This document shows, piece after piece, positions 1 to 64,000 of a DNA stretch of 64,000 nt. Position 1 is the stretch's first letter. The number at the start of each line of letters is the position of its first letter. Made by a program: the position numbers and the translations under genes. Source of the stretch: Andalucia godoyi And28 (lineage: Eukaryota > Protista > Jakobida). The notes under the pieces are model-generated. The model was not told the origin of the DNA. It did not search any database and worked only from the letters and a program-made list of their open reading frames with translations. The stretch spans positions 179,403 through 243,402 of the forward strand of contig VRVR01000020.1 of NCBI GenBank assembly GCA_009859145.1. The letters are read 5' to 3'.

Positions 1-8
1 TGTGTGAT

Positions 9-551
9 ATGTCACTTTTCTTCTTTGGAAATTTTCGTGTCTCCTGTGCAGAGCCTGCGGAGATCAAAGTGGAGAAGAAAAAGCCCAAGTACCTGAAGGG
101 GTACACTGCAGAGGAAATTGCAAAGCACAACAAGGACACAGATTGCTGGATCATTGTTGATGGAAAGGTTTATGATGTTACAAGCTTTATTCCTGAGCAT
201 CCCGGCGGAAGAGCCATCCTGCGCAATGCGGGAGGCGATGTTTCAAAGGGTTTTCACGGTCCGCAGCATCCTTCCCGAGTGTATGAGCAACTGCCCGATT
301 TTCTTATTGGTCGGTTGATCCAGGAATACACGATGCAGGAGATCTCAAAGCACACGTCGGAGACGGATGCGTGGATTGCGATCAATGGCAAGGTCTACGA
401 AGTCTCTTCGTGGATCGACAACCACCCTGGAGGTCGCGTGATCTTGGACCACGCAGGAACCGATGCAAGCAAGGCATTCTTTGGTTCCCAGCATCCCGCG
501 TCTGTTCACAGCCTCATCGACAAGTATTTCATCGGAACGGTCAAGGCATGA
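9..551 (+). CDS. Tandem (two-domain) cytochrome b5 heme-binding protein; 5' end probably incomplete
   Basis: Two consecutive cyt-b5 units: YTAEEIAKHN..DCWIIVDGKVYDVTSFIPEHPGG..GQH and YTMQEISKH..DAWIAINGKVYEVSSWIDNHPGG..GSQH. The pyrimidine-rich tract ending TGTGCAG near nt 50 looks like an intron acceptor, so the gene may extend beyond the window. Confidence 0.8.
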   Translation: MSLFFFGNFRVSCAEPAEIKVEKKKPKYLKGYTAEEIAKHNKDTDCWIIVDGKVYDVTSFIPEHPGGRAILRNAGGDVSKGFHGPQHPSRVYEQLPDFLIGRLIQEYTMQEISKHTSETDAWIAINGKVYEVSSWIDNHPGGRVILDHAGTDASKAFFGSQHPASVHSLIDKYFIGTVKA

Positions 552-758
552 TTCGCTGTTGCATTGTTCTCATCATTATAAAAGTTAATTAACAAACAAC
601 AACAACAAATAATAATAGATAAATAAAAAAAATAAATAGCGGTCGCATTTGCAATACAGATTACCTTTATATCAAAACGAACGAGGGACTCACCGTCGAA
701 AGAACGGGTAGCGAGCCTTGGTCGAAAGGAGCCGATAAGGGTGCATATTTTGCCTGAA

Positions 759-3700
759 TCACTGCCGCTGTGCAGCGGATGCCCGAAGGGGAGGCAGTGC
801 GGTACTGCCCGAACTGGAACCCGAACCCGATCCTTGCTCCTCAACAAACCGAACATTGGACCTTCGGGCACGGCTCTCGGCCGAGGAGGCAACAGCAAAC
901 GACGGAGTTTCCGACAATACTGGATGCGAGTAGTCGGTGGAAGGGCTAGAGTTCATGTCCAGAGGAGAGAGGCTCGAAGATTGCACAGATGGCGCCTGTT
1001 GCTGAGACGCACGCATGCGAGCAACGTCCTTCAAAATCTGCTCAGCACGCTCCCGCGCCACGTCATGCGAGACATTCGTGTAGTCCTTGTCGGCTATGAT
1101 TCCCACGCGCTTGCGTGCTCGGACAAGCTCCATCAGTCCTGGCATGGCGTTCATTCCGTACTGCACAAGCATGTTTTGCATGCTTGAAGACGAAAGGCCC
1201 ATAAAAAGATTGGCGGTAGAGGATCCTCCTGGGTGCGACCCCAGAGAGGACGCAAATGTGGATGAGGAATACAGTGGCACAGCAGTGGACAGTCCAACAT
1301 TGAATCCAGCATCGGTCGGCATGTTGCCAGCATCGCCCATGCTGCTGCTGTCGTCATCATCATTGACGGGGTCATCATACTCGAAGCACAGCACTCGGAT
1401 AGGCTCCCCAGACATGGATCCAAAGCTCGAGATGGCAACTACGTGATGCGTCGGAGACCACGCAACCGCGCACAAAGGGGCGCTATAGCCGACATCTATA
1501 CCTTTTGAACCCACTTCATTCAGGATGTCTCCAGAGTTGGTGTCCCACAGGTACAATCGACCTGTTTCAGAGCCGCAAATAACATACGACCCATCTGGCG
1601 AGAACTCACCGCGAACTGGGTAGTTTTCCGTCACAACGCCCATGTATCGATGGGAAATCACCGTGGACGCCAAGTCAACTGCAAACGATCGCAAGATGTT
1701 ATCTCGAGAGCTTACCAGAAGCCGCTTTCCGTTCGAAGACATGCGGATTGACGTGATGGAGCGACCAATCATTTCTTTCTCCGCAATCGTTCGCAAGCAC
1801 ACAATTCCTTCTTCAAGATCAATGGCTGGAATGGCTCTTCCAGAAGCAGCAGCAGCTTTTGCGGATGACCGCACTCGAGCAGACCAAATCTTGATCACGC
1901 CATCTCCGTCTGCAGTGTACATGCGTGTCCCTTGGGCATCAAACACCAGAGAATTCACAAAAGAGTGATGACCGGAAATGACGCGCATCAGCGTACCCGT
2001 GTCTCTGTTAAAGACCCGTATTTGATGGTCGTATCCGCCAGTGAACAGCAGCCTCGGATTTTCGCAAGTAGGATGCATCCTCGCGCAGTAGGCAAAGCAG
2101 GGATGTGCAAATCGCATGAGCGGCTCGGCAAATGACGCAAGACCGTCGGAAGAGACGCTCGTGGTCTCTTGGGGGTCCGAGGATTCCGACTTCTTCTCCC
2201 CTTGCTGGACACCTGCGACATTACCGCTCTTTGAAGGACCAGTGATGGCCTGTACGTTTGCGTTGCACGACTCGCCCGCATGAGTGAACGCTGCAACGGA
2301 CCAAATCGCGACCGTTCCATCCGAAGATGCCGATATCAGCTCCGTATCAACGCAAGAAAACGCCAAATCATGAACGAGCTTTCGATGCGCATCCACACTT
2401 GCGATCAGCCTACCTTGAATAAGATCATACAGCTTGAGTGTGTGGTAGAAGCGCCCCCAGCATGCAGCTGCCAGCACTCTCCCATTATCCGATATCTTCA
2501 GCACCGACGCACCACGGTCTCCTGCATCAAATTGGAAAAGAAGAGAATCCGGAACCATGCAAAGATCCTGCGGTCGACGTCGTCGAAAGGCAGCATCCAA
2601 GTTTTGGAATCGAACACCGCTCGCACCCGTTTCAGCCTCCGCTTGCAAAGCACCGTACTGTTTTCGACTCAGAATCGTAGACTTCCGAAGTTCTTCGTAG
2701 TCCATGTTGCCGACTTCTTGTTCAAACGAGTACATGGCTCGGTTGTGGACACGAATCGGAGCAGTCACTTCGGGGATTCCCCGGACACCAACATACAGCA
2801 ACGCAGGATACTTGGTTTTTCTCTTAATGCGCACCAGTTCTGAGAGAACGGATGCATACGGGACCTGATCAGTCAGCTCATACTCTGTGCCAGTCTGCGG
2901 AATGCAAGAGCGAACAAGTCTCGAAAGTCCCGTCTTCTTCGCAAGGACATTGTATTCATAGAGTTGCAGGATGATGTGGTCGTGCTGCGTGTTCGCCCTT
3001 CCATCCGCATGCACAAGTTTGAGAAATCCCCACGCGATTCGAGACAGACCGTCGGCAGACGAAATCCTCCTTCCAAGAGGCTGATCCGATCCAAAATCCA
3101 GAATCTCAAAGAAGATGCACACATTCGGTCTCAGGCAGTACATGTAGTCCAGATTGAATATGATTTTCTCATTCCACTCACAAACTGTAGTTTTGGTCTC
3201 CTGCAGGTTGCAGGGCTTCGTCAAGACGGGAAGAACCGTCGACAAGTGAGATATTTCGTGCGAATTTCGACCCACAGAATACTCGCGTGCCGTGGAGACC
3301 GGTGCTGATGCATCCGGCTTGAGCAGCAGCTTTCCCGTCTCCAAATCAACCACGGATACACGGACCACGGGATGAAACGCAAAAGAATCCGCGCGAAGCG
3401 CGTCCGACCGCTTGACGGTGACTTGCAAAATTGTGTGATCAAACTCCTTTGCCGATACTGGTCTGCCAAACAAACTCTGGAGCTGCTCCTTCTTCGACTC
3501 TGTATCCAACATCGGCTCATTGCTTCGCGATTGCGCCGATCGGTCCTCTTGTCGTCGGTTGGCACCAGCACCACTGCCGCCGGGATTATTCTGACTGGCG
3601 CTGATTCCACTGATACCCGCACTATTCTGATCGTTATCGTTACTAATGTCGTTTTTGCGATCGGCATTCGATTGCTGGTCCGGGCGGATAACCTGTGGGG

Positions 3701-4562
3701 CGTCGCTGCCGTCCTCTTCGTCCTCATCATCCACAACAGACATATTTTGTGATACTTGCGGCTCTGGTTGCGACGACCCTGCATTTCCAGGAACAGAAGG
3801 AGCACTTGCAACGGACGAGGCCACCGAGCCTTCGTCTGCCGACTTCCGCGTCTTCTTCACCACCTTTCGGATAACCTTTTTCTTTTTCTTTGTTCCGTCC
3901 GTTGAGGCTGACACACCAGCACCATGTGCATTGTCATTTCCATCGGACGAGGTGGCCACGCCATGGCTCGTCTCCGGTGCTTGTTCGTGGTTCGTGGAGG
4001 CTACCAATTCCGGATGATGAATCACCGAGCTGTCCGCCGCGATCAACGAAGAGTTCGTTCTCGGAATGTCAACAAGCGAGTCCCGTGTATTCCCGTATCG
4101 CGAAACAGAGTCATTCTTTTCTGAATCGACAATCCGCTTCACCGCAACCCGGTCTGCCTCATAATCACGAACGACAACTGGTCCCTCTTCATCAAACTGT
4201 GGAGTGCTTACTTGTCCATGGTGTGCACCACGACTACTGCTACTGCCGCCGTCCTCATACGGCTGGACAACAGACGAAGGCGTTTCGGAAGGAACAGGAT
4301 CGCCTCCTTCCTCTCCCTCGTCCGCGTCCGCCGCAAAGTGAACAGTCGATCTCTGAACGGGAAACAACGATCCATCATTTTCCGATTCGTCGCGATGCTC
4401 CGAAAAGGCCGCAACAAGCGACCGCGTCTTCATAAGCGATGTGTTGTGTTGTCCGGCATCCCTCGAAGAAGCCGAAATCAAAGGCGACGTTCCATCCGGG
4501 AACGCCTGTGCGATCAGATCATCAACTTCCGATGTCGGAATTGTAGGAATGGAGTCAGACAT
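759..4562 (-). CDS. AHI1: Jouberin/AHI1-like ciliary transition-zone protein (C2-like domain + WD40)
   Basis: HPVVRVSVVDLETGK, CEWNEKIIFN, CIFFEILDF and IAWGFLKL motifs precede a WD40 propeller (LFTGGYDHQIRVF, YVICGSETGRLYLWD, VAWSPTHHVVAISSFG). The track start is GTG; the first in-frame ATG (MSDSIP) is at 4562. Confidence 0.8.
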   Translation of the reverse strand: MSDSIPTIPTSEVDDLIAQAFPDGTSPLISASSRDAGQHNTSLMKTRSLVAAFSEHRDESENDGSLFPVQRSTVHFAADADEGEEGGDPVPSETPSSVVQPYEDGGSSSSRGAHHGQVSTPQFDEEGPVVVRDYEADRVAVKRIVDSEKNDSVSRYGNTRDSLVDIPRTNSSLIAADSSVIHHPELVASTNHEQAPETSHGVATSSDGNDNAHGAGVSASTDGTKKKKKVIRKVVKKTRKSADEGSVASSVASAPSVPGNAGSSQPEPQVSQNMSVVDDEDEEDGSDAPQVIRPDQQSNADRKNDISNDNDQNSAGISGISASQNNPGGSGAGANRRQEDRSAQSRSNEPMLDTESKKEQLQSLFGRPVSAKEFDHTILQVTVKRSDALRADSFAFHPVVRVSVVDLETGKLLLKPDASAPVSTAREYSVGRNSHEISHLSTVLPVLTKPCNLQETKTTVCEWNEKIIFNLDYMYCLRPNVCIFFEILDFGSDQPLGRRISSADGLSRIAWGFLKLVHADGRANTQHDHIILQLYEYNVLAKKTGLSRLVRSCIPQTGTEYELTDQVPYASVLSELVRIKRKTKYPALLYVGVRGIPEVTAPIRVHNRAMYSFEQEVGNMDYEELRKSTILSRKQYGALQAEAETGASGVRFQNLDAAFRRRRPQDLCMVPDSLLFQFDAGDRGASVLKISDNGRVLAAACWGRFYHTLKLYDLIQGRLIASVDAHRKLVHDLAFSCVDTELISASSDGTVAIWSVAAFTHAGESCNANVQAITGPSKSGNVAGVQQGEKKSESSDPQETTSVSSDGLASFAEPLMRFAHPCFAYCARMHPTCENPRLLFTGGYDHQIRVFNRDTGTLMRVISGHHSFVNSLVFDAQGTRMYTADGDGVIKIWSARVRSSAKAAAASGRAIPAIDLEEGIVCLRTIAEKEMIGRSITSIRMSSNGKRLLVSSRDNILRSFAVDLASTVISHRYMGVVTENYPVRGEFSPDGSYVICGSETGRLYLWDTNSGDILNEVGSKGIDVGYSAPLCAVAWSPTHHVVAISSFGSMSGEPIRVLCFEYDDPVNDDDDSSSMGDAGNMPTDAGFNVGLSTAVPLYSSSTFASSLGSHPGGSSTANLFMGLSSSSMQNMLVQYGMNAMPGLMELVRARKRVGIIADKDYTNVSHDVARERAEQILKDVARMRASQQQAPSVQSSSLSPLDMNSSPSTDYSHPVLSETPSFAVASSAESRARRSNVRFVEEQGSGSGSSSGSTALPPLRASAAQRQ

Positions 4563-4786
4563 ATATTTTTTGATCAAGCTGTCCAGTACGTCCTTACCCA
4601 CACACGCTTCTCGCTGAATTTAATAATCCACAGCTCTTCCAAATAACAAAAATTAAAATAAAAACGGCTTGATATGGGTGCAGAAACAAGAATACACAAC
4701 CGGAATTGAACAACACTGAGTGTTCACTGCCAGATATTAATAGTTAATGAACTAGATTAACTAATATCTAAATTTTAAAATAATTT

Positions 4787-4802
4787 ATATACATATATAT
4801 AC

Positions 4803-4858
<56 letters not shown>
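4787..4858. repeat. (AT/CA)n-(GA)n microsatellite in divergent intergenic region
   Basis: Directly visible dinucleotide runs between the AHI1 and CDK5RAP3 starts. Confidence 0.95.
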
Positions 4859-4862
<4 letters not shown>

Positions 4863-5152
4863 CAAGAAAAAGCAAAGACGATAAAACCGTATAGCTGGGA
4901 GAAAACGATGAGGACACGAGAATGATCGAATCTGGGTGTGTTTTGAGAATCTCTGAGAGACAGTTTTTTTAACGATTAGGTCTGTATCAATTGACGCTCA
5001 AGAGACTAAGCCCGCTTGCTGTGCTTCTTTCAAGTCCCTTTTCAATTGCATTTTTCAGTTTTTCACAGTTTTTTTCAATGATGTTTTAATTAACGTTTTA
5101 ACTTTTGAGCTTTTGTCCTGTGTGGACCGTGGTGTAATTGCGGAGAAGGGAA

Positions 5153-6772
5153 ATGTCGAATCCACAAGGTATAGGTCAACAACAGACACAGACGCAAACA
5201 CAGACACAGACACCGACACCAGTGGAGGATCGATCTCCGCTGGATATTCCGTATACAAGGCTTCTTGACTGGATGTTGGATCGGCAAGTGGTTTCTCGAA
5301 AGTGGTTCGGTTCGTATGAATTGGTTCGTTCTCACCTCGTCTCGCTTTGCAAGTCCTTAGTTTCAAGTCATCCGCATATCGCTGAGAAGATCGCACACAT
5401 CCATTTTGTGAAGGCCGCACAGGAAGACGACGGCCGATCTCCGGATACGTTTCTCGGATACACTACGGTTCTGGAAGTCCTATCTGTTGTGGACCAGGAT
5501 GCGGAGCTTGGGAAAAAAGGATTTCTAGGCGGGTATTCGAGTAAGGTGGCGGCGGATTGGGATGCGCTTCGCAAGTCGTATGAAAGTGCTGCAGATAAGG
5601 TGTTTCTCGGAGAGGCCGCTCGGCAAATTGTGCAGCTGGTTTCGTTTGACATTCCAGCACTCAAGAAGCAGATTGCAAAACGCGAATTGCAAATCGCAGA
5701 GCTTGAAAAGTCCTCGTTGGAATCCAAGAGAAAGGAGACGGAATTGAGGCATTCATATGTCGAGAAATGCAAAAGAATGGGAATTCAGGGCTTGGATGTC
5801 GAGACCGAGATCAAGCTGCTTGCAAAGGGACTTCCCGCGCTGTTCAAGCAGTTTTTAGAAGCGTGCTCGGATCCTCGGATGGAAAGCGCCGCATTGTATT
5901 TCAGATTGTACACGAGGCATTTCTTCGAGTCTGAAGCCGCCGATCTAGGCGAATGTGCCCAGCTTGCCAAGTTGGCGCAGGAGTATCGCGATGAAAAGAG
6001 TCGTGTCGGAATCGCGCATTCAGACGGCTCCAGCAGCACGCACGAGGAAACTGAACGTGGCGTGAATCCAGAAGAAATGGTTTATGAACTTACCCCTGAA
6101 GATTTTGGGATTGAGCTGGAAATGTCTGGATTGACCCTTGAAGCATCGGGGGACGCTGGTTCCTCCGCAGCAGAGCAGCTGTGCGAAGGCAATGGTCAAC
6201 CAGCCATCGCAACCAGCACCGCAACCAAAGTTTATCAATCCCTTGTGGACGTCCTGATTGAGGACGCAGATAGGAGATACGATAGCATCTCGGATTTGCT
6301 GGAGCTCAAAGAGTTTCTTGCCATTCGCATCCAGGAAATTGCAGAAGAAGCAAAGTTGGATGCGGATACCCAAAGAATTGTTTTTGAGATGATGAAGGAT
6401 GCGCCGCAGCATGTCTGTGAAACGCCAGTGGAGCAACTCAAAGACTGGCTCAAGCTGGTAGAGAATACGATCGCACTCGTGGACTCGGACTCAATGAAAC
6501 AGTTGCTCACCATCCGGAAATCTGACTCGTATGTCAAGCGTCTCGCGGCAGAGATTACAAGTATCCTTCGCTCCGCAGAGCGACAGCAGTGGAGACAAAA
6601 AGAGATCTCACAAAAACAACACGAGTATCGTGAGGACATTCAAAAAACGTATCCCAAGATTGCAGACTGTGTTGGCCGAGCAAAAAAACTTCAAAAACTG
6701 ATGCAGACGGATCTTTCCACGCGATTCAAGGGAAGACCCGTTCACATCACCGGGGAAATTAACATTCTATGA
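5153..6772 (+). CDS. CDK5RAP3: CDK5RAP3/C53 (UFMylation adaptor)
   Basis: PLDIPYTRLLDWMLDR N-terminal motif, YESAADKVFLGEAARQIVQLVSFDIPALKKQI, and C-terminal GRPVHITGEIN. ATG at 5153. Confidence 0.88.
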   Translation: MSNPQGIGQQQTQTQTQTQTPTPVEDRSPLDIPYTRLLDWMLDRQVVSRKWFGSYELVRSHLVSLCKSLVSSHPHIAEKIAHIHFVKAAQEDDGRSPDTFLGYTTVLEVLSVVDQDAELGKKGFLGGYSSKVAADWDALRKSYESAADKVFLGEAARQIVQLVSFDIPALKKQIAKRELQIAELEKSSLESKRKETELRHSYVEKCKRMGIQGLDVETEIKLLAKGLPALFKQFLEACSDPRMESAALYFRLYTRHFFESEAADLGECAQLAKLAQEYRDEKSRVGIAHSDGSSSTHEETERGVNPEEMVYELTPEDFGIELEMSGLTLEASGDAGSSAAEQLCEGNGQPAIATSTATKVYQSLVDVLIEDADRRYDSISDLLELKEFLAIRIQEIAEEAKLDADTQRIVFEMMKDAPQHVCETPVEQLKDWLKLVENTIALVDSDSMKQLLTIRKSDSYVKRLAAEITSILRSAERQQWRQKEISQKQHEYREDIQKTYPKIADCVGRAKKLQKLMQTDLSTRFKGRPVHITGEINIL

Positions 6773-6964
6773 TTCCCTTGAAGACGCATTTTGGAGAGCT
6801 CCGTGCATTGCTTCACAGTCCCTTGTTGATCGTAGATTGTTGATACTTCGCCATTGTTCGCGGTAGTTGTATTCTTCCTGTCTCTCCTCATCTCCTAGAA
6901 TGTTAGTTTAAATACACGATTTTGGAACGTCTGATTCCATTTCAAGAATGTCATGAAGTTTTGA

Positions 6965-8389
6965 TCAGCGCCTGGATGCCAACGCCGTCTGCAGCAGTCG
7001 AGATCGCGGCCCAGCAAAGCGTGGAAGTGCCTGACTGTCATTCTGTTCTTGCGCCGCTTCGTTGCCTGGCAGTCTCGAAGCAGCAATGGCATTGTTCTGA
7101 CTGTCCGACAAGGACGAGGGAAATGACGACGATCCTAGTGCTGAGACAGACGTCGACTGCTGCTGGCTCCTTGTAGCTTGCGGATGCACCGCGGGCGAAT
7201 CGTTCTGCATCGGTCGGTTGGAAGGCACAGGAGGAACTCGCTTTGGCGGAACTGCTGCAGCCACAGTCGACGTTGACGATGAGCTGTGGTGGCCTTGCGA
7301 CTGTGGTTGTTGCGACTGTGATTGCGAGTGCGGAACTGGAGATTGAACGGAGGCGCTGTCAGTCGAGAATTTACCGTGGTGAATCTGATCCACGATTAGC
7401 TTGCGAATGTCCGTGAGCGACGAAACTGGAAAACGCAAAAAGAAAGAAAATAATAACATAAAAAAGTAAATAGAAAGAAGAGTAGAGTGAAAGAATCATG
7501 AGTGGATGACAGATTGCTGCGAACAAGGGCGCGGAGTTGATGATGACACCAGAAAGAAAAAGTACATACTTGCACGGTCAACTCGTTCCAAGAAAATCTC
7601 GGCGTGCGATTTGGATTCGAATCCATTGGAAAACGGATTGATCCCCTCCTTCGGCACTGCATGGCCATTCCAATTACTCGCAGCATTATTATTATCATTA
7701 TTGTTGTTGTTGTTGCTGCTGTGGTTGTTGCCGAAATTGTCATTCGATAGACCGCCAGCATTCGAAAAAGGATGATGGGCTGCATAATGATAATGGCCAT
7801 TCGCTTCGGCCTCATGTGCAAACCGATTGCGAGTTGGAGAGAATTCCAGCTTCTTGACAGGAAGTGGCGACGCATTCTCTCCTTCTTGCTTGGAAGCAAC
7901 GATCGCTGCTGCTCTTTGCGACGGATACACATACTGAGACTGCATCTGTGCATTCGCATTCGCGTTTTTGGACGCAGTAAATGCACCGGAATGAAAAGCA
8001 TGTTGCTGCGGCTGCAGCAGCTGATGTGCAGGGTGCGACTGCATAAGAGTCGAGGCTGGAGCATAGAATGCGTTCGTGTTCAGCGCCTGTTGCGAATGCG
8101 TACCACTTGCACCGGCATGACGATGATGCGCATATTGATGATGTTGTTGATGAACATACGACGGTCCAGTCGATCCGGAATTCGAGGTGTACATTGTGGA
8201 CGGAAGCAGTGCAGCGCTTGGATGTTGATTAGCATAAGAAACGGCAGAAGAAGCCATTGTTATGGCTGTGGCTGTGGCTGTGGCCAATGGTGACGTTGAG
8301 AGTCCATTGTACCCGCCGCCATGAACAGACGCCGATGACGACATTCTGTATATCCCAAGTCTCTCATCATATATTAACGGGGCCTGCAT
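6965..8389 (-). CDS. Unknown low-complexity (His/Ser/Asn/Gln-rich) protein, 2 exons
   Basis: ORFs 7496-8389 and 6965-7459 join in frame through intron 7569-7426 (GTATGT...TTCCAG), giving ..FLERVDRAISSLTDIRKLIVDQIHHG. No family recognised. Confidence 0.55.
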
Positions 8390-9200
8390 GTTCGCTCCTC
8401 AATTTTTTTCTTCTGTATTTCGAGGCGTTTCCTCTAACTCTGCGTCTTCCTGTTTCTCTGACAGAAATAGTGCAGGCGTCGAGAAGACGAAGGATAATGT
8501 AAACCAAAGCTTGCGGGAATTTTGAAAGGACCCCAAACGGAATTGCAACCTCTGTGGGGGGAGATACTTTTTACGGCAGGTGGGTTGTTGCGGACAATAC
8601 GAGAGCCGCTCGCCAATACATGAATCATGGTTGATCATCGGGCTAAGCTGTCCCCGAAGACAGGATCCCAAGCCACGTGTTTTTCATTTTTGTGGCGAGC
8701 ACCAACTCCTCAATGCAGATTGCTCTGCATCAAAGGGCCATCGCTTCTTCTTCTTGCTCTGCGCCTTCGACGAGAGGGATCAGCGGGTTTCTTGGTTCTC
8801 GGCATCTTCAGGCATGGCCGGTGTGAGTTTGTTGGGAAGATCCCTCTCTGGAGCCATGAGATGCCTTCTTTTTTGTCTTTGATGAAAGGTGCTGCTTGAA
8901 GGTTCGATCACGAACAACACAAACAGAAAGGACAAGGAAGTGAAAGAATGAAAGGAAATTCCAGACTGCACTACGGTAGGAACATAGCGTCCCCGCCATA
9001 GGGTTCGATAAACTGGTCTGATATTGTTGATAGGCAAAACGGTCATCCGTTTCTTCGGGCTTTGCTGACTGTTTTCGTGTTCTTTTTATTAAAAAAAATT
9101 GTTTGTTTTGTTTCCCCCCTTTTCTCTCTGTCGCGTGAAATGGAGAATTAGAAGAAGAATTAGAAGAAGGAAGGTCAGGGAAGGTGAAAGTGGAGGGAAA

Positions 9201-9998
9201 ATGACTGGGACGACAAGTGCGAATGCGTTGAAGCATCTTCCGATTCAAATATGGCCTGCATTCCGGCTTTTGGAAGACCAGCGTGACGTGACACGCGAGG
9301 GAGTTTGGACGGTGTCCTCATCGAAGAGCGGGTCAGGTATCAAGTGTTTGTTGGATGATGACACGACGACGTTTTGGCAGTCGGATGGGACGCAGCCACA
9401 CATGATTACAGTTCACTTCCCGCGGCTGACGTCTGTCGAAGATGTCTTTTTGCATCTTGATTATCGCGTCGATGAAAGCTATACTCCTTCGAAAATCGCT
9501 ATTTTGGCGGGTGTTGTTCCGGATGCGGTCCGCGAGACAAACCAGATTGAGCTGCAAGAACCGTCTGGATGGGTCAGAGTGCCGTGTGTTGCAAGAGACG
9601 ACATGCCCCTGGCCAAGAAAAGAAGGAGAAGAACAGCAAGTAGCAGACGGCAAAGACAAGGACAAGGACAAGGACAAGAGGTCGGGGAGGAGGAGAGGGA
9701 AGGGACCAGAGGAAGAGATGGTGGAGAAGAGGAAGAGGAAGGAGACGAAGGAGAGGGCGGTGCAAACTCGGACACGTATTCAATGGATGAGCTGAATGCG
9801 ATTGCAGCGGAGCGGTCTCCTGTTCTCCGCTGTTTTGAGCTTTCTATTCTGATTGTCGCGAATCATCAGGCCGGGAGAGACACACATGTTCGGGCAGTCA
9901 AGGTTGTTGGACCGAATGACGATTCTGCCAACCGATCCGAGCACCAATTCCCTGCCTTTCAGACACCGGAATTTGCCCAGTTTTCCACCATTCGATAG
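9201..9998 (+). CDS. APC10: Anaphase-promoting complex subunit 10 (DOC domain) with low-complexity insertion
   Basis: WTVSSSKSGSGIKCLLDD..TFWQSDGTQPH, DESYTPSKI, EPSGWVRV and NHQAGRDTHVR motifs. ATG at 9201. Confidence 0.92.
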   Translation: MTGTTSANALKHLPIQIWPAFRLLEDQRDVTREGVWTVSSSKSGSGIKCLLDDDTTTFWQSDGTQPHMITVHFPRLTSVEDVFLHLDYRVDESYTPSKIAILAGVVPDAVRETNQIELQEPSGWVRVPCVARDDMPLAKKRRRRTASSRRQRQGQGQGQEVGEEEREGTRGRDGGEEEEEGDEGEGGANSDTYSMDELNAIAAERSPVLRCFELSILIVANHQAGRDTHVRAVKVVGPNDDSANRSEHQFPAFQTPEFAQFSTIR

Positions 9999-10223
9999 CA
10001 TCTCCTTGTTTCGAACAATAAATGGAGGAGGGCAGGAGAGGAGAAGGGGGAGTGCGCACTTTATCAACATCAACATCAACATCAACAGTCCTTTACACCA
10101 ACAACGAAGAACGGGGATTACATCATGTACACAGACATAATCAAATAAAGAGAGGAAGCAGAGCAAGGCAATTCCAGAGAGACTCGGCACCCAGAAACGC
10201 AAAGCGGGAAACGGTAGGGTCTT

Positions 10224-10712
10224 CTACCGAAAGTGGCCTCCCCATTCGAGCATTTTTCCCTTTGCGTTCTTTTCGGCTTCGATTTCTCGTTCTCTGATTC
10301 TCTTCAACGCGGCTTCTTTTTCCGATGCCAGCCTCTTGTTTTCCTCCATGACATGTCTAAGATACTCCTTTCGCGCTCGTTCATGATCGTTCTCGACAGT
10401 CTGTGAAATGACTGCTTGCTCCTGCAATTGCGACGAATACCGCAGCTGCTCAAGCGCCTCCTGTTTGCGGAGTTCTTCTCGCAACCGCAACTGAGCCTCC
10501 ATATCAACTCGTGTCGCCTCCTGAAGATCCTTTCGGTCCTCCTCATCCCCAAAGAACGCCTTTACTCGATGCGACGCAATTTGCTCAAGCTTTGCTCGCT
10601 TCACTTCCAACGACTGCTGCTCATTCTCAAACTCTCGTTCATAATTCTCCTCGTTCTTCAGAGACGGAGCCTTCTTGCGGCGCATCAAAATACTTTGGCG
10701 AGCTGTCGACAT
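10224..10712 (-). CDS. Small charged coiled-coil protein (trichoplein/ciliary MIP-like, uncertain)
   Basis: 162-aa ATG ORF with E/R/K/Q-rich heptads; family not confidently recognised. Confidence 0.55.
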   Translation of the reverse strand: MSTARQSILMRRKKAPSLKNEENYEREFENEQQSLEVKRAKLEQIASHRVKAFFGDEEDRKDLQEATRVDMEAQLRLREELRKQEALEQLRYSSQLQEQAVISQTVENDHERARKEYLRHVMEENKRLASEKEAALKRIREREIEAEKNAKGKMLEWGGHFR

Positions 10713-11382
10713 TTGTTGTAGTACTTGTAGCTGCTGTATGACTGGATTTGTCTTTCTTTCCTCTTCTTCTCTTTTCTTTTCTTTTCTTTTCTTTTTTAAT
10801 TAAAAAAAATAACAACAACAATAACCACAAATCGAATCAACTCGGAGACTGGCTGTTTCGGTCGCAGGAAAAAGTCGTATAGAACCAACAGACAAAACAA
10901 GGATTTGTAATAGAAGAAAGAACGAGATTGAAATGGTGGTCTAGTCAACAAAAGTATCAGAGAAGTGAATTACGAGGAAAGGGGCAAATGAGCCGTTGGA
11001 TACAGTTACTGCTCTACAGCAGGACAGTTTCACTCAGTTGAATCGGGAGAGAAAAAGGAGGGGGGAAGAGCGGGATGAATCTCTCTGCACATCTCACCTG
11101 TCGTATACACTACGAGAAACAGTCTTCTGCCCGTGCGCCGTCTGGCCTTTCGGGTTCGGTGGGTTTGTGCGAGTCTGTGAGAGTCGCAGGGCAGCCAGAG
11201 GAGTGCAGGCCTGGCAAGCAAGAACACACACACACACAAAGCAACGACTGCATTGGGAAAAACAAAAACAGAAACAGAAAAAACAGACCATCGAAACAAC
11301 AGAGATAACGGTTGAGAAGCAGCAGCAATAATTTAGTAAAAATCTGTTTTACTACGGATTTGACAACGGAGAGTCGCAAAAG

Positions 11383-11711
11383 ATGAAAATGAGCTTACCG
11401 TGTCGTTTAAGTGGCTTGCTCTCAAACCAAGCAATGCTCGCGTTTGTGGTCTTGTTTCCGGCTTTTGTCCTGTGTGACGAATGCTCGCCGTCTGATCTGT
11501 TCCCATGCTCGCACTCCATCTTTGGGAACATCGTTCTCATGGCTATGTATGGCTTCGTCCTTGCTGTTGGTGCCAAAATCATTTCCGACGGTTCCGAAAT
11601 GCTCTTGTTGATCATGAATCCGGGCTTCATTGGCGGCTTCGTTCTTCCTGTCCTTGGTGGGCTCCCTGAGTATGTGTAGCGATTTCTCGTTTCTTCTTCG
11701 TCGTCGTCTCC

Positions 11712-11744
<33 letters not shown>

Positions 11745-13142
11745 TGTGGTTATTATTGTTGTGTTGCTGTTGTTCTTATGTTTGCTTTTTTCTTCGCATC
11801 GATTGACAATGTCGGGATTAGTGCTGCAATTATTGTTGTTTCGTGTCTTGGACCGAAGGATCAGGCGCAGGAGAACATTTCTGTGGGAGTTGGAACATTG
11901 GCGGGGTCTACGATCATGCTGCTTACTATTGCACTTGGGGCGTCTTTGTGGGTTGCACGTTGCGACATCACTGCAGATGGAAAGGGGGTCATTGAGGGTC
12001 AGTTGACGAACACTCGTGATATTCTGAACACGGGCATGTCCGTTGGAAAGGATGTCCGCGTTGGTGCAGCAATCATGATTGGGCTTTCGTTCTTGTACTT
12101 TGTGATTCAGGGCGTAGCTTTTGTGTATGTCGCAGATCCAGATTCCGACACTGCGAAGACCCATGAAAAGAACTTTGCGCTGGCAACATTCGTGCTGTGC
12201 ATGGTTGCATTCCTCTGCTACGGAACGTACCAGGTGATGAGCACGGATTCCCAGGAAGATCGCATCAAGATTGCAAAGGAAGAGGCCAAGAAGAAGGCGA
12301 TTCTCGAAAAGTGGGATGAGCTGATGGATGCCGTTCTTGCGTCTCGCCACATGAAGGAGACGCAATCGGACGCCGAAAACCAGAGACTCTTGACAGGATC
12401 GACGAACTCCTCGGGCAGCGTGGGAAACGCACCGGCTTCGTCCGCAGCCTCGTCAAATGCAAGCGTCTCCAAGTTTGCAAAGCGCTGGAAGCACAAGGCC
12501 GTTGACTCCAAGAAGGAACAGATTCAGAAGGCACTTGTGGCAGATGTTGATTCGCTGGAACGCCAGCCAGCCTTTTCGCATCAGGGAAATGGAAAGTCGC
12601 CAGTCGTCGAGGTGGCGGCGGAGGAAGAAGAAGAGAACGAGTACGCGCACTTGACGAAAGCGCAAATCGCTGTGCGCGCTGCAGGAATGCTGATATTTGG
12701 TGTCGGAGTGGTTGCCTTCTTTTCTGATCCCATGGTGGACTGCATTTCCGAATTCGGAACGCTCATCAATGTGCCGGCATTCTATGTGTCGTTCATCATC
12801 ACACCGTTCTGCTCGAATGCGTCCGAACTCATTTCGTCGCTGATCTTTGCCGCAAGGAAAACGGAAGCAAATGCAACCATCACGTTCTCACAGCTCTTTG
12901 GGGCCTGCTGCATCAACGCCACTGTGTCACTGGGATGTCTGACTGGCCTTATTTACTTCCGCGACCTTACCTGGGAATTCTCTGCAGAAGTCCTCGCAAT
13001 CCTCTTTGTCGTGTTGTCCGTGGGCATCTTTGCCATGCGGTGTAGAGTCTATCGCACCTGGCACATCATTCCCATTGGGTTTCTTTACATTGCGTCGCTA
13101 GCACTGGTTGCATTTCTCGAGAATGTTGTCCATTGGAAATAG
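11383..13142 (+). CDS. NCL/EFCAX-type Na+(H+)/Ca2+ exchanger-like protein, 2 exons
   Basis: LFPCSHSIFGNIVLMAMYG..ISDGSEMLL..IGGFVLPVLGGLP joins through intron 11670-11821 (GTATGT...ATTAG) to DAAIIVVS..GVGTLAGSTIMLLT. The second repeat is FSDPMVD..FYVSFIITPFCSNASE. The start may be the ATG at 11383 or a downstream one. Confidence 0.85.
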
Positions 13143-13157
13143 CGTACACACACACGT

Positions 13158-13201
<44 letters not shown>

Positions 13202-13597
13202 GGTGGGTGAGCATTATGCTTATCCCATTTCTTTTTCGTAAAAAGTGAATAAATGAATAAAAGGATAGCAATTTCATATTCTGATTTTAAAAAATCATTC
13301 CTGCATACGCCTATGTCAGTACAGTGCACACGCGCGTACAGTTACAAGGACAAGAACATAACATCACATACATCGTGTACTGCAAATGAGACTGCACGGG
13401 AAAATTTAAAATAAAATTAAAAAACCAAACACAAAACGGGAAGCCGAGCCCACCTTCCTTCTTCTTCTTCTTCTTTTTTGTTTTGTTTTGTTTTTGTTTG
13501 TTTGTTTGTTTGGAGAAAAAGAAAATGCGTAGAACCACAGAACAGGACAAAAACGTCCTCTCCGTGATGAAGAAAAGATCCATTGAACAGAGCAACG

Positions 13598-14965
13598 TCA
13601 CGGACTAGACGGGCTGCCAGAAGTGGCATCCGAGGTACCCACCGGGACCTTTTCCACCTTTTCCAGCGAGAACACGCGAATTCCAAGTTCCTCTGTGATG
13701 TGGTCTATCACAGCCAAGACATACGAACTCCACATGAATACGACAGTGATGAACGCCAGGAAAAGTGCAGATGCAGGATTCATCCATCGGATAGATTGTC
13801 GCGCATTGAACGCCAATGCAAAAAGGATGATGGACGGAGCGTGAACAACGGCACACGGGGACTTCACACAATGTGCAAGGGTCATATTGGACACGTAAAA
13901 TCCGTGCACCAGTCCCACTACAATGCATACCAATCTTGTATTCAGGAAAAATGTAGTCGGATCTGCAACAACCCAAGATACTGCCAACACAATATGGAAG
14001 AACCCCGGGGCCAAGTGCACGATTGCTGGCAGCACTGGCTTCCCACTGACTCTGAGAGTTCGAAGGACGTTCGAAATGTTGGAAACCACGGACGTCACAG
14101 CACCGATCGCGACGAACATGATTACCATTTCGCTTCGAGTCCACGTAAAGTTTGAGAATGGTAAGAGAAGATCTCCCGGGACGACATATCCCAAAGTCAA
14201 CGCCGACAAGACCTTCTGGGCTGGAGGCAGCGCTGCAGTCAAGAGCGCGGGTGCCGGTGCGTCCCACCAGGCCGGAGACCAGAACCCCGAGATCAGATGC
14301 ACTCCACAACACATCAAAATTCCTTCGATTGGGCCGTTCACCTGTCCAAGAATCAGCGCGCCGGTATGGAACTCTTCCCAAGTAGCAGTGAGAAACGGAA
14401 CCCATGCAACGACAAGCATCAGCAAGGCCATCAAGGAAGGTCCAAGGTTCAAACTGGATGCAAGCGTAAGCCCTGCAAATGTCACGGCCAATGCATCGAC
14501 GCCGTGGTCAAACAACTCCCCAAGAGGAGACGAAGACCGCGTGCGAACTGCCTGCTTTCCATCGCAGTTGTCCAGCGTTTGATAAAGAAACAAGCACACG
14601 GCGGCAAACGCATATACCCACGTTTCGCTTAAGAACATCAGTCCGAAATAATGCAAAGGTGAACGCATCTTCTCTGCGGTGTACGAAGATTGCAGCGAAG
14701 GGGAGTAGGATGCGGCCAGAATGTACGAGAACAAAACACACACAAATCCGAGCATCGTCACAACGTTTGGAGCCATCCGCTCAGGAATGAACCGCATGAA
14801 CCACACATGAAAGGATCGAAGAAACAAACGAAGCGAGATCGAATGGTCCACTCCCTTGTTTGTATACTGATGCAGTGCTCGACGACCCGCCGCACTGATG
14901 GGCTGCATGAACGACCGAAGTCCATTGAAACGGATCGACGATACTGCAGAGTCGATTGCAGACAT
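13598..14965 (-). CDS. CEPT1: Choline/ethanolamine phosphotransferase (CDP-alcohol phosphatidyltransferase)
   Basis: MAPNVVTMLG and the CDP-alcohol motif DNCDGKQAVRTRSSSPLGELFDHGVD; multiple TM segments. Confidence 0.93.
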   Translation of the reverse strand: MSAIDSAVSSIRFNGLRSFMQPISAAGRRALHQYTNKGVDHSISLRLFLRSFHVWFMRFIPERMAPNVVTMLGFVCVLFSYILAASYSPSLQSSYTAEKMRSPLHYFGLMFLSETWVYAFAAVCLFLYQTLDNCDGKQAVRTRSSSPLGELFDHGVDALAVTFAGLTLASSLNLGPSLMALLMLVVAWVPFLTATWEEFHTGALILGQVNGPIEGILMCCGVHLISGFWSPAWWDAPAPALLTAALPPAQKVLSALTLGYVVPGDLLLPFSNFTWTRSEMVIMFVAIGAVTSVVSNISNVLRTLRVSGKPVLPAIVHLAPGFFHIVLAVSWVVADPTTFFLNTRLVCIVVGLVHGFYVSNMTLAHCVKSPCAVVHAPSIILFALAFNARQSIRWMNPASALFLAFITVVFMWSSYVLAVIDHITEELGIRVFSLEKVEKVPVGTSDATSGSPSSP

Positions 14966-15377
14966 TTCTCTCTCTCTCTCTCTCTCACTCTTAGATCACG
15001 CGCCTTTTTTCCTGCAGTCCACGCAATCAAAAAATAATATTAAAGTACTATAATGCCGCGAGAGAAGAGATACACGAACGACGGAGAAACCATCTGGACA
15101 GACGAATTGATCATTGCAAGATAACGCTTGCACCCGTGTCTTCATTGAGCTGTACATTTTTTCCCAATTGCATTGCACCAAATGAAAGGTGGAGCTCTTT
15201 CGATCTCTTGCATAATTCTCGCTTTCTCTGTTACATCTTTTTTGGTTTCTCACCTTTGTTTTCTCTCTTTCCTCTTCTTCTGTTCTATCCATTCGTTTGC
15301 TTTTTCTCCTTTTGCTTGTTCCACGTGTTCGTGCCTGTACTCGCGTTGATTGGTTTGAATCTGGTTTTCCGTCAAGG

Positions 15378-16526
15378 ATGTGGGTCGTTTCGTTGAAGTC
15401 TGAGACGTCTCCTTCTACTCCACGCCCCCCTTTGCTGCTGCGACTTAAGCCGGAGCTTGAGAAGCTTGGTGGAAATGCATTTCCATTGCTGATTCCGTCG
15501 TTGCGAGTAGGGACGCTCGATTCTCTGCTTGCACTATCTGATGATCTTGCCAAATTAGACACGACTTCCGAGGCAGTGGTTTCCAAGGTTCTACGGACCT
15601 TGCGCGACGTGACTCCGACGGCAGAAGATGCAATGGTGATCAATCCATCTGCAAACACAGAGGTTCCGCTGCGAACATATCTTGCTTCTTTCAGTTGGAA
15701 TGATTCGATGTTTCCTTTGTCGCTTGCTCCAAAGGAAATCGCAGATCGAATTGCTGCTAGAATTGGTGACACAGATGATGCTCTCAAGCAAAAGACGGCG
15801 GAGCATGCGGCAGTCAAGTCGCAATTGGCATCCGTCACTCGCCGAGATCAAGGCTCGTTGCTTGTCAGGTCTCTTGCGCCTCTCATTCCCAAAGAAGCCA
15901 TTGTCGAATCTGAATATCTGACAACGGTGTATGTGTGCGTCCCCGGCTTCTCGGAAAAGGAGTTTGTGGAAAGCTACGAATCGCTCAACGGATGCAAATG
16001 GGTGGTACCCGGTACCGGCAGAAAAGTCGCAGAAGATAAGGATTATGTCTTGTATGCGGTCGTCGTGTTCCGCAAGTTTGTCGATGATTTCCGAACTGCA
16101 TGCCGTGAGCACAAGTACACCGTTCGAGAAGTATCCACGGAAAACATTGCAACCCACGGAGATGAAAAGGCGCGACTGGAGACCCTTGTTGCAGATGCGA
16201 CAAAGGAACTGACTCTCTTTGCGAGATCCGCAACGTCCGATGCATACACTGCGTGGATTCATCTCAAAGTTCTCCGAATCTTCGTCGAGTCTGTGCTGCG
16301 TTATGGTTTACCGCCACTGTTCACTGCCGTTCTTGTGATACCCGGAAAGAAGAATGACCAGAAGGTGCACTCGGTCTTCAAGGCTTTCCTGCCGAAAGAT
16401 CTGCTTGGGAACGACGACGGGAAAAAGAACACAAAGGACGACGATGATTTTGCTGCTCTTGCTGGACCAGGGCAATCCGAGTTCTTCCAGTACCCGTTCC
16501 TTCGTATCGACGTTGTCAGCAAGTAA
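15378..16526 (+). CDS. ATP6V1C: V-type ATPase V1 subunit C
   Basis: IPSLRVGTLDSLLALSDDLAKLD, ESEYLTTVYVCVP, and WIHLKVLRIFVESVLRYGLPP. ATG at 15378. Confidence 0.95.
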   Translation: MWVVSLKSETSPSTPRPPLLLRLKPELEKLGGNAFPLLIPSLRVGTLDSLLALSDDLAKLDTTSEAVVSKVLRTLRDVTPTAEDAMVINPSANTEVPLRTYLASFSWNDSMFPLSLAPKEIADRIAARIGDTDDALKQKTAEHAAVKSQLASVTRRDQGSLLVRSLAPLIPKEAIVESEYLTTVYVCVPGFSEKEFVESYESLNGCKWVVPGTGRKVAEDKDYVLYAVVVFRKFVDDFRTACREHKYTVREVSTENIATHGDEKARLETLVADATKELTLFARSATSDAYTAWIHLKVLRIFVESVLRYGLPPLFTAVLVIPGKKNDQKVHSVFKAFLPKDLLGNDDGKKNTKDDDDFAALAGPGQSEFFQYPFLRIDVVSK

Positions 16527-16744
16527 AACCAAATTCATGTCTTTGCTTATTGGGGTGTGCGAGTGTGTGTGGGTCGTTGTGTGTTGGTAAGAGAGAGAGA
16601 ACAACAACTACTAGTACAAAGAGAAAAAAAAGAAATGCAACAAGCAAGCAAGTCTGCATTACAATGTACGTCTGTACAAAGTTGGCCTAACCAAAACAAA
16701 ACAAAAAGGGGGTGGGAGGACAATCTGACCCCGCGACTGTCAGT

Positions 16745-18334
16745 TTAGAAATATCGAGCAAAATCAACAGACTGCCAGTGAAGGCGAACAACCACGTCAA
16801 TTGGGTAGACTTCCGTCTTTGATCGTGATGTGGAAACCGAAACACGGAATCGGAGGGTTGAAGCGGCAGACTCCACAGACAGCGACGACTTGGATCGAAA
16901 AATAACGTCCGAGTAGTTCCGATCTCCGCCTTCAACCCACAGTTGCCCAGTTTTGTCAAACACAGGAGGAGCATCCTTGCCGAAGCCGTCATCTGCGTGG
17001 ACTGTCACAGCAACGGGCGGTGCGGTATAGTCGGAATTAGCAAGGTCGGAAAACACCAGAGAAAGAGGAAAATCGGGATCTGGATTTCGAACGCGGACCT
17101 TGACACAATCTCGATGAGATCCTTCCGAGATGGCAGTAAACGAGGGAAGTCGCAGAGACGCATTCATAATGTTGGAAAACGACAGTGCCTTCGTCTTTTC
17201 ATCCACGACAGGCTTGGACATAATTCGATTATTAGCTGGATCACGGTGGGCGCAGTACGCGTGTAATCTGCCGCAAACCGGTTTACACTCCGAAAGAGAA
17301 GATGGATAGAACGGAATTTGGGCGACGCTCTGCTGCACTGAAATCGCTGGGACCTTCCATTGAGGAATCTTGCTGAAGTCGACATCTGTTGCAGCTGGCA
17401 AAACACCTTCGAAGAGGGAACTCAGGGAAACGGAAGCTGGCTTCAGTGCCGGAGACGCGTTATTTTGCTCATTCACTTTGGTGTACAGGTGACGACATAC
17501 CTGGCGATACCAGTCATGCGCCGGAGTCGACACAACGGAGGTGGCCATGGAAGTGAATAAACCGGTCGCTGTTTCTGAAGATGCAGAAGAGACCCAGCCA
17601 CAGTGCAGGCATTTGAATTTACACGACGGGGGCTGGACATCATCCTTCTTCACCACAGACAGGACACCAAAACAGTTTGGGCATTCAAAGCTCGAGACGG
17701 ATTTTCCAATTCCTTTGGAGACATCCCCGGCCCCCGCATTCCAGTTCAGCATCTGCGGCTCCAGAACAAACTCCACTTCATCGACGACTGAAACGGGAGA
17801 CACCAATTTGCTCGAGTACGACGAAAGATACAGAACATCAAGATTTGGCCACTCCAGCTGATCGCAAACGTACGAAACCTGCACGCTGCTGAGAGAATGG
17901 TAATCAAAAGATCGAGATGAGATAAGTGCCTTGGCGTCTATAACTCCATAGAGAGTCGATCGGTCTTCCTGGTTTGAGTCTCTGGAAATTGCAACATAGG
18001 ATGGCGGTTCGTGCAAATAAACACGAATGTTCGTCGTCGATTCGTACAAACTTCCCGATTCATCCTTTACTGTGGAAATGACGATGAACCGATCTCGGAG
18101 AGCTTCTTTAAAAGAACCCGAGGGACTCTTGGATGAAATTCGAATAACAGTGAACAATCCAGGATCAATGACTCCGGAAGGAACATCCAGAAAGAACCGC
18201 GCAGACGCCGAGCGGTCCGCACGAATCTTAAACATCAGCGGTGCGCTCCCGCGGTTCCACAACACCAAGTCATGGTGGAACGGTGAGTCGTGTTCCGATG
18301 GAAGGTACAGCCCTGGAGGGAGCAGCGTCACCAT
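16745..18334 (-). CDS. MSP (major sperm protein/VAP-like) domain fused to dynactin p62 (DCTN4)-like region
   Basis: N-terminal LVLWNRGSAPLMFKIR..PSGVIDPG..RDRFIV is MSP-like. It is followed by LYLSSYSSKLVSPVSVVDEVE..FECPNCFGVLS..KCLHCGWVS..IMSKP..RLP..VRNP, the p62 pattern. ATG (MVTLLP) at 18334. Confidence 0.65.
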   Translation of the reverse strand: MVTLLPPGLYLPSEHDSPFHHDLVLWNRGSAPLMFKIRADRSASARFFLDVPSGVIDPGLFTVIRISSKSPSGSFKEALRDRFIVISTVKDESGSLYESTTNIRVYLHEPPSYVAISRDSNQEDRSTLYGVIDAKALISSRSFDYHSLSSVQVSYVCDQLEWPNLDVLYLSSYSSKLVSPVSVVDEVEFVLEPQMLNWNAGAGDVSKGIGKSVSSFECPNCFGVLSVVKKDDVQPPSCKFKCLHCGWVSSASSETATGLFTSMATSVVSTPAHDWYRQVCRHLYTKVNEQNNASPALKPASVSLSSLFEGVLPAATDVDFSKIPQWKVPAISVQQSVAQIPFYPSSLSECKPVCGRLHAYCAHRDPANNRIMSKPVVDEKTKALSFSNIMNASLRLPSFTAISEGSHRDCVKVRVRNPDPDFPLSLVFSDLANSDYTAPPVAVTVHADDGFGKDAPPVFDKTGQLWVEGGDRNYSDVIFRSKSSLSVESAASTLRFRVSVSTSRSKTEVYPIDVVVRLHWQSVDFARYF

Positions 18335-18520
18335 GCTTCTTTCTTTTTTCTTCTTCTGGAACCGAAAACAATATGATGACACATAAAGAGTGAGTCAGAA
18401 AGCGCGTGAGGGAACCGAGTTCGATTCGCAGATGCTTCCGCAAGCTTCTCTCGAGCTTTCCTGCATGGGTGATGACTGCTAAGTGTGAACTCCTGAACGC
18501 GCAACAGCGGAGCTCTGGAC

Positions 18521-18593
18521 GAGGCGTTAGCTCAGTTGGTAGAGTAGCGGTCTCCAAAACCGTTGGTCGGGGGTTCGATCCCCTCACGCCTCA
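18521..18593 (+). tRNA. trnW: tRNA-Trp (CCA), intronless
   Basis: Cloverleaf: acceptor GAGGCGT/ACGCCTC, D arm GCTC-AGTTGGTA-GAGT, anticodon arm GCGGT-CTCCAAA-ACCGT, T arm GGGGG-TTCGATC-CCCTC, discriminator A. Followed by TTTTT (Pol III terminator) at 18594-18598. Confidence 0.95.
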
Positions 18594-18952
18594 TTTTTGC
18601 CTTTTTTTAATCCATTTATTTTTCCTTCAATGTCTTCCGCGCGTGCCTCACTTGATGCATCTCTCTTCACGCTCTCTTTGATCATCTTCCTCCTCTTTTT
18701 TGGGAGTGAATTGAATACGAGTTTTCTGGTTCTTGTGCAAAGTACACAAACCCAAATAATAGAAAATAGAAAAAGGAAAATAGAAAATAGAAAAAAGAAA
18801 AAAGGCCACATCACAACAGTAATCAAAACGAAAAAGAAGACACGTAAGCAAAGAAGGGAGAGAGGTGGAATAGAAAGAAGAACAAAAGTCGGCAAGATAG
18901 CACATTCAAAAGGAAAGCAAGAAAAACAAGAAAGAAAAAAAGAGGAGGGAAA

Positions 18953-20335
18953 ATGAGCACAAAAGTGGACAAGATTCCGTCGTCTGCGTTTGATGTTGAG
19001 CTTTATGCTTCTCAGTATACGGGCCGTGGTCTTGTTCTCCGGTTGGAGTATCTAGCGCGTCAGACGACCGATCCAGCGGTACGAATGGGTGCGTTACAGC
19101 TTGCCATCAAGGCGTGTTGCGTGGACTTTGAGCTTCTGGACACCAGGTGCTACAAAGAGCTGTATGATGTCCTGAGAAGCTCAGCATCCAGCATCCACAG
19201 AGAGTCTGTGTCAATGATTTCAAGCAGTCCCAGACTGGCGCTGTTTACAAACTCGTTCAACCAAAGTTGGGTTGATGCGACCGATCGAAAGTTCAAGGAC
19301 CGGTCCGATGCTTTGAACGCGCAGCTGGTCCAATGCAAGGCGAATACGATTCGTGAATCAACGCGTGCTACCCTGTGCGATCTCTCAGAGCTGTTCTTTT
19401 CGCGAGGTGATCTGGATATGGCACTTTCACATTCTATTGGCTCGAAAGACTACTGCACGACCTCAAAGCATGTGTCAGACATGTGCATTTCCGTGATTGT
19501 CGCTGCCTTTTTGCACAAACAGTATGCTTTGGTGCTGAATTACGCACAGCGCGCCGAGCAAACACCCAACTTTGAGTCTGACAAGGTGTTGCTGAGCAAG
19601 GTCAAGGTCGCCTGTGGACTGGCGCTGATGAAATCGCACCGACTGAAGGATGCAGTCGTGAAATTCACGGAATGCTCTCCGGAAATGGGAGACTCATTCA
19701 ACCAGATTGTTACAATGGCAGATGTTGGGCGCTATGCCGCACTATGCGGGTTGGCTGCCCTGAATCGACAGGAGCTGAACTCGATTGTTCGGTCCAATAT
19801 TGGGTTCAAAGACTTCTTGGATGCTGCTCCGGAATGTCGAGACGCATTGAATGCATTTTACGTGTCTAATTTCTCCAAATGTTTCGCATTGCTTGACGGA
19901 ATAGCCGCGGATCTGGCAGGCGACTACATGATTGGGGAGCTTATTTCCGGGTTGCTGACATCGATACGGCAGCGCGCGCTGCTGCAATACACAGTTCCGT
20001 ACGAAACTCTGTTTATTGAGAAAATGGCAAACGTTTTCCAGTCGTCGAACGCGATGATCATTGATTCTTTATCTGAGCTGATTCGAACCGGTCAGATTTC
20101 AGCACGAATCGACCTCGAACGGCTTATTTTAGTCAAGCGAACGGTGGTGCAGAAGGACCAGAATCTCAAAGATGCGCTCAAACTAGAAGAAGAACTGAGA
20201 GACACGATCGTACTTGCTGCGCGCAGAAGGGAACTAGAGAACGCCGGCATTTGTGTCGTCGATCCTCGGAAAGAATCTGTCGCGGGCACGGAAGCAAGGG
20301 CATCTGCCGATTTCTATAGTGCTCGTGACTTTTAG
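18953..20335 (+). CDS. CSN1: COP9 signalosome subunit 1 (GPS1)
   Basis: FDVELYASQYTGRGLVLRL, WVDATDRK, KANTIRESTR, SKDYCTTSKH, YAALCGLAALNRQEL, and a PCI domain (IRQRALLQY..QISARID). Confidence 0.93.
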   Translation: MSTKVDKIPSSAFDVELYASQYTGRGLVLRLEYLARQTTDPAVRMGALQLAIKACCVDFELLDTRCYKELYDVLRSSASSIHRESVSMISSSPRLALFTNSFNQSWVDATDRKFKDRSDALNAQLVQCKANTIRESTRATLCDLSELFFSRGDLDMALSHSIGSKDYCTTSKHVSDMCISVIVAAFLHKQYALVLNYAQRAEQTPNFESDKVLLSKVKVACGLALMKSHRLKDAVVKFTECSPEMGDSFNQIVTMADVGRYAALCGLAALNRQELNSIVRSNIGFKDFLDAAPECRDALNAFYVSNFSKCFALLDGIAADLAGDYMIGELISGLLTSIRQRALLQYTVPYETLFIEKMANVFQSSNAMIIDSLSELIRTGQISARIDLERLILVKRTVVQKDQNLKDALKLEEELRDTIVLAARRRELENAGICVVDPRKESVAGTEARASADFYSARDF

Positions 20336-20479
20336 AAGCCGGAGATGCCTTTTCCGCAGTATTTTTGTGCCTTTTCTTCTATACATTATTCTACTCTATT
20401 CTTTTGGATTGCACCGTATCGCACTGAATGGTCTTGAGCTTGTGTACATGAATTTGTGGTAGCGCGGTTGACCTCTGCG

Positions 20480-20582
20480 CCTACATTATGCACTGAACAT
20501 GCATATCTACGAATAGGCATGCATATTCAGTCTTGCATCCCGTTGCCGGGAAGGGGACAGGCCCCAACACGCCTCACGGCGC
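20480..20582 (-). ncRNA. Putative Fanzor omegaRNA scaffold, copy 1
   Basis: Hairpins GCGCC-GTGA-GGCGT, GGGG-CCTGT-CCCC and TCCCG-GCAA-CGGGA, plus a 13-bp stem ACTGAATATGCAT/ATGCATGTTCAGT capped by CTA-TTCG-TAG. Loop CCUGU is complementary to the terminal GUAGG. Position overlaps and follows the RuvC-III codons. Confidence 0.65.
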
Positions 20583-21060
20583 TCTTCAGATAAATGTTCC
20601 GCGCTCCGTTCCAATCTCGATCAATCGGTGAGCCACTTTCTCAGCGTGACGCGTTGTTCCTGAGAAGGGTGCATTTTGATTCTGACGGCCCTAGCAGCAG
20701 GCGCTTTCGTGTCCTCAGTTGCAGCGCGATTGATGCACCTGGAGATACGAGAGGAAGAGGCGGCAGGAAGACGGTGGGGTTTTGCGACTGCGACTGCGAC
20801 TGCGCCTGGTGCATCGTAGCAGAAAACCAAGAGTTCTGCAAGAGACGGTCCCTGAGGCTTCTGCTTCGGGTTGGCTGCCCTGCGTGCTGGGGAGTGGAGA
20901 TCGTGCCTTGGAAGTTCGCCTCTTGGCAGTGCGCTGAACGAATGATAGATGGCTACGCGTAAGCACGAATTCCCTGTGAAACAAACGTGCTAGTGTCGGC
21001 CAGTATTGACCGTGTCTGTTTATGGATACTTTTCCGTATGCATGACAATGACGTGTCATT
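20480..21060 (-). mobile_element. Internally deleted Fanzor2/TnpB (IS607-type) element, copy 1
   Basis: The minus strand encodes an SWFS motif (20832-20821) and the TnpB N-terminal motif RAVRIKMHPSQEQRVTLRKWL (20692-20630). These abut, out of frame, the RuvC-III motif IDRDWNGARNIYLK (20625-20584), followed by a structured right end terminating in GTAGG at 20480. The left boundary is approximate. Confidence 0.8.
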
Positions 21061-21142
21061 ATTCAACGGTGTGCAATTTTTTATTTTAATAATATTATTT
21101 TTAATTTTAATTTTTTTTTTTGTGGGTATGGCGACGCGCTGC

Positions 21143-22596
21143 TTACTCTGGTTTCCCGAAGACCAGCGAGACGTTAACGCCCCCGAAGCCAAATGAGTTT
21201 TTGAGGATGTTCCGCAACGGACGATGTCGAGCTTCCTGCGTTGCAAACGGCAAGTTCACAACAGGATCCAAGTCGACCAAGTTTAGAGTAGGTGGCACAA
21301 GATCGGTCGACAGCGACAACACACAAGCGACAGATTCCGCTCCCCCTGATGCACCGAGCATGTGCCCGAGAGCTCCCTTCAACGATGACACGAGTGGCTT
21401 TGCAGTTCGAGATTCATTTGCGAACAGCTTTTCGAGGTTCCTCGCTTCTACCGCATCACCGGCAGGCGTCGACGTTGCATGGGCATTCACGTAATCCACT
21501 GAACCGGAAGAAATACTTGCCTGTCTCAAAGCATCTGCCATGCACCGATAGCTCGAAGGGCCGTTGGGCTTTGTGATGTGATGCGCATCGCAAGTCGCAG
21601 CATACCCTTTGATCTCTGCCAGAATTTCTGCGCCCCGTGCCTTTGCCCTTTCGTATTCCTCAAGCACGAGAATGCCTGCACCCTCGCTCATCACAAACCC
21701 GTCGCGATTCTTGTCAAAGGGCCGTGATGCCTTTTCTGGTTCGTCGTTGTACTTTGTGGATAGAGCCTGCGCACGGCAAAACCCAGCGAAGGACACAGGC
21801 TCCGTTGCCGCTTCCGTTCCTCCACAAATCATGATATCTGCCATCCCCAGTCGAATGAAGTTGTACGAGTCTCCAATGGAATTCGCAGCGGATGCGCATG
21901 CTGTCGACACGGCATGGCACGGACCTTCCAAACCGTATCGAATGGCAACGTGACCAGCAGCCAGGTTAATCAGCATCTTTGGAATAAAATACGGAGATAT
22001 CCTTCCATATCTCTATAGTGACCGGCTCTTCGTTAGTGAGTTTTAGATCCATCCATTCATCCCGCACACGCACACACGAAGGGCCACAAAAAGAAGAATA
22101 CCGCAACAAACATACTTGGTTTGCCAGAATGTCAGAATTCGCGACAATTTCACCGATACCACCAATTCCAGATGCAATGGAAACCCCGGTTCTCTGTCTC
22201 AATCCTTCGTCTGTACGAAAATCATGTTCCACAAAACCTGCGCTTGCCACGGCCTCTGTCGCAGCGACCATGGCAAACTGGATAAACGGCGCCATCATTC
22301 TTTCGTCCTAATCGCAACAAGCCAAGACAAGTAAGCAAAAGCAAACATATCAGTATGTGAAAAGAGTCACCGCCATTCTCAACAAAACATACAATGTATG
22401 AATAACTGGATGGATTGAAGCCGAACTGGCCTTGTCGTGGAACGGATCCAGCAATCTTGCTCGGGAATTTGGAGCAGTCGAACGCACGAAGAGCCGTAAT
22501 TCCGCTCTGTCCGTCTTTCAGCTTTTGCCAAAACACATGTCTCCCAACTCCAAATGGTGACACACATCCAAGTCCAGTCACCACCACTCTTCTCAT
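21143..22596 (-). CDS. OXSM: 3-oxoacyl-ACP synthase II (mitochondrial KAS, FabF/OXSM), 3 exons
   Basis: MRRVVVTGLG start; introns 22392-22308 and 22115-22013; catalytic motifs VSTACASAANSIG, NAHATSTPAGD, GHMLGASG, KNSFGFGG. Confidence 0.93.
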
Positions 22597-22985
22597 CTCC
22601 CTCTCCTCTGGTCCTCTTCGTCCTCTGCCTTCCGCCTTCCCCACCCTGGAGGCTGTGGAATCGAAAGCTCTGAAGAACAAAGAAAAACAGCAATCGTCTT
22701 CGCCTTACGTACCGCAGTTTGGACACGGACTACGATCGGTGTTGCTTCATAGAGAAGAAAGCGCGAATCGGGATCTTTCTCATGCTGGACACTTCGAAGC
22801 ACAACACAGACCACTCGGAAACTCCATATTGCGTTTCTTCTTCATCTTACTTTTTCTTTTTATTTTCTGAAAACGTTTTTCTTGTTTCTCTGACATACGA
22901 GAGGAAAGAAGGGGGGAATAACAAAGGAAAAACAAATTTCACCGCTGATCGTGTGATCTGTCTTTCGCAGAGTTGAAATTTTTTC

Positions 22986-24029
22986 ATGGATTTCAAAAGA
23001 AGTGCTTTGAACGAGCATTTTGTGTCGACGGCAAATGCGCTGGCTGTTCTGTATCGGAAGGCTGTAGTGGTGGAGCGCGAAGGAATTTCACAAGGGATAA
23101 GCTATGCACTTTCGCGACTTTCGCAAGTGTCGTTGAACGGGTCAAAAGGGCTTTCTGCTGAAGAAGTGCGATATTTAATGGAGGAGCTGCAAAAGGAAGC
23201 GAGGATTTCTTCCGAGTCCGTGTTTGGAGACGCGCCGTCGCAGTCGTCGGGGAGTACAGGGTCCGTCATACAGCCTTCCAACTCATTATCATTACCATTG
23301 GCATTGCCATCGTCGTCATCATCTGCGTCTTCGCCTGGCGCGTCCTCTGGCGCATCATCTGCGTCCTCTGCGTCGCTTGCTGTTTCGACGAACGGTAGCG
23401 GTCATAATTCTAATCTCCACCCTCATCCTCACCCTCATCCTCACCCTCATCCTCACCATCATCCTCACCATCATCATCCTCACCATCATCATCACAACAA
23501 TCACAATGGCAATGGCAACACAAATCATAGTAACAATAACCACAGCAACAGTCACGGTCAAAATAATATGAATCGTATTGGTGGCGGTAGTGTTAGTAGT
23601 AGTATTAATAGTAATAGTAGTAATAGTAGTAATAGTAGCGGTGCTAGCGGTGCTAGTGGTGCTGAGGACGGTGGTATTAGCACGATTGAGAGTGTTAGTT
23701 CTGGGAATGTACATATGGGAAATCCACACCAATCCGTGCAATATGGATATCCACAGACGTTGCCGTTTGGAAGTTCCGGCCAGCCGTTTCAGGATCCGCT
23801 GTCCTCGTCCAACTCGTTTTCGCAGCAAGTGCACTATCATCAACAGATGCAGCAGACGCAACCGACGCAGCAGATGCAGCAGGGAATGAATGATGTTTTT
23901 GGAAACACATTTACGAGTAATCCTGCGCAGTTTGGATTTCCAATCAAGAGAAGACCGGAAGAAGACTTTGTGATGATGGACCAAGGAACCCCCCATCCCT
24001 TCTACGTGAAACGAGGAAGGTTTGGTTAA
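22986..24029 (+). CDS. HAPSTR1/C16orf72-like protein with His/Asn/Ser low-complexity tract
   Basis: N-terminal HFVSTANALAVLYRK..GISYALSRL resembles the F..AAN.L..LY....G...ALE.L motif of HAPSTR1-family proteins. Basic C-terminus (YVKRGRF). Confidence 0.55.
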   Translation: MDFKRSALNEHFVSTANALAVLYRKAVVVEREGISQGISYALSRLSQVSLNGSKGLSAEEVRYLMEELQKEARISSESVFGDAPSQSSGSTGSVIQPSNSLSLPLALPSSSSSASSPGASSGASSASSASLAVSTNGSGHNSNLHPHPHPHPHPHPHHHPHHHHPHHHHHNNHNGNGNTNHSNNNHSNSHGQNNMNRIGGGSVSSSINSNSSNSSNSSGASGASGAEDGGISTIESVSSGNVHMGNPHQSVQYGYPQTLPFGSSGQPFQDPLSSSNSFSQQVHYHQQMQQTQPTQQMQQGMNDVFGNTFTSNPAQFGFPIKRRPEEDFVMMDQGTPHPFYVKRGRFG

Positions 24030-24633
24030 CACACAACTGTTCCAGTTCCATTCCGTGTCTTTTTCTTTTCTTTTTCCGCTGTCTATTATTACTATCTTCA
24101 ACTGTAATGGTAACTTTTTAAACTTTCTTTAAAAGAAATGGAGAGAATAAGACGGAAAAATGCTGAGCCGCATGTCCAAGCCGTCATCATCTTTTGCTTC
24201 CCTTTAACTATGATCGTTATTCATCTCTTTCTTTCCTGAAAAATGTTCAAATGACAGATGCTTTTTTCACTTGCTGTAGTCGGACACAGAATTTCTTGAG
24301 GAGACACTCCCTCCCACTCAAGTCTTTTCGGACTGGAGGTTTCTCAGTGATTCCTCAGAACCCCACTAGGATGTCAGACGACGACGATGATGTTGTTGTC
24401 CAGTGTTTTCGTTCGACCTTTTCGCTTCCCTTCTTTTTCCTTCCAGATGACATTTCTTTTTTCTTTTTCTTCTTCTTCTTCTTCTTCTTCTTCTTCTTTT
24501 CGTTGTTTGGTTTACACACAATTATAATTGGAGTTGTTATACTTATACTTATAGTTATAGTTATAGTGGTTATATCTCCGAGTCTTCTGCTACTGTGGAC
24601 CACGATAGACAGACGGTTGAAGCTTGGAGAGAT

Positions 24634-27384
24634 ATGATTTCTGCACAAGATGCTGGTCAAGGCTTGGCAGTGGCAGTGGCAGGTGCCCAGAGTCCTGTTC
24701 AGGCACCTCGAGTGACTGTGGCTTTACAATCAACTCCAGGTTCTCCTTCCACAACCCAATTTTCTAGTTTTGCAGCACCGCTACTTGCGTCTGTCCAGAC
24801 TGCACATCGGCGGTTTCTTTCCTCTCTTGTTGGATCCTCCACGCTTGCAGACTGCCGATTCAAGCTTGTGTCGTCCAACGATCCGTCGGCTTCAGCTTCG
24901 GCTTCGTCGCATGGTGGTGCTGCAGCTGCGTTTGGATCGCCGCCATCTGTTCGTGGAAGTAGAAATGCGCAATTGCCAAAGTCCGCTGGGCCCGACGGAG
25001 TTGCGCATGACGAAGTAATTATCCCGGCGCATCGAGTGCTGCTTTCACAATACACGTTTTTTGCATCCCTGTTCTCTGGTGATTTTGCAGATTCAACTGA
25101 TCCGGAAATTGTGTTGGATGCAGATGCGGTGGATAAGAATCTGCTGCTTTCTGCGCTGGAATTTATATACACCGGCTGGACGAACATTACGCATTCGAAT
25201 GCGTACCCATTGTATGCATTGGCGGAGCAGTTGACAATCACTGCGCTTCAGGACGTTACGCTTGCATTTATGAATTGCTGCTGTTCTGTATCAGATCTTC
25301 TCAGTTTGCTTTCGCATCGCGTCAGCAGCAGAGGAGAAATGTCGGGCGAGTCCTCGCAGCTTGTTCGGACGTGCTTGGAGAACCTTGGGCAGCGACCGCG
25401 ATCGCTGTTTCAATGCCCAGAGTTTCTGCAGCTTCCGCCTCTTGCAATGAGAAGCTTGCTGATGGGCGACACCCTGGGGAAAGTACGCGAAGAGGAAATC
25501 TTGGAAGCCGTGTCCTCCTGGGCCCGTGTTCTGTTGGATCGCGAAGGTCGGACTGCCTGCGAATCTGCGTTGGCCGAGGTTGCGCCGTACATTCGGTGGG
25601 CCTGGATTCCAAAATCGAAGCTGTTTATGATCGGAAGGGAATGGACCGAACACCCGTTCGTTGTTCCGGGATTCCGGGAGATTCATCACAAGGCTCTGAT
25701 GCTCGTTATGCAACGGGATCAGCTGCAGCTGCCTTTTGACATGTCACTTCTTGCCCTTTCTGGCAATTCTCCAGAGTATTTATTTCCGCGAAAGAGACCT
25801 CGTCTGCAAAAGAAGGGATTCAGCGCAAGTCCGACGAGTCCTAATGGTGATCTACATGGGTCGTCTCCTATTCCAAGTAATCAGTTTTTCTTGCCTGCAG
25901 GCATGCCAGCCGCAACTTCTGTTTTGCAGCAAAGTCGCGTTCCTTCACCTCCTATTCTAACGCAGCAACTGCGCTTCCGCCTGCCGAGCAGGAGCACGTG
26001 CGTTGCAGTGGATGGCGACCGCATTTACACAGGCCATGTGGACCGCGAAATTCACGTATGGGATCTACGAACGGGAGACTTGATTCGGACACTCGCCTTC
26101 CATTCTGAACTGATTGTCTGCTTGGATGCACGCGACGGACTTTTGGTGTCTGGTGCGCGAGACAATCACGTCATGTTGTGGGATGCGTCGGTTGGCACTG
26201 GAAACTCCATTTCTCCGCTTCCAAATGCTCCCCCCTCGTTCCTTCTCCGGCTTGAGGGCCACGAACAGTCTGTGTATGGGGTTGTCTTGGCTCCGTGGCT
26301 CGGTTGCATCTATTCGTGCTCCCGTGACCGCACTGTTCGAAAGTGGAACTATTGGCTGACGCTTCCGAATGGCGCAACTGTTCATTCCAAAGCGCAAACT
26401 GGAACTGGCTCCGAGTCCCGCATTGTCGGTGCGCGTTCGTCTCCTGCTGGATCCGTGGACATCCCGTCTTCTGCATTGTCCGTGACACTCGGAGACAATT
26501 CGATGTTGTACGTTGCCTGTGGAGATGGAAATATCCGCATTGTTGATGGTCGTACCATGGTTTCGATCGCGGTCTTGGGCGTTAATCATACGACAACGAT
26601 GCGATGCGTACATTTTTGTGGCCCGATGATTGTCACGGAACCTGCGGAATGGGAACCCGTGCCCTCTGCTGCAAACCCTCGTGCTGGTGTATCAGACGGC
26701 ATTCCGCCGACCGTTACTTCTGTTCGTCGCGTCCGACGTCGGTTGCTGGTCGCTGGCGCTACGGATGGCACTGTATTCTTCTATGACTGCGAGAGGCATC
26801 AACTCTTGTGGCGATCTCGCCGCCATACCTCAAAGGTATTTGCGCTGGCACATTCCACCACTCACAACGTTATTGTCTCGTCTTCAGAGGACATGCACGC
26901 ATGCGTCTGGAATCCGGATCTTTCCGACGTCGGCGGTCCTTCTGGCCTACGAGATCGTGCAGAGGTTGACATTGACGAAGATCCGTTATTACAAATTGAT
27001 GATACGCCACCAATGTACGCCGGCTTTCCTTCAACAGCTGGAATTCCAGGGATGCCCGTGGCTGCAAGTGCTGCCCATCCACCGGGTTCACTTCTCGAAG
27101 TGTTGCCGCCTCTTCCGATCGTCCCCGTTCCGATTTCTGCATCTGTAATCATCCAAAATAATCTTGCTAACGATGCCGCCAACAACAATGTCGCTCCTGT
27201 TCCACCGAACAACGGCGCGAACAATGCCGATGCGGCGGTCATTGTTCCGTCCTTGGATGGCCACTTGGACACGCTTCGCGTTCACCAAGACTGGGTGACC
27301 GGCGTCGCTGCTTTGGACCGTGTGATCGTTACGTGCTCTAGAGACGAATCCGTTGTTGCTTTCCGCTTTACCGAACAGCGGTAA
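24634..27384 (+). CDS. BTB/POZ + BACK + WD40-repeat protein
   Basis: ADCRFKLV..IPAHRVLLSQYTFFASLFSGDFADS..ALEFIYTG (BTB); EFLQLP..EEEILEAVSSWA..IRW (BACK); WD repeats GHVDREIHVWD, GHEQSVYGV, HQDWVTGV. ATG at 24634. Confidence 0.85.
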   Translation: MISAQDAGQGLAVAVAGAQSPVQAPRVTVALQSTPGSPSTTQFSSFAAPLLASVQTAHRRFLSSLVGSSTLADCRFKLVSSNDPSASASASSHGGAAAAFGSPPSVRGSRNAQLPKSAGPDGVAHDEVIIPAHRVLLSQYTFFASLFSGDFADSTDPEIVLDADAVDKNLLLSALEFIYTGWTNITHSNAYPLYALAEQLTITALQDVTLAFMNCCCSVSDLLSLLSHRVSSRGEMSGESSQLVRTCLENLGQRPRSLFQCPEFLQLPPLAMRSLLMGDTLGKVREEEILEAVSSWARVLLDREGRTACESALAEVAPYIRWAWIPKSKLFMIGREWTEHPFVVPGFREIHHKALMLVMQRDQLQLPFDMSLLALSGNSPEYLFPRKRPRLQKKGFSASPTSPNGDLHGSSPIPSNQFFLPAGMPAATSVLQQSRVPSPPILTQQLRFRLPSRSTCVAVDGDRIYTGHVDREIHVWDLRTGDLIRTLAFHSELIVCLDARDGLLVSGARDNHVMLWDASVGTGNSISPLPNAPPSFLLRLEGHEQSVYGVVLAPWLGCIYSCSRDRTVRKWNYWLTLPNGATVHSKAQTGTGSESRIVGARSSPAGSVDIPSSALSVTLGDNSMLYVACGDGNIRIVDGRTMVSIAVLGVNHTTTMRCVHFCGPMIVTEPAEWEPVPSAANPRAGVSDGIPPTVTSVRRVRRRLLVAGATDGTVFFYDCERHQLLWRSRRHTSKVFALAHSTTHNVIVSSSEDMHACVWNPDLSDVGGPSGLRDRAEVDIDEDPLLQIDDTPPMYAGFPSTAGIPGMPVAASAAHPPGSLLEVLPPLPIVPVPISASVIIQNNLANDAANNNVAPVPPNNGANNADAAVIVPSLDGHLDTLRVHQDWVTGVAALDRVIVTCSRDESVVAFRFTEQR

Positions 27385-27862
27385 TCCATGGACATTCGTC
27401 ACATTTTTCTCTTGTTTTTTAAGCCGAGTTTGCGTTTTTTCGTTTCCTATGCTTCCGATGTGTCGTCATTTGTTCATGTTTGTATGGTTAAGAACGCGGT
27501 TTCAACATTTGGGGGAAACTTGTTCCCTCCCCTTGTTGTCTCTTTCTTTTATTATGGTAACGTGAAGCTTGTAAAGCCCTTCCAGCTGTCTGGATATGAC
27601 CGAACTCAACAACTCCACTATGGCCAGTACGCAGAAGCACCTCGGACACCAACCAGCGTCGCGCCTCCATCTTCCGTCGCTGCCACTTATTGCCATCTGA
27701 TGAATCAATCTAAAGCGCACGCAAACAAAAACACGCCGCCGCATTGCATTCTCGCACAGCGACGCTCATTTCATTTCATTAGTTTTATTGTCCATGCAAC
27801 GCACCATGTCCGTCACGCCCGCAACGCTGCGCAACACCCATGACAATCTCCACCGCCACCTT

Positions 27863-28211
27863 CCGGCGCTGGATCCCGGGGTGCGCACTTTTGCAACTGG
27901 TTATGCCCCTTCGGGTCGCATGAGCGAGGTCGGCGCAAAGGATGCTTCGTGCATTTATCGGCTGTGTCTGTCTGCCGACAAACTGTCTTCGAAGATCGCC
28001 AAGGTGTTTTGTTGCCCATCGTGCAAATGCACGGTCGACCGCGATTGGAACGGCGCGCGCAGCATCTACATCTATCTTAGGAATGTCTCTCATGCCGAGG
28101 GGCGTGTTCGGGGTCTAGCCCCCTTCTCGATCATGCTGTGCATGTTGTTGGGTTGCAGCATTGATTATGGGTGATCAGCGATGATTATCCGTGGTTAGTG
28201 TACAACGTAGG
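27863..28211 (+). mobile_element. Internally deleted Fanzor2/TnpB element, copy 2 (RuvC-I + Zn-ribbon/RuvC-III + right end)
   Basis: ALDPGVRTFATGYAPSGR..IYRLCLSADKLSSKI joins in frame to KVFCCPSCKCTVDRDWNGARSIY. Ends in AGTGTACAACGTAGG (28211), homologous to the copy-1 end. The left boundary is unknown. Confidence 0.85.
28085..28211 (+). ncRNA. Putative Fanzor omegaRNA scaffold, copy 2
   Basis: Hairpins GTCTCT/AGGGGC, GGGG-TCTAG-CCCC, ATCATGCTG/CAGCATTGAT, and a 13-bp TTATGGGTGATCA-GCGA-TGATTATCCGTGG stem (GNRA loop). Loop UCUA pairs with the terminal UAGG. Confidence 0.65.
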
Positions 28212-29025
28212 CGCTGACAATAGTCGACCAATCGTTTCATTAGTGAGTTTTCTCTTATTTTTGTTTTGGACTTCGTTGTTTCGATTTTTGAAAGGTTGCG
28301 TTTGGTTTTGACAGAATCGAACAATGAGAAGAGAGAAATGTTGAACTTCATTGCGATTATGGAAGTGCTGTTTCCTTTTCTTCAACGATTCTCATCTGGG
28401 ATCGCGTTCTTGTCGATCGTTTGCACGTTCGTCGTCCTGTACTTCAAGAGAGAACAGCCAATCTTGCTGCCTGTGAGAAGGATCCAGCCGCACGTCTTCC
28501 GTCGTTCTCGAACGTCGCACTTGCATGCTCATTCTGTCGGTTTCAGGCAATCAGGTGCGCTTTCATCGTGATTTGCTTCAAAAGAATTGCATTGCCATTT
28601 ATATCTTATTTTGCTGAATATCGCGTGCATGTTGTTCAGCCACTTTTCGTTTTGTCGAGGACTTCCCATTGTACATTCCTCCCCTCGGCCTTTCTCCCGT
28701 CTGAAGTGTTGCTGATTTGTGCCCCAACGCTCCTCGTGGGTGATGATCATCGCAGGAAAAATACTTGTTTTAATGTTTCTGTTTGTTTTGTTTTTTATTG
28801 TGCTGCTGTTGTTCCACTTGAATGCTCGATTTCAAGTTCAAATGCAAGCAGTCCTTTCTTGTTTTTTTTTTTAAAATTGCGGGGTTGTTGTTGTATACAA
28901 AAGTTGCAACGAACAGGAAAACGAGGTTTCGGCTGTCCTTCGTCCAGGAGCTCTGCGACTGCGTTGTCGGGAATCCTCCAAAATGAAAGAGGGTTGGCTT
29001 CGAATTTTCGTTGGGACTGTGCAGA

Positions 29026-29616
29026 ATGAAGCAAACGCTGAGCAAGCATGCAAAGTTGTTCATTATCATCGGGTCGCTTGCGGCATTGGTGCTGATTATT
29101 GGCGCGGCACTGACCGTCTATTTTGTGTATCCTCGCGATGTGAAGATTGAAGAGAAGTCGACAGAAAGCACAGATTTTGTAGCGTCGCTGGACCTGAGTG
29201 GAATCCGTGTGTCCGGAACGGTGACGTCGACGTATACTGTGGACAATCCAAACTATTTTTCGGTTGTGTTGCGGAACCTTACTGTTCGGCTCTGGCATGA
29301 ATCCAGCAATCCGGATACCAGCCCGCCGTTGAAGCAGCTTGTGCGGACGCACGACGAGTTCCGCCGAAGATCTACCACAGACTATGTGCTCGTGTTCAAT
29401 TTCGACGAGGACGTCACCGACGACCAAGTTACAGACATTTTCAATGACTGCTTGGCTTCGTCTCGCACGGTCATTCGCGTGATTGCAACTGGCACTGGAC
29501 AGTATCTTGGATTCGACCGGGACGTCCGTCTCGATGAGAAACAGCCCTTTGCTTGCAGTGCGGAAGACTTCTTTTCGAACCCGTTTATGACGCCCTCGAA
29601 CGACGATGTAGCATAG
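29026..29616 (+). CDS. TMEM106/LEA_2-type single-pass membrane protein
   Basis: One TM helix (LFIIIGSLAALVLIIGAALTVYFVYPR) followed by TVDNPNYFSVVLRNLTV, the NPN motif of LEA_2/TMEM106. ATG at 29026. Confidence 0.75.
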   Translation: MKQTLSKHAKLFIIIGSLAALVLIIGAALTVYFVYPRDVKIEEKSTESTDFVASLDLSGIRVSGTVTSTYTVDNPNYFSVVLRNLTVRLWHESSNPDTSPPLKQLVRTHDEFRRRSTTDYVLVFNFDEDVTDDQVTDIFNDCLASSRTVIRVIATGTGQYLGFDRDVRLDEKQPFACSAEDFFSNPFMTPSNDDVA

Positions 29617-29869
29617 GGGGACGGGTAATTCGGAAGCGTGAATTTTAATGAACAAAAACAGAAATAAAAAACTACTACTGCATAGCATTGCATCGCATTG
29701 CATCGCATCACGTTGTGTTGCGTATAGCCCCAAGTTAAGCACACTTGTGCGCCGGAACACAGAAACGAAAACCTGTGCACTGCATCTCAGTAGAGAGGAA
29801 GCTTTTCAAGAAGAAGGAAAAAACAAGAGGATCACCGATAGTGAGGGGCATGTACATGCATGAATGCGA

Positions 29870-30430
29870 TCACGTAGAGGCCATCACTTCTTGTCCAAAA
29901 ACACTGATTGTCTGAAGGACAAGGTTAAACATATCGAAAAACCCAGCAACAACAGTACGAAGTAGTCTCGGATCCATACATCGGAACGTGCTACATCGAC
30001 TCGATCAAACGTGAGACGCGCTGGGATGTGTCAAACGAGAAAACGAAAACAAGATAACCATTTAATAAATAAAAAATAATGATAACGTACGCTTTGAAAG
30101 TGAATCCATCGACATGGATTTCCCGAACTACCTTGTCTGGTTGCAGTTCCTCATCTAGAATCAGAGACCGATACGCAACCAATGCCAGTTCGCGGCTGGG
30201 AAAATCAAATTCAAAACCACTGAACCGGTAGCAACAGTAATGATAAGAAAAACGACGACGAAGAGGAGGATAACGGCGACGAAGACGATGATGAGGTACA
30301 GAAAACAACAACCAAGTAAGAAACCCGTTGGAAAGGCCAAAAAATAAAAATAAAACGGCAGCTTTTAAGCAATATGAAGCAAAAACACATACGATGCAAA
30401 TGGGAACTTGCCTGTTTGTGGTGGTTGCAT
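29870..30430 (-). CDS. PCC1: EKC/KEOPS subunit Pcc1/LAGE3, 3 exons
   Basis: Spliced (introns 30392-30220 GTATGT..TTCAG and 30090-29991 GTACGT..GTAG): MQPPQTGKFPFASGFEFDFPSRELALVAYRSLILDEELQPDKVVREIHVDGFTFKATFRCMDPRLLRTVVAGFFDMFNLVLQTISVFGQEVMAST. Confidence 0.85.
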
Positions 30431-30618
30431 TTGGGGAATCTGCTGCTTGACAAATGTTATTCATTTGGGTTTGGGATATTGAGGGCGACTGCGTCTTTTG
30501 AAGCAAAAGCAAAGGTGGAGAAAGACGCAAAGACGATCTGGAAAACTCGTGCATACAGGCGTTTTCATCATCCCGCCGATGTTTTGGAGAAGAGAGTGGC
30601 CCTGTGGTGGATGGGTAT

Positions 30619-30626
30619 GTGCGTGT

Positions 30627-30657
<31 letters not shown>

Positions 30658-30662
30658 GGGGG
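30619..30662. repeat. (GT)n followed by 22-nt G homopolymer
   Basis: Directly visible; the G run spans 30641-30662. Confidence 0.9.
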
Positions 30663-30786
30663 ACAGAGAAGGGGCAATAGGGAACGTTCATTAAAACACA
30701 AAGAAAAAGAAACAGAAAGAAGAACTACTTACTCGCGAGGTCTACGCGGAACGATGGTGTGGCTGGTTTCGCGTCTCGGGGGTTCG

Positions 30787-32205
30787 TTACATGCGTGACC
30801 ATTCCTCGTGGAAGCTTCCGGGCTTATCCACTCTTTCAAACGTATGGGCGCCGAAAAAGTCTCTTTGCGCCTGAATGAGGTTCGCGGGAACCCGTTCACG
30901 ACGGTACGTATCAAAGTACGCCAAGGATGCTGAGAACGACGGGACAGGAAGACCAGCGGAGATTGCCTGAGTAATGACTCTTCTCCATGCCGCTTCCCTT
31001 TCTCGGATCTCTGCTGCGAATTCCTCGTCCATCAACAGATTCTTCAGTGCTGACTCTTTTCGGAAAGCCTTTGTGATGCGATCCAAAAAGATGGCGCGGA
31101 TGATGCAGCCTCCCTTCCAGATGCGCGCAATGTTTCCCATCTGCAGATCCCACTTGAACTCCGCGGACGCAGCACTCAGCAGAGCCATGCCTTGTGCATA
31201 TGAGCATATCTTGGATGCATACAGCGCGTGTCGAACGTCTTCTACAAGCTGTTTGCGCTGGCTTTCTGAGAGCTTGGGGGCTTGCAAGGACGGGTAAACT
31301 CGCGAGGCTGCCACACGCTCGTCCTTCATGTTTGACAGGTACCTGGCATCCAGAGCAGCAGATATTGTCCCGGCGGCCACAGCTCGCTCCGCAGCCTCTT
31401 GAACAGTCATCTTTCCGGTGCCCTTTGTGCCCGACTTGTCCAAGATCTTGTCGACAAGGTCATCCTTTCGTGAAAAGATCTTTGCAGTTATCTCCACCAA
31501 AAACGACTTGAGCTCCCCGCGGTTCCACTCGGAAAACACTTCTGCAAGCTCCTCGTTTGACAGGCTGCCAAGAGTCTTCAAAATATCATACGCTTCCGCA
31601 ATCAGTTCCATATCTCCGTACTCGATTCCATTGTGGACCATTTTCACATAATTTCCGGAGCCGCGCTCGCCAATGTACGTCACACATGGACCGTCGTCCA
31701 CTTGGGCTGCAATTCGAGTCAGCACAGGCTCCAAAAGGTGATACGCGTCCTTTGGACCACCAGGCATCAGAGAAGGCCCATGTCGCGCACCTTCTTCGCC
31801 ACCCGAAACGCCCATTGCCATGTACCGAATGCCCTTTTTCTCCCAGACGTACTTTGCACGGCGCTCCGAATTCAAGAACCATTCGTTTCCCGCATCGATC
31901 AGTATGTCTCCGGATTCCAGATGCGGAAGAACATGATCAATCATCTCATCCACGGCCGCACCCGCTTTCACCAGCATGATGATTCGTCGCGGACGCTCAA
32001 GAGATGCAGCAAAGGACCCCAAATCGTGAAACCCTTTGAGAGGAAACTTCCCATGACCCTCTTCCTCCGCTCGCTTCACTGTGTCGTCCACGCGGGACAC
32101 AGTGCGGTTGAACACAGAGATCGGAAAGCCCTTTTCTGCAATGTTCAGCGCGACGTTTTGGCCCATCACAGCAAGCCCAATCAGACCAACCACAGACTGC
32201 GCCAT
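30787..32205 (-). CDS. gnd: 6-phosphogluconate dehydrogenase, decarboxylating
   Basis: GLIGLAVMGQN, GVSGGEEGARHGPSLMPGG, VKMVHNGIEYGDM, WKGGCIIRA, and QAQRDFFGAHTFER. ATG at 32205. Confidence 0.97.
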   Translation of the reverse strand: MAQSVVGLIGLAVMGQNVALNIAEKGFPISVFNRTVSRVDDTVKRAEEEGHGKFPLKGFHDLGSFAASLERPRRIIMLVKAGAAVDEMIDHVLPHLESGDILIDAGNEWFLNSERRAKYVWEKKGIRYMAMGVSGGEEGARHGPSLMPGGPKDAYHLLEPVLTRIAAQVDDGPCVTYIGERGSGNYVKMVHNGIEYGDMELIAEAYDILKTLGSLSNEELAEVFSEWNRGELKSFLVEITAKIFSRKDDLVDKILDKSGTKGTGKMTVQEAAERAVAAGTISAALDARYLSNMKDERVAASRVYPSLQAPKLSESQRKQLVEDVRHALYASKICSYAQGMALLSAASAEFKWDLQMGNIARIWKGGCIIRAIFLDRITKAFRKESALKNLLMDEEFAAEIREREAAWRRVITQAISAGLPVPSFSASLAYFDTYRRERVPANLIQAQRDFFGAHTFERVDKPGSFHEEWSRM

Positions 32206-32571
32206 TTCCACAAAAGGAGCGTGATAATTCAACAAACCAAAAAAGAAGAAGACGAAGAAGAAGTAGCAGTAGACCAACAATCAAGTGCGAATCACTCACC
32301 TTTTTTCTTTTCAAAAAAATTTGTTATAAATAAATAAATATTTAAATATTTAAAAATAAGTGAACATGACAAAATGAATGCTGAGACAAGGATGAACGAA
32401 CGAAATTTTAAAAACAGAGGCGACTTCGGATATTTATTCTGTTTGATGCCTCCTTTCTTTCGTTCAAGTTGCAGGAAAAATGCCGCTTTGCCAGACGGGA
32501 GGACGTACCTCGTACGTACGTGCAAAGTGCGTCAAGGTGCGAGCACCAGAACAAGCAGCAGGCCAGGAATA

Positions 32572-33091
32572 AGGCGCTTCCATAAAAATTCAATTCGGAA
32601 AGCCCTGCATTTCCTCAAGCCTTTCTTCTTTCCCCCTTTCCGTTTCTCTCGTTTCACCTTGGACTTCGTCGTGTCAAATAAAATATTGAATAAAACACTG
32701 CTGCGTTCGTATTTTGATATTTCACCGTTTTTATTTGGCACCACATCCTCCTCACACTTCGCCACACGTTATCGGGTTTGTCGGCTTCGTCGGCTTCATA
32801 CTTGCACATCTTCGGAATCCGATGGTGTAGGCGGTGAAAGCTGCGCTCCAAGAGCGGCTGCGCCCTCCCGATCTGCACGATGCCCTCCCGATCTGCACGA
32901 TGCCCTCCTGAGTTGGGTGAACGATTTGTCGTTCATCACGTGTGTGCCGGAATCCACGCGGTATTCCCAGTGCAAGCGAGCTGGAGTCCTCGCGTGAGGC
33001 ACTCATGAACGATTGAAAATGTCTGGTTCTGCCGGACATTTCACGCCTCTCGCTCCTGGAACCCCTTGCGTTCATTTAAATGGGTGTGCCT
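32572..33091. mobile_element. ~520-bp MITE-like element, copy A
   Basis: Inverted near-copy of 48235-48762. Flanked by TA (32570-71 and 33092-93). Imperfect TIRs AGGCGCTTCCATAAAAATTCA versus the reverse complement of the other end, AGGCACACCCATTTAAATGAA. Internal ~20-bp tandem duplication (GGAGGGCATCGTGCAGATCG on - strand). Confidence 0.8.
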
Positions 33092-33216
33092 TAATAATCG
33101 GGGACAGAAGAAGAAAGAAGAACAAGAACAACAGTGGCAATGGAGCATGAGGATAAAGGTGGTTTAAATTAACAAGACGACGTTTTGGAAGAACCAGACT
33201 TGGACAGCTCCGTTGC

Positions 33217-33948
33217 TCAGCTGAATTGCAACATGAGCGAAGGACTAGTTTCGCCATTGACAGGTTGAAACTCACTGTGAACGAAAAAGGTATCATACGC
33301 TTTCCACAACACCCGTTCCTGATCATCTTCGTCCACCGGGTCCGGGAAGAAAAACGTGAACGATTTTGAAAGAACTGCACAAGCCAGCCACGTTTCGACG
33401 GCAGGAGTCTGCGTGAGGACGGCTTGAAAGATCTTTGAAATGGAGGTCTTCATCCCCGACGTTGTCGCTGCCTTCGACACCATGACAGAAGGGCTTGCTT
33501 CTTGCACACATTCGAGGATCGCGTGTCGCGTATCTTCGTCGTTCAGGTCTGCTCCGGAAAGGTACGCCACGAGTGCTGCATTCCGCAGCCCGGTCCACAC
33601 AGGAAGAAATACATGCACTGGAATGTTCACGAGCGGAATGTTCTGCAGGAGCGCAGCGGCACCCTCATGAATCAGCTTCTTCATGTCGATGCGTTCGTTC
33701 GGCTCCTGCATGATGAGATGGGCCATTACTCTCGACGGGGTTCCGTACACCTCCAAATTCCGGGACGCCCGCTCGGCAGTGCTCTCCAGGATTCCAGGAA
33801 TACCATGGACCACAAAACCCATGATCGTGTCCATGGTTATTTCTGTCGGACTGCCAAACGCAAACGACGCAGACGGCGGAAGTCCTGCCGTCAAGACTGC
33901 GAGCAAGAGAAGCGTCGCAAGAGCATTCGCCCGTCTCGTGGTGCACAT
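33217..33948 (-). CDS. EcsC-like protein with N-terminal signal/TM segment
   Basis: IPLVNIPVHVFLPVWTGLRNAALVAYLSGADLNDEDTRHAILEC resembles the EcsC core (P.D...L...Q.RM...IA..YG.D....E.R..IL). Hydrophobic N-terminus. Confidence 0.5.
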   Translation of the reverse strand: MCTTRRANALATLLLLAVLTAGLPPSASFAFGSPTEITMDTIMGFVVHGIPGILESTAERASRNLEVYGTPSRVMAHLIMQEPNERIDMKKLIHEGAAALLQNIPLVNIPVHVFLPVWTGLRNAALVAYLSGADLNDEDTRHAILECVQEASPSVMVSKAATTSGMKTSISKIFQAVLTQTPAVETWLACAVLSKSFTFFFPDPVDEDDQERVLWKAYDTFFVHSEFQPVNGETSPSLMLQFS

Positions 33949-34272
33949 TATGAGTACTCTGAGGCGGATTTGATATTATATTGGTATGTAATTAAACGAG
34001 ATGATGGGGAAACAAGCCGACAGCGACAGACACAGCGGGAGGAGAGCGATCGGAAGCAGAGAAGCTCAGACAACCGCATTTATACATAAAAAGCTTGCAT
34101 TCTTTTTTATGTTGTCGCACGAAGCCATACAACTCGAACAGTTCATTGCTGCCTTTTTTCCCTCTTCGCCCCATACTTGGTTAAACCGCAACCGCTCTTG
34201 ATTTCCACGCGAGACTTTTGGGCGCGCTCAAAACAAAACAAAAACGAAACAGGGTTTACTGCTTGTTGTTAT

Positions 34273-34557
34273 TCACACCCTTCTTCGGCCCGTATCATCG
34301 TCTTCAAGAGGCAGATCGTACACCTCATGGAACTCCAAAAGAGCTTTCATCTGCGTGATCCCTTCATCAGCACGCGTCAAGCACCACGTCGCATATTCCA
34401 CTGAGCCCTTCGACTTGTCTCCGAATTTCCGAAATGTATCGTACGCTTCTTTTTGGATGCGCTTGAAGTACTCGGGAGGAAGTTTCCTCGCCAACTGCAA
34501 GATCACTCGGTACTTTCCCAAAACCACCGAGCGTGGAATGACTGCGTGGTGGTTCAT
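34273..34557 (-). CDS. LYR-motif (Complex1_LYR) small mitochondrial protein
   Basis: VLGKYRVILQLARKL....EA..TFR fits the LYR pattern in a 94-aa ATG ORF. Confidence 0.65.
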   Translation of the reverse strand: MNHHAVIPRSVVLGKYRVILQLARKLPPEYFKRIQKEAYDTFRKFGDKSKGSVEYATWCLTRADEGITQMKALLEFHEVYDLPLEDDDTGRRRV

Positions 34558-34595
34558 CTTGTGTGAGAGAAAGAACGTCTGTGAGTAACTCAGCC

Positions 34596-34976
34596 TCAGC
34601 TGTTGTGAATTGAATCCGATACAGTAGATGGTGGAATCGATGGTCTGGACAGCGTGGAAGCCTGTGCAGACTGGGAAGCTTTGTCGTTCACCGACTGGGC
34701 AAGTTCCTTGTGTATGTGTTCCCGAGCAGCTCTTTTTGACTGTCGAATTCTCCTAAAAGCAGAGTTTGAGGGAATTTCAGAGGAAGAAGAAGAAGAAGAA
34801 ACAGCAGCAGCTCCGTACGAATTCCTATTGCTTGCTGAAGATCCAGTTGCACCGCTGCTGCTTGATAAGGAACGCGGAAAGGCAGGCAGCGAGGCAGCGA
34901 GGACTTTTCTTCTTGCTCTTCGGTCCAGAATTCGATGAAGCTGTTTCGGATTCACCTTCACCGTAAATTCACTCAT
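34596..34976 (-). CDS. NF-YA/HAP2-like small protein (A1 helix only)
   Basis: VKVNPKQLHRILDRRARRKVL matches the NF-YA subunit-association helix (YVNAKQYHRILKRRxARAKL). The RHxHAxxRxRGxGGRF DNA-binding motif is absent. Confidence 0.6.
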   Translation of the reverse strand: MSEFTVKVNPKQLHRILDRRARRKVLAASLPAFPRSLSSSSGATGSSASNRNSYGAAAVSSSSSSSEIPSNSAFRRIRQSKRAAREHIHKELAQSVNDKASQSAQASTLSRPSIPPSTVSDSIHNS

Positions 34977-35352
34977 ATACTACACTACTCGTGAAAAGTA
35001 GCACCCTTTTTCCTTTTTTCCCCTTTTCGTCCATAGTATTAATTATTTTGAAAACGTTCCGTCTTCCAAAAACCCAATCGGCTTGTCCACATTGTTTTCC
35101 CTTTTGCCAATTCATGAGTTCACGAGCCCCGACTCAACAGAAGCGGCTGTAGTTGTGGGCGTTTTTTTTTTTCGCGGATCTGTTTTTCTTTTCTTCGCAT
35201 CCTTTGTTTAATTCGTGATGTTTTTTCTACGTTGTTGTTCTACGTGGATTTAGGTTTTTCTCCTCGCAATTTGGGATATTTTGAATCTGGCTCTACGGGG
35301 AGGGAAAAAAAGAAAGAAAAAGAAACAAGAATTGTAATTATACTGAAGAAGA

Positions 35353-38300
35353 ATGACGGGCGTGGTGGCGGTTGACTCTCCAGAGACATTGGAGCAAGTT
35401 TTGGGGATGCTTTTGCAGCCTGATTCCAGGATTCTCGCTTCTGCAGAAGCATCTTTAGCTCCGTTTATGCGATCCAAACAGTGTGTTCCTGCATTTCTGC
35501 AGCAGATGACGGATTCTCAAAATCCTGGAATTCGACAAATGGGGGCGGTACTCTTGCGCTCAAGAATCTCTCGGTTTTGGTCGAAGCTTTCAGTGGAAGA
35601 TCGTAACCAAACGAAGCAAGTTTTGCTGCATTTGCTTGTGCATGAGCCGCTGACTGTTGTTCGCTTATCCGTTGCAAACCTGATCGCGGATCTTGCAAAG
35701 TACACTGTCCCTGCCCATCAATGGCCGGAGTTGTTCCCATTTATGTTTCAGTGCTTTTCGAGCTCCGACTCGGTTCATCGCGACATTGCAATTCGTTTGT
35801 TTGAATTTATGTTGTCGACGATCGGCCCTTCGCTGAAAGGTTTTATGGGACCTATTATGCAGGTGCTGAGTTCTGCGTTGGCGGATGCTGAAGCGGCTGT
35901 CCGTGCTGCGGCAATACGATGCTTGAATGCATTACTGGATAACATTGAGGGCACCGAACATGTTGCTGCGCTAATTGCAATGATTCCCGTCATGCTGAAT
36001 GCAATGGTCTACTGCGTGCAGACCCGCCAGAACGAGCCAATCTTTGAGGGACTCGACGTGATGATTCAAGTGACGAATACAAATCTAGATGACTTGGTCC
36101 CCTTTATCCCGCAGTACGTGGAGTTTGTGATCTCCGTCGCGAGTGCGCAGCAAGTGGAAGTTTCCACGCGGGAGAAGGCTCTGGACTACATCGTCCTGTT
36201 GGCAAACATGAGACCAAAGTTGCTGTATCAAAAGTTCCAACTTCTGAACACGATTCTGGGCGGAATGTTCAGTGTAATGGCAGAAAAGATGGATTTGGAT
36301 GTCACGGACGAAAGTGAAGACGGCGCACAGAAATTGGGATCGAACTCTCTCAAGGAATTGAGTTTGCACATTCCATCCAAGCATTTGTGGCCTGTGGCTG
36401 AGGCAATGTGCGGTCAGGGATTCCAATCTGCGGATGCAGGAAGTCGTCGTGCCGCCCTTGTCGCCATCGCGATTCTTAGCGAAACTTGCAATGATCAGGT
36501 TCGGGACAATCTTGCCCAGCTTGTTCGAGGTGCTGTCCATTTGCTGGCAGGAGATCCCGATATTACAGTTCGAGACGCAGCGTGCTTCACCATTGCACAG
36601 TTTTCCGAACATCTGTATCCCGAGATTTTGGAGTTCCATGGTGACGTTATCCCTCCGCTTTTACGGCTGCTTTCGGCGCCGTCAACACACCCCATTGTTC
36701 AAGAATCCGTTTGTCTGGTGCTGGATTCCTACTGTGAGTACTTTGGAGAGCGGATCGACCCGTATCTCCGAGCGATGATGGAGACGTTCTCTTCTGTAAT
36801 GCAGCATGGGAAACTCATGGGCCAAGCTGCAGCGATCGGCGCGATTGCAGCCGTTGCTCTTGCAGCCCGCCATTTGTTTGTTCCGTACGCGCACAGCACG
36901 ATGGACTTCCTCGAGCATCTCATGGGCATTCATGACCCTCTTCGGATTGTCCTGCGGGCTCGAGCAACGGAGGCATTAGGAAACATTGCAGTTGCAATCG
37001 GAAACGAGCATTTTGCCCCGAGGCTGGATAGAGTAATTCAACGAGCCGTGGAAGGCTTTTCCATCCAGAATCCGGAACTGAATGAGTATACGTACGGGCT
37101 GTTTTGCTCTCTCGCCGAAGTGATGCCGCTTGCTCTGGTTCCTCTTCTGCCAAAGATCGTCCCTCTTGCTTGTTCTTCTTGTTTTTCCGATGCAGGAATC
37201 TTAGCAAGCGAGGTCGAGAGAACGCAGTTGTTTGGAGCGCAACCAAGAGTTAACGTTGGGGATGGTGAAGTGGGCGAGGGCGAGGACGAGAACGATGAGG
37301 AGGACATCGATTTTGGAGAAGAGGACGAAGAAAATGATATTCATTTGAAGATTCCATATTCGATTTTAGACGAAAAAGCCGCTGCAGTGGCTGTCTTGGC
37401 GAAGCTCGCCCGTTTCACGGGAACCGCATTTGCTCCATTTCTCCATGACGCGTCGGACGCCGTGTTGTCTCTCTCGAAGTTTCTTCACGAGCACGTTCGC
37501 ATGAACATCCCTGAGGCGATATTTGGGTTCGTGAAAGTGTTGAGTGAAAGCGGGCTCCCGGCAACGGACGAGACATCGCGCATTTTCGAAGTCTCCATGT
37601 CCACCATGCTGCACTATCTTGAAGCTGACGAGTCTCGGACTGTGTGCTTGAAATCATGCGAGTATTTGCAGGAAATCGCAAAGGTCACCGGTCCTACTCC
37701 CTTGGGCCCGTTTCTCGAAGACTTTGTTTCGGCATGGCAGCTGTTGCTCCAGAAGAAAGCAGTCTGCCAAACTCTATGTTATGATGAAGCGGACGGGGAT
37801 GACGACGACGAAGACACGAATCGGAACCTCACGGATGCCGTTGGGGATTCCATTATTGCTTTTGCGCAGGTTTTTGGCGAATCCTTTAAGCCTGCTGTTG
37901 ATGTTCTGGAACCATTCTTGATGAAGTACGCAGACAAGCGGCGATCCGAAGACGACCGCATTATGGCAACCGGCGTGCTTGCAGAGTGTGCGCGGTTCCT
38001 TGGAGCGCATTGTCCCCTTTATGCCGGAAAATGGTTCTCCCAAGCTTGGGCTTGGACAAATTCTGATTCCGTGTCAGTCCAGCGGAATGCGATTTTCATG
38101 CTTGGAGTCCTCGCCGTCAATGGAGGGCCATCCACTCAGGCGAAATTCTCGGAATTAATGCAGCTGTTCCTGTCGATTTCGAAGCTAGACGCACCTGCCG
38201 AGATCAAGGACAACGCAGCGGGTGCCATTGCCCGCATCGTTCAAAAATTTGGTTCTACCCTTCCTCTTGGACCGGTCGTGCAGTTGCTCGTTGATTTCTT

Positions 38301-38572
38301 GCCAATCCGTGTGGACATGATTGAAGCAGCGAACGTTGTCACAATCGTGAAGTCCTTGGTTTCGGAGCCTGTTTTGCATCCTCATTTAAACAAGATTGTT
38401 AGCGGTTTTCTGGAAACAACCGCTCTTCCGGACGCAACTCGAGAACTGCGAATTGCAACAATGGAATGCTTGCAAGTCATCCGTGAACGGTTCGGTGATG
38501 CCACGCTGCAACAGGCACTGGTCAGTTCCAAAGATGCTCCTCGGCTGTATGATCAATTACGAAATAACTTAG

Positions 38573-38577
<5 letters not shown>
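35353..38577 (+). CDS. IPO4: Importin-4 (Kap123-like) karyopherin beta
   Basis: LEQVLGMLLQPDS..AEASL..IRQMGAVLLRSRISRFW N-terminus, HEAT repeats, two acidic loops, IDRVIQRAVE..YTYGLF, DRIMATGVLAE, KDNAAGAIAR. Confidence 0.85.
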
Positions 38578-38606
<29 letters not shown>

Positions 38607-38621
38607 ACACACACACACACA
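38575..38621. repeat. (GA)n(CA)n microsatellite
   Basis: Directly visible immediately after the importin stop. Confidence 0.9.
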
Positions 38622-38984
38622 GACGGGAATGGTGCACGCAATATCTACTGGGGAAGAACGCTTCGGGAGTATTGGGGCCTGCCACCTTTTGAATTGAATT
38701 CACATTCGACCATCCTCCCTTGTAGCCTTTTCTATGTACATTCTCCGCCATCCCCAAGGATAATGATGGAGATTGTGTATGCAGCCGCCTACATTGTTCA
38801 ACGTGGCGCATTGGTTGCACTCCAACTGCCGTAATGCATCTCCGCTGGATGGCTTCAAAAGGCGTTCCGATCAAAAAGATCGGACATCGGAGGTCTCTGC
38901 GTATCCGTGAATCCCCGCTCTGCGAAAACTTTTCATCATTCCTTCGGCAGGAATCAAGATCGGAAATGCTCTTTTTCAGCATAT

Positions 38985-39019
38985 TGAGTGTGTGAGTGAG
39001 TGTGTGAGTGAGTGTGTGA

Positions 39020-39058
<39 letters not shown>
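38985..39058. repeat. (GTGA/GT)n microsatellite
   Basis: Directly visible. Confidence 0.9.
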
Positions 39059-39062
<4 letters not shown>

Positions 39063-39200
39063 GGTTTTTGCGTTTGGATATCCAGCAACCAGGTCTTTCA
39101 TTCACTATATACACGTAAATATTTGGAATCCATCCTTCGTACAGGGGGGAGACTGAGAAATCGATTGGATTTCGAGGAGAGTTTCCGGAACCGAAGAGAA

Positions 39201-42200
39201 ATGAGCTGCGGCGACTTCTCTGTTCTGTCGCTTCTGCCTTTGCTGCTTCTGCTGGTCGTTCCGCTGTGTTCTGCATATAGATTTTGTATTGATTCGACGT
39301 TTCATCTTCAAAACTGCGATGGCTACTATCCTTCTGTACAGAGCATCGTCACTTCGGCCCATTTTGTAAATGGTTCCCAGATTGTAATGTTTGACGGTTC
39401 GTACGCCGGTCCTGGCTTCTGCAACATTACGTTTCCACTTGTGCATGATTTGACGATTCTGGGAAATACAGAAGTGAATTGCAATGAGGATTCTCCCGGA
39501 TGGACATTCACACCGGCTTCTTCAAGAATATACATATCTGGTGTGTCATTCGCTTGGTGCTACTCCACTCGAAACGGGGCCGCTCTGTCCTTAACCGGCG
39601 TTTCGAACGTAACGATTACCGACGCATTTTTCGGTTTTAGCACCAGCCGCGTCCCTTTGAACTGCATTAACGACGAAGAATGCTATGATTTGAGCGATGT
39701 GGGCATTGGGGGTGCTCTGGCAATTACTGGCTCTGTGAATGTTTCGGTTCGCAGCTGCCAATTCCTTCTTAATTATGCAAGTTCCGATAATTTTTACGGC
39801 TATTCTGGGAACGGTGGCGGCATAGGAATCTCAAAGTCACAACATATACTTGTTAGCGACTGCACGTTCGTTGGGAACATGGCGGATAATTGGGCGGGAG
39901 GGGTCTCCATGGGCTTTTCCTTGGATGTCCGCATAGAGGGATGCCGATTTCTGAAGAATGTTGCAGGCTGGCAAGGCGGAGCTGTGGTTGCGTTTGGAGG
40001 GACGTCGTTCTCTATCACTGGCTCGGATTTTATTGAAAACTCTGTTGGACCGCAATCTGCAGTTGGCGAGGGAGGGGCCATTTTCTTGCGAGATCCGATG
40101 CCGTCGTCGATCGAGAAATGCACCTTCATTAATAATGTTGCACAAGCTGTCAGTGGTGCAATTTCATTTCGCCAGTCTTCGGGTCCAGATACGGAGACTG
40201 GTCTGTCTGTTACAGATTCAGTGTTTCATAATAACCAAGCGTCTGCATTTGGAGCGGCGTGTTCCCTGTTTGCCTCCTCCCAGTTCACGAGATGCTCGTT
40301 TACGAACCATACTGTGGCAAACGTAGGTGGGTCATTGTACATTGCTGGATCATCCACGATTTTGATCAACTGCAATTTTAGTGGCAATTCTGCAACGCAG
40401 TATGGGGGATCCATCTCCGTGAACGGCTGGGCATCGAATCTATACATGTTTGGAACTGTTATCATTTCCAACAGCGTTTCTGGATCTTTTGGTGGTGGTT
40501 TGTATCTGGATACCGGGGCGTTTGTGTCGGCATCGTCTGGTTGCACCATCAACGTGTGGAACAATTCAGCTTTTGATTCTGGGGGCGGCGTGTTCGTCAA
40601 CACGTACGGGGGCCTTTCAGTTACAGGCACTATGTCATTCGTTGGAAACACCGCAGTCAACGAAGGTGGCGGCTTGTTTCTCGGAACGCAGGCGTCATTT
40701 GAAGTCTATGGGACCACCATTTTTGACTCGAACTCTGCGCTCTCCGGTGGTGGCTTGCAGCACAATCAGGCGTATCTTCCAGCGTTGTCGGCGGGAACTG
40801 GAAATGGACAAATGATTTTCACGAGAAATGTTGCAGGTTTTGGAGGTGCAATCTCGTTGAATCACCTTGGCGGCTTGACGATGTCAGGTGTCAGCAATAT
40901 ATCGCTGGTGGAAAATAACGCGCTGGGAATAGGCGGTGCAATGTTTCTCTTTTCCGACTTGTTCAATCTCACATCGATCATTCCGGAGAATCTCGCCGTT
41001 TTGATCGGGACCACCGAAGTCTTCGTTTCTGGTAACACGGCTCGACATACCGTCAACCAACTTCCCGCTGCGTTCGGCTCTGGCCCATTTCAGATTCTGC
41101 CTTGTTCGTCTGACGTCGTTGGGACCATTTTGGGACCGTTTAATCATGGGCGGCCTTCCACTTTTCAGGTTTGCGTTGCAGATGCTTTCGCAAAGGTTTT
41201 GGTATTCGCCCCCGAAGGTTCCATGCTGCTGCAAATTGAAGAAGGCGGATCATCGTTTCCAAGCCCAGTCGTCGCATCCTGCGTGAATGGCGTTTCTTAT
41301 TTCTCCGGTGTGCAACTGTACTCCTCAAACTCTTCCTCGAATGACATCCTTGTGCGATTTACATACCAAATTCAGCAAGAGTCTGCATTGAATTTGGTGA
41401 TCATGATTCAGTCTGCAACGTTTCCCGTGCAGATTCTCCCGTGCCCGCCAGGATTCATGTCACAGAACGTATCTGGAATTGACGTGTGTTCTTCATGCCC
41501 ACAGGGGACCTATAACTTGCAGCCGTCCTCTCCGTCCTGTTTTTCTTGTCCCGATGCCAGTTTGGCTTCCTGCAGTCCATCGAAAATCCTCACGGAGTCG
41601 AATGTGTGGCTCCTTGAAGATGGCTCTGGCCCGGTGTCTTTGTACACCTGTCCCCTTGGCTACTGCAAAGATGATAATCAATGTTTTTCAAACAGAGATC
41701 CAAAAAGCCCCCTGTGTTCCTCGTGTCTGCCTGGATATTCGGAATGGAATCTCGAGTGCATCCGTTGCTCGGAAACCGGAAACGGAGTTATTATTTTCAG
41801 CGTTATTATCGGTCTTTGGGCCTGTATTGCTATCTTCCATTTTGTCTGCCGTTCTGCGATTGGCATGACGTCTATTTTCTTTTACTATACTGTTACTTGT
41901 TCAATGGTGCTTCCGCCTCTTGGATCCTCAGATCTGCGAATTCAAAGCGTGTTCTCCTTGCAACCATTTTCATTTGGGCCTGACACGTGTCCCTTTAGTC
42001 GGGATGGCATTGGCTTGTACCTCACAAGATTGTTTTACCCTGCTGTGTTGTTTGGCCTTATTTTGATGACCGCATTCGTACACTTTTTGTCGTTTCGTCT
42101 TTTCAAATCCATGGATTTCAACATGTGGCAGTACCTTCGCTCTGCATTTGTCCTTGCCCTTTCCGTCCAGCAATCTCTTTCAATCGTGATGTTTGATTTT

Positions 42201-42935
42201 CTGAATGTTGTGGACGTTGGAACCTGGAAGATCGTGTACGGGTTCCCATTCATCGATGCCTCCTCTCATCGATACACATCACTTGCTGCATTTACCATTT
42301 TTGTTCTGATCCTCGTTTCAGCGGGGATTCCTTTTGTGGTGTTGATTTTGTGCGCAATTCATAAGCGAAGGCCGTTTCTTAAGGGATCTGCGCTGTATGC
42401 GCTGTTTGAAGGTTTTCGTCCCGATCAGCCATTCGGTCCATTCTTCTTCATTATGCGACGCGTATCCGTCCCTGCTTTGAACTTCTTCATGACCATTCGT
42501 TACAGATACCATTCGTCGTCTCGTGTCGCTGCTATCATGTTTCTGAATGTATGTTTCCTCTTCTCGCACGAAAGACTGACTCCGTACGCCAGCGAATTTC
42601 TAAACGTCGTCGATGCAGGTTCATTGTTGGGGGTCTGCTTTGTGTGCATGTCGGTATTGTTTTACGAGGATTCCGGTTCGGTTTACTTGACTGCGGCGGT
42701 GTTTTGGTCAATTTTTGCAATTTTTGCAATACTGCTGTTTATGTCTTTTGTGTGGAAATCAGCTACCGTTGCGAGGCGGTTTCGGTTCTTCCAGCGTGTA
42801 TTTCAAAAACCGCCTACCAATCTGAATGTTCCTGCAGAGATGACCAGGATCAATCACGGTCCTGACTCATTTCTAGATCCGTTGTTGTCCAAGACTGGGG
42901 TATCCTCATCTTCTTCGACGTCGTCCCTATTGTAG
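39201..42935 (+). CDS. Large surface receptor-like protein: signal peptide, Pmp-like beta-helix (GGAI/FxxN) repeats, Cys-rich region, ~7 TM
   Basis: Repeats such as GGALAI, FVGNMADNWAGGV, FLKNVAGWQGGAV, GGAIFL and GNSATQYGGSI. Cys-rich CPPGF..CSSCPQGTY..CPLGYC..CSSCLPGYS. Multiple C-terminal TM helices. ATG at 39201. Confidence 0.8.
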   Translation: MSCGDFSVLSLLPLLLLLVVPLCSAYRFCIDSTFHLQNCDGYYPSVQSIVTSAHFVNGSQIVMFDGSYAGPGFCNITFPLVHDLTILGNTEVNCNEDSPGWTFTPASSRIYISGVSFAWCYSTRNGAALSLTGVSNVTITDAFFGFSTSRVPLNCINDEECYDLSDVGIGGALAITGSVNVSVRSCQFLLNYASSDNFYGYSGNGGGIGISKSQHILVSDCTFVGNMADNWAGGVSMGFSLDVRIEGCRFLKNVAGWQGGAVVAFGGTSFSITGSDFIENSVGPQSAVGEGGAIFLRDPMPSSIEKCTFINNVAQAVSGAISFRQSSGPDTETGLSVTDSVFHNNQASAFGAACSLFASSQFTRCSFTNHTVANVGGSLYIAGSSTILINCNFSGNSATQYGGSISVNGWASNLYMFGTVIISNSVSGSFGGGLYLDTGAFVSASSGCTINVWNNSAFDSGGGVFVNTYGGLSVTGTMSFVGNTAVNEGGGLFLGTQASFEVYGTTIFDSNSALSGGGLQHNQAYLPALSAGTGNGQMIFTRNVAGFGGAISLNHLGGLTMSGVSNISLVENNALGIGGAMFLFSDLFNLTSIIPENLAVLIGTTEVFVSGNTARHTVNQLPAAFGSGPFQILPCSSDVVGTILGPFNHGRPSTFQVCVADAFAKVLVFAPEGSMLLQIEEGGSSFPSPVVASCVNGVSYFSGVQLYSSNSSSNDILVRFTYQIQQESALNLVIMIQSATFPVQILPCPPGFMSQNVSGIDVCSSCPQGTYNLQPSSPSCFSCPDASLASCSPSKILTESNVWLLEDGSGPVSLYTCPLGYCKDDNQCFSNRDPKSPLCSSCLPGYSEWNLECIRCSETGNGVIIFSVIIGLWACIAIFHFVCRSAIGMTSIFFYYTVTCSMVLPPLGSSDLRIQSVFSLQPFSFGPDTCPFSRDGIGLYLTRLFYPAVLFGLILMTAFVHFLSFRLFKSMDFNMWQYLRSAFVLALSVQQSLSIVMFDFLNVVDVGTWKIVYGFPFIDASSHRYTSLAAFTIFVLILVSAGIPFVVLILCAIHKRRPFLKGSALYALFEGFRPDQPFGPFFFIMRRVSVPALNFFMTIRYRYHSSSRVAAIMFLNVCFLFSHERLTPYASEFLNVVDAGSLLGVCFVCMSVLFYEDSGSVYLTAAVFWSIFAIFAILLFMSFVWKSATVARRFRFFQRVFQKPPTNLNVPAEMTRINHGPDSFLDPLLSKTGVSSSSSTSSLL

Positions 42936-43300
42936 TCTCTTTGTCTTCTATCTTCTGTTTTCTGAACATTCTCACATGGCTGGGGGTTGATCAATGTGGC
43001 TAAATAAACTTCGTTGATACTGCATCGTCCAGCACTTCTGTACCTTTTTTTGGGGGGGCGATTGTCCCGCCGAATGGCTGTTTTGGCGGGAACAAACTGA
43101 ACATCTTCATTTTACGACAATCTCGTGTCTCGGAGGCAGTGGGATTCTCCCCCAAAAAACTATTGATTACCGAAGATGCTTTTCTTTTTCTTTTCTTTTT
43201 CTTTCTCTTATTCTTGCACGCAGTCTGTCGTCTGTCAGTCTTCGTCTCGCTTCGTTTGTCCTCCGTTCGAAGAACACCAGCCTCTTTTTTTCTCGTTGTC

Positions 43301-45507
43301 ATGCACTCTTCTTGGATTAAAGCGAACGTGGACAGAGTCCAGTCGGCTACCGGTTTGTGCCTGGACGAAACGAGTTGCTTCGTGAATCAACAGCCCGTCG
43401 TTCAGATTCTGTCGCGAACCTCCACCGGAGCATCCCAGTTCCGATCGCTGTATGCATTTTATTATATATACATATTTCATTTTTTTCCTCTTCCTCCTCC
43501 TCCTCCTTCTTCTTCTTCTGCTGCTGCTGCCTTTTCTGCCTTTTCTGCCTTCGACCCGCTCTGTTGTTGCGACCTGCGATGTGCAATAATCGTCATGCAA
43601 CTCATATGCTTCCTTTCTGCTTCAGGTGTGTGATTTCAGACGGTCAAATGACATGGCCGCACGCATTTTTCATCGGAAATGAGAACCAAACCATCCATGA
43701 ATCGGATTGCCCTTGTACGGTGAAGCTTCAGAAGTTCAGAATCATGATGAACAAATCGTATGTGTGCTGTCGTCCTTCAAAATTGAAGCAAGTATTAATT
43801 TACAGTCTCTGACTGACACCCCAACACCAATGCAGAAACGTCAGCGCGTGGATTATTGTACTATCTTGGAGGTTGATGTTCCCCAGCACATCCAAGCAAT
43901 GGCCAGATCGAAAGACCCCGTTCTCCCCTTCCGCATTTGAAGAGGATATCTTTCAAACGCAACCACCCGACGCACCAAAGAAACCACGCAGTGCTACGAG
44001 GGCTCTGGAACTGAGCACACCTCACGTGACCCCGTCGAAGCAGCCGGTGATGCAATACCGTGCAGTGTCGAATGCAAAGACCGGTGTCGTTCTTGAGGAA
44101 TCATTCTACCGCTCGGCAACTCCCCAAAATGCTCGGAATTTTCAGCTCAGTACTTCCGAATTGTTTCCACTGAAAGCACTGACAGTCTTGACTCAACGAT
44201 TCTCGATCAAGGCTCGAATCATCAAAAAACTGCCGCTGCGAGAGTACACGAACGCCAAAGGACCAGGAAAACTGCAGTCTGTGATTCTCATGGATGCCGA
44301 GAACTCACAAATGCGCGCAACCTACTTTAACGCAGAGGTTGATCTGTTCGATGCTCTCTTGACGGAGGGCGCGGTTGTTACGATCGAGAACGGACGGGTG
44401 AAGACGGCAGATCCAAAGTATCAGCAACCAGGGTTACTGGACCAAGAGCTGACGCTCGGTAGAGACACCACAATTACAGTCATTCCAGATGACAGCACCA
44501 TCGCATTCTCAGCCGTCCGATACGTCGCGATAGAGAACCTGAGCAAAGTGATGGACTCGAATCCAAAAAGCAAGCCGGTAGTTTCAGTCATCGGGGTCGT
44601 TATTGCAACAACCGCTGCAGAGTCCGTGACAAGGAAGGACGGCTCGAAGGTGCTCAAGTACATATTCGAAATTGCGGATGAGTCGAAATGCTCTGTGCAA
44701 GCAACCGTCTGGAAAGATGAAACCGAGGAGCTGCTGTGGGTCCCTGTTGGATCCGTGCTGTCGCTTACCTCCGTTGTCGTCTCGCGATGGGATACCGTAT
44801 CCCTGGCAACATCAAAACAGTCTGACATCAGAGTTAACCCACAAGGTGCAGATGCAGAAAGCCTCCTGATCTGGTACAGATCATCCTTGCAGACGCACGA
44901 CATCCGAGAAATGATTTGCCGAATGACCAAAAAAGCTGCACCAACAGCCCTGCAATTGGGCCCTTACGAAACGCTGTTCGAAGCAACAAACGACGTCGCA
45001 GAAGCTGCACACCATTCGCCAGCAGAAGTCATGTTCACGCTCGACGCCATTGTATTCGTGATGCCAGATGGCGCACACCCAGTGGCCTACGAGGCCTGCG
45101 GATCCGAAAAATGCGGGAAGAAAATCGAGCGGAAAGAAGGAGGTCTTGTATTCTGCGGGAAATGCGGCAAGCAGCCAGATTCGATAGTTTACCGATTCCT
45201 CACATCCATTATTCTACGCGACATGTCAACAGAGAAACGAGTTTCTGTTTTGGGAGGCGTAGGGAAATGTCTGTTCGGCGACATGGAGGCAAACGAAGTG
45301 GAAGCCATGCGCCAACAGGATCTGGCGCAGTTCAGGCATGTCTGCATGGAGACAACAGGCCGCAGATTCCGCATGAAGTTGAAAGCAGAAAGACTTGTGG
45401 TGAACGGCGAGACGACATGCCGGATGACCGTTGTGGCGATACAGGACGTTGGATGGAAGCAGCGGTCTGACGAGATTTTGCCGAAACTCAAGGCAGAGTC
45501 TCTGTAG
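43301..45507 (+). CDS. RPA1: Replication protein A 70-kDa subunit (RPA1), 3 exons
   Basis: Introns 43450-43625 and 43758-43844 add the N-terminal OB domain (PVVQILS..FRSLCVISDG..AWIIVLSW). Then IKARIIKK..GKLQSVILMD..MRATYFN, and a Zn finger YEACGSEKCGKK..FCGKC. Confidence 0.85.
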
Positions 45508-48108
45508 ACAAATTCTCTCTGGACATCTGATCCAACGAAGGCTCGCCAACAACCGGTGGGCTTTCTCCAATCATTTTGTTCGCAACTGCACTTGCGCCTG
45601 CAACTTCGCTCAACCCAGACTTCACGTTCGAGTCCGCTGTCTGCTCTTCCAACACTTCTACTCCGTTTGCCTGCTTGTCCAATTTCTTTCGTTCCCAGGG
45701 CTTCAATAAAGGTTTCTTATTCGGCAAAGATGCCTTTGCGCCCGCTTTCGGCTTATCGTCAATCTGCCGAATTCCAGGAGGCTGATGACCTTGCTGTACC
45801 ATGGACAGGACACTTATGAACTGCTCAGAGTAATTACCCTGCTGGAGAGGAGCGGCAGGCTGCACGCCGATGTCGATGCCCTGCGGCACCGATGGTGCAT
45901 CTGCCACGACGCCTGCACTCGAGGGATCCTCCGATTCCGAAACCCCGTTCTCTGCAGCGCGATCCTCCGTCACAAGCGAGTCAATCTCACGCATGAACGC
46001 ATCCTCATCGTCTATGACCTCCACATACTTTTTGTAGTATTTGACTTTGAGCTTCGTAAGCCAAGATGTCGCAGAGGCGGACACAGTGGTATAGTTCGGA
46101 GACGCCTTGAATTTCTCCACCCCATTGTTGAAACGAACATCGCTGCCAAAGTCATATGATAAAAAGCGATCTCTGAGTGAATCACCAACGATCACCCTGC
46201 GGCTCGCCTCTGTCGGCTGAGGAGCGAGTGGGGCAACCGCCTCAGTCACGATTTCGATTGAGGGCGCAGAAGACTGCGGGGCTTGACCGCCTTTCTGCAC
46301 GACCTGATTTCCCTGAAATGAAATCTCTCCCCTTGAAATTTGGCCAAAGAAATTCATTAGCTGCGAATTTTTCCACTTTGGATCGCTGCTGGACGATATT
46401 GTTTGTTGAAGCGCAGTAGTGAAGTCTCGTGCAGCAGCGACGTCCTCCGATGTCTTTGGGACGCTGTCCGAGGCCAAATCACCTTGCTTTTCTTCAGCTT
46501 CCGACATTAAACGCTCGAACTCCCCTTGAGGGGTTGAAGCATCCTTGTCATCCGGCTTGGCATCCATGAACTGTTTTTCCCGCTCGACTTGGCGCTCCAG
46601 CCAGGTCTTCTCACCAAACGGCTCCACCGACATTCCCATAAACTGCTCCAGTGTCGGAAGGCTGTCAGGATCGAGGGACAAATCAAGAGAGTCAGACATA
46701 GAGTCGGCTCGGTTGCTCGGCGATCCAACCGACAACACGTCGTCCGTTGATGGACTCTTGAACTCGGCGGGTTCTGCGGAAGGTGCGCTCGTCGATGTCG
46801 GTGTCGGTATCTGGCCACTGGGTCTGACTCTTCCCTTCAGCACATCATCAATCGAAGAAGCGGGAACAGATGGAATCGCCGGAGAGGGATCCTCATCGAA
46901 CTTTTTCAGTTTCTTCTTCTTTTCAGCACCAATGCCAAGCGGTGCTTTCTCGCCGGGTGTGAAAGCAGACTCTGTCTTGTGGATTCCGTCACGCACGGCG
47001 GGATTCGGGGAGACAAACTCCGTTGCATAGGGTTCCGATCGAACCGCCGCTGGATTCTCGGAGTGCACGCTCGCATGATGGGGAGCAAGATTATAGTAGG
47101 CATTCTGTGCGGACGGAGCTCCTCTGTATGCGTACATCCAACTCTTCATTGCGTCCAGTTCCGAGCGCACGGATTGCAAAGCAGTCTCGTTATCCCTAAG
47201 CGTATTTTCCTCCGCCATGCCCGCATGATTAGAATATATTTTTTTCTTCATAATTCTTATTCGACCGGCAGCAGCCTGCGATCCAAATCGAGAATAACAG
47301 ACAAAAATTGAAACAATGTAGAAAGTCATACCTTCTCTGAACTGTGTCACGAAGACTTGAAATCTGTGAGCGACACTCTGTAATTTCAGACCGCAGAGAA
47401 TGCAAATCTTGTCGCATCCGCAACATTTCATCCCGTACAAATTGTCTATGTGCAGAGCACGGTGCAAAACACGTTAATGAAATTTGCTTGAACTCAGCAC
47501 AATAATCAAGGAAAAGCGTGGACATACTCGGAAGCAGACGAGGAACTTGATGACTGCCGATGCAAATCGAACTGTCTATCCCTCATTGACTGCGAGATGG
47601 TCTTGAGATCATCTAGCTGTCTCTTCAGAAACTCCACTTCGTATTTCATAGCATTGTTGGACTGCTCAATCGCGTCCTTCACACCGGACTTCAGCATCGC
47701 CAGGTCTTCTTGCATTTCAACTCTTACTCTCTCTCGATCTTCTCGAACAATTCGCTCCACTGACTTTGACACGCGATCTGGAGCACCCTCACCTCCACCT
47801 GGACCTAGTTCATCTTCATTGCGTTCACCTTCCGTATGCAGTCCAGTGTTCAGATAACTCGCAACAACATCGACTAATCGTGTCTTTTTGATTCCTTGTC
47901 CAGCGGCATAGAAAAGAGATCCGCCCAGCAAGAACGACAGCCAATTAAACCCCGATGAGGGCACGGAAGACGAAGACGACGGTGACCTGGTGCTCGACCT
48001 TACATCCGGCACATGCGAGAGCCATTGGTCATGGTCTCTCCTTTGCAAGTGTGCCTTTACGCGATTCAGCTCTGGAAATCCGGGAGGCAGCCCTTCCCGA
48101 AAGTCCAT
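45488..48108 (-). CDS. Chimeric peroxin-like protein (PEX14-like TM/coiled coil + PEX7-binding box + PEX39/KPWE module), 3 exons, ~800 aa
   Basis: Introns 47527-47446 and 47331-47196 join three ORFs in frame (2403 nt). Motifs: GFNWLSFLLGGSLFYAAG, heptads, DPKWKNSQLMNFFGQISRGEISF, YDFGSDVRFNNG..KVKYYKKYV, and LSMVQQGHQPPGIRQIDD..KPWE. Confidence 0.7.
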
Positions 48109-48234
48109 TCTCGCCTTCACTCTAACCGGTGATCGTGCGCTTCTCAACACCAAACCCGTGAAACGCTCTCCTTTCGTGTCCTCTCTTTTAAGTGCTCTCT
48201 CCGTGCATTGCGCATCGTGTTGAGGTTCTCCTTA

Positions 48235-48762
48235 GGGCACACCCATTTAAATGAACGCAAGGGGTTCCAGGAGCGAGAGGCGTGAAATGTCCGGCAGAAC
48301 CAGACATTTTCAATCGTTCATGAGTGCCTCACGCGAGGACTCCAGCTCGCTTGCACTGGGAATACCGCGTGGATTCCGGCACACACGTGATGAACGACAA
48401 ATCGTTCACCCAACTCAGGAGGGCAATCGTGCAGATCGGGATGGCGCAGCCGCTGTCGGAGCGCAACTTTCATCACCTGCACCATCGGGTTCTGAAAATG
48501 TGCAAGTATGAAACCGACGGAGCAGACAAACCCGACAACGTGTGGCGAAGTGTGAGGAGGATGTGGTGCCAAATAAAAACGGTGAAATATCAAAATACGA
48601 ACGCAGCAGTGTTTTATTCAATATTTTATTTGACACAACGAAGTCCAAGGTGAAACGAGAGAAACGGAAAGGGGGAAAAGAGAGAAGCGGAAAGGGGGGG
48701 GGAAAGAAGAAAGGCTTGAAGAAATGCTGGGCTTTCCGAATTGAATTTTTATGGAAGCGCCG
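48235..48762. mobile_element. ~528-bp MITE-like element, copy B
   Basis: Inverted relative to 32572-33091. Flanked by TA (48233-34 and 48763-64); ends are GGGCACACCC...GGAAGCGCCG. Confidence 0.8.
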
Positions 48763-49032
48763 TAACTGTGTGCAACGAGGACTGATGCTTGGAGCTTGAT
48801 GCTACAGGAATCCATTATTTATGTATTTTTTCGCTCAATTTTTTTTTAAATAGACTTTTCAGTCTTTAGGCTTTTGGTGTTGCGTTTCTTTAATCAGCCA
48901 TTTTTGTATTTGTGATTTTTCTTCTTTTGTTCGTTTTGTTTTGTTTTTGTTTTCCTTCTTGGACATATTACGTCACTACACGCACACAGAGTTACAAGTT
49001 GCAAGTCGCAGGAAAGTGAAAATCGAATCGTC

Positions 49033-50770
49033 ATGGTGAAGCCGAAGCGCCAGTCGAAGCGGGTGAGTTTGAAACAAAAGTACAAGATGGAGCGTAAAGT
49101 GAAGGAGCATCACAGAAAGCTCCGGAAGGAAGCCAAGAAGGCTGGGGCGAAGAAGAGTATGTTGCGTGTGGATGATTATATTTCTGTTGCGTGGCTTTAA
49201 TTTTTGAGTTGGTCTTGTGTTCTTGTTGTGCTGACATGTTTATTCGGTTTTCCTCCTCTCTTTCTTATTATTCTTTTCGTTTTCATTTTTTATAGAGTGG
49301 ACCAAGGATCCTGGTATTCCGAACTTGTTCCCGTTCAAGGAACAGCTCCTGCAACAGATTTCGGAAGAAAAGCGGTCGATTTTGGAGAGGAAACAACAGG
49401 AAAAGGAAGCTCGGAAGCGCGAAAGAAACTCGTCGATGACGCAGCTGCAGCAAATGCAGTTTGATGCGCAGAAGCGATCGAATGAGTATGATACTGCGAA
49501 CAAGATGCTTGGAATCACGGAAGAGGGGTCGGGGCATATGACGATGCGCGCAGATGCAATGTCGCATGCTCAGCGTCGCGCTTATTTCCGTGAGTTCAAC
49601 AAGGTGATGGAGGAGTCTGATGTCATTATCGAGGTGCTGGATGCGCGTGATCCGCTTGGATGCAGAGCCCCGGACGTGGAAAGGATGATTCTTACCAAGG
49701 ATCCGAACAAGAGAATCATATTGCTATTGAACAAGATCGATCTGGTTCCTCGTGAAATCGTTGAGAGATGGCTATCTGTGTTACGGAAGGAATTACCGGC
49801 CATTGCGTTCAAAGCATCGACTCAAAAGCAGGGACATATCAGCCATGCGTCCGCTGCGACGGGCTCGAGACATGTGGGCACATCGGAATGCCTGGGAGCA
49901 GACACGCTAATGCAGCTCTTGAAGAACTACTCGCGGTCGCAGCAAGTCAAAAAATCGATCACCGTCGGAATCATTGGCTTCCCGAATGTCGGAAAATCGT
50001 CGGTGATCAATTCTCTGAAGCGCGCCCGTGTGGCTGCTGTTGGAAACACCCCTGGTCTGACGAAGACCTCGCAGAACGTCAAGCTTGACAGCAACATCAA
50101 TCTGATTGACTCGCCAGGTATCATCTTTTCTTCTGCGTCGCTGGATGCGGATGTTATTTTGAGAAACGCAGTCAAAGTTGAGCAGATTGAAGACCCTACT
50201 CCGGCCATTGATGCAGTGTTGAACCGCTGCCGACGAGAGAAACTTATGGAACTCTACTCCATTCCGATGTTTGTCAACACGAATGAATTTCTTGCGCTCA
50301 TCGCGAGGAAGAGAGGATATCTTAGAAAAGCTGGAGTTCCCGACTATGTCCGAGCCGGTCGCACCATTCTTGACGACTGGAACTCTGGAAAGATTCCGTT
50401 CTTCACCATTCCTCCTGACAACGCTGGTCTTGGTCTTGGTGGTGTTTCCACGTCGCTTTCTGCCACTGAAGATTCTCAGATTGTTGCGCAGTATGCGAAA
50501 GAGTTCGACATCGGCGCCCTGTTGGGTACGTTGGACGCCGCGGTTCACACCCTAAAGTCTGTATCGGATGTTGGTGCGCAGTACGTTGCCATGCAGCCTG
50601 GTAAGGCTGGCGATGCAGTGTTGTCGGAAGAGCAATTAGAAGAAGAGTCTGGTTCTGATGATGACGACTCTGATGATGATGACGACGACTCTGATGACGA
50701 TGTCGAAATGGAGGATGATGACGATGACGATGACGATGACATGGATGATGACGAGGAGGACGATCTGTAA
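49033..50770 (+). CDS. GNL3: GNL3/nucleostemin (Nug1) circularly permuted GTPase, 2 exons
   Basis: Exon 1 MVKPKRQSKRVSLKQKYK..HHRKLRKEAKK; intron 49157-49295; KDPGIPNLFPFKE; EVLDARDP, NKIDL, GFPNVGKSS, DSPG; acidic tail. Confidence 0.93.
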
Positions 50771-50891
50771 TCTGCTCATGTACGTAAAATACAAAAAAAG
50801 AAAGAAGAAGAGCGATAGACTGAAAAGAAAACAAAATAAAACGGCAGAAAGGAGTCAAATTTCGATGTTCACAAAAAGTACACACAAACCA

Positions 50892-52193
50892 TTACGCAAT
50901 GACTCCTCGCTTGCGACCAATCTCGATGAAAGCGTCGACGCACTTGTTGACCTGCTCAGCAGAATGGGCTGCGGAAAGCTGAACACGGATACGAGCCTCG
51001 CCCTTCGGAACGACGGGGAACGAAAATCCAATGACATAGATGCCACGCTGCAGCATATCGTCCGAGAATTCGGAGGCTAGTCGAGCGTCACCGAGCCAGA
51101 CAGGGGCGATGGGATGGAGGTCATTTCCAAGAATTCGGAAGCCTGCCGCCTTCATTCGGCTTCTGAAAATCTTTGTGTTCTCGTTCAAACGGTCCCGGAG
51201 CTCCGAAGTTGTGGACAGAAGGTCAAATACCTTGAGAGACGCTCCAACAACGGGCGGTGCAATGGAATTGGAGAACAAATACGGGCGTGCACGTTGCCTC
51301 AGGATGTCCACAATTTCCTTTTTAGCAGCAGTGTAGCCACCGGTCGCACCTCCGAGCGCCTTTCCAAGGGTCGAATTGATGATGTCGACACGGTCCTCCA
51401 CACCAAAAAGCTCAGGGGTACCACGACCTGTTGACCCGAAAAAGCCTGTTGCATGACACTCATCAACGAACACTTTGGCGTCATACTTATCGGCAAGTCT
51501 GCAAATTTCGTCGAGAGGCGCAACAGATCCTTCCATGGAGAATGCGCCATCAGTGGCAATCAAACGAATTCGTGCGTCCTGCGATTCTTTCAGCTTTTCC
51601 TCCAAATCCTTCATATCCTTGGACTTGTACCTGAAACGTTTTGCCTTGCACAGCCGAATGCCGTCAATAATGGACGCATGGTTCAGCTCGTCGGAAATGA
51701 TTGCATCCTGGTCCGTCAACAGGGCCTCAAAGATCCCTGCATTGGCATCGAAGCACGAGGGGAACAGGATCGCATCCTCCTTCTTGTGGAATTGTGCAAT
51801 CCTCTGTTCAAGCTGCTTGTGGATATCCTGAGTTCCGCAGATAAATCGCACCGATGACAGTCCGAATCCATGAGAATCCAGCGTTTCATGCGCCGCTTTG
51901 ATCACCTCCGGGTGGTTTGCAAGTCCAAGATAATTGTTGGCGCAGAAATTAAGCACTTGCGATCCAGTAGAAACTCCAATTTGTGCCTGCTGCGCACTCG
52001 TGATCACACGCTCTTTCTTGTACGTTCCCGCACTCTGAATCGATGCAAGCTCTGAATGAACTACAGATTCAAGCGACGGCTTTGCAGCAGCCGAAGCCGC
52101 AGATGATGATGATGATGACATTGTTCTCAAATTCAGATTGCGCAGAGGTTGAACAAGAAGATGAACCGAACGACGGCCAAACAGCATCGCCAT
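50892..52193 (-). CDS. GCAT: 2-amino-3-ketobutyrate CoA ligase (glycine C-acetyltransferase), mitochondrial
   Basis: [40 protein letters not shown], and [11 protein letters not shown]. Arg/Ser-rich presequence from the ATG at 52193. Confidence 0.95.
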
Positions 52194-52574
52194 GCAATAG
52201 AATACCAACACAAAAATAATAATAATCAATAATAGCAGTAATAGCAGCAGCAGTTGCAGTAGTTGTAGCTGTAAAAAGCAGAATAGTAATAAATCATTGC
52301 AGTAAGATAAGAATGAAGCAGCAGAACGAAGAGAGCAGAAAGGACGGTCAGCGAGCCGACATGGATGGAGTCAAGCGGAGGCTCGGCAGCATCAATTGAG
52401 AGAAGACTGGAGACTTTCGCTCAAAGACTCAAACTCGCATTGCGGGAATTCCACCCCCAAAGAAACTACAAGCAGAAGTAATAGAGGCTTTTTTTTTTCA
52501 TGGTTTTTAATTTTTTTTGGGTATCATTTCTTCGGTTTTGTTGCACGCGGTTGCATGAACGCAGAGACGACGGA

Positions 52575-54998
52575 ATGAATTCGGGAAAAGACAGCAGTAG
52601 AAAGAGACCTAGGAGCAATCTGAAGGGGAGAAAGGAGAAGCCGACAGCCGAGCAGCAGAGTCGAAGCCGAAGTCAGAGTCAGCCGACGCGAAAGGAGAGT
52701 CGACGCAGCGAAATTGAACGGCTTCGGGGCCGAATAGAGTCTGAGAGCCCGCAAGAAGGCTCGGTTGTAGCGGCATCATCCTTGAAGAAGTTTACAGAGC
52801 TTCCACTGTCGGAACGGACGATGCAAGGGCTTGAGGAAGCTGGATACAAGACGCTGACGGATGTCCAGCGGATGGCGATTCCACATGCGCTTTGTGGGAG
52901 AGATGTTCTAGGAGCTGCAAAGACTGGGTCGGGAAAGACATTGGCGTTTGTGATTCCGCTGATTGAGAAGCTGTACAGGAATGAATGGACTGTGGAAGAC
53001 GGTCTTGGGGTTCTGGTGCTGACACCAACCCGTGAGCTGGCTCTGCAGATCTTTGAAGTGCTGCGGAAGGTCGGTAAACATCACTCGTTCTCAGCAGGTC
53101 TGGTGATTGGTGGTAAGAAAGTGGGCGAGGAGATGGAGAGAATTACAGGTATGAACATCTTGGTAGGAACACCGGGACGTGTTTTACAGCATTTGGACCA
53201 GGCACCGGATTTTCGTGCAGACAACTTGCTGATGCTTGTCCTCGATGAAGCAGATCGCTGCTTGGATATGGGTTTCGCCAAGACGCTGAACGCCATTGTG
53301 GATCATCTTCCGCCGCCACCGCAACGCCAAACTTTGCTGTTCTCCGCAACCCAAACAAAGTCAGTGAAGGATTTGGCGCGCCTTTCGCTGTCCAAGCCAG
53401 AGTTCGTATCTGCGCACGCTGAAGACGAGTCCAGCACACCCCAGCATCTTGAGCAAGTGTATCTTGTTGTCAAGGCGGATCGCAAGCTAGATATCCTTTT
53501 CCAGTTTATCAAGTCACACGTGCAGCACAAGATGGTTGTCTTTTTGGCCACAACAAAGCAAGTTCGATTCTACGCCGATGCTCTCCAAAGGTTGAAAGTG
53601 GGCGCGCCGCTCTACGGCCTCACAGGGAAAATGAAGCAAATGAAGCGCTTGTCAGTGTTTGTGACATTTTCGGAACGCAAAAACGGAGTCTTGCTGTGCA
53701 CCGATCTTGCAGCTCGAGGTCTCGATTTCCCATCGGTCGGCTGGGTGATTCAAGTCGACTGTCCAGACAGCGCAGCCACGTACATCCACCGCGTCGGTCG
53801 AACTGCTCGATATGTATCTTCTGGAAAGGCCGTGATGTTTTTGTGTCCTTCAGAGGAAGAAAAATTCGTGGAACACTTGAAAGATGCGAGAATTCCAATC
53901 GAAAAGAAGGAGGTGAACCCCAACCAGCTGCTGCTGACGACGCAGAACAAACTCGTTGCACAGGCTATGGCTGATCCGGAATTCAAGCACTCGGCAGAAA
54001 AGGCGGTCATGTCGTATGTGCGCTCAGTGCATTTGGCGTCGGACAAGTCGGTCTTCATCCTTGAGAAGTATCCGTGGGCTAGCATTGCGCAGTCCTACGG
54101 TCTTGGATCAATTCCGAAGATCAAAGTCCTCTCCAACAAGAAGAGAGACAGCAAGAATACCCCTTACGAGTTGTTAGAAATGCTTCGGCAGGAAGAGTCG
54201 GAAAAGAAAAAAGGAAAGAAAGGACATCAAGATGACTCGGACTCGGAAGACGAGGATGGTGCGATGTTGACTCTGGATCGGAAAATATTTCAACGGAAGG
54301 CTTCTGGAGTGCTGTCGTCCGAGTTCAGAAGGTTGCATGATGGCAGCGATGAGGACGATGGCGGAGACCTCCTGCAGCTGAAGAGAAAAGACCACGATCT
54401 TGGAGATGGTGCCGGAGACGCATCCAACAACGTTCGAATCAAGCGCTTGAAAATCAAGAAGAATGGCGTCTCAAAGCAAATGCAAAAGAATCAGAAGATC
54501 GTGTTTGACGAAGATGGAAATGTGGTCACTCCGTTTGAAACACTTTCGGAGTCGGCGACGGCGTTTGAACTCGAGGAAGAAGATGCCAGTGAAGACGAAT
54601 TTGATGAAAATCAACAGTCTCAATTCGCGTCTTCTGTTAAGAAGATGATGGGTGAAAAGGACAAGGAGGACAAGGAACGCGAACGCGAACGAGTCAAAGC
54701 AAAACACAAGAAGCAGAAGATGATGGACAAGGATCGTGAGGGGGACGATGATGACGAGGAGGCGGACGAGGATTCTGGAGTCAGACTGGCGTCCACTTCT
54801 GCAGGCGATGACGATGAAAGCGACGGCGAATTCAGCGACGCAACAAACGATTCCGACAGCGATTCCGAAGCGTCTTCGGAGTCAGAGGTTGACGATGAAA
54901 TAACTGCTCGCCGAGCACCCGCTGCGAAACGTCGGCGAACAGATGATACAGACATGGAGAGCCGCGAGAAGATGGCACTGAAGGCTCTAGGCCTGTGA
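52575..54998 (+). CDS. DDX10: DEAD-box helicase DDX10/Dbp4
   Basis: AAKTGSGKT, PTRELA, TPGR, DEAD, SAT, ARGLD and HRVGRTAR; GRDVLGAAK..LYRNEWT..DGLG is typical of Dbp4. ATG at 52575. Confidence 0.93.
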   Translation: MNSGKDSSRKRPRSNLKGRKEKPTAEQQSRSRSQSQPTRKESRRSEIERLRGRIESESPQEGSVVAASSLKKFTELPLSERTMQGLEEAGYKTLTDVQRMAIPHALCGRDVLGAAKTGSGKTLAFVIPLIEKLYRNEWTVEDGLGVLVLTPTRELALQIFEVLRKVGKHHSFSAGLVIGGKKVGEEMERITGMNILVGTPGRVLQHLDQAPDFRADNLLMLVLDEADRCLDMGFAKTLNAIVDHLPPPPQRQTLLFSATQTKSVKDLARLSLSKPEFVSAHAEDESSTPQHLEQVYLVVKADRKLDILFQFIKSHVQHKMVVFLATTKQVRFYADALQRLKVGAPLYGLTGKMKQMKRLSVFVTFSERKNGVLLCTDLAARGLDFPSVGWVIQVDCPDSAATYIHRVGRTARYVSSGKAVMFLCPSEEEKFVEHLKDARIPIEKKEVNPNQLLLTTQNKLVAQAMADPEFKHSAEKAVMSYVRSVHLASDKSVFILEKYPWASIAQSYGLGSIPKIKVLSNKKRDSKNTPYELLEMLRQEESEKKKGKKGHQDDSDSEDEDGAMLTLDRKIFQRKASGVLSSEFRRLHDGSDEDDGGDLLQLKRKDHDLGDGAGDASNNVRIKRLKIKKNGVSKQMQKNQKIVFDEDGNVVTPFETLSESATAFELEEEDASEDEFDENQQSQFASSVKKMMGEKDKEDKERERERVKAKHKKQKMMDKDREGDDDDEEADEDSGVRLASTSAGDDDESDGEFSDATNDSDSDSEASSESEVDDEITARRAPAAKRRRTDDTDMESREKMALKALGL

Positions 54999-55204
54999 TG
55001 AATGTTGTTGGTTTTTCTTCTTCTCTCTGCGCAGCGTCAGGTTCATGTTATCGCTGTTGTGTTCATGAAAGACAATCGAGAATAAACAAGAATCAGGATG
55101 CTTCACGAAATGTGCTTGCCTTCTATTCAATTTCATTGTAAAGTTATAACATAAATAAACAGATACATAATTAAGAAACACAACGAAGGCGCTTCCCCGC
55201 CAGT

Positions 55205-56806
55205 CTAGTCTGCTGCAACATGTTGTGAAGCTGCCGATCGCAGCGGAATAAACTTGAGGAACAGGGCAACAATCGCACCCAAGGCGCAAGCGCCTCCCAT
55301 AAACCAGAAGCCCTCGGCAATAGCAAGAGCAAACACCCGACGGAGGATGTCTTGTTCAGTGCTTGAATAATCGTCGAGGTCGTCCAATGCCTTGAGACCT
55401 TCGGACACATGTTCTTGCGAGATTTTCGCCTGCATGACAGCCTGGAAAATGGAAACTCCCACAGCTCCGGCGAGACTACGAAAGAAAGAGATAGCAGACG
55501 TGGCCGCTGCCATTTGATCCAGTTCCACAGCATTCTGCACGGCAATCATAAGGATCTGGAAGCTCAAACCGATGCCCAAGCCAATCAACATTGCAGGAGG
55601 CCCGACTTCTCCATACGCAGTATCGACCCGGATTCTAGTCAAAACAAAGGAACCAATGGCGCAGAAAGCATTGCCAAGGAACGGGAGGTACTTGTATCTT
55701 CCCGTCTTTGAGACGAATGCTCCAGACCCAATGGAGCTGATCACAAACGACGCAAGCAAAGGCAGTAAAAGCAGACCGGACGACGTTGCGCTCCTCTTCT
55801 GGATCACATGAAAGTAGACAGGAATGAAGGTGATTCCACAAAATAATGCCATGCCAACGATTCCAGAAACAAAAACCGACACGGAAACATTGCGGTTCCT
55901 AAACAGTCCTAGCGGCAAAATCGGCTCTGAAACAATGCACTCCACCACAATAAATATCACAAAGCTCGCTGCAGACCCCGCCAACATCCCGATAATGATG
56001 GGGGAGTCCCATGCGTACTCGTCGCCACCCCAAGTCAGCGACAGCAGCAGCAAGACCACAAACGACGCAACGGACAATGAGCCGACGAAATCCACCGAAT
56101 GGGCCACCCGCGGAATTGGAATCTTCACGTAAATCACAACAATTACGATCCCGACAATACAAATAGGCACATTCAGGAAGAATGCCCATCGCCAAGACAA
56201 GTAGTCTGTGCACAGTCCACCAACCAGCGGGCCTGTCACGGAGGCCAGACCATAGATTGCACCAAACAAACCTGCATATTTTCCACGTTCTCTCGGAGGA
56301 ACCAAATCGCCAAGCAGAATGGGAGTCAGCGCCATGAGTCCACCAGCACCAACACCCTGGACCGCGCGGAACGCAATCAGCTGCATCATGGATTTCGCAA
56401 GCCCACACGCAAGCGATCCTCCAAAGAACAACACATATCCGACCAGCAGAGTCCATTGCCTTCCAAAGATATCTGCGTATTTTCCGTACAATGGAACAGT
56501 GGCTGTCGAGCTCATCAGGTACACGGAAACAATCCATGAGATGTACTGTGCACCATTCAGATCCTGCACAATCGACGGAGTGGCCGCAGCCAAGATTGTT
56601 GAATCCAAAGCAGCAAGCAAAGCAGCAACCAACAGCGACGCGAAGATCATTTTGAACCGAAACGGCGGCAAAGAGTCCTTCAGTGACACTTCATGCAGCA
56701 GTGTCTGATTCTCCTCAGTACCGTTAACCGACAACCCCGAGTCCCGAACCCGAGGAACAAGCGCATCCGTCTCACTCATCGCATCCACGCTATCATGCTT
56801 CCCCAT
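55205..56806 (-). CDS. MFS DHA2 (EmrB/QacA-type) 14-TM transporter
   Basis: LAALDSTILAAATPSI, YGKYADIFGR, RAVQGVGAGG, GPLVGG and WRWAFFLNVP. ATG at 56806. Confidence 0.92.
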   Translation of the reverse strand: MGKHDSVDAMSETDALVPRVRDSGLSVNGTEENQTLLHEVSLKDSLPPFRFKMIFASLLVAALLAALDSTILAAATPSIVQDLNGAQYISWIVSVYLMSSTATVPLYGKYADIFGRQWTLLVGYVLFFGGSLACGLAKSMMQLIAFRAVQGVGAGGLMALTPILLGDLVPPRERGKYAGLFGAIYGLASVTGPLVGGLCTDYLSWRWAFFLNVPICIVGIVIVVIYVKIPIPRVAHSVDFVGSLSVASFVVLLLLSLTWGGDEYAWDSPIIIGMLAGSAASFVIFIVVECIVSEPILPLGLFRNRNVSVSVFVSGIVGMALFCGITFIPVYFHVIQKRSATSSGLLLLPLLASFVISSIGSGAFVSKTGRYKYLPFLGNAFCAIGSFVLTRIRVDTAYGEVGPPAMLIGLGIGLSFQILMIAVQNAVELDQMAAATSAISFFRSLAGAVGVSIFQAVMQAKISQEHVSEGLKALDDLDDYSSTEQDILRRVFALAIAEGFWFMGGACALGAIVALFLKFIPLRSAASQHVAAD

Positions 56807-57398
56807 GCCGCCTCGCTTCTCCGCCTCTTCTTCAAAACCCGAAACACACGCCTCACTCAATAATCTTAATCAGTACTTTGGGTAACAACCACAACCACAC
56901 GCTGCTGCTGCAATTACGCAGTAACAAAACCTTTTAATTTAAAAAACAGTAATTAAATTGATATCACTTTTTAAATTTTTTTTTTTTTTGCTATATATGT
57001 ATATATTAAAACAACTACAATAAGATAAAATGAAAAGAAAAGTCTTGTGCATCCGACATTTGGACTTCTTTCAAATATTAAATAGGAGGCTCCAAAATGC
57101 GGAAAGACAGGCGGCATTTTTTCATTTTCGCCTGTTTTTTTACAACAGGCTAACCATGCTTGCAAGTTTGCTGTTGGGCTCTGGGTTCTGGGATGGCAGA
57201 GATGGGAGGGACACGGGCGCTGAGGAAGGTCCATTTTTTTACCAGGTACGCACGGATCATTTTCTTCTTGGCCGATTATTTTAACGACTCTGAACAAACT
57301 TACAGCATGGTACTGGTACTCGTTGTTGTGTTTATCCCAGCGAAGAAGCGTGCAGGCAAAAACAGCTCTAGAAGGAAGACTGTTTTTCAGCATGGGCT

Positions 57399-58298
57399 TT
57401 ACTTTTTGATGGCAGCCGCATATGAAAAGACGCCACGACCAGTCTTTCTTCCGAGCCAGCCTGCATCGACGTACTTGATCAGCAATGGGGCGGGTGCGTA
57501 CTTGTCAGACCCGAGGTTCTCATGGAGAACGCGCATAATGTTCAGGCAGGTGTCAAGTCCGATGAAGTCTGCCAACGTAAGCGGACCCATCGGCACGTTG
57601 GTTCCGAGCTTCATGGTGGTGTCGATATCTTCTGGCGTTCCGATGTTCTCCTGGAGCGTCAAGAATGCCTCGTTGATGTACGGCATTAAAATGCGGTTTG
57701 AGATGAATCCCGGGACATCCAGTGCATTTGTGGTTGTTTTTCCCATTGCACGGGCAAGCTGGACGGTCTTATCCACGGTCGTCTGTGCCGTCGCAAGTCC
57801 CTTGACAATCTCCACAAGCTCGAGAACAGGGACTGGATAGAAAAAGTGCATTCCAATGACCTTTTCCGGACGACTGGTGACTGCTGCAATCTTTGTAATA
57901 GAGATGGACGATGTGTTTGTTGCAAGAATGGTATCTGGACCCGCAACCTTGTCGAGTGCACGGAACACATTTTGCTTGAGCTCTGTGTTCTCCGATACAG
58001 CTTCAATGCAAAAGTCTGCGCTTGACAAGTCCTCAATCTTTGATGAAAACCGAACCCGGGACTTGACCTCCTTGGCTTGTACCTCCGTCAAAAGTCCTTT
58101 CTGGACTTGCTTGGAAAGCAACGAGTCCATAAAAGAAGACGACTTGTCAAGCTGTGTCGCATTTCCATCCACCACAAGAACCTTGGACTGTGCTCGCAAT
58201 GCTCCTACAAATGCAATCCCAGTGCCCATCTGGCCTCCTCCAACCACTCCAATCAGCTTCGAAGCAGTCTCCGTACTAAACAAACGACGACCCAACAT
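57399..58298 (-). CDS. 3-hydroxybutyryl-CoA dehydrogenase (3-hydroxyacyl-CoA DH), mitochondrial
   Basis: GVVGGGQMGTGIA, IEAVSE, ATNTSSISIT, GMHFFYPVP, DVPGFISNR, PMGPLTLADFIGLD, and GWLGRKTG. Short presequence MLGRRLFS. Confidence 0.93.
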   Translation of the reverse strand: MLGRRLFSTETASKLIGVVGGGQMGTGIAFVGALRAQSKVLVVDGNATQLDKSSSFMDSLLSKQVQKGLLTEVQAKEVKSRVRFSSKIEDLSSADFCIEAVSENTELKQNVFRALDKVAGPDTILATNTSSISITKIAAVTSRPEKVIGMHFFYPVPVLELVEIVKGLATAQTTVDKTVQLARAMGKTTTNALDVPGFISNRILMPYINEAFLTLQENIGTPEDIDTTMKLGTNVPMGPLTLADFIGLDTCLNIMRVLHENLGSDKYAPAPLLIKYVDAGWLGRKTGRGVFSYAAAIKK

Positions 58299-58745
58299 TC
58301 TATCCCCAAACAATTCGTTTTTAAGAAAAGCGAAACAAAACCGTGAATTTTAAATTTTAAAAACGAAACAAAATGATACTGAAACAAAATATCTTACATC
58401 ACACCTCTTTTTCAGAACTGAACTGCAAAAAACGAAACGACCTGCAAAAGAGGAATAGTCCATATGAAAAGGATGGGTCCGAGAGTCCAGAGCCCCAAAG
58501 TTTCACTCCCGAGGTGTTCGGTGGTTGTACGAGTAGACTACTGTCGACTTACAATCTTTCCTACATAGAAGAGAAACCCCCAAAGGACAAGGAAACAGAA
58601 GAGGAGAAAGAAGGAGTGGTGTTCTGCGGCTGGTGGACTGACCGTGTGTTGTCGAAACGAGGAACTGGATTGACGGATTTATGCACGCTGACGAACGGTT
58701 TTTGAGAAGAAGAAACAGAGCGACGGAAGAAAAGAGGCTGAAGGA

Positions 58746-59342
58746 ATGTTGTTGATTTTGGAGGAGGAGCAAAAGAATGATTTGAAACTATTGGATGGAA
58801 TGGATCCGGCTGTTTTGGGCGATTTCGTTCCGTTGGCTGTGAGCTTTTTTCGCACTGGAGAGAAGGAAAAAGTGGTGACAAAGGCAGCGAGCATGCTCAG
58901 TGTTGCGCAGCCGGTGGTTCAAAGGTGCTTGTACGGACTCTCCATGCTTTATTTGCAATGTGCAAAGCAGGGAATGACTGCGAAGGAATGCCTGGACTCA
59001 CTCACAGCTGCAGGTTGCGCACAAGCTGTGGCGACGAGAGTCTCGGATGAATACGCAGGTGCATTCGAGTATCTCCGAAGCTCTGCTTTGAAATTGGAAG
59101 ATGTCTCGGATGTTGGAAAGTACCAGAATCTGGAGTGGAGACTGGACGTCGAAATCAGCAAACGAGCACTGTTTCACACCATGGAGCCGCGGTTTGTCCT
59201 GGGGCTGCAAACGTCATCGCAAGGGAAGCAGTTCATGGAATGTTCGTATGGGACTCTAGCACACATCGTCGATGAGTTGGAAACTGCGCTTGCAGAAAGC
59301 ACAAACCCACGATCACGAAGAATCCAAAGGTACATCAAATGA
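58746..59342 (+). CDS. COMMD2: COMM domain-containing protein 2
   Basis: MLLILEEEQKNDLKLL..LGDFVPLAVSFFRTG N-terminus and COMM domain YQNLEWRLDVEISKR. Confidence 0.85.
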   Translation: MLLILEEEQKNDLKLLDGMDPAVLGDFVPLAVSFFRTGEKEKVVTKAASMLSVAQPVVQRCLYGLSMLYLQCAKQGMTAKECLDSLTAAGCAQAVATRVSDEYAGAFEYLRSSALKLEDVSDVGKYQNLEWRLDVEISKRALFHTMEPRFVLGLQTSSQGKQFMECSYGTLAHIVDELETALAESTNPRSRRIQRYIK

Positions 59343-59624
59343 ATAAGCAAATAATAAAATGATAACCGGATCCAATCGCCATTTCCTTTTTCCTCGCGCT
59401 GCAGCACATCAATATGATCGCGTAGCATTAATTTACAGTTTCATTCAAAAGGGAGGCGAGCTGTGCAATGTGATGAACAAGCGCTGCGAGTTAAAATAGC
59501 AGTGAAACGAGGGGGGGGGGGGAGGTTGTGTCAAGAAATCTAAGGGAAACTTGTGACAGGTGTAGGAGAAAGGGCGACGGAGAGTGGTCACGACGACTGA
59601 GACGACGACAGTGCATTTGCAAGA

Positions 59625-62141
59625 TCATGGTTTCGCTGCGGAGGTGACCAGCAATGGTGTAATTCTCTTCTTGGCTTTCTTTGGATCGCTTCCGGCAACG
59701 ATAGGCTCGGGAAGAAGTGATTCATTCGCCAAAGGATTCGCTGACAGCAAGGATGACTGGTCCGTCGCCACTGGGTGCAACGCATGAGACCCGGCCTCTG
59801 GGCTGTCTCTCTTCCGGTGAAAGAGCGAGTCAATCGTGGGAGAAACATACTGTCTCGGTTTCGATGTTTGTGGAGCGTCGGTGCTGTGGACAACAACAGC
59901 CAGTCGAGGAATCGGCGTGGTGGTCTCCTCGAACTGAGGATCCGACGGCGTGACAAATTCTAAACGCTTGGATTTGGAGTCTTCTGCAAGACCATTCAAT
60001 TCCGCGAGCGTAGGCTTGGCAATTTCGTCGACCATCTTCTCTTGCTTCGGGCCGTCTTCCCTCTTCTCCTTCTTTTTCGAGGATGTCGCTTTTCTGCGAA
60101 GCCCAGCAACGAGGCGGAACCGTTCCAGATGCTGCTTCTTGTCCTCCTCGGGAATCGGATCACCAAGAGACCCCGGACGGAAACTAACAAATGTGATGTA
60201 CCCATCTCGACTGGAAACGGCCAGAATTGACCCGCTGGGAGACCAAGTTAAGTCCGTTAAGGTGGAGTAGTGGATGTCCGAGATCTGCGCAATCGGGTGA
60301 TCTACGGAGGTGTCGAAAATCAAAACGCTATCCATGGTCGCAACTGCGAACACCATTCGGTAGGGCAGATCCACGATAGTCTGCACATTTGCCGGCACTT
60401 TGTACCATACGGGACTGAATCGAATCGCCAGTGCGGCTTTTCGGAAACCATCAAGGCGAATGACAGGCGCTGTCCAGTCTCGGCGGGCAAACACAAAACA
60501 AGCGTTCACCATTTTTCTGGATGTCTGTGGAGGCTTTGCCGTTTCTCCATCTGCACTGAGCTTGCCATCCTCTGCAGGGACGGATGAAGAAGAAGAAGTG
60601 GTGGAAGAGGAGACAGGGATTTCAACGGGTGCTTGCGCAGCGGGGATAACCAGCAACGACCCATCCGGACTGAAACAAGGACGGCGCATGAGGACCCCGG
60701 CACTTTCATCGCGGAAAAGCCACTGCCCTTCAGCATCCTTTCTGATGGCATGCCGGACTTGCCATTTCCCCCGTGGGATCCTTCCAAACCAACCCGGATC
60801 CTCCTCTTCTTCTTCTTCAGCCTCCTTTGTGTCCGACGCCGAGGAAACAGCAGGCGCAGAAGTGCTGTTGGTGGTGGTGCCAGTCAGATTGGCCGCAAAA
60901 AGAGGAGGCGCGAATGAAGAGGGGGCCGAAGACGGCAAGGTCGCGCTTGGATCGGTGGTGGCAGCTTCGGAAGCGACGGGTCCGATGGTCGACGGAAGAA
61001 CAGGAGGCTGCACAGACGAGGTCACCAGTTGGTCTTGGGGACTCCGTCCGTGGAGAGCGGTGCACGCAGCTGTTTCTGCGTTGAGGCTGCTCAATTCTGC
61101 AGCACCATTTGCGGAAATAGGGACACGCTGGTCCGAGTCTGTCAAGGAACCGAGTGCAGATAGACCAGGAGCAGGGAACCCGGGCGGACCCGCAGAAACA
61201 CACGGATTTGCGTGTGGTGGAGCACTGGAAGTCGCCGTGCTGTGTGCACCGTTTGTGCTTGCGTTTGCGTTTGCAGCTGCCGCTTTGCTGCTCTTCTTGT
61301 GCTGGTCATTCTTGACATATGGGATGCCATAGATTCGCAGCGTCCTGTCGGGCCCGCAGCTGGCAACGAACTGCCCAAGCGGATCCCATGCGACGCCTTG
61401 TACATAGTGCGCGGCATCGTCCAGCCTGGCCACCAGTTGCCTCTTTTCCACATTCCACACGACGGCACGATTGTCAACGGATCCTGAAACAAGATACCGG
61501 GAGTCTGGTGACCAGCAAAGGTCAGTTACGTCATTAATATGATCTCGATAAATACCCACCAATGTCCAGGTGGGAAGGCTCAGCAGATCGTCTTCCAAAG
61601 GCGGTGTTGCACGATGGATAATCACACAATTGTCATCCGCCGATGATGCAACGTAGAGCCCATTCGGCGAGAACCTTACTGCATTGACAGATCCATCATG
61701 CCGAGACAACTCGGTGTGAAACGTAGCATTCGGAAAAGAGGTATGAATCGAGTTCGACCCGCAATTCCTGGGTGGAGTTGTGTACAAATCCAGGACCGCA
61801 GCATCGATTCGACAGGGAAATCCCAAGAGCCCGGTGGCGTCAGGCAATTGTGCATTGCTAATCGAGCTCACGGGTTCTTGCGTAGCCGAGGATCCATCCA
61901 ACGTAGACGAAACAGACGCCGCCTCGGATGCACCGCCAGCAGCAGCGTCATTTGGCTTCGCAGCTTCTGACCTAACCGATGAGAACGAAATGGACCAGAT
62001 TCGCACTGTATTGTCGGAGCCTCCTGTAGCCAAGATTGGTAGAAAAGGATGGAAGTCTATCCCAAAAATCGGCTCGGCATGGTCTCGATGATGCCACGCA
62101 ATCTGCAAGGTCCTCACCAAAAGATCACTCGACAATGACAT
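59625..62141 (-). CDS. CHAF1B: Chromatin assembly factor 1 subunit B (p60/Cac2)
   Basis: TLQIAWH..PIFGIDFH..LATGGSDNTVRIW, LSRHDGSVNAVRFSPNG, HYVQGVAWDP, RRPCFSPDGSLL, IRFSP..LPYRMVFAVAT, and IHYSTLTDLTWS. ATG at 62141. Confidence 0.9.
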   Translation of the reverse strand: MSLSSDLLVRTLQIAWHHRDHAEPIFGIDFHPFLPILATGGSDNTVRIWSISFSSVRSEAAKPNDAAAGGASEAASVSSTLDGSSATQEPVSSISNAQLPDATGLLGFPCRIDAAVLDLYTTPPRNCGSNSIHTSFPNATFHTELSRHDGSVNAVRFSPNGLYVASSADDNCVIIHRATPPLEDDLLSLPTWTLVGIYRDHINDVTDLCWSPDSRYLVSGSVDNRAVVWNVEKRQLVARLDDAAHYVQGVAWDPLGQFVASCGPDRTLRIYGIPYVKNDQHKKSSKAAAANANASTNGAHSTATSSAPPHANPCVSAGPPGFPAPGLSALGSLTDSDQRVPISANGAAELSSLNAETAACTALHGRSPQDQLVTSSVQPPVLPSTIGPVASEAATTDPSATLPSSAPSSFAPPLFAANLTGTTTNSTSAPAVSSASDTKEAEEEEEEDPGWFGRIPRGKWQVRHAIRKDAEGQWLFRDESAGVLMRRPCFSPDGSLLVIPAAQAPVEIPVSSSTTSSSSSVPAEDGKLSADGETAKPPQTSRKMVNACFVFARRDWTAPVIRLDGFRKAALAIRFSPVWYKVPANVQTIVDLPYRMVFAVATMDSVLIFDTSVDHPIAQISDIHYSTLTDLTWSPSGSILAVSSRDGYITFVSFRPGSLGDPIPEEDKKQHLERFRLVAGLRRKATSSKKKEKREDGPKQEKMVDEIAKPTLAELNGLAEDSKSKRLEFVTPSDPQFEETTTPIPRLAVVVHSTDAPQTSKPRQYVSPTIDSLFHRKRDSPEAGSHALHPVATDQSSLLSANPLANESLLPEPIVAGSDPKKAKKRITPLLVTSAAKP

Positions 62142-63004
62142 CTCTTCCTTCTTCAGCCTCCTTACGAAAAAGAAAACCAAACAAAACAACCCGCTTCTTT
62201 GTTTCCTGTTTTCTGTTTCCTATTCCTTTGTTTCCTATTCCTTTGTTTCCTGCTTACTGACACGGTACCTTTTGAAAGATTTCCAAATTACTTTCAATCG
62301 TTTAAAAATAAAACAAAATCATGTAGAATGAGTTTGGAATTTATGAGTTGCAGAACGCCGACAGGAAAGACACGAGCCCGGAAGAGCGTTCCGTCGAGTA
62401 GTGTTGCATTTTCCTTGGGCGTGTGTGTTTTGGCGCGCTGCCTCGCGGGAAGGATTACAGTCGCTGGATCTGGAAAAACCTCGAACGACGGACGGATGTT
62501 CCATTTGAAACCTTGATGCTTGAGTCCATTTTCGGGGGGGGGGAAGAGGCAGGGGGTTTCATGCGCTGTCGGGATTGAAAGTGGACCGAAAATGTGGCGC
62601 TATGCTTTCCAAATCGGGCTATCCCAGCAAGCGCTTCGGGCCGATTCTCCCTGTCACGCCTCATGAGTCGTTTCGCTCCAACATTTTTTGTAGAGAGACC
62701 ACGAGTCATGTTCCCGCAAAACAGCAACAGCAAGCCGGACCTTTCTACTATTCATGACGCGCAAAAAAGCTTTTCCAAATCTCATTGATCACAAAATCCA
62801 GACGCGGCTCTTCTTCGTTTTGTTTTCCTTTTGTTTTCCCTCGAATTCTTTTTGTTCTACTGTTTTTTTGTTTTTCTGTGTTGTTTCCGACGTTTTCCGA
62901 GTTCTATTTTTTCAGGCTCTTCGAGTGTTTTTTCGGTTTGCTGTGTGATCGAGAAGGAAGAAGAAGAAAAGGCTTGGAAAAGCTGAGAAAAGTTGAAACA
63001 GAAA

Positions 63005-63934
63005 ATGTCGCATGTTGTTGCATTGGCGCAGTCTCCGTTTGAGCCTATTTGGCAAATGTTTCTGAGAAGTGAAAAGTTGATCGGGAATGATATTCTGTTT
63101 GGAGTAGCAATCCAGCAGTTCTTCCATGTGTCGTACATCATTGTGTCTTCGATCTGGACCTATTTGTACATTTACCACAACTACAAGCATGGTGCGCATC
63201 GTCCAGCTGCGCTTCGGCTGAACTTTATTCTCAAGTGGCTTGCGATCAACACGCTTGTGCTCATCAGCGTTGCCGCTTTGCCGCCTGCGCTGGGTCTCAA
63301 GGCTGAGTGGCCCGTCCACGCCCCTTCGGTCTCCACATTCCTCTATCAGTTGTTCTGGATTCTGGTCTGGTACGACGTGTTTTTCTGGACTTTCCACTAC
63401 GCTTTCCATCGCATTCCTTGGTTCTACAAGAACATTCACTCCGTGCACCACCAGTGCAACCCGGTTGTGGCCGTTCATTCGCAGGTGATGCATCCTTTGG
63501 AAATGCTCTTGCTCACTTTCCCCGCAATTGTCCCGGGTGTTGCCCTTGGCTACCACCCATTCTCCTACTTTTTCTTCCAGATGTGCCTTGTCGTGTATGG
63601 TTCGTTTGTTCACGGACACTTTGACTACAACGTCGAGAAATACACGCTTGGAATCATGGCTGGCTCTATCTCCCATGGAAGACACCACACGGCCTGCGAC
63701 ACCAACTACGGGGGATTCACGTCAATCATGGACCGGTTGATGGGAACGTACACTTTTGACAAGCACGTTCGGAATAACTCCCCTCTCGACTTTGCATTCC
63801 GTGCTATCGACTCGATGCTGGGAAGACAGGAGGATCCGAGACTCGACAGGGCCGCTGCTATGTTCTTGGCCGAGGAAAAGAAGAACTTTGAGCTGCAGCA
63901 ACAGGCTGAGAAGAAGACCAAGAAAGTCGAGTAG
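63005..63934 (+). CDS. Fatty-acid hydroxylase/sterol desaturase family (SMO/CH25H-like)
   Basis: His boxes HYAFH, IHSVHH, HGHF and HGRHH; NYGGFTSIMDRLMGT. ATG at 63005. Confidence 0.88.
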   Translation: MSHVVALAQSPFEPIWQMFLRSEKLIGNDILFGVAIQQFFHVSYIIVSSIWTYLYIYHNYKHGAHRPAALRLNFILKWLAINTLVLISVAALPPALGLKAEWPVHAPSVSTFLYQLFWILVWYDVFFWTFHYAFHRIPWFYKNIHSVHHQCNPVVAVHSQVMHPLEMLLLTFPAIVPGVALGYHPFSYFFFQMCLVVYGSFVHGHFDYNVEKYTLGIMAGSISHGRHHTACDTNYGGFTSIMDRLMGTYTFDKHVRNNSPLDFAFRAIDSMLGRQEDPRLDRAAAMFLAEEKKNFELQQQAEKKTKKVE

Positions 63935-64000
63935 CAGTAGTAGTAGGTAATAATAATACTTTCATCATTTAACAAGGGGTGCTGTTTATTACACCGGCTG

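What the first reader, a model, noticed from the sequence alone, without database searches (positions are those of the whole stretch)
20480..28226. Two divergent Fanzor2 remnants share a conserved omegaRNA fold with a covarying pseudoknot: candidate guide-RNA-only cassettes
Seen in sequence: the two right ends (20582-20480 on -, 28085-28211 on +) share only short primary motifs, GGCGTGTT(C)GGGG-N5-CCCCTT and AGTGYAYAAYGTAGG. Their architecture is the same: a hairpin over the last codons, a GGGG/CCCC stem with a 5-nt loop, two further hairpins, and a terminal GUAGG. The GGGG/CCCC loop can pair with the terminal UAGG in both copies (CCUG in copy 1, UCUA in copy 2; C-G to U-G and G-U to A-U changes). 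Several hairpins carry stable tetraloops (GUGA, GCAA, UUCG in copy 1; GCGA in copy 2). The 13-bp terminal stems differ in sequence between copies but are fully paired in each. Established knowledge: TnpB/Fanzor omegaRNAs overlap the ORF 3' end and right end, close with a pseudoknot, and take their guide from the flank just outside the element. Inference: the nuclease is destroyed in both copies while the RNA module keeps its pairing, suggesting non-autonomous guide cassettes acting in trans with an intact Fanzor elsewhere. Predicted guides start CGCAGAGGTCAACCG (20479 downward) and CGCTGACAATAGTCG (28212 upward). Each cassette is co-oriented downstream of a host gene (KAS; BTB-WD40), so read-through could express it.
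Basis: partly seen in the sequence, partly recalled or inferred. Interest (0 to 1): 0.9.

Follow-up and report, generated by a model that had tools for sequence, protein, structure and literature searches.

The report
Gutted Fanzor2 transposons keep guide-RNA ends
Two short leftovers of RNA-guided Fanzor2 transposons in a protist genome have lost most of their nuclease gene but kept their folded guide-RNA ends, most likely because they broke recently and inherited the fold from active ancestors, which is ordinary for this kind of element.

Summary
Both remnants are real. They are internally deleted IS607-type Fanzor2 elements. Copy 1 joins the HTH piece to RuvC-III. Copy 2 joins a likely TnpA start, RuvC-I (DPG) and the end of the zinc finger with RuvC-III. 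Both right ends fold (z -3.5, -3.7) and share an 18-bp stem with real compensatory changes.

The pseudoknot changes are one-sided, and it looks weaker than in relatives (18 of 20 perfect). It is 6 bp, and the ends most likely run to GTAGGCG, so both predicted guides start 2 nt later. The coding scraps have lost only 3 of 50 conserved residues (about 3% per base), while the two RNA ends differ by about 40%. So the covariation likely arose in active ancestors, and the intact pairing fits neutral decay.

No genome or RNA data were available. No intact nuclease from this host was found among predicted proteins; the only sibling is a truncated Andalucia godoyi protein. Guide-only 'ghost' loci and their proposed action in trans are already published. 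Verdict: new members of a known kind; a trans-acting guide is possible (about 15%) but unshown.

The parts
20702..20960 (-). Copy 1: frameshifted remains of the Fanzor2 N-terminal extension (NSWF motif at 20835 downward); 5' limit and left end not determined
   Evidence: An NSWF-like motif is in 22 of 142 long relatives, so this assignment is weak
20630..20701 (-). Copy 1: HTH_OrfB_IS605 piece (P0010 residues 36-59, 71% identical)
   Evidence: tblastn E 2e-6; Pfam E 0.05
20545..20625 (-). Copy 1: RuvC-III motif and C-terminal tail (P0010 399-425, 85% identical), in another frame; about 340 codons between HTH and RuvC-III are deleted
   Evidence: tblastn E 7e-10
20478..20582 (-). Copy 1: predicted omegaRNA scaffold / right end. 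Hairpin 20582-20569, pseudoknot hairpin 20565-20554, GCAA hairpin, 18-bp stem 20531-20492, pseudoknot strand 20484-20479, last G 20478
   Evidence: register inferred from relatives
20458..20477 (-). Copy 1: predicted guide (host flank), starting CAGAGGTCAACC
   Evidence: Inferred from the corrected end; no other close match in the window
27806..27872 (+). Copy 2: likely start of IS607 TnpA (MerR-type HTH), broken by a 1-nt frameshift near 27845; joined to the nuclease piece through a shared 7-mer
   Evidence: Rank 2 of 2263 background peptides on a TnpA HTH profile. Sibling P0001 has the same start and a TnpA C-terminal piece (E 0.0013 among 14 sequences). A whole-TnpA profile gave no significant hit on copy 2 itself
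27866..28000 (+). Copy 2: RuvC-I (DPG) and bridge helix (P0010 224-268, 71%; P0001 91%)
28001..28069 (+). Copy 2: second half of the zinc finger and RuvC-III, fused in frame. RuvC-II glutamate region (P0010 269-387) deleted; conserved Asn changed to Ser
   Evidence: Pfam Cas12f1-like_TNB E 3.6e-5
28080..28213 (+). Copy 2: predicted omegaRNA scaffold / right end. Hairpin 28080-28109, pseudoknot hairpin 28110-28121, 18-bp stem 28160-28199, pseudoknot strand 28207-28212, last G 28213
   Evidence: Folds on the sense strand only (z -3.67 vs -0.14)
28214..28233 (+). Copy 2: predicted guide (host flank), starting CTGACAATAGTC
   Evidence: Inferred from the corrected end; no other close match in the window
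21143..22012 (-). Host beta-ketoacyl synthase (last exon), upstream of and co-oriented with copy 1
   Evidence: Pfam E 6e-35
24451..27384 (+). Host BTB-BACK-WD40 gene, upstream of and co-oriented with copy 2
   Evidence: Pfam BTB, BACK, WD40

Best explanation
These are two internally deleted IS607-type Fanzor2 transposons from two subfamilies, whose right ends still carry a predicted omegaRNA fold that was likely inherited from active ancestors and is likely now decaying without a job. In the ancestors the right end was presumably transcribed with the flank and guided Fanzor2 to cut the empty site, and TnpA presumably moved the element (established for the family, inferred here). Large deletions then removed the nuclease core and spared the 3' end (shown). 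They probably arose by incomplete copying or microhomology-mediated joining (inferred from one 7-nt overlap). Little time has passed since, so the RNA pairing has hardly been eroded. The element end is predicted to be GTAGGCG, which implies a CG core dinucleotide rather than the usual GG.
For: The best match of all four coding scraps among the fetched full-length proteins is one intact 437-aa DPG + alternative-Glu protein family, P0010 (71-85%). Its best solved relative is mimivirus Fanzor2 9B0L (E 4e-26). Only 3 of 50 conserved residues are changed in the scraps (2 of 40 with the smaller alignment, 2-3% per base), against about 40% difference between the RNA ends. Simulated neutral decay of 2-4% breaks 0.8-2.3 pairs per end, with P(at most 1) 0.31-0.80. 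Two G-U pairs of the long stem are shared by both copies, so they predate the split. Elements with open nuclease frames have the same hairpin-loop-pseudoknot design (L003, L004, L057, 6 WC pairs). The window's pseudoknots are imperfect where 18 of 20 relatives have 5 perfect pairs. A second truncated family member exists (P0001).
Against: Copy 2 has 16 G-U pairs among 52, more than any of 26 relative-end folds (at most 8 of 38). Its long stem has no mismatch and it folds only on the sense strand, so selection on the RNA was strong in its lineage and its end date is not fixed. The decay estimate rests on few sites (95% upper limits 11-14% per base), and at 10% decay the intact pairing would be unlikely (P 0.02-0.08). 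Copy 2 and P0001 share an Arg-to-Cys change at a 72% conserved site, which could mean descent from an already dead master copy that was still being copied. The two guides match at 9 of 20 positions (weak).
Confidence: 0.72

Rival explanations
1. Ghost/PATE-like cassettes: non-autonomous copies whose omegaRNA is still made and loaded by an intact Fanzor2 encoded elsewhere. The guide would direct cutting of the empty allele so that the cassette is copied back (homing in trans), and TnpA would move it in trans.
For: Both copies keep the whole scaffold. Copy 2 folds strand-specifically with many G-U pairs and no mismatch in its long stem. Shared derived changes with P0001. Precedent: ghost omegaRNAs work with SpuFz1 (PMC10432273), and PATE elements carry omegaRNAs (PMC10055086).
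Against: The pseudoknot, essential for IS607 TnpB activity (PMC10690162; section heading in PMC10711439), is weakened in both copies and has a G-G mismatch in copy 2. No full-length Andalucia-labelled Fanzor2 appeared in three protein searches (best 120 of 884 listed in 84); this is weak, as unannotated or unassembled copies are invisible. The two copies are not near-identical as a multiplying ghost family would be, and no third copy is in the window. Preserved pairing is explained by youth alone.
Confidence: 0.17
2. The RNA ends are host-domesticated structures, either a small RNA or a 3'-UTR/terminator element of the upstream gene, kept without any Fanzor protein.
For: Each lies 0.7-0.8 kb downstream of a co-oriented host gene. 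Copy 2 is strand-specific.
Against: Co-orientation has about 1-in-4 odds by chance. A/T-rich tracts lie between each host stop codon and the remnant. The coding scraps are young, which leaves little time for domestication. No Rfam match.
Confidence: 0.05
3. The stems are kept as DNA features for TnpA recognition of the right end, and the copies are mobile non-autonomous elements with no RNA role.
For: The 3' 17 nt (AGTGYAYAAYGTAGGCG) are the best-conserved part. Copy 2 begins with a likely TnpA start, so its left end should be close.
Against: G-U pairs and sense-strand-only folding point to RNA-level, not DNA-level, selection. IS607 TnpA acts on double-stranded DNA (PMC10711439). No left end could be defined.
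Confidence: 0.06

Closest known systems
IS607-type Fanzor2 elements (ApmFz2/ISvMimi, NlovFz2; Bao & Jurka PMC3627910, Yoon PMC10711439, Schargel PMC11832414)
   Same: DPG RuvC-I, HTH_OrfB_IS605, C4 finger plus RD motif, a TnpA fragment, and a right-end RNA overlapping the last codons and closed by a pseudoknot next to the guide
   Different: Nuclease core deleted in both copies. The predicted core dinucleotide is CG rather than GG; NlovFz2's TAM is CCG, a possible parallel that was not tested
Spu-1 'ghost' loci of Spizellomyces punctatus (Saito 2023, PMC10432273)
   Same: No functional Fanzor ORF, omegaRNA region retained, action in trans proposed. The Extended Data Fig. [quoted passage not shown]
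   Different: Spu-1 ghosts are Fanzor1, 134 conserved copies with inverted repeats, and shown to work as scaffolds. The window's copies are two unlike Fanzor2 deletion products that keep coding scraps; their function is untested
PATE-like IS200/IS605 mini-elements of Geobacillus (Meers 2023, PMC10055086)
   Same: Transposon ends plus omegaRNA without proteins, proposed to be used in trans
   Different: Bacterial IS605 with HUH TnpA and single-stranded DNA hairpin ends; here IS607, eukaryotic, left ends not defined
P0010 family (unnamed JGI/IMG 437-aa protein) and P0001 (EukProt ANDGO_03800, Andalucia godoyi)
   Same: Closest intact relative (71-85% over the scraps) and closest truncated sibling (91% over RuvC-I)
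   Different: P0010's DNA could not be fetched. P0001 has different deletions and a TnpA C-terminal piece

Membership tests
Fanzor2 / pro-Fanzor nuclease | DPG motif in RuvC-I | tested here: met
   Copy 2 ALDPGVR at 27866; the region is deleted in copy 1
Fanzor2 / pro-Fanzor nuclease | RuvC-II glutamate six residues before the zinc finger (Ealt; PMC10711439) | not testable with these tools
   The segment is deleted in both copies. It is present in the closest relative P0010 and, with DPG, in 133 of 141 full-length relatives (the regex allowed 5 or 6 residues)
Fanzor2 / pro-Fanzor nuclease | C4 zinc finger followed by the RD motif | tested here: inconclusive
   Copy 2 has the second CxxC and RD; copy 1 has RD only
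Fanzor2 / pro-Fanzor nuclease | Intact nuclease ORF | tested here: not met
   P0010 residues about 60-398 are missing in copy 1; 1-223 and 269-387 in copy 2
Fanzor2 / pro-Fanzor nuclease | Resides in a eukaryotic genome | tested here: met
   Flanked by PCI-domain, KAS and BTB-BACK-WD40 genes; sibling protein annotated from a jakobid
IS607 element | Serine-recombinase TnpA upstream of the nuclease | tested here: inconclusive
   A 22-residue HTH-like start in copy 2 ranks 2 of 2263; C-terminal piece in P0001; nothing in copy 1; no catalytic domain
IS607 element | Matching core dinucleotide at both ends, no TIR/TSD | tested here: inconclusive
   Right end predicted as CG in both copies. Left ends not defined. 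A 10-bp direct repeat flanks copy 2 at a distance (chance about 2%)
TnpB/Fanzor2 omegaRNA | Stem-loops overlapping the ORF end and right end | tested here: met
TnpB/Fanzor2 omegaRNA | Pseudoknot between an upstream loop and the scaffold 3' end | tested here: inconclusive
   Pairing is possible in the family register, but with 2 G-U pairs (copy 1) or 1 G-U and a G-G mismatch (copy 2); 18 of 20 relatives are perfect
TnpB/Fanzor2 omegaRNA | Expressed and bound by the nuclease | not testable with these tools
   No reads or genome available
Ghost / PATE-like guide-only cassette | Multi-copy family with conserved ends and varied flanks | tested here: inconclusive
   No third copy in 64 kb; rest of the genome unavailable
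Ghost / PATE-like guide-only cassette | Intact cognate nuclease in the same genome | tested here: inconclusive
   None among predicted proteins; genome not searchable

The most novel reading that the evidence does not exclude
Copy 2 belongs to a nuclease-dead IS607/Fanzor2 lineage in a jakobid-type protist that has been copied for a long time under selection on its RNA alone. It would still be transcribed and would supply a guide in trans to an intact Fanzor2 with a CG-type end and TAM, making it a Fanzor2 ghost system whose native trans action can be tested in a small gene-dense genome.
Probability: 0.13. Interest if true: 0.6.

Novelty: new member of a known kind. Interest (0 to 1): 0.27.

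Why it matters
The modest value is this. It records IS607-type Fanzor2 remnants related to a jakobid protein, a group that my two paper searches (Fanzor + Andalucia, Fanzor + jakobid) and two supplement searches did not link to Fanzors. It also gives a predicted scaffold of about 105-135 nt and a CG end for an uncharacterised intact relative, P0010. If the RNAs proved to be expressed and loaded by an intact nuclease, this would test the published but unproven idea that guide-only loci act in trans in their native eukaryotic host.

Tried and rejected
No genome is held for this window. No sequencing run was listed and no RNA holder was listed; this says nothing on expression. Three look-ups of earlier findings returned nothing. 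Rfam gave no relevant match.

P0010's own DNA was not among the metagenome, viral or GTDB loci returned. So its loop (CCTAC) is only inferred from the residues GAYP and from similar tails in relatives.

A covariance model from the two ends found no third copy in the window, only the antisense of copy 1. It also found no significant hit in 92 relative loci, so this two-sequence model does not reach the relatives. The pseudoknot descriptor is unspecific by itself (8 hits vs a mean of 6.6) and fitted only 15 of 71 distinct relative ends.

Guide 12-mers have chance-level matches in the window. CG + guide 18-mers gave 2 and 1 exact matches in viral contigs; these were not inspected and are not used.

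A conserved-guide idea (both flanks start CGCWGA, P about 0.005) mostly dissolves once CG is counted as element end. The left ends could not be defined: similarity of the upstream regions was borderline (5% of random pairs score as well). The search of 50% representatives never ran, so that view is missing.
Full report
OBSERVATION. The window is a gene-dense eukaryotic sequence; no genome is held for it. Both remnants exist. Against the closest intact relative found, P0010 (437 aa, unnamed JGI/IMG protein), copy 1 keeps residues 36-59 (71%) and 399-425 (85%) in different frames. Copy 2 keeps 224-268 (71%) fused in frame to 388-410 (74%). AGTGYAYAAYGTAGG occurs twice in the window; the longer motif as written matches copy 1 only. 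Both ends fold better than shuffles (z -3.51, -3.67). Copy 2 does so only on the sense strand (antisense z -0.14); copy 1 folds on both (antisense -3.07).

FAMILY. P0010 has DPG and the alternative glutamate that PMC10711439 gives as the Fanzor fingerprint, as do 133 of 141 full-length relatives. Its best solved relative is mimivirus Fanzor2 9B0L. Copy 2 is 89-91% identical to P0001, a 190-aa EukProt protein from Andalucia godoyi. I infer the window comes from that species or a close relative; I did not confirm this. P0001 carries a TnpA C-terminal piece (E 0.0013 among 14 sequences). Copy 2 starts like P0001, and its first 22 residues read through one frameshift rank 2 of 2263 background peptides on a TnpA HTH profile (1492 were scored; the top one lies in an unrelated host ORF). 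The whole-TnpA profile gave no significant hit on either copy. The TnpA frame and the nuclease frame overlap in a 7-mer at the junction, which suggests microhomology joining; this is inference from one junction.

THE END AND THE GUIDES. Comparing copies among fetched loci, several families end sharply after GG, 111-137 nt past the RD codon, with unrelated flanks. I folded 20 ends: 17 set from those comparisons and three (L044, L060, L076) by motif analogy; L012 was dropped for lack of an end. In 18 of 20 the best 5-mer partner was perfectly Watson-Crick and paired with the five bases before the last two. L099 shows a two-sided change against its family. By arithmetic, a perfect 5-mer somewhere in such a search has about 20% odds per sequence, but not at one fixed offset across seven groups. 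Relatives with the same GGG-N6-CCC hairpin extend the rule: loop position 1 faces the second-last base (A:T in L003, L054, L057; G:C in L004; C:G in L071, L076; A-G in eight others), followed by G. That G was demanded by the descriptor, only 15 of 71 ends fitted, and the ends of L003, L004, L054 and L057 are not independently fixed. L004 ends CTAGGCG. PMC10711439 shows the right-flanking base is scaffold in IS607. A third shared C leaves a 3-nt shift possible.

COVARIATION AND ITS AGE. The long stems align without gaps. Of 18 pairs, 9 are unchanged (2 of them G-U in both), 4 change on one side, 4 change on both sides with pairing kept, and 1 is a mismatch in copy 1 but paired in copy 2. Fourteen random changes keep 18 of 18 pairs with P 8e-5. 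So selection on RNA pairing is real. The pseudoknot changes are not compensatory: the 3' strand is identical, and the loops give 4 WC + 2 GU and 4 WC + 1 GU + G-G. Protein tails of relatives (GAYP, GSYP, GPTP, GLAP) suggest an ancestral CCTAC or CCTAG loop, from which C-to-T and A-to-G transitions automatically give G-U. The RNA ends differ at 26 of 66 positions, but the coding scraps lost 0 of 14 and 3 of 36 conserved residues, about 3% per base (95% upper limits 14% and 11% with the smaller alignment). Neutral decay of 2-4% predicts 0.8-2.3 broken pairs per end; about one is seen in each. The compensatory changes therefore most likely arose in nuclease-bearing ancestors, and intact pairing needs no later selection.

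AGAINST MY READING. Copy 2 has 16 G-U pairs among 52, above all 26 relative-end folds (at most 8 of 38; the six are more A+T-rich, 18-41% G+C). At 10% decay its pairing would be unlikely (P 0.017). It shares R252C with P0001. The guides match at 9 of 20 positions, and a 10-bp direct repeat lies 22 nt before its ATG and 21 nt after its end (chance about 2%). None of these is decisive.

TRANS PARTNER AND EXPRESSION. Three protein searches found no full-length Andalucia-labelled Fanzor2. In one search the next relative after P0010 is 55% identical, and only the best 120 of 884 were listed. PMC7050145 says transposon-rich subtelomeric scaffolds were left out of the main assembly of that species, so absence is weak. 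No third copy is in the window. Expression could not be examined.

MECHANISM. Shown: deletions, retained 3' ends, fold, compensatory changes, low point decay. From literature: IS607 TnpA excises and inserts at a dinucleotide, TnpB with its omegaRNA cuts empty sites, and the pseudoknot is required (PMC10690162). Inferred: two subfamilies were once active here, lost their cores by deletion, and now decay; the end is CG-type.

COMPARISON. Guide-only loci are known: 134 Spu-1 ghosts, whose RNAs function and were proposed to act in trans (PMC10432273), and PATE-like elements (PMC10055086). Fanzor2 in IS607 elements dates from PMC3627910. Searches for Fanzor + Andalucia and Fanzor + jakobid found no paper. 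Supplement searches of PMC10530073 (2 files) and PMC10432273 (9 files, one unreadable) found no such names. One search found nothing relevant. Subscription papers and preprint supplements were not visible.

WHAT I SAW OF EACH PAPER. Passages only for PMC10432273, PMC11832414, PMC10055086, PMC3627910, PMC10530073, PMC10690162 and PMC7050145; passages plus section 25 for PMC10711439. That incomplete gap repair yields end-retaining deletion copies, and the copia-protease resemblance noted in passing, are recalled and come from no call.

VERDICT. Real feature, new member of a known kind, interest 0.27.

Noticed in passing
window 32570-33094 and 48232-48764: A dispersed repeat of about 530 bp, two copies in opposite orientation, 93-99% alike. 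One frame reads WEYRVDSGTHVMND, which recalls a copia-type protease motif (from memory); Pfam gave nothing significant.
   Followed up: partly
window 27774-27783 and 28235-28244: A 10-bp direct repeat brackets copy 2 together with exactly 21 nt of flank, about one guide length. Chance is about 2%. It could be a target duplication from re-insertion of element plus guide.
   Followed up: partly
window 27806-28174: Despite the deletions, copy 2 is one open frame of 122 codons from the ATG, so a small nuclease-dead protein could be made.
   Followed up: no
L003 3719-3811, L004 3789-3909, L054 2985-3071, L057 3600-3805, L071, L076: In viral-contig Fanzor2 ends, the first loop base covaries with the second-last base of the element (ends TG, CG, GG), suggesting the pseudoknot tracks the core dinucleotide.
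   Followed up: partly
window 18521-18593: tRNA-Trp(CCA) gene, just upstream of a PCI/RPN7-domain gene at 18848-20335 that converges on copy 1.
   Followed up: no
window 22977-24029: A 350-codon ORF with His/Asn/Ser-rich stretches and no confident Pfam match.
   Followed up: no
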